Part shown: positions 1-24,000 of the stretch, piece by piece
How positions within the stretch are numbered: position 1 is the stretch's first letter
How the letters are laid out: the number at the start of each line of letters is the position of its first letter
DNA from: Aeriscardovia sp.
GTDB taxonomy: Bacteria; Actinomycetota; Actinomycetes; Actinomycetales; Bifidobacteriaceae
Direction: 5' to 3'
Assembly (NCBI GenBank): GCA_017405305.1
Contig: JAFRAT010000018.1
Coordinates: 1,248-25,247 of the forward strand
Length of the DNA: 24,000 bases
Notes under the pieces: generated by a model
The model's database searches: none
What the model was told of the DNA's origin: nothing
The model's input: the letters and a program-made list of their open reading frames with translations, nothing else
Position numbers and translations under genes: made by a program

Positions 1-265
1 GTGACGTTCTGCAGTGGATCGAGGACCAACGCCTGCGGTGACGTCAGGCTTGTGGCGCGGCGGCCGTGCCAAACGGCGCGCCAGCGCGTGACGCCGATGG
101 CGATGACGTTGGCGAAAGCTAGGACGCGGACGCATCGGCGGGGATAATGGATGCCAGGCCGGCTGCCGACGGGCAGCGATGCCGATACTGTTGACGACAA
201 GACGACAAGGACGAGATCGCGCTGGAGGAGCGCGCCATCGAAAACCACGAGGAAAGGCGGATGCT

Positions 266-658
266 ATGGCTGCAACGACGACGAAGAAGACGGATAGGGC
301 CGGCAGAGACCTAGCATCCGCGAAGGACAAGGTCCTTCCGAGCATGGACAAGGTCAACAAAATGATCGACGCCCGCCGGCAAAGCCTGCTGGCGCCGAAG
401 CCAGTCGGCGAACCGAACAAGATCGTGGCGAAGGCAGTGCCGGCGGCGGCGGCATTCGCGGCGACGCAGATCGCCAAAACGCTGTGGAAACGCCAGTCGT
501 CTCAGAAACGCGTGCCCAGCGCCAAGGACGGCGACTCCGGCATCTTCGAACTGCTGGTCTTCACCGTCGTCAGCGGCGTCCTCTCGGCATCGGCGTCCTG
601 GCTGAGCGCGAGGGGAATCGCGTTCCTGGCCAAACACGGCCATCCGCTGAAACAGTGA
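266..658 (+). CDS. small membrane-associated protein, DUF4235-like
   Basis: In frame with track ORF 179..658. The ATG at 266 is preceded by GAGGAAAGG (249-257) at about 8 nt. The pattern 'AAAAFAATQIAKTLWKR...(polar linker)...ELLVFTVVSGVLSASASWLSARG' resembles the two-helix DUF4235 layout as recalled from memory. The 179 start adds an Arg-rich leader that is unlikely to be coding. Confidence 0.5.
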   Translation: MAATTTKKTDRAGRDLASAKDKVLPSMDKVNKMIDARRQSLLAPKPVGEPNKIVAKAVPAAAAFAATQIAKTLWKRQSSQKRVPSAKDGDSGIFELLVFTVVSGVLSASASWLSARGIAFLAKHGHPLKQ

Positions 659-819
659 GGCAGCGAAGCGCTGAAACAGCTGACACGAACGCTCGGAGGC
701 GCGATCGGACGCAGGCGGTCCAGCCTTGGGACAGTCGGGCACCGAACAGCTGCCAGGTCCGGACAGAGCGGATCCGGGCCGATTCCCGATCGACGGCCAG
801 CAGCCAGCACAGCGCAGAC

Positions 820-885
820 GAAAGCCCCGCGTCCCGTTCCAAGAGACAGGCGATGACCCGCTTGGGAACAGGACACGGGGCTTTC
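820..885. terminator. long imperfect hairpin between convergent genes, probably a bidirectional terminator
   Basis: GAAAGCCCCGCGTCCCGTTCCAAG (820-843) pairs with CTTGGGAACAGGACACGGGGCTTTC (861-885). About 22 bp pair, with 2 mismatches and 1 bulge. AAA/TTT at the stem base gives a short U-run on either strand. It lies between the 658 stop (+) and the 919 stop (-). Confidence 0.55.
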
Positions 886-918
886 AGGTATTCCGGGACG
901 CGGAATCCGCCAGCACCG

Positions 919-1689
919 TCAGTCGGCGCCGGAATCGGCGTCCTCCGGCCGGCCGGCCGGACCAGCATCAAAGGAATCAGCCGAGAACGAACCCGGATCC
1001 GCGCCGTCGGCATCAGACGCCTCCGGCTTCTTCGACTTCGATTTCGATTTCGACAGGGACGGCGCGTCCGTGTCGGCGAACAGCAACACCGGATCGGCAT
1101 CCATGCGGCTCAGGCCGCGCCAAGCGAGGTTGACGATATAGCTGGCCAGCCGTTCCTTGCTGGGCTTGCGATGGTCGGACCAATACTGGCCGGTGAAAAC
1201 GATCATGCCCACCAGCATCTGAGCGTAGTACTGCGCGCTCTTGACCGGGATGCCGTGCTTGGGGAACGACGCCGCCAGCAGATCCTCGACGCGAGCGCTG
1301 ATATCGCCGAGCAGGGAACTGAAGGAGCTGTCGGGCCGGGTGGCCGGCGAATCGCGCACGAGAATCTGAAACCCCTCGGAATTCTCTTCGATGTACGTGA
1401 GGAACGCGACCGTCGCCTTCTCCACCAGCTCGCGCGGCCGGTCATCGCGGTTGCTCAGAGCGGTGTTCAGCGCGGTGGTCAAGGTCTGCATCTCCCGGTC
1501 GACAACGACGGCGTACAAACCCTCCTTGCCGCCGAAATGCTCGTAGACGATCGGCTTGCTGATTTTCGCCGCCTTGGCGATTTCCTCGATGCTGACGATC
1601 CTGAAGCCCTCCTTGGCGAACAAAGAGCGGCCCACTCGGATCAACTGTTCCCGGCGCTCGCCGGAAGTCATTCGTGAAGTGCGTGCCAT
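919..1689 (-). CDS. TetR/AcrR family transcriptional regulator with a low-complexity acidic and SK-repeat C-terminal tail
   Basis: 256 aa ORF. The N-terminal HTH 'RREQLIRVGRSLFAKEGFRIVSIEEIAKAAKISKPIVYEHFGGKEGLY' is a typical TetR_N domain. The tail contains SKSKSKSKK followed by a D/A/G/S-rich stretch. Confidence 0.9.
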   Translation of the reverse strand: MARTSRMTSGERREQLIRVGRSLFAKEGFRIVSIEEIAKAAKISKPIVYEHFGGKEGLYAVVVDREMQTLTTALNTALSNRDDRPRELVEKATVAFLTYIEENSEGFQILVRDSPATRPDSSFSSLLGDISARVEDLLAASFPKHGIPVKSAQYYAQMLVGMIVFTGQYWSDHRKPSKERLASYIVNLAWRGLSRMDADPVLLFADTDAPSLSKSKSKSKKPEASDADGADPGSFSADSFDAGPAGRPEDADSGAD

Positions 1690-1751
1690 GGCTCCAGTCT
1701 CTCACACCGGCGCGGATGGCGTCAGGGGTGGGATAAAGAGGGCTTGCGGCC

Positions 1752-2363
1752 ATGTCGGCGGGGCGGGAAACAGCGGGATTTGTGGTTGTGGGCGCGGCGG
1801 ACGATCGCAAGGACGGCCGTTATGGCAGTATAGAAAGAGTGTGGATTGCATTCGTCGTTTGGTTTCTGGTCATTGCCGTGATAGCCGTCGGCGTGCTGGC
1901 TTTGGCGCATGCGGAGTCGGCGCATGGCACGTTTTCGGCGAGCATTCCTGACGGCCAGGAAGCGGCCGAGCGGCAAGCGAAGGTCGAAGAACAGCGCCGC
2001 GGGTCGGCGAGGGTCGTGGCGCCGGGCATGCGCCTCGCCCCGCGCCGCAAGGTCCAGCCAGGGTCGACAGCTTCTCCGGGCGCGGCCGTCAAGTCGGTCG
2101 TGGCGACGAGCTCCAGCGTCGTCGAGGTCAAGGCGATGATGCAGAAGAAGCCGTCGCCGGTCCAGCGCGCTGCCAGCGCTTCGGCCGCGAAGAACCCGTC
2201 GAGCGTACGCCAGGCGTCCCGTCCGGCGCCGGCGCGCTATCATCCGGGCCTGCTGTCGGTGCCGCTGCCGCAGCGTCGTCAGACCTCCGAGGACGAGGCC
2301 GCGTCGCCGCTGCTGGCGCATCTGGTGTCGAAGACCGAGCAGAAGGAAAACAGCCAGAAGTGA
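1752..2363 (+). CDS. hypothetical single-pass membrane protein (Ala/Ser/Pro/Arg-rich)
   Basis: 203 aa ORF divergent from the TetR gene (62 nt gap). It has one clear TM segment, 'VWIAFVVWFLVIAVIAVGVLALA', and good third-position GC. No family was recognised and the start is uncertain. Confidence 0.45.
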   Translation: MSAGRETAGFVVVGAADDRKDGRYGSIERVWIAFVVWFLVIAVIAVGVLALAHAESAHGTFSASIPDGQEAAERQAKVEEQRRGSARVVAPGMRLAPRRKVQPGSTASPGAAVKSVVATSSSVVEVKAMMQKKPSPVQRAASASAAKNPSSVRQASRPAPARYHPGLLSVPLPQRRQTSEDEAASPLLAHLVSKTEQKENSQK

Positions 2364-2413
2364 CGTTGCCGGCGGCGAAAACCGCTGTCCGTTAAATTCC
2401 CTAGGCTGAAGAT

Positions 2414-3547
2414 ATGGTATCCACGTCGGGAATTATCGCGCTGATTATCGGCGCCATCGTTATCGCCGCGATCGTCATCGCGGCGATTTCCATCTCTATC
2501 ATCAAAAAACGGGCGCGCCGCAACGGCCATGAAGCGGCCTCGGAGAACGAGCCGCAGCCGCGGGAAAGCGGCGGACGGAGCAGCGAGCCGGAGGCGGAGG
2601 CCGGGAAACCGGAATCCAGCCAGTCCCGCCTCGCCCGGTTGCGTTCCCGCCTGGCCGGCAGCGGCCGTTTCGGCCGGTCCTTGTTCATGATCCTCTCGCG
2701 CGACAATCTCGGCGAAGAGGACTGGGAAGACGTCGAGGACACGCTACTGATGGCCGACGTCGGCGCAGACGCGAGCGAGGAGATCGTCGACCAGCTGCGC
2801 GAGGACGCGCGCATCCAGGGCGGCAAAAGCCCGGAGCAGGTGCGCCAGATGCTCAAGGAGAAGCTGCTGGGGGCCGTCGACATCGACGCGACCCGCGCTC
2901 TGGCGGCGGAATCCGCGAGTTTCGAGAAGAACGGCCGTCCGTCCGTCGTCATCATGGTGGGCGTCAACGGCACCGGCAAAACGACGACCGCCGGCAAGCT
3001 GGGCCGTCTGCTGGTGGCCGACGGCAAGAAAGTCGTCATGGCCGCGGCCGACACCTTCCGCGCCGCCGCCGCCGACCAACTGGAGACCTGGGCCAAGCCC
3101 GTGGGCATCCCCGTCGTCCGTTCCGACAAGGACGGCGCCGACCCGGCGTCCGTGGCCTTCGACGGCGTCAAGCAATCGATGCAGCAGCGCGCCGATGTTC
3201 TCATCGTCGATACCGCCGGCCGCTTGCAGAACAAGCAGAACCTCATGGACGAGCTGGGCAAGATCCGCCGCGTCATCGAACGCACCATCCCAGTGGACGA
3301 GGTGCTGCTCGTTCTCGACGCGACGACCGGCCAGAACGGCATGAGGCAAGCATCTGTCTTCGCGCAGGCGATCGGCGTCACCGGCGTCGTGCTCAGCAAG
3401 CTCGACGGCTCCGCCAAGGGCGGCGTCGTCATCGCCGTGCAGCGCAAGTTGGGCGTGCCGGTCAAACTCGTTGGACTGGGAGAAGGGCCGGACGATCTGG
3501 CCGTGTTCGATCCGGAAGGCTTCGTCGACGGCATTCTTGCCGGTTGA
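2414..3547 (+). CDS. ftsY: signal recognition particle receptor FtsY with N-terminal membrane anchor
   Basis: 377 aa. SRP-GTPase motifs are present: 'GVNGTGKTTTAGKL' (G1), 'DTAGRL' (G3), 'LSKLDGSAKGG' (G4/G5 region). The N-terminal hydrophobic segment is 'IIALIIGAIVIAAIVIAAISISII'. Confidence 0.95.
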   Translation: MVSTSGIIALIIGAIVIAAIVIAAISISIIKKRARRNGHEAASENEPQPRESGGRSSEPEAEAGKPESSQSRLARLRSRLAGSGRFGRSLFMILSRDNLGEEDWEDVEDTLLMADVGADASEEIVDQLREDARIQGGKSPEQVRQMLKEKLLGAVDIDATRALAAESASFEKNGRPSVVIMVGVNGTGKTTTAGKLGRLLVADGKKVVMAAADTFRAAAADQLETWAKPVGIPVVRSDKDGADPASVAFDGVKQSMQQRADVLIVDTAGRLQNKQNLMDELGKIRRVIERTIPVDEVLLVLDATTGQNGMRQASVFAQAIGVTGVVLSKLDGSAKGGVVIAVQRKLGVPVKLVGLGEGPDDLAVFDPEGFVDGILAG

Positions 3548-3661
3548 AGGACGGCCGGCCCGGCGGCCTTGCGCCCGAACGGTTTCAGCGCCCGGGGCTT
3601 TGCGTCCTGGATAGTAAGGTAGACGCGGGCAAATCACAACCGCGTCATCGAAAGGACGGAC

Positions 3662-4948
3662 ATGGACAGCGGAAACATAGCGTGGCTCCTCCTCGCCTCC
3701 TGCTTGGCGTTCCTGGTGGTCCCAGGCATCGCTTTCTTCTACGGCGGATTGGTGCGCGTCAAAAGCATCCTCAACATGATCATGCTCTCGGTCGGCTCCA
3801 TCGTCGTCACCGGACTGGTTTGGGTGCTGTGGGGCTGGTCGGTGGCGTTCGGCGGAGGCAACGGCGCCGGCATCGCCGGCAACCCGTTCGCGGGGTTCCT
3901 GCTGCATGACGCCATCGGCTCCAAGGACGGCCAGTTCGTGGCGTTCGATTCGAAGGGATCGCTGTACTCCTGCATCGGCATCGCTTTCGAATGCGTGCTG
4001 GCGATGATCGCCATCGCGGTCGTCTCCGGCGCCGTGGCCGAACGCGTCAAATTCAGCACCTGGCTGGTGTTCGTTGCCGTCTGGGTGACCGTGGTTTACG
4101 CGCCGCTGGCGCACATGGAGTGGAACCCCAACGGGCTGCTGTCGTCCGACGGCGCGCTGTCCCAGGCCATCGGGGCGCACACCAGCGACATCGCGGGCGG
4201 CGCGCTCATCGGTGTGGGTTCGGCTGTGTCGGCGATGATGATCGTGCTCATCATCGGTCGCCGGCGCGGCTTCCAGTTCGTGCCGATGAAGCCCCACAAC
4301 CTGCCGCTGACGATGCTGGGCGCGTTCCTCATCTGGTTCGGCTGCTTCGGCCTGACCACCGGTTCGGCGGTGCAGGCCGGCGGCTCCGCCGGCTACGCTT
4401 GGCTGAACACGGTCGTCTGCGCGTCTGCGGCGACGCTGGCCTGGTTGGGCGTCGAGCGCCTGCGCGCTGGCCACTTCACCGCGCTGGGCGCTGCGTCGGG
4501 CATGGTGACCGGCCTGGTCGCCATCCTGCCGGGCGTGACCGTCATGTCCCCGCTGTGGGCGCTGGTGACAGGCGTGCTCGCCGGCATCGCGGCTTGCCTG
4601 TCCGTGAGCGCGAAGTACCGCCTGGGCTATGACGATTCTTTGGACGTCGTGGCGGTCAACGGCGTCGGCGGCATCGTCGGCCTGCTGGCCACGGGCCTGT
4701 TCGCCAATGGCAGCGGCCTGTTCGTGGGCGGCGGGATACGGCTGCTGTTCGCGGAACTCGTTCTGATCTTCTTCGTCATCCTGTACGCCGGCGTGCTCAC
4801 CGGCCTCATCGCTTTCGGTCTCGAGAAGACGCTCGGCTGGCGTGTGGGCGAGACCGAGGAGCTTGCCGGCATCGACATCGTCGACCAGGGCGAGCGCGCG
4901 TATGATTTCGAGGATTCGATGAATTCCGTCATCAAGGAGGCGAAGTGA
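3662..4948 (+). CDS. amt: ammonium transporter (Amt family)
   Basis: 428 aa polytopic protein. 'LVVPGIAFFYGGLVRVKS' and 'LIWFGCFGLTTGS' resemble Amt/MEP signatures. It is followed directly by a PII gene, as in amtB-glnK operons. Confidence 0.93.
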   Translation: MDSGNIAWLLLASCLAFLVVPGIAFFYGGLVRVKSILNMIMLSVGSIVVTGLVWVLWGWSVAFGGGNGAGIAGNPFAGFLLHDAIGSKDGQFVAFDSKGSLYSCIGIAFECVLAMIAIAVVSGAVAERVKFSTWLVFVAVWVTVVYAPLAHMEWNPNGLLSSDGALSQAIGAHTSDIAGGALIGVGSAVSAMMIVLIIGRRRGFQFVPMKPHNLPLTMLGAFLIWFGCFGLTTGSAVQAGGSAGYAWLNTVVCASAATLAWLGVERLRAGHFTALGAASGMVTGLVAILPGVTVMSPLWALVTGVLAGIAACLSVSAKYRLGYDDSLDVVAVNGVGGIVGLLATGLFANGSGLFVGGGIRLLFAELVLIFFVILYAGVLTGLIAFGLEKTLGWRVGETEELAGIDIVDQGERAYDFEDSMNSVIKEAK

Positions 4949-5286
4949 TGAAACTCGTGACGGCCATCATCCGCACGTCCCGTCTGGATCAGGTCAAGGC
5001 GGCGCTGGCGACGGTCGGCGTGCAGGGCTTCACCGTGACGCAGGCCGGCGGCTTCGGCGAGCAGCAGGGCCATGCGGAGATCTACCGCGGGGCGCGCTAC
5101 AACGTCGACTTCCTGCCGCGCTTGCATGTTGACGTCATCGCGTCCGACGAGGACGCCGCAACGATCCAGCAGGCCATCGTCGCCGCGGCTTGCACGGGTT
5201 CGATCGGCGACGGCATCACGTGGATCATGCCGCTGGACTCCGTGATGCATATCCGCGACGGCAAGGAGGGCGCGGCTTCCTTGTAA
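4948..5286 (+). CDS. glnK: nitrogen regulatory protein PII (GlnK/GlnB family), divergent effector-site residues
   Basis: 'MKLVTAIIR...GFTVTQAGGFGEQQGHAEIYRGARYNVDFLP...TGSIGDGITWIMP' is a PII fold with the T-loop Tyr51 retained. I chose the ATG at 4948 (AAGGAGG at 4934-4940, 7 nt spacing). It overlaps the amt stop by 1 nt. The track start at 4945 is a GTG one codon upstream. Confidence 0.9.
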   Translation: MKLVTAIIRTSRLDQVKAALATVGVQGFTVTQAGGFGEQQGHAEIYRGARYNVDFLPRLHVDVIASDEDAATIQQAIVAAACTGSIGDGITWIMPLDSVMHIRDGKEGAASL

Positions 5287-5313
5287 GGCGCGTGTTGAGC
5301 GGGAAGCGAACGA

Positions 5314-5344
5314 GGGCGGCGGGCCATCCGACCCGCCGCCCTTT
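5314..5344 (+). terminator. rho-independent terminator after glnK
   Basis: Perfect 10-bp GC stem: GGGCGGCGGG (5314-5323) and CCCGCCGCCC (5332-5341), with an 8-nt loop, followed by TTT (5342-5344). The U-tract is short. Confidence 0.6.
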
Positions 5345-5360
5345 CGCATGCGCGGGAACC

Positions 5361-5370
5361 GGGGGGGGGG
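5361..5370. repeat. G10 homopolymer tract
   Basis: Ten consecutive G residues read directly at 5361-5370, in the glnK-dnaB intergenic region. Confidence 0.95.
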
Positions 5371-5444
5371 CAGGACTGCGCGGAAAACGGAAGCCGGGTG
5401 GGGACAGCGCAGCGGCGGCCGGCTGCCAGTGCGCTGTAAACAGG

Positions 5445-5581
5445 TTTTCCACCAAGTTATCCCCCTATTGTGGAAAACTTTGTGGATTACTCGGCGATAG
5501 GGCGCCGTTATTGTGGACAACTGTCGGATAAGAACGGTGTTATGCACAAAACCGATGCGGAAGCAGGAGGAATTATTCACA
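5445..5581. promoter_or_regulatory. cluster of seven DnaA-box-like 9-mers in an AT-rich gap upstream of dnaB
   Basis: Compared against TTATCCACA / TGTGGATAA. TTTTCCACC 5445-5453 (2 mismatches). TTATCCCCC 5457-5465 (2 mismatches). TGTGGAAAA 5469-5477 (1). TGTGGATTA 5481-5489 (1). TGTGGACAA 5512-5520 (1, equivalent to the actinobacterial TTGTCCACA form). TTATGCACA 5540-5548 (1). TTATTCACA 5573-5581 (1). Local GC is visibly well below the window average. Confidence 0.7.
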
Positions 5582-5657
5582 ATTCGGCCGCTCTTTTTCG
5601 AATCGCGGATAGCCTTTCGAGGCTTTTTCGTAACGGGTGCTCCGTAAAATCGAAGGC

Positions 5658-7010
5658 ATGAGTTCTGAATCCTCCCTGTTCGACCGCGTCCCGCCGCACG
5701 ACGACGCCGCAGAAATGGCGACGCTGGGCGGCGGGATGCTCAGCGCGGACGCAGTCGGCGAGGTTACGGAGATCCTGGACGCGTCGGACTTCTACCAGCC
5801 GCGGCACCAGATCATCTTCCAGGCCATGGCCAGCCTCTTCGCCAACGGGCAGCGCGTGGACCCGGTCCTCGTCAGCGACGCGCTCAAACAGATGGGCGAA
5901 CTGGAAAAAGTCGGCGGCATCGACTACCTCTCAAGCCTCGTGGACTCCGTGCCGACAGCCGCGAACGCCGTCTTCTACGCGCAGATCGTGCATGACAACG
6001 CCCTGCTGCGCAGCGTCATCACGGCTGGCACGAAAATCGCCCAGCTGGGGTATTCGGCTGGCGCGGCGCGCGCGGAGGACATCGTCAACATGGCGCAGTC
6101 CGAGGCCTACGAGATGGGCAGCGGCAAGGTGCGCCAGGACTACCAGACCATCGGCGCGGTCTCCGACGCGACGCTCGCCCAAATCAACAGCATCCAGAAC
6201 GGCCAGGTCAGTCGCGGCGTGGCCACGGGCTTCCGGAGCATCGACCAGGTGACGCAAGGCTTGCAGCCCGGACAACTGGTCATCGTGGCGGGCCGTCCGG
6301 CCATGGGCAAATCGACACTGGGCATGGACTTCGCGCGGCACGCCGCCCTCAACCCGCACCCGGTGGCGACCATCGTGTTCTCCCTGGAGATGAGCAAAAG
6401 CGAAATCGCGCAACGCGTGCTCTCGGCCGAGTCCGACATCCCGCTGACGGCGCTGCGCCAAGCGAACCTTACCCCGGAGAACTGGGGACGCCTCAACGAG
6501 ACCCTCGACCGCATCAAGGACGCGCCGCTCTACCTGGACGATTCGCCGAACATGAGCCTGATGGAGATCCGCGCCAAATGCCGGCGCCTCAAGCAGACGC
6601 AGGACCTGGGGCTGGTCGTCGTCGACTACCTTCAGCTGATGAGCTCCGCCAAGCCGGTCGAATCCCGCCAGCAGGAAGTCTCGGAGTTCTCGCGCGCGTT
6701 GAAGCTGCTGGCCAAAGAACTGAACGTGCCGGTCGTGGCCCTCTCCCAGCTCAACCGCGGTCCGGAGATGCGTCAGGACAAGCGGCCGATGCTTTCGGAC
6801 CTGCGCGAGTCGGGGTCCATCGAACAGGACGCGGACGTGGTGTTCCTCGTCCATCGGCCGGACGTCTACGACAAAGAGGACCGCCCGGGCGAGGCAGACA
6901 TCATCCTGGCCAAACACCGCAACGGCCCGACCGACACGTTCACGCTCGCGTTCTGGGGCGCGACATCGAAGTTCAAAGACATGCCGGGCGATATTCCGCA
7001 GGGGGTATGA
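5658..7010 (+). CDS. dnaB: replicative DNA helicase DnaB
   Basis: The N-terminal domain begins 'FDRVPPHDDAAEMATLGGGML'. Walker A is 'GRPAMGKSTLGMD'. 'LVVVDYLQLM' and 'ALSQLNR' are also present, and the C-terminus is typical of DnaB. The start is either the ATG at 5658 or the GTG at 5637 (track), and this is unresolved. Confidence 0.93.
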   Translation: MSSESSLFDRVPPHDDAAEMATLGGGMLSADAVGEVTEILDASDFYQPRHQIIFQAMASLFANGQRVDPVLVSDALKQMGELEKVGGIDYLSSLVDSVPTAANAVFYAQIVHDNALLRSVITAGTKIAQLGYSAGAARAEDIVNMAQSEAYEMGSGKVRQDYQTIGAVSDATLAQINSIQNGQVSRGVATGFRSIDQVTQGLQPGQLVIVAGRPAMGKSTLGMDFARHAALNPHPVATIVFSLEMSKSEIAQRVLSAESDIPLTALRQANLTPENWGRLNETLDRIKDAPLYLDDSPNMSLMEIRAKCRRLKQTQDLGLVVVDYLQLMSSAKPVESRQQEVSEFSRALKLLAKELNVPVVALSQLNRGPEMRQDKRPMLSDLRESGSIEQDADVVFLVHRPDVYDKEDRPGEADIILAKHRNGPTDTFTLAFWGATSKFKDMPGDIPQGV

Positions 7011-8482
7011 GAAAGAACATGGCAACGCAGACACAACGACGGGGATCGCTGCGGTCAGCGGTCACGACCGGCATCGGCAAGGCCGTGCGCCGCGCAGCCG
7101 GCATGGTTGGCGGCGGCAGCGCGTTCCCGGGAATGGTCGTCGAGAAGATCGACCGCGGGTTCCTCGGCCGCACGCTGGCCCAGCTGCCGTTGGGAACGGT
7201 GGTCGTCAGCGGGACCAACGGCAAGACGTCGACGACGCGCATGATCGCCCAAACGCTGGAGAACCTCGGCTTCGCCGTGGCGACGAACCCGACCGGGTCG
7301 AACTTCGTGCGCGGCGTGGTCTCCTCGCTCGTGCGCCAGGTGGATTCCCGCGGCGGGCTGCACGCCGACGTCGCCGTCTTCGAGCTGGACGAGGCCTACG
7401 CCGCGCTGTTCGTCAAACAGGTGCCGCCGCGCTACTGTGTGCTGCTCAACGTGCTGAGGGACCAGCTCGACCGTTTCGGCGAAATCGACAACACCGCGCG
7501 CCTGCTGGGCGCGGTCGCCGCCGCGACGACGGGCACCGTGGTGCTCAACCGCGACGACGCGCGCGTAGCAGCGCTTGCCGGCGTCGCCCGCTCGGCGAAG
7601 AAGACCGATTACTACGGCCTGGAGCCAAACCTGCGGCCGATGTTCCCCAGTGACGACGACCTGCACGGCCATGTGGTGGAGGACACGGACGAGGCCCGCG
7701 CGGCCGAGGCCGCCAAACAGGCGTACCGGAACCTGCCAGCAACGGTGACGCTGGCCTCCGCGGACCGCGACCAGGCCGAATTCCTCATCGACGGCGCGAA
7801 GCATGGAGCCACGATGCGCGTCTCCGGCGTCTACAACCTGTTCAACGCCGCGGCGGCTCTGGCCGTCGTGCGCGCCGTCGTCGCCGACGCCATGGACGCC
7901 CGGGGGCTGTCCCCGAAGGCGGAGCGCGCGGTGAAACAGCTGCGCGTAATGGCCGCCGAGCAACGCGACGAGACCCTGGTGAAGGCCGTCTCCCGGGTGA
8001 CGCCGGCGTTCGGCCGGGGCGAAACCATCGACGTTGACGGCACGCTGGTCGACCTCGTGCTGGTCAAGAACCCGTCCGGCTTCCGTTCCGCTCTGCAGTC
8101 CTTCTCCCCGGAAGGCGCCGATACCATGATCGCCATCAACGACCAGTACGCCGACGGCCGCGACATGAGCTGGCTGTGGGACGTCGACTTCACGTCCCTG
8201 CGCGGGCGCGGCGTGGCCATGGTCTCAGGCACGCGCCGGTGGGACATGGCCCTGCGCCTGCGCTACGACGGCGTCGAGCCGCGCGAGGTGACGGAGGACC
8301 TGGGCCAGGCCGTCGACCGGCTGCTGGCAGCAGGCCCGGGCGCGCGCAAACGCATCTACTGCACGTATACGGCCATGCTGGAGATCCGCAAGCATCTGGA
8401 GATCCTGCTGAAGGTCGACAAACGCCTGGCAGGCATCGCGGGCATCCAGAGGACCGTCGAGCGAGGAGCGGAGGAACGATGA
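7007..8482 (+). CDS. murT: lipid II isoglutaminyl synthase subunit MurT (Mur ligase family with a DUF1727 C-terminal domain)
   Basis: Mur ligase P-loop 'VVVSGTNGKTSTTRMI'. C-terminal 'DGRDMSWLWDVDF' resembles the MurT/DUF1727 motif. A GatD-like amidotransferase follows. The ATG at 7007 overlaps the dnaB TGA (ATGA), with an alternative ATG at 7019. The track ORF start at 6578 lies inside dnaB and was rejected. Confidence 0.88.
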   Translation: MRKNMATQTQRRGSLRSAVTTGIGKAVRRAAGMVGGGSAFPGMVVEKIDRGFLGRTLAQLPLGTVVVSGTNGKTSTTRMIAQTLENLGFAVATNPTGSNFVRGVVSSLVRQVDSRGGLHADVAVFELDEAYAALFVKQVPPRYCVLLNVLRDQLDRFGEIDNTARLLGAVAAATTGTVVLNRDDARVAALAGVARSAKKTDYYGLEPNLRPMFPSDDDLHGHVVEDTDEARAAEAAKQAYRNLPATVTLASADRDQAEFLIDGAKHGATMRVSGVYNLFNAAAALAVVRAVVADAMDARGLSPKAERAVKQLRVMAAEQRDETLVKAVSRVTPAFGRGETIDVDGTLVDLVLVKNPSGFRSALQSFSPEGADTMIAINDQYADGRDMSWLWDVDFTSLRGRGVAMVSGTRRWDMALRLRYDGVEPREVTEDLGQAVDRLLAAGPGARKRIYCTYTAMLEIRKHLEILLKVDKRLAGIAGIQRTVERGAEER

Positions 8483-9300
8483 CGCAGGAAAACGGCGGCG
8501 CGGCGCAGGACGCGACGAAGGAAGCGGCGGACACGGCTCCGGGCGCGGCGGGCGAATCCCGTCCTATCGACGTGGTCTCGCTGTACGCGCACGACATGAA
8601 CATCTACGGCGACTCCGGCAACGTGCTCGTCATCGAGAAGCGGCTGCGGCTCTACGGCTACGAGCCGGTCGTCCACCTGTACAATCCCGGCGACCTTTGG
8701 CCCGAGCACGTCGACCTGGTTCTGGGCGGCGGCGGCCAGGACTCCGGCCAGCGCATCATCCAGAAGGACTTCCTCCAGCGCGGCGGGATCCTACGGCAGT
8801 TAGCGAAGGAAGGCGTGCCAATGCTGATGATCTGCGGCCTGTACCAGCTGTTCGGCAAGTACTTCCAGACCGTTTCCGGCGACCGCATCCCGGGCGTCGG
8901 CGTCTTCGACGCGGTGACCATCGGCAAGAAGGCGCGTCTCATCGGCAACGTCGTGGAACGCAGCCGCGACTTCGGCATCATCGTGGGCTACGAGAACCAT
9001 TCCGGGCAGACCTTCCTCCACGGGGACACGAAGCCGCTGGCGACCGTCTCCAAGGGCCAGGGCAACAACCTCGACGACGGTTTCGAAGGCGCGCGAGTGG
9101 GCAATGTCATCGGCACGTACATGCACGGCTCGCTGCTGCCGAAGAACCCGCGCGTCGCGGACTTCCTCATCGCCCGCGCGGCCGAGCACCGCTACGGCAC
9201 GTTTGAGCCGAGGATGAGCCGCGAGGCCCGCCATGAGCTGGACCTGCTCGACAGAACAGCGCGCGAGGCGAGGGACGTGGCGCAGCAGCGGCCGCGCTGA
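8479..9300 (+). CDS. gatD: lipid II isoglutaminyl synthase glutaminase subunit GatD (CobQ/CobB-type glutamine amidotransferase)
   Basis: 'IDVVSLYAHDMNIYGDSGNVLVI', the nucleophile region 'LMICGLYQLFG', and 'GTYMHGSLLPKNP' are present. The ATG at 8479 overlaps the murT TGA (ATGA). Confidence 0.88.
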   Translation: MTQENGGAAQDATKEAADTAPGAAGESRPIDVVSLYAHDMNIYGDSGNVLVIEKRLRLYGYEPVVHLYNPGDLWPEHVDLVLGGGGQDSGQRIIQKDFLQRGGILRQLAKEGVPMLMICGLYQLFGKYFQTVSGDRIPGVGVFDAVTIGKKARLIGNVVERSRDFGIIVGYENHSGQTFLHGDTKPLATVSKGQGNNLDDGFEGARVGNVIGTYMHGSLLPKNPRVADFLIARAAEHRYGTFEPRMSREARHELDLLDRTAREARDVAQQRPR

Positions 9301-9323
9301 AAGGCTTTTCCAACCATCAACGA

Positions 9324-9741
9324 ACCGAGACGGCGTTGGCTGGAGCAGAGCGACGCGAAAGCAAAGGGAAGGCGGCCGAGCTCGCCGGTCCGCGGGCGGA
9401 CTACGTGACGCGCTGCAACGGCGGCGACAACGCGGAGCGCGCCGCCGTGCCCGACAGCGAAGCGCACGCGCTGCGATCGTTGCCCTCGGGCATCTTCAAC
9501 CCGCGCGCGGCATCGGTGAACGGCAACAGCGCCGGTCGGCCCGCAGGAGCCGACGGGGGAGCTGGCGGCCCCGCTGCGCTGCGGCGAGGAGTTGCGCCCC
9601 TTCGTGGACGATGCCGCGCGTCTGTTCAACCGCGTCCTGGACAACGGCGCCACCATGCTTTTCGAAGGCAGCCAGACCACGTACCCCTTCGTGTCCTCTA
9701 GCAACGCGACGATCTTGTCGCCCGCGCAGGCAGCGGCGTAG
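9324..9741 (+). pseudogene. purA: decayed adenylosuccinate synthetase (purA) relic with a frameshift and large internal deletion
   Basis: Frame 3 (9324-9536) reads 'ALAGAERRESKGKAAELAGPRADYVTRCNGGDNAERAAVPDSEAHALRSLPSGIFNPRAASVNGNSAG'. It is collinear with the PurA N-terminus 'GAQWGDEGKGK...Y.V.R..GG.NAGH......LH.LPSGI.....IGNG'. Frame 1 (9583-9741) reads 'GEELRPFVDDAARLFNRVLDNGATMLFEGSQ-TTYPFVSSSNAT', which matches PurA 'L.PYV.....L......G..VLFEGAQ(GTLLDIDHG)TYPFVTSSN'. The P-loop and NAGH catalytic residues are replaced, and roughly 130 codons are missing in between. Confidence 0.6.
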
Positions 9742-9813
9742 TCCCGGCGCGGGACGCGAGAGCGCCGTCAAGCGGCGGACGGCGCAGAATACGCTCGTGC
9801 TTGTCCCGCCTTA

Positions 9814-9842
9814 TTGACATGCTTCCCACCGCTGCCTAGAAT
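9814..9842 (+). promoter_or_regulatory. near-consensus sigma70-type promoter upstream of the crcB leader
   Basis: TTGACA (9814-9819), an exact 17-nt spacer, then TAGAAT (9837-9842). The predicted TSS is around 9849, giving a leader of about 250 nt before crcB. Confidence 0.55.
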
Positions 9843-9859
9843 CGTTCCCGTCGCGAATC

Positions 9860-9891
9860 GCCGCCGGCCAGGAGCTGGGCGGCTTGTTTTT
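9860..9891 (+). terminator. terminator-like hairpin plus U-run inside the crcB leader
   Basis: GCCGCC(GGC)CAG (9860-9871) pairs with CTGGGCGGC (9875-9883). That is 9 bp with a 3-nt bulge and a GAG loop, followed by TTGTTTTT (9884-9891). It lies only about 10 nt after the predicted TSS and upstream of the riboswitch-like element. Confidence 0.4.
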
Positions 9892-9899
9892 CCACGGAT

Positions 9900-9999
9900 G
9901 GCAATGGGACTTGCCAGTGGCGCCAGGGGCCGGAGAAGCCCGGTGGAACGGCTCTGCGAGCCGCGGGTGCCCGAACCGCAAATCGCTGATAGTCCCTGT
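9900..9999 (+). promoter_or_regulatory. candidate fluoride riboswitch (crcB motif) with an atypical ~58-nt insertion
   Basis: GGCAAUGGGACUUGCC (9900-9915) resembles the crcB-motif P1 hairpin GGCGAUGGUGUUCGCC. In it GGCAA pairs with UUGCC and the loop is UGGGAC. AACCGC (9974-9979) and GCUGAUAGUCCCUGU (9985-9999) resemble the consensus AACCGCC...GCUGAUGAnnCCUnn. The loop GGGAC (9906-9910) is complementary to GUCCC (9992-9996), as required for the pseudoknot. It sits about 100 nt upstream of tandem crcB genes. The consensus was recalled from memory and not scored with a covariance model. Confidence 0.5.
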
Positions 10000-10102
10000 T
10001 GGGAAAGGCATGGGCGCCTGCCTGCCGGGACGAGGATTCCGGTGCCGGCCAGCGTCAACAAGGCTTGTCGGCCCGTCGCCTGCGCCGCGGAAGGGGATAG
10101 GA

Positions 10103-10564
10103 ATGGCGTCGCCATCGCCGAAGCATTCGAAATCGCTCGCCGTCCTGTACGTTTTCCTGGGAGGCATGATCGGCACCGCCTTGCGCGCCGGACTGTGCCT
10201 GTCCCAGCCCAAGAGTTGGAACTGGCCCTGGATCGTGTTCTGCATCAACGTGGGCGGCGCGTTCGTCCTGGGCATCATCAACGCCAGCGTCGGCGCGGAG
10301 AGCGCCAAGCACCCGGCTTCGAAGAACTTCGTCACGTTCCTGGGCACCGGTGTCATGGGCGCGTTCACCACCTACGGCACGTTCATCCACGAGACCGACG
10401 CACGCTTCCTGTCCAGCCTGGGCGGCATCGCCGTCGCCTACGCGCTCGTGAGCGTCGTGCTGGGCGTCCTGGCCGCGGGCCTGGGCATTTGGCTAGGCAA
10501 CATCATGCTCCACGGCACCATCGCCGAAGAAGAGCAGATCGAAACCGAGGAGGTGGACGGATGA
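10103..10564 (+). CDS. crcB: fluoride ion channel CrcB/FEX, subunit 1
   Basis: 153 aa with four hydrophobic helices. 'GGMIGTALR' and 'GVMGAFTTYGTF' are CrcB-like motifs. The ATG at 10103 is preceded by GGAAGGGGA. The longer track ORF from 9884 covers the noncoding leader. Confidence 0.85.
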   Translation: MASPSPKHSKSLAVLYVFLGGMIGTALRAGLCLSQPKSWNWPWIVFCINVGGAFVLGIINASVGAESAKHPASKNFVTFLGTGVMGAFTTYGTFIHETDARFLSSLGGIAVAYALVSVVLGVLAAGLGIWLGNIMLHGTIAEEEQIETEEVDG

Positions 10565-10947
10565 GCCAGCCATGGATCTTCATCCTCGCAGTCGTCGCTG
10601 GCGGCCTGGGGGCCTTATCGCGCTGGTGGCTCGGCGCGCTCGTCAATAACCATGTCCACACGTCGATGCGCTGGGGCACGTTTGTCGTCAACGTGCTCGC
10701 CTGCTTCCTCGACGGCCTGCTGGCCGGTCTGGTCGCGCATTTCCTGGCGGCCTGGACAGGCATGGCCGTGCTCGACTCGATCATCGGCACCGGTTTCCTC
10801 GGCGGCTTCTCCACGTTCTCCACGGCGAGCGTCGAAGGTTTCCAGAACTTCAGGGCCGGCGCGGGCCGTGGCCTGCTGTACGTGGGCGGGATGCTCGTCC
10901 TGTCCATCGGCCTGTGCTTCGCCGGCTATTTCCTCGGCCTGTGCTGA
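10561..10947 (+). CDS. crcB: fluoride ion channel CrcB/FEX, subunit 2
   Basis: 128 aa. 'GGLGALSRW' and 'GFLGGFSTFSTA' are CrcB motifs. An ATGA overlap with crcB-1 suggests a heterodimer pair. Confidence 0.88.
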   Translation: MSQPWIFILAVVAGGLGALSRWWLGALVNNHVHTSMRWGTFVVNVLACFLDGLLAGLVAHFLAAWTGMAVLDSIIGTGFLGGFSTFSTASVEGFQNFRAGAGRGLLYVGGMLVLSIGLCFAGYFLGLC

Positions 10948-10974
10948 AACGAGGCTAGCCAAAGCGATAACCAC

Positions 10975-11032
10975 AAAGGGGCGGCCGCTGCTTTCCGCAA
11001 GACATATCGCGGGAAGCAGCGGCCGCCCCTTT
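10975..11032. terminator. 24-bp stem-loop, bidirectional terminator between crcB and the sirtuin gene
   Basis: AAAGGGGCGGCCGCTGCTTTCCGC (10975-10998) pairs with GCGGGAAGCAGCGGCCGCCCCTTT (11009-11032). There are 23 Watson-Crick pairs plus one G-U, and a 10-nt loop. A/T runs sit at the stem base. A second perfect 11-bp hairpin follows at 11036-11066. Confidence 0.7.
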
Positions 11033-11171
11033 CATGCAGTCGGCGCGCGCTTGCTGCGCCGACTGCGCGCATCAGCGGCGTTGGCCGGGGAATGGCCGCC
11101 CGCGCAGGCACCGACGCGCTAAAACGGGGGTCGCGTCCCTGAAAAAAGCCGCGGATCCCCGCCTCTTCGTC

Positions 11172-11921
11172 TCAGTCGCCGTACTTGTCGATGGTTTCCT
11201 TGACGAGCTTGGGCAGCGCGTCCTGGATCGGTTCGCCGATGAGACGAGTGGCGATGGAATCGTACTCCGTCTCGCCCATGTTCATGATGGTCAGCGGCAC
11301 GCCGGCGTCGACCGCGGCCGGGGCGAGCCAGGCCGCCGGCTGCACGGCCAGCGTCGAACCGATCACCCAGAACTCGTCGGCCTGGCGGACCAGGCGGATG
11401 CTCTTCTCCATCGCGCCTTCGGGCAGAGCCTCGCCGAAGTAGACGACGTCGGTTTTCAGCAGGCCGTTGCACTCGCTGCCGTCGGAAAGCGTGCGGTGGC
11501 AATGCGGGTCCGGCTCCTCGTCGAGGCGCGCCATGATGTCGGCGGTCTGGTACTTCGCGCCGCATTCGAGGCAGTGGCTCGTTCCGATGGTGCCATGCAG
11601 GTTGACGATGACGTCGGAGGAGTTGCCGGCCTTCTCGTGCAGGGCGTCGAAGTTCTGCGTGGCGAGCAGGGTCAGCATGCCGGCCTTTTCGAGGTCGACA
11701 AGCGCCTGATGGGCCGCGCCCGGCTTGGCGGTCCAGACCGGGGATTCCTTCTGCCAGGCCCAGGAGTATTCGCGGTCGGATTCGCTGTTCAGGAAGGCAT
11801 CGATGTCGTAGACCTTCGTCTGTTCCGGATGCTGCGTCCACACGCCTTGCGGGCCGCGGAAGTCCGGGATGCCGGCGGACGTGGAGATGCCTGCTCCGGT
11901 CAGGACGGCGATTTTCCTCAT
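11172..11921 (-). CDS. cobB: NAD-dependent protein deacylase, Sir2 family (CobB-like)
   Basis: 249 aa. 'VLTGAGISTSAGIPDFRGP', 'TQNFDALH', catalytic 'NLHGT', and Zn-site Cys pairs 'CLECG...HCH...ECNG' are present. GAGAGGAAA sits upstream of the ATG. It lies 41 nt downstream of the adenosyltransferase gene on the same strand. Confidence 0.9.
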   Translation of the reverse strand: MRKIAVLTGAGISTSAGIPDFRGPQGVWTQHPEQTKVYDIDAFLNSESDREYSWAWQKESPVWTAKPGAAHQALVDLEKAGMLTLLATQNFDALHEKAGNSSDVIVNLHGTIGTSHCLECGAKYQTADIMARLDEEPDPHCHRTLSDGSECNGLLKTDVVYFGEALPEGAMEKSIRLVRQADEFWVIGSTLAVQPAAWLAPAAVDAGVPLTIMNMGETEYDSIATRLIGEPIQDALPKLVKETIDKYGD

Positions 11922-11962
11922 GTGTTTTCCTCTCTGATGGGATGGACGCGCGCCGGGGTGCC

Positions 11963-12586
11963 TTAGTTCTGCGGCTTGCGGGCGATGGCCTCGCAGGTGC
12001 CGTCGAGGTGATTGGCGTAGCGGGCCATGGCGAACAGGTAGTCGGACAGGCGGTTGACGAACTTGAGGTCCTCCGGGCGCACGCGGCAGGGCTTGGCTTC
12101 GCTGAAGGCCACGCAGGCACGCTCGGCGGCGCGGGCGAGGGTGCGTGCGTAGTGCAGGCGGGCGCCGGTCGGGCTGCCGCCGGGCAGGACGAAGGCCGGG
12201 ATGGTCTCGACGCGGCTCATGAAGCCGTCGATGGCCTGCTCGAGGGCGGTCGTGTCATCGTCGTCGATGAACTCGCAGCCTGGCACGGCGACGTCGGACT
12301 GGACCTGGTAGAACTTCTGCTGGAGTGCGATAAGCGGTTCGCGCAGCTCGGCGCACGCGTCCGATAGCTCGGCGATGACGAGGCCGAGCCAGGACTGGGC
12401 GGCGTCGAGGGAGCCGACGGCCGCGATCTGCGGGTCGGATTTCGAGAGCTTGGTGCCGTCGATCTGGATGCTGGACCCCTTGTCGCCGTGGCGCGTGTAG
12501 ATCTTCGGCCCGTGCGGGGCGTTTTTGACGAGGCTCTTGGCCGCGGCGGTCATCGTTTCGCGCGGTTCCCTGACGTTTTCAGCCAT
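11963..12586 (-). CDS. pduO: ATP:cob(I)alamin adenosyltransferase, PduO type
   Basis: 207 aa. 'KIYTRHGDKGSS' matches the PduO-type N-terminal ATP-binding motif (KIYTKTGDKGxT). 'DPQIAAVGSLDAAQSWLG' and 'FVLPGGSPTGARLHYARTLARAAER' are also typical. The SD AGGAAGG sits 7 nt upstream of the ATG at 12586. Confidence 0.88.
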   Translation of the reverse strand: MAENVREPRETMTAAAKSLVKNAPHGPKIYTRHGDKGSSIQIDGTKLSKSDPQIAAVGSLDAAQSWLGLVIAELSDACAELREPLIALQQKFYQVQSDVAVPGCEFIDDDDTTALEQAIDGFMSRVETIPAFVLPGGSPTGARLHYARTLARAAERACVAFSEAKPCRVRPEDLKFVNRLSDYLFAMARYANHLDGTCEAIARKPQN

Positions 12587-12724
12587 CGATAGGCCTTCCT
12601 TTCTGGACTTAGACGCGGCGGGACGCGCGGGGAAGCCTGCTGGATCGGGCGCGCCCCGTCCGAGGCAATTATCAGCCGCGGCCGCTACATGTGCCGGATC
12701 GGGCGTTTGCCGCGTGCGGCGTTG

Positions 12725-13498
12725 TCACTTCCTTTCTCCGTGGGGAAGGGCGGAACCGGCGCTGTCGCCGTCGCCCGCGGCGGCGTTGCGGGCGCGCACG
12801 CGGCCGACGAGGTCGATGGACCACGGGATGCTGACGAGCAGCAGGATGCCGGTGCACACGCCGCTGAGGGTGTCTCCGGGCAAGCCGGCGGCGATGATGG
12901 ACCAGAACATCCCCCGGTTCCAGGTGCGCATGTACAGGAAGCTGTACATGTTCAGGATGAAGCCGTAGATCCATCCCGAGCAGACGCCGGCGACGAGCAT
13001 CCACCAGCGGTTGCGGCTGAAGCGCGTGCCGCTGATCCAGCCGGCGATAGCGCCGAGCAGGCCCCAGGCGAGCATCTCCCAGGGGGTCCAGGAACCCTGT
13101 CCCAGCCAGAAGTTCGAAATGAACGGGACAAGCGCGCCCGCGAGGAAGCCCGGTTCGGCCCCCAGAGCGAGGCCGGCAAGGATGACAAGCCAGCTGGTGA
13201 ACTGCAGGCCCTGGATCGGGATGCGCACGAAGCGCAGCACACAGGCGAGGGCGACAAGGGCGACGACGATGCCGATGACGGCAGAGCTCATCGCGCGGCG
13301 TTCCAGCGTCCTGAACGCGACAGCCAGGACAACCGGGACGGCGATGACGGCCCAGCCGAAGGCGTCGTCCGCGTTCGTCGCCATCAGCACGGCGAGGGCG
13401 ACAAGGGCCGCTGCGATGACGACGCCCAGGGCGATGGCGAAGCCGCGGCCGCTGGACGCGCTCGGCGCCGGTGTGTCGGTATGCTGTGTGTCACTCAT
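12725..13498 (-). CDS. ECF transporter substrate-specific (S) component, substrate unassigned
   Basis: This is the C-terminal 257 codons of track ORF 12725..15289. The ATG at 13498 overlaps the ATPase stop (ATGA). It has about six hydrophobic helices, for example 'FAIALGVVIAAALVALAVLMA', 'AVIGIVVALVALACVL', 'WLVILAGLALGAEPGFLAGALVPFISNFWLGQGSWTPWEMLAWGLLGAIAGW'. It sits in the operon position of an S component, after T and A-A'. Confidence 0.75.
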   Translation of the reverse strand: MSDTQHTDTPAPSASSGRGFAIALGVVIAAALVALAVLMATNADDAFGWAVIAVPVVLAVAFRTLERRAMSSAVIGIVVALVALACVLRFVRIPIQGLQFTSWLVILAGLALGAEPGFLAGALVPFISNFWLGQGSWTPWEMLAWGLLGAIAGWISGTRFSRNRWWMLVAGVCSGWIYGFILNMYSFLYMRTWNRGMFWSIIAAGLPGDTLSGVCTGILLLVSIPWSIDLVGRVRARNAAAGDGDSAGSALPHGERK

Positions 13499-15297
13499 GG
13501 TGTCTCCTTTGCTGGGTGTGTGATCGATGTCGGCAGATGGGGAAGCGCTCGGCGCGCGATGGCGTCGTCGAGGGTGAGGACGGAGGGGTCGCGTACGGCG
13601 AAAAGGCGGTGCATCGGCGTCGTGGAGAACTCCTGGCCGGCCACGACCGAGCGCGGGTCGGCGTCGGCGACGAGACGGCCGGCCAGGACCACGAGGGCGC
13701 GGGTGGCGTAGCGTACGCAGAAGTCCGGGTCGTGCGAGCTGAAGAGGACGAGACCGCCCTCGCGGCCCGCGCGCTGGAGGCGTTCGCCGACATGGGCGGC
13801 GGCCACGGCGTCGAGGCCCTGCGTCGGCTCGTCGAGCAGCAGGACGGGCTTGCGCCGCGCGGCGACGAGGTCGAAGGCTTGCAGCTGCTGCTGGCCCAGG
13901 CTCTGATCGAGCGGGTCGGGCACGGCGAGGACGTCGGCGTGGCCAGCAAGGATCGTTTCCCGTGAAACAGTTCCATGTGGGGTTTTTCGGCGTCGGCGCG
14001 GGACGCCGCGAACCGCGCCGCCGCTCAGTGCGGCGCCCATCGCCAGGTTGAGGATCGGCCGCACGTCCTGCGGCAAGTAGGCGACGAAATCCTGGCTGCG
14101 CGACGGCGGCACGGTCTTCATCGCGTCCCGTTTGCGCCAACGGACGCTGCCGAACTGCGGGCGCAGGAACCCCGCGAGCAAATCGAGGATGGTGGATTTG
14201 CCGCAGCCGCTCTGGCCCATGAGGGCGATGACGTCCCCGTAGCGGGCGTCGAAAGCGATGTCGGAGACAGCGAAACCGCGTTGGCCGGGGTAGGCGTAGG
14301 ACAGTCCGCCGACCCTCAGGGCCGGAGCGGAAAAGAAGCCAGCGGAGGCAGGAGCCGTCGCGCTGGCGGCGCGGCCCTGGGCATCGGAAGTGGCTGCGCT
14401 GGCGGCGCGCGTGGAAGCGGCCGGCGTCCGCGGCGCCGTTTCCGCCAGATGCCGCTGGCCCAGCGCGATGGTCAAAGGCAGCGGCGTGCTCGCGCCGCTG
14501 CCCGTCATTAGGAAGAACCGCTGAACGTCCGGGACGAGCTCGCGCGAATGGTCGGCATCGGCGGACCACAGCGAACGCAAGGCGTTCTCGGGCGCGCCGT
14601 CGGCGAGGAGCCTGCCGTGGTCCAGGGCCGCGATGTGCGTGGCGATGTCGCAGCAGCCCTCGAGATGGTGCTCCGTCATGACGATGGTCAGGCCGAAATC
14701 GCGGTTGAGACGGCGCAGCAGGTCCAGCGTGGCGCGGCGGCTGACCGAGTCGAGGCTGGCGGTCGGTTCGTCGAGCAGCAGCAGGCGCGGTCTTGTCGAC
14801 AGGGCGGCCCCCAGCGCGGCGAGCTGCGCCTGGCCCTCGGAAAGATGGTCGATGGGTTCGTCCAGCAGATGGGCCAGACCCAGAAAGCCGACGATGTCGG
14901 TGGCGGCCAGCTCCTGGTCCGCCGTGCCCGCCAAGCGGATCTCCAGCTCCTGGCGCAGCGTTCCCGCGGCGATGCCCTCGCGCGGCCGCTGCTGGACCTG
15001 GGCGACGAGATGGTCGCGATGCTCGGCGCGCAGCTGCGCGGGGGTCTGTCCCCAAAGCGTGACGGTGCCGCGGCGCGTGCCCACGGGGTTCCGATGAAGC
15101 GACAGATGGCGCAGCAGCGTCGTCTTCCCTGATCCGGTGAGGCCGGCGACGACGAGGAAGTCCCCGTCGGGGACGCTCAGGCTGACATCCGAAAGGATCG
15201 GGCGTTTCCCGGCGGAATCGGCTTCCGCGCCGAGGACCGCGCCGCTCGGCGCGGCGAACGAGAACGAGAGATGCTCTACGCGCGCGCACATGCCCAT
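13495..15297 (-). CDS. ecfA: ECF transporter fused double ATPase (EcfA-EcfA')
   Basis: Two ABC nucleotide-binding domains. NBD1 has 'GLTGSGKTTLL', 'LSEGQ', 'LLLLDEPTASLD'. NBD2 has 'GQSGCGKSTIL', 'LLLDEPTQGLD', 'SSHD'. I chose the ATG at 15297, preceded by GGAAGGAGGGG. The track start at 15381 is less likely. There is a 22-nt overlap with ecfT. Confidence 0.88.
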   Translation of the reverse strand: MGMCARVEHLSFSFAAPSGAVLGAEADSAGKRPILSDVSLSVPDGDFLVVAGLTGSGKTTLLRHLSLHRNPVGTRRGTVTLWGQTPAQLRAEHRDHLVAQVQQRPREGIAAGTLRQELEIRLAGTADQELAATDIVGFLGLAHLLDEPIDHLSEGQAQLAALGAALSTRPRLLLLDEPTASLDSVSRRATLDLLRRLNRDFGLTIVMTEHHLEGCCDIATHIAALDHGRLLADGAPENALRSLWSADADHSRELVPDVQRFFLMTGSGASTPLPLTIALGQRHLAETAPRTPAASTRAASAATSDAQGRAASATAPASAGFFSAPALRVGGLSYAYPGQRGFAVSDIAFDARYGDVIALMGQSGCGKSTILDLLAGFLRPQFGSVRWRKRDAMKTVPPSRSQDFVAYLPQDVRPILNLAMGAALSGGAVRGVPRRRRKTPHGTVSRETILAGHADVLAVPDPLDQSLGQQQLQAFDLVAARRKPVLLLDEPTQGLDAVAAAHVGERLQRAGREGGLVLFSSHDPDFCVRYATRALVVLAGRLVADADPRSVVAGQEFSTTPMHRLFAVRDPSVLTLDDAIARRALPHLPTSITHPAKETP

Positions 15298-16232
15298 AGG
15301 CGTTCCCCTCCTTCCAGCAGGTACGGAGAAACCGTCAGGACGGCGGTGGCCGCGTAGGTCTCCCAGCGGCTGGCGCCCCACGGGTGGGCGAGGGCCGCGG
15401 CGAAACAGGCGGTCGTCAGGACCAGGAAGACCAGGGCGGCCGGCGCGCGGGACGGGCGATGCGGCGCGGTGCGCGCGGTCTGTCTGTCCGACCGCTTCAT
15501 GGCCGCCAGGATGCTGGCGATGGCCGTCGTGCGGGCGGCCGAATCGTTGAGCGCCGTCGACAGCAGCGCGTACAGCAGCGCGCGCAGGCGGCGGGTCCAG
15601 CTGGCCCGGCTGTCGGCGCGGAGGAACGCGCGCGCGGAAAGCTTGTCCGGCGTCGCGCCTGTATCCCGCGTCGCGTCAGAGGCGTCCGCGCTCATGCCCG
15701 CCGTGGTCCCCGAGGACGCCAGCCGATGCTCCACGGCGAGCAGCGTCGCGGACTGGCGTGCCAGGCGGGACGCCGAACCCAAGGACATCTGCGTGACGAG
15801 CACGGTCCGCGGCAGCGCGCGCGACAGGATCCGTCCCGTCCTTGAACCCATCAGCGAGCCGAGGGTGACGACGCGCGACTGCGTCAAAGCCACCGTCGTG
15901 ATGGTGACGAACGCCAGACCGAGGCATACGCCCGTGTTCAGGCCCTGCCAGGTGGTGACGATCCGGCCCCAGCGGAACAGGACCGTCGGGCCGTAGTAAT
16001 CGAAGAAAAGCGTGACAAAGGCGATGACCAGGCCCATCGGAGCCGACCAGGCCAGGGATTTCGCCAGCTTGCGGGCCGAGCCGAAGACCAGCTCGAGGAC
16101 CGCGGTCAGCGCCAGCAGCTCGAGTTGAACGCCGACGAAGAAGCTCGTTCCCGCCAGCAGCAGGACGAGCAGGAAGTACCACAGCGACCCAAAGACGGAA
16201 AGACGCTGGAAAGCGAAAGAGCGGATGGGCAT
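15276..16232 (-). CDS. ecfT: ECF transporter transmembrane (T) component, CbiQ/EcfT family
   Basis: 318 aa polytopic protein with Arg-rich coupling-helix-like segments ('ALPRTVLVTQMSLGSASRLARQS', 'SWTRRLRALL'). A strong SD (GGAGGAGGAAG) abuts the ATG at 16232. The call rests mainly on operon context with the double ATPase. Confidence 0.75.
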   Translation of the reverse strand: MPIRSFAFQRLSVFGSLWYFLLVLLLAGTSFFVGVQLELLALTAVLELVFGSARKLAKSLAWSAPMGLVIAFVTLFFDYYGPTVLFRWGRIVTTWQGLNTGVCLGLAFVTITTVALTQSRVVTLGSLMGSRTGRILSRALPRTVLVTQMSLGSASRLARQSATLLAVEHRLASSGTTAGMSADASDATRDTGATPDKLSARAFLRADSRASWTRRLRALLYALLSTALNDSAARTTAIASILAAMKRSDRQTARTAPHRPSRAPAALVFLVLTTACFAAALAHPWGASRWETYAATAVLTVSPYLLEGGERLWACARA

Positions 16233-16277
16233 CTTCCTCCTCCAGCGTCAGGGCGTCGCGCGCCGTGTTTCGGATCC

Positions 16278-16323
16278 CTTGTTCCGGCCTGGCGGGAGGC
16301 CGTGTCCGCCAGGCCGGAACAAG
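16278..16323 (-). other. perfect 18-bp intercistronic stem-loop between nrdJ and ecfT (no U-tract)
   Basis: CTTGTTCCGGCCTGGCGG (16278-16295) and CCGCCAGGCCGGAACAAG (16306-16323) flank a 10-nt loop. It starts 6 nt after the nrdJ stop. No T-run follows on either strand. Confidence 0.8.
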
Positions 16324-16328
16324 CCGGT

Positions 16329-18581
16329 TCAGCGGACGGGGCAGGCTCCGCTGGCGCAATCCGCCAAACCCACGAGAGTCAAATCCTCCTCCCCCTCCTC
16401 TTTCTTGTTGTGGAGTTGGGCGAACAGGAGCCGGGGATCCCCGTGGAGAGCGGTTTCCATTTCCCGATACCTCTCGATGCTGATCGTTTCCTTGGGCATC
16501 TGCGAATAGCCGCCATCCACATAGCCAAGCAAAGAAGTGGACTTGACGTGTCCCGCGTAAGCCGCCAGGATGGTCGGCAACTGCTCCTCCTCGGATTTCT
16601 GGAACGTGACCGTGCAGGACACCGCGTTGTCGGACCAGTGTTCCTGGAGGAACGCCTGGGTGGCAAGCTGTTCTTCGGCGGACACCGTGCCGGCGGACGC
16701 GAACCTGGGGGAATCCCATCCCATGGCTTCGACCGGAAATTCGACGACCATCGTGTGAGCCGTGTACACGTCCGGTTCGATGTGGTAGCCGCAGGCGTTT
16801 AAGGCTTTGAGCAGGGGGTCGTCGTCCTGGAAGCGGATGCGTTGAATGAAGTGGCCGGCCCACTGGAAGTGCATGCCCTCGGAGACGCCTGCCAGCTTGG
16901 CGACCGTGCCGGAGGGTTTGACGGTCGTATGCTTCAGGCTCGGCTGGCAGCCCAGCTCCGCGGAGTACTCGTTGTCAGCTTCAACAACCGCCTGGTACAT
17001 GCCATCCAGTGCGCGGGCGATCTCCTGGTCGTAGATTGGCTGGCGGCGGACGGTGCCGTCCGTGGCAGTCTCCTGTTTCCAGCCGGTTATGGCCCTGCGG
17101 TTGAAACGGGAGAGGAACCAGTCCTGGATTCCCGACAGGGACACGCCGATACGCCGATTCCTGGACACGACTTTTCGGGTGACCTCCCAATCGTAGGAGC
17201 CGAACGTCACGCGTTTGGCGTAACGGACCGCCAATCCCAAAACCTGGTTGAGATCCCAGCCTTGTTCCTGGGCGATGGAGGGGAAGATTTCGAACAGGTT
17301 GCACGGCTCCCCGTTCTCCAAAGTGATTTCCCCGCACGGGTTGGTGCCCTCCGCCCGCGGGTCCGCATCCTCCCTGTAGCCGTCTGCCAGCCGCCCGTAG
17401 TGGCGGGAGAGTTCGAGGTCGACGATGCCCGGCTCCCCGTTGACGATAACCTCGTGGGCGACTTCTTCGTACTGCTCAGGACGGCCGTCGACGACGACGC
17501 TGTTGTTGGACGCCCACCGGTGGTGGGCGAGCTGCTCCTGGTCCTGCTTCATGGTGCGGAATCCCTCGTCGTCCCAGTCGCCTAAAGCGAGTTCCGCGCT
17601 GCGGCGCACGTTGCCGGCCACGACGGCTTTACCGATAAGGTTGCCGATATCGGTGCAGTCCACGCTGGACAAACGGTCTCCGGCCTTTTGGTCGAGGATC
17701 CGGTTCACGTCCCCCAGCATTTCCACCAAGGGGGCCGGCCCGGAAGCGGTCCCGCCGAAACCATGGATGCGCGCACCACGGGGACGCACATCGCTCACGT
17801 CAATCACCACGCGCCGGATGCCATTCGGGAAGTAGTCGAAATGGCTGTCGATAAGGCCGGCCAGGGCGCGCACCCACCCCTCACGGGAATCGGCGACCCG
17901 GTAATACCAGCAGCCGTCCTGCTTTTCTGGCTCCCCGTTGTTTTCGACCCATTGCGCCCGGTCGAGGGCGCCGGCCCGCCGGGTTTCCTCCGCGCTGGAG
18001 TTAGCGGAATCCACGAGACAAACGAGTTCGATTCTGCGGGCGACCTGTGGCATTTGGGTGACGTTCCCGTGGGTGACGGAGAAGCCCACGCCCCCGCCTT
18101 TCATCAGCTCGTCGAACATGAACGCCCAAGGCATGGACGCGGCCGGCTCATCCGGCTGAAGATAGGAGGGGACGATCGCGCTCTCCCCATAGGATTGGGG
18201 GCGGATAGCAATGAACCAGCAGTTGTTGAGCGCGTCCCCATGCGCCCGCTGGTAGGGGGTGCCGGACACCCACAGGTTACGGCCCGAGGGCGTGGCAGCC
18301 AAACCGTATATCAGGCGATACAGGTTTTCGGCTTCCTCCGTCAGTTCCTCCACGACACTAGCATCCGGCTGGTCGTGGAGTCGGGGGTCGAGGTTGATGT
18401 TGCCTTCGACGACGCGTTTGACGGTTTCCGCCCACTCCTCCGTGCGCTCCTGGTCTTCCAGCCAGCGCGCGTAGGTGCGCTTGTAGGTCACCCATCCCAA
18501 GGGACCCCAATGCGGGGACAGCGTGGCGGTTTGGTGGGCGATGAAACCATCGGAAAGCGTGATAAGGGAATCCAAAGCCAT
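16329..18581 (-). CDS. nrdJ: adenosylcobalamin-dependent ribonucleoside-triphosphate reductase (monomeric class II RNR, L. leichmannii type)
   Basis: 750 aa, collinear with RTPR as remembered. Matching segments include 'PHWGPLGWVTYKRTYARWL', 'VKRVVEGNINLDPRL', 'ATPSGRNLWVSGT', 'LNNCWFIAIRPQ', 'HGFGGTASGP', 'VAGNVRRSAELALG', the thiyl-Cys motif 'TNPCGEITLENGEPCNLFE', and the C-terminal redox pair 'CASGACPVR'. The start at 18581 (MALDS...) was chosen because the upstream 32 codons of the track ORF are AT-rich and carry NrdR boxes. Confidence 0.93.
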   Translation of the reverse strand: MALDSLITLSDGFIAHQTATLSPHWGPLGWVTYKRTYARWLEDQERTEEWAETVKRVVEGNINLDPRLHDQPDASVVEELTEEAENLYRLIYGLAATPSGRNLWVSGTPYQRAHGDALNNCWFIAIRPQSYGESAIVPSYLQPDEPAASMPWAFMFDELMKGGGVGFSVTHGNVTQMPQVARRIELVCLVDSANSSAEETRRAGALDRAQWVENNGEPEKQDGCWYYRVADSREGWVRALAGLIDSHFDYFPNGIRRVVIDVSDVRPRGARIHGFGGTASGPAPLVEMLGDVNRILDQKAGDRLSSVDCTDIGNLIGKAVVAGNVRRSAELALGDWDDEGFRTMKQDQEQLAHHRWASNNSVVVDGRPEQYEEVAHEVIVNGEPGIVDLELSRHYGRLADGYREDADPRAEGTNPCGEITLENGEPCNLFEIFPSIAQEQGWDLNQVLGLAVRYAKRVTFGSYDWEVTRKVVSRNRRIGVSLSGIQDWFLSRFNRRAITGWKQETATDGTVRRQPIYDQEIARALDGMYQAVVEADNEYSAELGCQPSLKHTTVKPSGTVAKLAGVSEGMHFQWAGHFIQRIRFQDDDPLLKALNACGYHIEPDVYTAHTMVVEFPVEAMGWDSPRFASAGTVSAEEQLATQAFLQEHWSDNAVSCTVTFQKSEEEQLPTILAAYAGHVKSTSLLGYVDGGYSQMPKETISIERYREMETALHGDPRLLFAQLHNKKEEGEEDLTLVGLADCASGACPVR

Positions 18582-18607
18582 GGGAGCGACTTTAGGCGGC
18601 GGCGTGG

Positions 18608-18671
18608 AAAACACCAAATGAAAAACACTAAATGTGGTACAAATCTTTTCTCGAAACACCATATCTTGTGT
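18608..18671 (-). promoter_or_regulatory. NrdR operator boxes in the nrdJ promoter/leader
   Basis: Box 1 at 18656-18671 reads ACACAAGATATGGTGT on the minus strand, against the NrdR consensus acaCwAtATaTwGtgt. Box 2 at 18625-18640 reads GTACCACATTTAGTGT, with a good right half. Centres are 31 bp apart, which is the typical tandem NrdR spacing. A third half-site, CATTTGGTGT, lies at about 18611-18620. The region is AT-rich within GC-rich DNA. Confidence 0.65.
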
Positions 18672-18844
18672 CTGCAATCGGCGGCCAGCCGTGTCGACTT
18701 TTGGTTAACGCGCTCAGCGGCAGGCGCGTGATTGAGCGGTTTCGCGTTTTCCGGTCCGCTGCCCCGTGCGCCGTTTTTTTGGGGGAGGGAAGATTTCCGG
18801 TCCAGCGGGCGTGCCAGGCGTGTCGCGCATGAGGATGGCATGGG

Positions 18845-19837
18845 ATGCGCGAAGCGGCTGGCACGCGGCTCCAGGCGGGGACCCATACTGGAATGGTGAC
18901 GGACAAGAACAGGGACAAGAAAAACACGGCCGACGGGCGGCTCGTGCTGGCCGCCACGCCGATCGGCAACACGGGCGACGCTTCGGCCCGTCTGACGGAG
19001 CTGCTGCGCATGGCCGACATCGTGGCCGCCGAGGACACGCGCCGCCTGTACGATCTGGCCAACCGCCTCGGCGTGCGGGTCGGCGGGAACGTGGTGGCGT
19101 ACCACGACCACAACGAGCATTTGAAGGTCGATGGCCTGCTGGACGGCGTGGAGCGGGGCGCCGTTGTGCTCGTCGTCTCCGACGCGGGCATGCCGACCAT
19201 CAACGATCCGGGACTGGCCATCGTGCGCCGCGCCATCGAACGCGGGCTGCCCGTCACCTGCGCGCCGGGGCCGTCCGCTGTGCTCGACGCTTTGGCGCTG
19301 TCTGGCCTGCCGACGGACCGGTTCTGCTTCGAGGGCTTCGTGCCGCGCAAGCAATCGGACCGCGTCAGGCGCCTGCGTTCGCTGCTGACCGAGACGCGCA
19401 CCATCGTGTTCTACGAGACGCCGCAGCGCATCGCCCGGACCATGGACGCTTTCGCCGAGGTGTTTCCGCCGTCGCGGCCGATGGTTCTGGCGCGCGAGCT
19501 GACGAAAGATTACGAAGAGGTGCGGCGGTCCACCGTGGCTGCTCTGCGCCAGTCGGTCATCGACGATCCGCCACGCGGAGAAATCGTTCTGGTCCTCCAG
19601 GGCGCGTCCGAGGAGGAGCTGCGCGCCGCGGCCGCGTCGGGCGCCGACGGCGGGGAAGCGTTCGACGTGGACCGTTTGGCACGCGAGGCCGACGATTTGT
19701 CCCGCCGGGGCGGCCTGAAGCCGAAAGACGCCATCGCCGCGACCGTGCAGGCGCATCCATACGCCGACGGCTCCCTGGCCAATAGGAAGGATGTGTACGC
19801 GGCCATGCTGCGCCTGCGGCAAAAAGCAGTGGGCTAG
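18845..19837 (+). CDS. rsmI: 16S rRNA (cytidine1402-2'-O)-methyltransferase RsmI
   Basis: 'LVLAATPIGNTGDASARL', 'IVAAEDTR', 'VLVVSDAGMPTINDPG', 'PGPSAVLDALALSGLPTDRFCFEGF', 'IVFYETPQR' are present. An alternative start is the ATG at 18893. Confidence 0.9.
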   Translation: MREAAGTRLQAGTHTGMVTDKNRDKKNTADGRLVLAATPIGNTGDASARLTELLRMADIVAAEDTRRLYDLANRLGVRVGGNVVAYHDHNEHLKVDGLLDGVERGAVVLVVSDAGMPTINDPGLAIVRRAIERGLPVTCAPGPSAVLDALALSGLPTDRFCFEGFVPRKQSDRVRRLRSLLTETRTIVFYETPQRIARTMDAFAEVFPPSRPMVLARELTKDYEEVRRSTVAALRQSVIDDPPRGEIVLVLQGASEEELRAAAASGADGGEAFDVDRLAREADDLSRRGGLKPKDAIAATVQAHPYADGSLANRKDVYAAMLRLRQKAVG

Positions 19838-20149
19838 CGTTCACTGCAGGCCGGGCGCGCCACGCAAGCGCTATCCGTGCGACGGACACGCAGATGGGAA
19901 GCGCTGAGGGACGCGCAGGACGCCCGGGAAGCCAAGCGCATTCAGAACAGGTCCGATTTGGCGGGTACCGGTTTCCCGCCCATGCCAGGAAAACACCGCG
20001 CCCGCAAGCGTCGTCGGACCCAAGAACCGCCCTGTGGACACGTGAGCCGCGGACGCTAGTCCAGAAGCCTGCCAGCCCGGCCGCCGTCGTTCAGCCACGT
20101 CTCACCCGCGCTTTCGGCCATGTCGCAAGCCTCACGAATAATCACAACC

Positions 20150-22030
20150 ATGACTAACATTCTCGTTTCCGTTGCCTGGCCGTATGCCAATGGACCGCGA
20201 CACATCGGGCATGTCGCGGGCTTCGGCGTCCCGTCCGACATATTCGCCCGGTACGAGCGCATGAAGGGCAACGATGTCCTGATGGTCTCGGGCACGGACG
20301 AGCACGGCACACCGATCCTGGTGGAAGCCGACAAGGAAGGCGTCTCCCCGCAGGATATCGCCGACCGCTACAACCGCGTCATCGCGGAAGACCTGCGCGA
20401 CCTGGGCCTGAGCTACGACCTCTTCACGCGCACGACGACCGGCAACCACGAAAAGATCGTCCAGGACATGTTCCGCCAGTGCCTCAAGAACGGCTACATC
20501 TACAAAGGCACGCAGCAAGTCGCCATCTCCCCATCGACAGGCCGCACCCTGCCGGACCGCTACATTGAGGGCACATGCCCGATCTGCGGCGCGGAAGGCG
20601 CCCGCGGCGACCAGTGCGACGCCTGCGGCAACGAGCTCGACCCGGCCGACCTGCTCGATCCGAAGTCCAAAATCAACGGCGAAACCCCGATCTTCAAAAC
20701 CGCCGAGCACTACTTCCTCGACCTGCCGGCGCTCGCTGACGCCAACCTCGCCTGGCTCAACAGCCGCACCGGCTGGCGCGCCAACGTCATCAACTTCTCC
20801 AAGGGCCTGTTCCGCGAGGTGAAGCCGCGTGCCATCACCCGCGACATCGATTGGGGCGTCCCAGTGCCGGTGGACGGCTGGATCGACAACCCGAACAAGC
20901 GCCTCTACGTGTGGTTCGACGCCGTCATCGGCTACCTGTCCGCGTCCATCGAGTGGGCCCGCCGCAGCGGCGACCCCGAGGCGTGGCGCAAGTGGTGGAA
21001 TAACCCGGAGTCCCTGGCGTACTACTTCATGGGCAAGGACAACATCACCTTCCATTCCCAGATCTGGCCGTCCGAAATCCTCGCGTACGACGGCAAGGGC
21101 AGCAAGGGCGGCGAGCCGGGCGACCTCGGCGAGCTGAACCTGCCGGAGCAGGTCGTCTCCTCAGCGTACATGACAGCGAAAGGCCGGAAGTTCAGCAGCT
21201 CCCGCGGCATCGTCATCTACGTGCGCGACATCTTGTCCCGCTACCAGGTCGACGCGGTGCGCTACTACATCGCCGCCGCCGGCCCCGAGAAGCAGGACGC
21301 CGACTTCACCTGGGCCGAATTCGTGCGACACAACAACGAAGAGCTCGTCGCCGGCTGGGGCAATCTCGTCAACCGCGTGGCCAACCTGCTGTTCAAGAAC
21401 TTCGGCGAGATCCCAGCCGTGCCCGAAAGCGCCTTCGGGCAGATCGACCGCGATCTACTCGCGGCCACGCTGCAAGGCTTCGACACCGTGGGAGAGAACC
21501 TGGAGAAGCAGAACCAGCACGCCGCTATCAGCGAAGTCATGCGCCTGGTCGGCCTGACGAACAAGTACATCTCCGACACCGAGCCATGGAAGATCGAGAA
21601 CCGCGAGCGCCTGGCTGCCGTGCTTTTCACCGCCGCGCAGGCTGTCAACGACCTCGACATCATGTTCGCACCGTTCCTGCCGCACTCCAGCCAGAAGATT
21701 CACGAAGCGCTGGGCGGCGCAGGCGTCATCGCCCCGCTGCCGCGCCTGGAGGAAGTGGACGACCTCGACAAGGCCGGCTTCCGTTATCCGATCATCACGG
21801 GTAGCTACGTGCTGGGCGAGACGGTGGCGCCATGGCGTCGCGAGGATATCGTGCCGGGCACGCCCATCGCCAAGCCGACGCCGGTGTTCGCTAAAATCCC
21901 GCGCGAGGCCGTTCAGAAGGAGATCGACCGCTTCAAAACCGACCTCAGGAAGAAGGAAGCCGAGAGAACCCGCAAGGCCGCTTGCGGCGCGCGGACCGAC
22001 GGTTCCGCCGCTTCCTCCGATGAGGACTGA
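20150..22030 (+). CDS. metG: methionine--tRNA ligase
   Basis: '[17 protein letters not shown]' carries the HIGH motif. A Zn-knuckle '[18 protein letters not shown]' is present. The KMSKS-like motif reads 'KFSSSRG'. An anticodon-binding C-terminal domain follows. The ATG at 20150 ([15 protein letters not shown]) is preferred over the track start at 20120. Confidence 0.93.
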
Positions 22031-22039
22031 GGCCAGCCC

Positions 22040-22993
22040 ATGACCCGCCATCGCCACCGCGACCGCAGCTGGCCGCCCGTCCCGCTTCCGCTGGATGCGC
22101 CGGCTGTCGACGACCACACCCACGTGGCGTCCGTCGTGTCTTTTTCGCGCGCGATGGCGCGCCAGGCTGTCGAGCGGAATATGCCCGCCGTGCCGGTCTA
22201 CGACATCGACCACCTGCTGGCGATGGCCGCGTCCGTCGGCGTGACGCAGATCATCGACGTCGGCTGCGAATATCCGAACCTGCCTGTTGCGCTGGAGATG
22301 GCGAAGGCCCATCCGGGGCAGGTGCACGCAGCTCTCGCCATCCACCCCAACGAAGCCGTGCTGCACGGCCATCACGGCGTCCCCGGTCCCGATGGGCTGC
22401 CCGTCCACTACGAGCCGTGGCACGACGTGTCTTACCGCGACGCCTTCGACGAGATGGCCCAGATGGTGGCCGGTAACCCCGGCGCCGTCGTCGCTGTGGG
22501 CGAGACCGGCCTGGACCTGTTCCGCACCGGAGAAGCGGGCCTGGAACTCCAGCTCCGCGCCTTCCGCGACCACATTGCCCTCGCCAAGGAGACCGGACTG
22601 CCGATGCAGATCCACGACCGCGACGCACACCGCCAGGTCGTCGAGACCCTTCTGGAAGACGGCGCCCCCGAGGGCACAGTGTTCCACTCCTTCGCCGCCG
22701 GCCCCGACATCGCGCGGCTGGCCAACGAGCACGGCTGGTACCTGAGCTTCTCGGGCACGGTGTCCTTCAAGGGCAACGACAGCATCCGCCAGGCGCTCGC
22801 CATCGCCGACAAACGGCACATCCTCGTCGAAACGGACGCGCCCTACCTGACGCCGATGCCGTACCGCGGCCGCACCAATTCGCCGTACATGATCCCGTAC
22901 ACGCTGGCCGCCATGGCCGGCGTCCTGGGCATGGAGACGGACGAGGTGGCCCGGCTGACGGCCGGCAACGCCCGCCGCCTGTACCGCATCTGA
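22040..22993 (+). CDS. tatD: TatD family metal-dependent hydrolase/DNase
   Basis: 317 aa. It has the 'VDDHTHV' metal motif, 'VAVGETGLDLFR', 'QIHDRDAH', 'VFHSFAAG' and 'LVETDAPYLTPMPYRG'. Its position after metG matches conserved synteny. Confidence 0.9.
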   Translation: MTRHRHRDRSWPPVPLPLDAPAVDDHTHVASVVSFSRAMARQAVERNMPAVPVYDIDHLLAMAASVGVTQIIDVGCEYPNLPVALEMAKAHPGQVHAALAIHPNEAVLHGHHGVPGPDGLPVHYEPWHDVSYRDAFDEMAQMVAGNPGAVVAVGETGLDLFRTGEAGLELQLRAFRDHIALAKETGLPMQIHDRDAHRQVVETLLEDGAPEGTVFHSFAAGPDIARLANEHGWYLSFSGTVSFKGNDSIRQALAIADKRHILVETDAPYLTPMPYRGRTNSPYMIPYTLAAMAGVLGMETDEVARLTAGNARRLYRI

Positions 22994-23016
22994 GGGCTGG
23001 TTCCGGCCGCGCCGAA

Positions 23017-23040
23017 CCTTTCCGTTTCCTTTCCGTTTCC
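23017..23040. repeat. 11-bp tandem direct repeat (2.2 copies)
   Basis: CCTTTCCGTTT occurs at 23017-23027 and 23028-23038, followed by CC. It sits just downstream of the tatD stop and a weak GGTTC...GAACC hairpin. Confidence 0.85.
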
Positions 23041-23230
23041 ATCCCGAATCATGCACGTTATGTGAACGTGTGTAGAATGACGGTCAAGTCACATCCCATG
23101 CCAACGGAGCCTGGTGGATCCGCGCGTCCGCAGAGTTGCGCGGGCCATGGGATTTCGCATATCCGGACGCGGACGCGGCCGGCATCCGCGGCAAGCAGTC
23201 GACGCCACGGCACGAGACGGGAGTTTCCCC

Positions 23231-24000
23231 ATGTCACAGCAGAGCTACGCCAGCGACTCCACCGCGGAACAGAAGGACGCGGAACCTGGGGCGCCGCCGG
23301 CGGACGGCCATCACGAACCGACGCCGTCCGGCTGTCAAGCGTCCGGCGCCTCGAAAGCCGCCGGCTCGGCGGCCGTCCTGAGGAGGGAACGCCCGGCCAG
23401 GCAGGAGGCGCACGACAAGCTGCCCAAGCAGCGCGGGCTGGCGGAGAAGCCCGCCCGCACGCCATGGACGCGCCGCCGGCGGCGCGTCCGGTCCTCGCCC
23501 GATAGCCGCGTCAAGCTCTCCATGTGCATCGTGGCCATGGGCGTCGTCTACGGCGACATCGGCACCTCGCCGCTGTACACCATGCAGACCTTCATCGCCG
23601 ACCAGGGCGGCGTCAACGCGGTGAGCCGCTTCCAGATTCTGGGCATGCTGTCCCTGCTGTTCTGGTCGATCCTGCTCATCGTCACCACCAAGTACGTGCT
23701 CGTCGCCACGCACATCAGCAACAAGGGCGAAGGCGGCATTTTCGCGCTGTTCGCCATGGTCAAACGCTATGGCAAGTGGCTGGCGGTCCCGGCCATGATC
23801 GGCGGCGCGGCCTTCTTCGCCGACTCCGTGCTGACGCCGGCCGTGTCGATTTCGTCGGCCGTGGGCGGCCTGGGCACGCTGTCCGCCTCGCCGCTGTTCG
23901 ACCCCGAGTCGACGCTGCTCATCACCATCGTCATCATCGTGCTCCTGTTCTCCATCCAGTCGCAGGGGACGGTGAGCCTGGGGCGCGTGTTCGGCGCTGT
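23231..24000 (+). CDS. kup: potassium uptake protein Kup (KUP/HAK/KT family), 5' partial, runs off the window
   Basis: This frame is absent from the ORF track because it has no stop in the window. My own translation gives 'MGVVYGDIGTSPLYTMQTF...LGMLSLLFWSILLIVTTKYVLVATHISNKGEGGIFAL...GGAAFFADSVLTPAVSISSAV', which matches the Kup N-terminal signature (GVVYGDIGTSPLY, GEGG). The ATG at 23231 has a GGGAG SD at 7 nt. An alternative in-frame ATG at 23522 would remove an Arg/Pro/Ala-rich extension of about 97 aa. Confidence 0.85.
   Translation, partial: MSQQSYASDSTAEQKDAEPGAPPADGHHEPTPSGCQASGASKAAGSAAVLRRERPARQEAHDKLPKQRGLAEKPARTPWTRRRRRVRSSPDSRVKLSMCIVAMGVVYGDIGTSPLYTMQTFIADQGGVNAVSRFQILGMLSLLFWSILLIVTTKYVLVATHISNKGEGGIFALFAMVKRYGKWLAVPAMIGGAAFFADSVLTPAVSISSAVGGLGTLSASPLFDPESTLLITIVIIVLLFSIQSQGTVSLGRVFGA

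Follow-up and report, generated by a model that had tools for sequence, protein, structure and literature searches.

Two known systems lie closest to the locus described here. The first is the nrdJ-cbrS-cbrT-pduO cluster published for Lactobacillus delbrueckii and L. helveticus (Rodionov 2009; Santos et al. 2018, PMC5997447). Its CbrT (PDB 6FNP_A) is a B12 S component that has already been characterised and proven by experiment (PMC5997447). It is a group II S component of 174-182 aa, which borrows the shared EcfAA'T module and is paired with CbrS, a DUF4430 protein. The second is the "predicted cobalamin ECF transporter" of Rodionov et al. (PMC6593275, supplement), where CbrU is the duplicated ATPase, CbrV the T component and CbrT the S component. 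Its operons have the order T-AA'-S, typically carry a cobalamin riboswitch and genes for DUF4430 or surface-anchored B12 binders in front, and lack nrdJ and pduO.

The arrangement in Aeriscardovia, a gut relative of the bifidobacteria, combines these two known things, joining the Lactobacillus cluster to the dedicated CbrU/CbrV energising module of Clostridia and Coriobacteriia. We consider it probable that the region is a self-contained unit for the salvage and use of vitamin B12, consisting of CbrTUV-type import, PduO and NrdJ, behind an NrdR-gated promoter. Here, a B12-dependent enzyme for making DNA precursors would be grouped with its own B12 importer and its own B12-activating enzyme.

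Layout and components of the cluster

Six minus-strand genes run head to tail in the window, by which we mean the whole 24,000-nucleotide stretch of DNA that was analysed (Table 1). The coordinates and junctions given for them in a first-pass annotation were borne out, both on rechecking and by independent gene calls made on an identical metagenome contig (L001). The junctions are a 96-nt gap (nrdJ/T), a 22-nt overlap (T/A-A'), a 4-nt ATGA overlap (A-A'/S), a 138-nt gap (S/pduO) and a 41-nt gap (pduO/sir2), and no opposing gene is called within the run. The region 10950-11175, which takes in the hairpin between sir2 and crcB, has a folding z of -6.9; this hairpin is likely a bidirectional terminator with which the unit ends. 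Nor does the window contain a corrin-ring biosynthesis gene, as had been claimed; the TP_methylase-family gene at 18845-19837 is RsmI (TIGR00096, 183 bits).

Table 1. Features of the cluster, with positions counted from the first letter of the window.
Feature	Position	Strand	Description
Long perfect hairpin	10975-11032		between convergent sir2 and crcB; likely bidirectional terminator
sir2	11172-11921	minus	Sir2/CobB-family NAD-dependent deacylase, 249 aa
pduO	11963-12586	minus	PduO-type ATP:cob(I)alamin adenosyltransferase, 207 aa
S-pduO spacer	12587-12724	minus	138 nt; GATAAT -10-like hexamer, conserved in L007
S	12725-13498	minus	ECF S component, CbrT (cobalamin) family, 257 aa
Fused A-A'	13495-15297	minus	duplicated ECF ATPase, CbrU-like, 600 aa
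T	15276-16232	minus	divergent ECF T component, CbrV-like, 318 aa
Hairpin after nrdJ	16278-16323	minus	perfect, 18 bp, G+C-rich; starts 5 nt after nrdJ stop; no U-tract
nrdJ	16329-18581	minus	monomeric AdoCbl-dependent ribonucleoside-triphosphate reductase (RTPR type), 750 aa
NrdR box 2	18625-18640	minus	GTACCACATTTAGTGT; 31 bp downstream of box 1; three mismatches
NrdR box 1	18656-18671	minus	ACACAAGATATGGTGT; 90 nt upstream of nrdJ ATG; one mismatch

The enzymes at the two ends are readily assigned. The product of nrdJ matches the RTPR model TIGR02505 with 738 bits (cut-off 340), contains the Pfam domains RNR_Alpha and RNR-II_ins_dom, and is 58% identical to the L. helveticus RTPR, with which it shares the TNPCGEI motif and a CxxxxC pair at the C-terminus. 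That of pduO matches TIGR00636 (PduO_Nterm, 135 bits, cut-off 108) and PF01923 (E=1e-44), and is 44% identical to PduO of the L. helveticus cluster. The sir2 product matches PF02146 (SIR2, E=9e-43).

Between these enzymes lies the transporter. The S component matches PF12822 (ECF_trnsprt, 42 bits, cut-off 30.7), and its AF2 model (pLDDT 86) has the S-component fold. The fused A-A' protein has two ABC_tran domains, with ECF_ATPase_2 as its top NCBIfam model (174 bits), and the Walker A and B motifs read from its translation are intact in both halves. The T protein alone finds no match in Pfam or NCBIfam. A profile (A3) built from 17 T orthologues and homologues matches the EcfT structures 5D3M_D, 4HZU_T and 4HUQ_T with E about 3-5e-13, and four members of the T family weakly match CbiQ; on this evidence T is a divergent EcfT, recognisable by profile only. 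The transporter had been proposed to represent an uncharacterised type of cobalamin ECF system. This is not supported, as T, A-A' and S match the named CbrV, CbrU and CbrT; lactobacilli already provide examples of both the CbrTUV importer family and the nrdJ-transporter-pduO layout.

The five-gene core was found to be conserved. Its order, nrdJ-T-AA'-S-pduO, is kept in 11 species of Bifidobacteriaceae, among which the identity of S falls to 42%, and in Bifidobacterium the cluster lies in a different chromosomal context.

As in Lactobacillus, an RTPR-type nrdJ comes first, pduO last and a CbrT-family S component between them, and the logic of import, adenosylation and use would be the same. Unlike in Lactobacillus, the Aeriscardovia S component is longer, with two extra N-terminal helices in the AF2 model, and has its own T component and duplicated ATPase; no DUF4430 gene is present in the cluster, and sir2 follows pduO. 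With CbrTUV operons the cluster shares the subunit set and the T-AA'-S order. Here, however, nrdJ and pduO flank the module, NrdR boxes lie in front, and there is neither riboswitch nor binder.

Transcription and the proposed reach of NrdR

The pair of NrdR boxes reported upstream of nrdJ was recovered by a pattern scan with ACACWANATNTWGTGT, allowing up to 3 mismatches, which gave these two matches only in 24 kb, where 0.22 are expected by chance. Box 1 aligns with boxes in four relatives (L008, L010, L014 and L017) and in L. helveticus, and relatives keep the 31-bp spacing. This is the arrangement of NrdR-controlled RNR operons, in which two palindromic boxes of 16 bp stand in tandem at a distance of about 31 bp and overlap the nrdJ promoter region. 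The reported absence of a cobalamin riboswitch was also confirmed, with none at E<=1 across the whole window; the NrdR boxes upstream of nrdJ are conserved. No nrdR gene lies within the window, which counts against the proposed unit.

Transcription would start at the promoter overlapped by the two predicted NrdR boxes, and nrdJ would be repressed when dATP/ATP status signals that dNTPs suffice. What the sequence shows is the identity and family of each gene, the synteny, the boxes and the lack of a riboswitch; the substrate, co-transcription and NrdR control of the genes downstream of nrdJ are what we infer. Compared with NrdR-controlled RNR operons, the controlled unit of Aeriscardovia and Lactobacillus would probably extend beyond the RNR subunits into genes for cofactor uptake and activation. 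The first-pass annotation regarded such control as an unusual regulatory logic. In fact the L. helveticus cluster, read directly, shares the layout, has an upstream NrdR box, lacks a riboswitch, and has junctions of 0-20 nt; because of the box and the missing riboswitch, the wiring is common to Lactobacillus and Aeriscardovia.

One difficulty is the spacer after nrdJ. It had been said that no hairpin with a U-tract interrupts the run. This is literally true, but it passes over a strong hairpin that has no U-tract. The nrdJ-T spacer folds with -51.6 kcal/mol (z=-3.3), and the arms of its hairpin occur at this site only. A hairpin of about -50 kcal/mol might terminate transcription, which counts against the proposed unit; it is also possible that it serves as an attenuator or a 3' stabiliser. 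Further on, the S-pduO spacer, in which neither a terminator nor an Rfam match was found, could hold a promoter of its own, which counts against the unit as well.

It is conceivable, if rather doubtful, that NrdR controls nrdJ only, with transcription ending at the hairpin; T-AA'-S (and pduO-sir2) would then be expressed from their own promoters, constitutive or otherwise regulated. If so, B12 uptake would not be wired to a nucleotide-pool sensor. The position of the hairpin so close behind the nrdJ stop fits this alternative, as do the strong GGAGGAGG Shine-Dalgarno sequence that precedes T, the hexamer conserved in the S-pduO spacer and the spacers of 300 nt before pduO in six relatives. Yet the hairpin has no U-tract, no TANNNT-like -10 is seen in the 45 nt from hairpin to T start, and a promoter scan over 10900-19000 found nothing. 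Moreover, nrdJ and T share an ATGA overlap in four relatives (L012, L013, L015 and L016), which forces co-transcription there, and the junctions in L. helveticus measure 0-20 nt. Nor is the hairpin conserved across species in sequence or presence: hairpins recur in the nrdJ-T spacer of L007, L008, L010 and L014, and there is none where nrdJ and T overlap.

Under the single NrdR-gated promoter that we prefer, read-through of the hairpin would most likely carry transcription into the transporter genes, giving high levels of NrdJ and low levels of transporter. The pduO-sir2 pair might be reached by upstream read-through, from a weak internal promoter, or by both.

The place of sir2

In Salmonella, CobB takes part in activating the lower ligand when corrinoids are salvaged (the CobB/CobT link). 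One might, of course, imagine that Sir2 has a function within the module, acting like CobB or deacylating RTPR, PduO or the transporter. Its adjacency to the cluster is kept in 10 of 10 Aeriscardovia loci, and in six Aeriscardovia species the start of sir2 either overlaps the pduO stop or directly adjoins it; here the two genes are 41 nt apart. We nevertheless consider membership, which had been proposed, improbable. Across Bifidobacteriaceae, where the majority have no such cluster, Sir2 proteins share 70-80% identity. The five-gene clusters of B. aquikefiri and B. mongoliense are without sir2, as is the Lactobacillus cluster, and the gene is found elsewhere in Bifidobacterium genomes, next to an iron ABC transporter in B. 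aquikefiri and to NUDIX/FHA genes in B. primatium. Sir2 is a housekeeping gene throughout Bifidobacteriaceae, adjacent to the cluster only in Aeriscardovia, where it is a lineage-specific neighbour, probably co-transcribed with pduO.

The substrate of the transporter

The proposal that a corrinoid is imported, adenosylated and used by the products of one unit is well supported. The CbrTUV-type transporter, a dedicated ECF system of group I that is assembled from the CbrV-like T, the CbrU-like duplicated ATPase and the CbrT-family S, would import cobalamin and probably cobinamide-type corrinoids too. PduO would adenosylate the reduced cofactor, and the monomeric RTPR-type NrdJ would make dNTPs using the AdoCbl.

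The direct similarity of S to CbrT is weak, and this counts against a CbrT-family corrinoid importer: the sole match among PDB sequences is 6FNP_A (E=2.3e-4), and identity to L. helveticus CbrT is 35% over 112 aa. A profile of the S family matches 6FNP_A with E=1.8e-28, the next-best S family giving 6.5e-4. The fold does not discriminate between substrates, because Foldseek returned FolT, ThiT, RibU, BioY and PanT, and not CbrT. An HMP/thiamine transporter had been named as the alternative. YkoEDC does share the group I organisation, with dedicated genes for T and a duplicated ATPase, but S has no match to YkoE/PF09819 or another specific S family among the Pfam and NCBIfam models, and matches PF12822 and CbrT instead.

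It is most improbable that the module imports a non-corrinoid (for example a folate-like compound, an HMP/thiamine precursor or a nucleoside) beside nrdJ and pduO by coincidence, even though a folate-family model is the sole NCBIfam match of S (27.5 bits, cut-off 60), 44 of 55 family members match that model weakly and FolT structures head the Foldseek matches, since the E-value of the family profile for CbrT is 24 orders of magnitude below that for any other solved S component, specific matches to other S families are lacking, the family's operons carry B12-related elements, and nrdJ and pduO stay with the transporter genes through the 11 species and two chromosomal contexts.

These operons deserve comment. 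The occurrence of the ECF genes without nrdJ and pduO in most relatives had been named as a mark against the proposed module, and this is indeed the case at 69 of the 80 best loci. The substrate assignment is not weakened by it; in place of nrdJ and pduO, B12 riboswitches and genes for DUF4430 B12 binders are found at such loci, and the assignment is therefore strengthened. Transcobalamins have DUF4430 as their C-terminal domain (PMC4350170). That the Aeriscardovia cluster has no such binder, unlike most operons of the family, counts against the proposed unit. Outside Bifidobacteriaceae, the order and adjacency of T-AA'-S are kept at 66 of 69 family loci, and at 43 of the 56 loci with enough upstream sequence a gene for a secreted DUF4430 or Cobalamin_bind protein immediately precedes T. 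Cobalamin riboswitches are found at 6 of 22 sampled T-AA'-S loci there; the loci with an upstream riboswitch of the cobalamin or AdoCbl-II class, each on the strand of the operon, are L052, L051, L039, L043, L018 and L020.

The transporter genes and their family

The run consists of six minus-strand genes (see the table), and independent gene calls on a metagenome contig identical to the window place the same genes at the same positions. Their junctions, from nrdJ to sir2, are a 96-nt gap, a 22-nt overlap, an ATGA overlap, a 138-nt gap and a 41-nt gap, just as the first-pass annotation had read them, and the gene calls leave the opposite strand free of genes throughout the run. That annotation had also held that no gene for building the corrin ring is present. 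This stands; the neighbouring gene of the TP_methylase family encodes RsmI, not a corrin enzyme.

Features of the window, in order of position
Feature	Position	Strand	Basis
F6 sRNA-like element	818-887	minus	Rfam, 32.4 bits vs gathering score 46, E=0.025
Stretch without a called gene	9300-9890		gene calls on the identical contig
Fluoride-riboswitch-like element	9891-10005	plus	23 bits vs Rfam gathering score 34, E=0.019
crcB (first)	10103-10564	plus	NCBIfam CrcB, below curated cut-off
crcB (second)	10561-10947	plus	NCBIfam CrcB, below curated cut-off
sir2-crcB convergent intergenic region	10950-11175		MFE -136 kcal/mol, z=-6.9
Terminator-like hairpin after sir2	10975-11032		very strong
sir2, Sir2-family deacylase	11172-11921	minus	family scan
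pduO, PduO-type adenosyltransferase	11963-12586	minus	TIGR00636, 135 bits vs cut-off 108
S, generic ECF S component	12725-13498	minus	PF12822
Fused A-A', duplicated ABC ATPase, 600 aa	13495-15297	minus	two ABC_tran domains
T protein, 318 aa	15276-16232	minus	EcfT by profile
Hairpin after nrdJ	16278-16323		perfect 18-bp G+C stem
nrdJ, RTPR-type class II reductase	16329-18581	minus	TIGR02505, 738 bits vs cut-off 340; RNR_Alpha and RNR-II_ins_dom
Predicted NrdR box	18625-18640		pattern match
Predicted NrdR box	18656-18671		pattern match

When the S protein is searched as a single sequence against all PDB sequences, its sole match is chain A of 6FNP (E=2.3e-4). This structure is ECF-CbrT, the vitamin-B12 ECF transporter from L. 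delbrueckii (PMC5997447). A 55-member profile with the window S at its head matches the same chain with E=1.8e-28 over residues 4-179 of 182, where the runner-up S component, 4HZU_S, reaches E=6.5e-4. Against the CbrT of L. helveticus, the identity is 35% (E=3e-13). Here, relatedness to CbrT is clearly above that to other S families, and on this sequence relationship the window S is placed in the CbrT family. A genomic link to B12 metabolism is given by nrdJ and pduO, which flank S in 11 species.

An alternative raised in the first-pass annotation was that S might be YkoE, the S component of the HMP/thiamine transporter YkoEDC, whose genes share the T-AA'-S order. No YkoE-type Pfam or NCBIfam model matches S at E<=0.01, and the profile points to CbrT. 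A folate-family S model scores 27.5 bits, below its cut-off of 60, and was rejected as generic S-component similarity.

The AF2 model of S (pLDDT 86.3, pTM 0.82) shows an S-component fold with a six-helix core, and Foldseek ranks nothing but S components among its best 20 PDB matches, their target-normalised TM scores reaching 0.74. CbrT is missing from this list, and fold does not discriminate substrates; the fold therefore gives the substrate call no support. Two additional N-terminal helices are predicted before the core (residues 14-67, pLDDT 65-80), typical of most group I members of the family and absent from the Lactobacillus CbrT proteins of 174-182 aa.

The T protein, as a single sequence, has no match in Pfam or NCBIfam, and for this reason it is called a divergent member of the EcfT/CbiQ superfamily. 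A 17-member T profile (A3) matches EcfT structures with E of about 3e-13 over ~225 positions, which makes T a divergent EcfT. The ATPase is duplicated within one polypeptide lying beside S. In the supplement to Rodionov et al., 2019 (PMC6593275), a "predicted cobalamin ECF transporter" is defined by three subunits: CbrU, a duplicated ATPase; CbrV, which is transmembrane; and the S component CbrT. By sequence, T, AA' and S are exactly the CbrV/CbrU/CbrT gene set, and the system is of the CbrTUV type. The earlier suggestion of a cobalamin ECF system of an uncharacterised type must accordingly be given up, since the gene set already has a name; neither the transporter type nor its mechanism is new.

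Two features typical of CbrTUV operons are missing. A cobalamin riboswitch, typical but not strictly defining, was found neither in the window nor in 11 orthologous loci. A custom DUF4430 HMM finds nothing among the ORFs of the window and of loci L001-L017; it does match in 47 of the 69 non-bifidobacterial loci considered below, and in Lactobacillus cbrS genes.

Relatives of the cluster

The exhaustive search with the S profile returned ~1,200 representatives at E<=1e-10. Among the best 80 family loci, 69 lie outside the Bifidobacteriaceae, in Clostridia, Coriobacteriia, Thermoleophilia, some Bacteroidota and one archaeon. The ATPase gene is immediately 5' of S in 66 of these 69, and is duplicated in 64; nrdJ or pduO is nearby in none. 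That the ECF genes should occur without nrdJ and pduO in most relatives was named in the first-pass annotation as telling against its corrinoid reading. Formally, this is what is found. Yet those very loci strengthen the call of a corrinoid substrate, because they carry B12 riboswitches and DUF4430 genes. A cobalamin or AdoCbl-II riboswitch lies upstream on the same strand in six of 22 sampled non-bifidobacterial loci. A gene for a DUF4430 protein stands right before T in 43 of the 56 loci whose upstream sequence extends for 4.5 kb or more, often accompanied by a gene for a large SLH- or CWB2-anchored protein with a DUF4430 or Cobalamin_bind match. In B12 binders of the transcobalamin type, DUF4430 forms the C-terminal domain (PMC4350170). 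Thus, the view that a corrinoid is imported, adenosylated and used appears largely right, given the CbrT-family match, the flanking nrdJ and pduO, and the riboswitches and DUF4430 genes of homologous operons.

These loci hold some further curiosities. In Coriobacteriia, giant DUF4430 ORFs of about 1,800-2,170 aa (L025 119-6622, L060 338-5719, L076 56-5554, L069 5-6127 and L024 1427-6844) lie directly 5' of a DUF4430 lipoprotein gene and the CbrV-CbrU-CbrT genes; Clostridia have smaller versions with SLH or CWB2 anchors (L051, L043). The giant and anchored proteins look like devices for cell-surface B12 capture in Gram-positive gut bacteria. In a Thermoleophilia MAG (L018), one cobalamin riboswitch is at 1216-1413, and a second, very strong one (117 bits, 10793-10975, plus strand) lies directly 3' of the S gene, which suggests that another B12-regulated operon abuts the transporter. 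Many family members appear to fuse AA' and S in a single chain, about 770-890 aa long and ending in the S domain (L051 6795-9257 and L039 5253-7583, for example, with many profile matches of 700-890 aa). A frameshift artefact is possible; if real, the fusion would appear to be an unusual ECF transporter architecture.

Within the Bifidobacteriaceae, 11 genomes at species level retain the order nrdJ-T-AA'-S-pduO. Nine are from Aeriscardovia, and the other two are Bifidobacterium aquikefiri and B. mongoliense; across all 11, identity falls to 42% for S and 23% for T. The closest genome matches of the window are Aeriscardovia MAGs from the ruminant abomasum. An apparent truncation of the S gene in one locus (L003) comes from a scaffold gap of 100 Ns where AA' meets S.

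Aeriscardovia invariably carries the cluster between rsmI/metG and crcB, then sir2, and the sir2 start often overlaps the pduO stop. In B. aquikefiri and B. mongoliense, the five-gene core sits in another context, without sir2. Sir2 is 70-80% identical across the Bifidobacteriaceae, and its gene has unrelated neighbours in both B. aquikefiri and B. primatium. This, in turn, means that sir2 is a housekeeping gene that in Aeriscardovia happens to be the downstream neighbour of pduO; it had been counted in the module, of which it is not a conserved member.

The logic of the cluster has a precedent. Santos et al. place cbrT of L. delbrueckii within an nrdJ-cbrS-cbrT-pduO cluster, and argue for the same sequence of import, adenosylation and use (PMC5997447). 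In L. helveticus, nrdJ (RTPR, 744 aa) is followed after 20 nt by cbrS (DUF4430, 136 aa), which is followed after 1 nt by cbrT (174 aa) and, at 0 nt, by pduO (186 aa), the last gene. As there, the window has an RTPR-type nrdJ upstream of S and a PduO-type adenosyltransferase downstream, all on one strand; NrdJ is 58% and PduO 44% identical between the two. The Lactobacillus S component, however, is solitary, relies on a shared ECF module and is paired with cbrS, whereas the window cluster brings T and A-A' genes of its own and lacks cbrS. L. acidipiscis has cbrT without a recognisable nrdJ, and Loigolactobacillus backii has cbrS-cbrT only; a riboswitch was found in neither locus.

Regulation and transcription

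The NrdR-box pattern has just two matches in the 24-kb window, where 0.22 would be expected by chance. Both lie upstream of nrdJ, spaced 31 bp apart, and pairs with this spacing recur in four relatives (L008, L010, L014 and L017). An alignment of the region upstream of nrdJ from L. helveticus, the window and four bifidobacterial relatives shows a conserved island at the two box positions and nowhere else. The tandem 16-bp boxes predicted originally are therefore retained, as is the absence of a cobalamin riboswitch from the window (E<=1). The window holds no nrdR gene.

Cofactor uptake behind such boxes was thought to be an unusual regulatory logic. It is not peculiar to the window, because the paradigm cluster of L. 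helveticus, the one lactobacillus in this comparison, has a clean predicted NrdR box, CCACAAGATATTGTGG, 85 nt 5' of nrdJ, and likewise no cobalamin riboswitch at E<=1. In the literature searched, no paper states explicitly that cofactor uptake lies behind NrdR boxes, nor that a riboswitch has been exchanged for NrdR. The same transporter family is riboswitch-controlled and accompanied by DUF4430 binders in Clostridia and Coriobacteriia, but sits inside an NrdR-boxed nrdJ operon in Lactobacillus and Bifidobacteriaceae. We put forward tentatively, with slightly more doubt than conviction, that B12 uptake and adenosylation might follow demand (NrdR sensing dATP/ATP) and not supply (a cobalamin riboswitch) in lineages in which NrdJ is the only B12 client or the dominant one. 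The CbrT-family importer would have switched from riboswitch to NrdR control upon capture into an nrdJ...pduO operon, the Bifidobacteriaceae version taking the complete CbrV/CbrU module as well. This covers Aeriscardovia, a few Bifidobacterium species and the L. delbrueckii group.

Several observations count for a single transcription unit: the ATGA overlap of nrdJ and T in four relatives, the tight T/AA' and AA'/S overlaps, the lack of any U-tract terminator or (in a promoter scan) consensus promoter within the run, and a very strong terminator-like hairpin solely after sir2. The first-pass annotation missed a perfect hairpin that begins 5 nt past the nrdJ stop. No U-run follows it, and the statement that no hairpin with a U-tract interrupts the run survives. 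The nrdJ-T spacer folds at -51.6 kcal/mol (z=-3.3), and the hairpin could attenuate read-through. A weak Rfam "mir-942" match is this hairpin itself. The S-pduO spacer measures 138 nt here and about 300 nt in six relatives. It could contain a promoter; a GATAAT hexamer in it is kept in one relative (L007). A CCGG hairpin with T6 in the corresponding spacers of L009 and L011 has only 4-5 bp, was missed by the scan and was not relied on as a terminator. In our reading, a single NrdR-gated promoter would give graded read-through into the downstream genes, with a secondary promoter possibly serving pduO-sir2.

What was known already is the CbrTUV-type transporter and, for lactobacilli, the operon logic. 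What is new is modest: the occurrence in Bifidobacteriaceae, the complete dedicated energising module inside an nrdJ...pduO operon, the apparent loss of the DUF4430 partner and, compared with other group I members, a predicted switch from riboswitch control to NrdR boxes. The experimentally grounded CbrT family of B12 uptake proteins is hereby extended to the Bifidobacteriaceae. Aeriscardovia, B. aquikefiri and B. mongoliense are likely scavengers of B12 (or cobinamide), whose DNA synthesis would depend on vitamin made by the community; this would matter for cross-feeding, both in the abomasum of ruminants and in fermented-milk niches. Because a single transporter family occurs under two modes of control, it also offers a clean natural comparison of demand-driven and supply-driven cofactor uptake, modest and testable.

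Other elements of the window

The convergent region between sir2 and crcB is unusually structured, with several long perfect hairpins, more than one terminator requires. Two crcB genes lie 3' of a fluoride-riboswitch-like element, which at 115 nt is longer than the 64-nt model and thus probably has an insertion. In two relatives, the score at the orthologous position is 35.8 bits (L008) and 30 bits (L012). About 600 nt between gatD and this element carry no called gene, and the mycobacterial F6 sRNA has a weak Rfam match near the start of the window.
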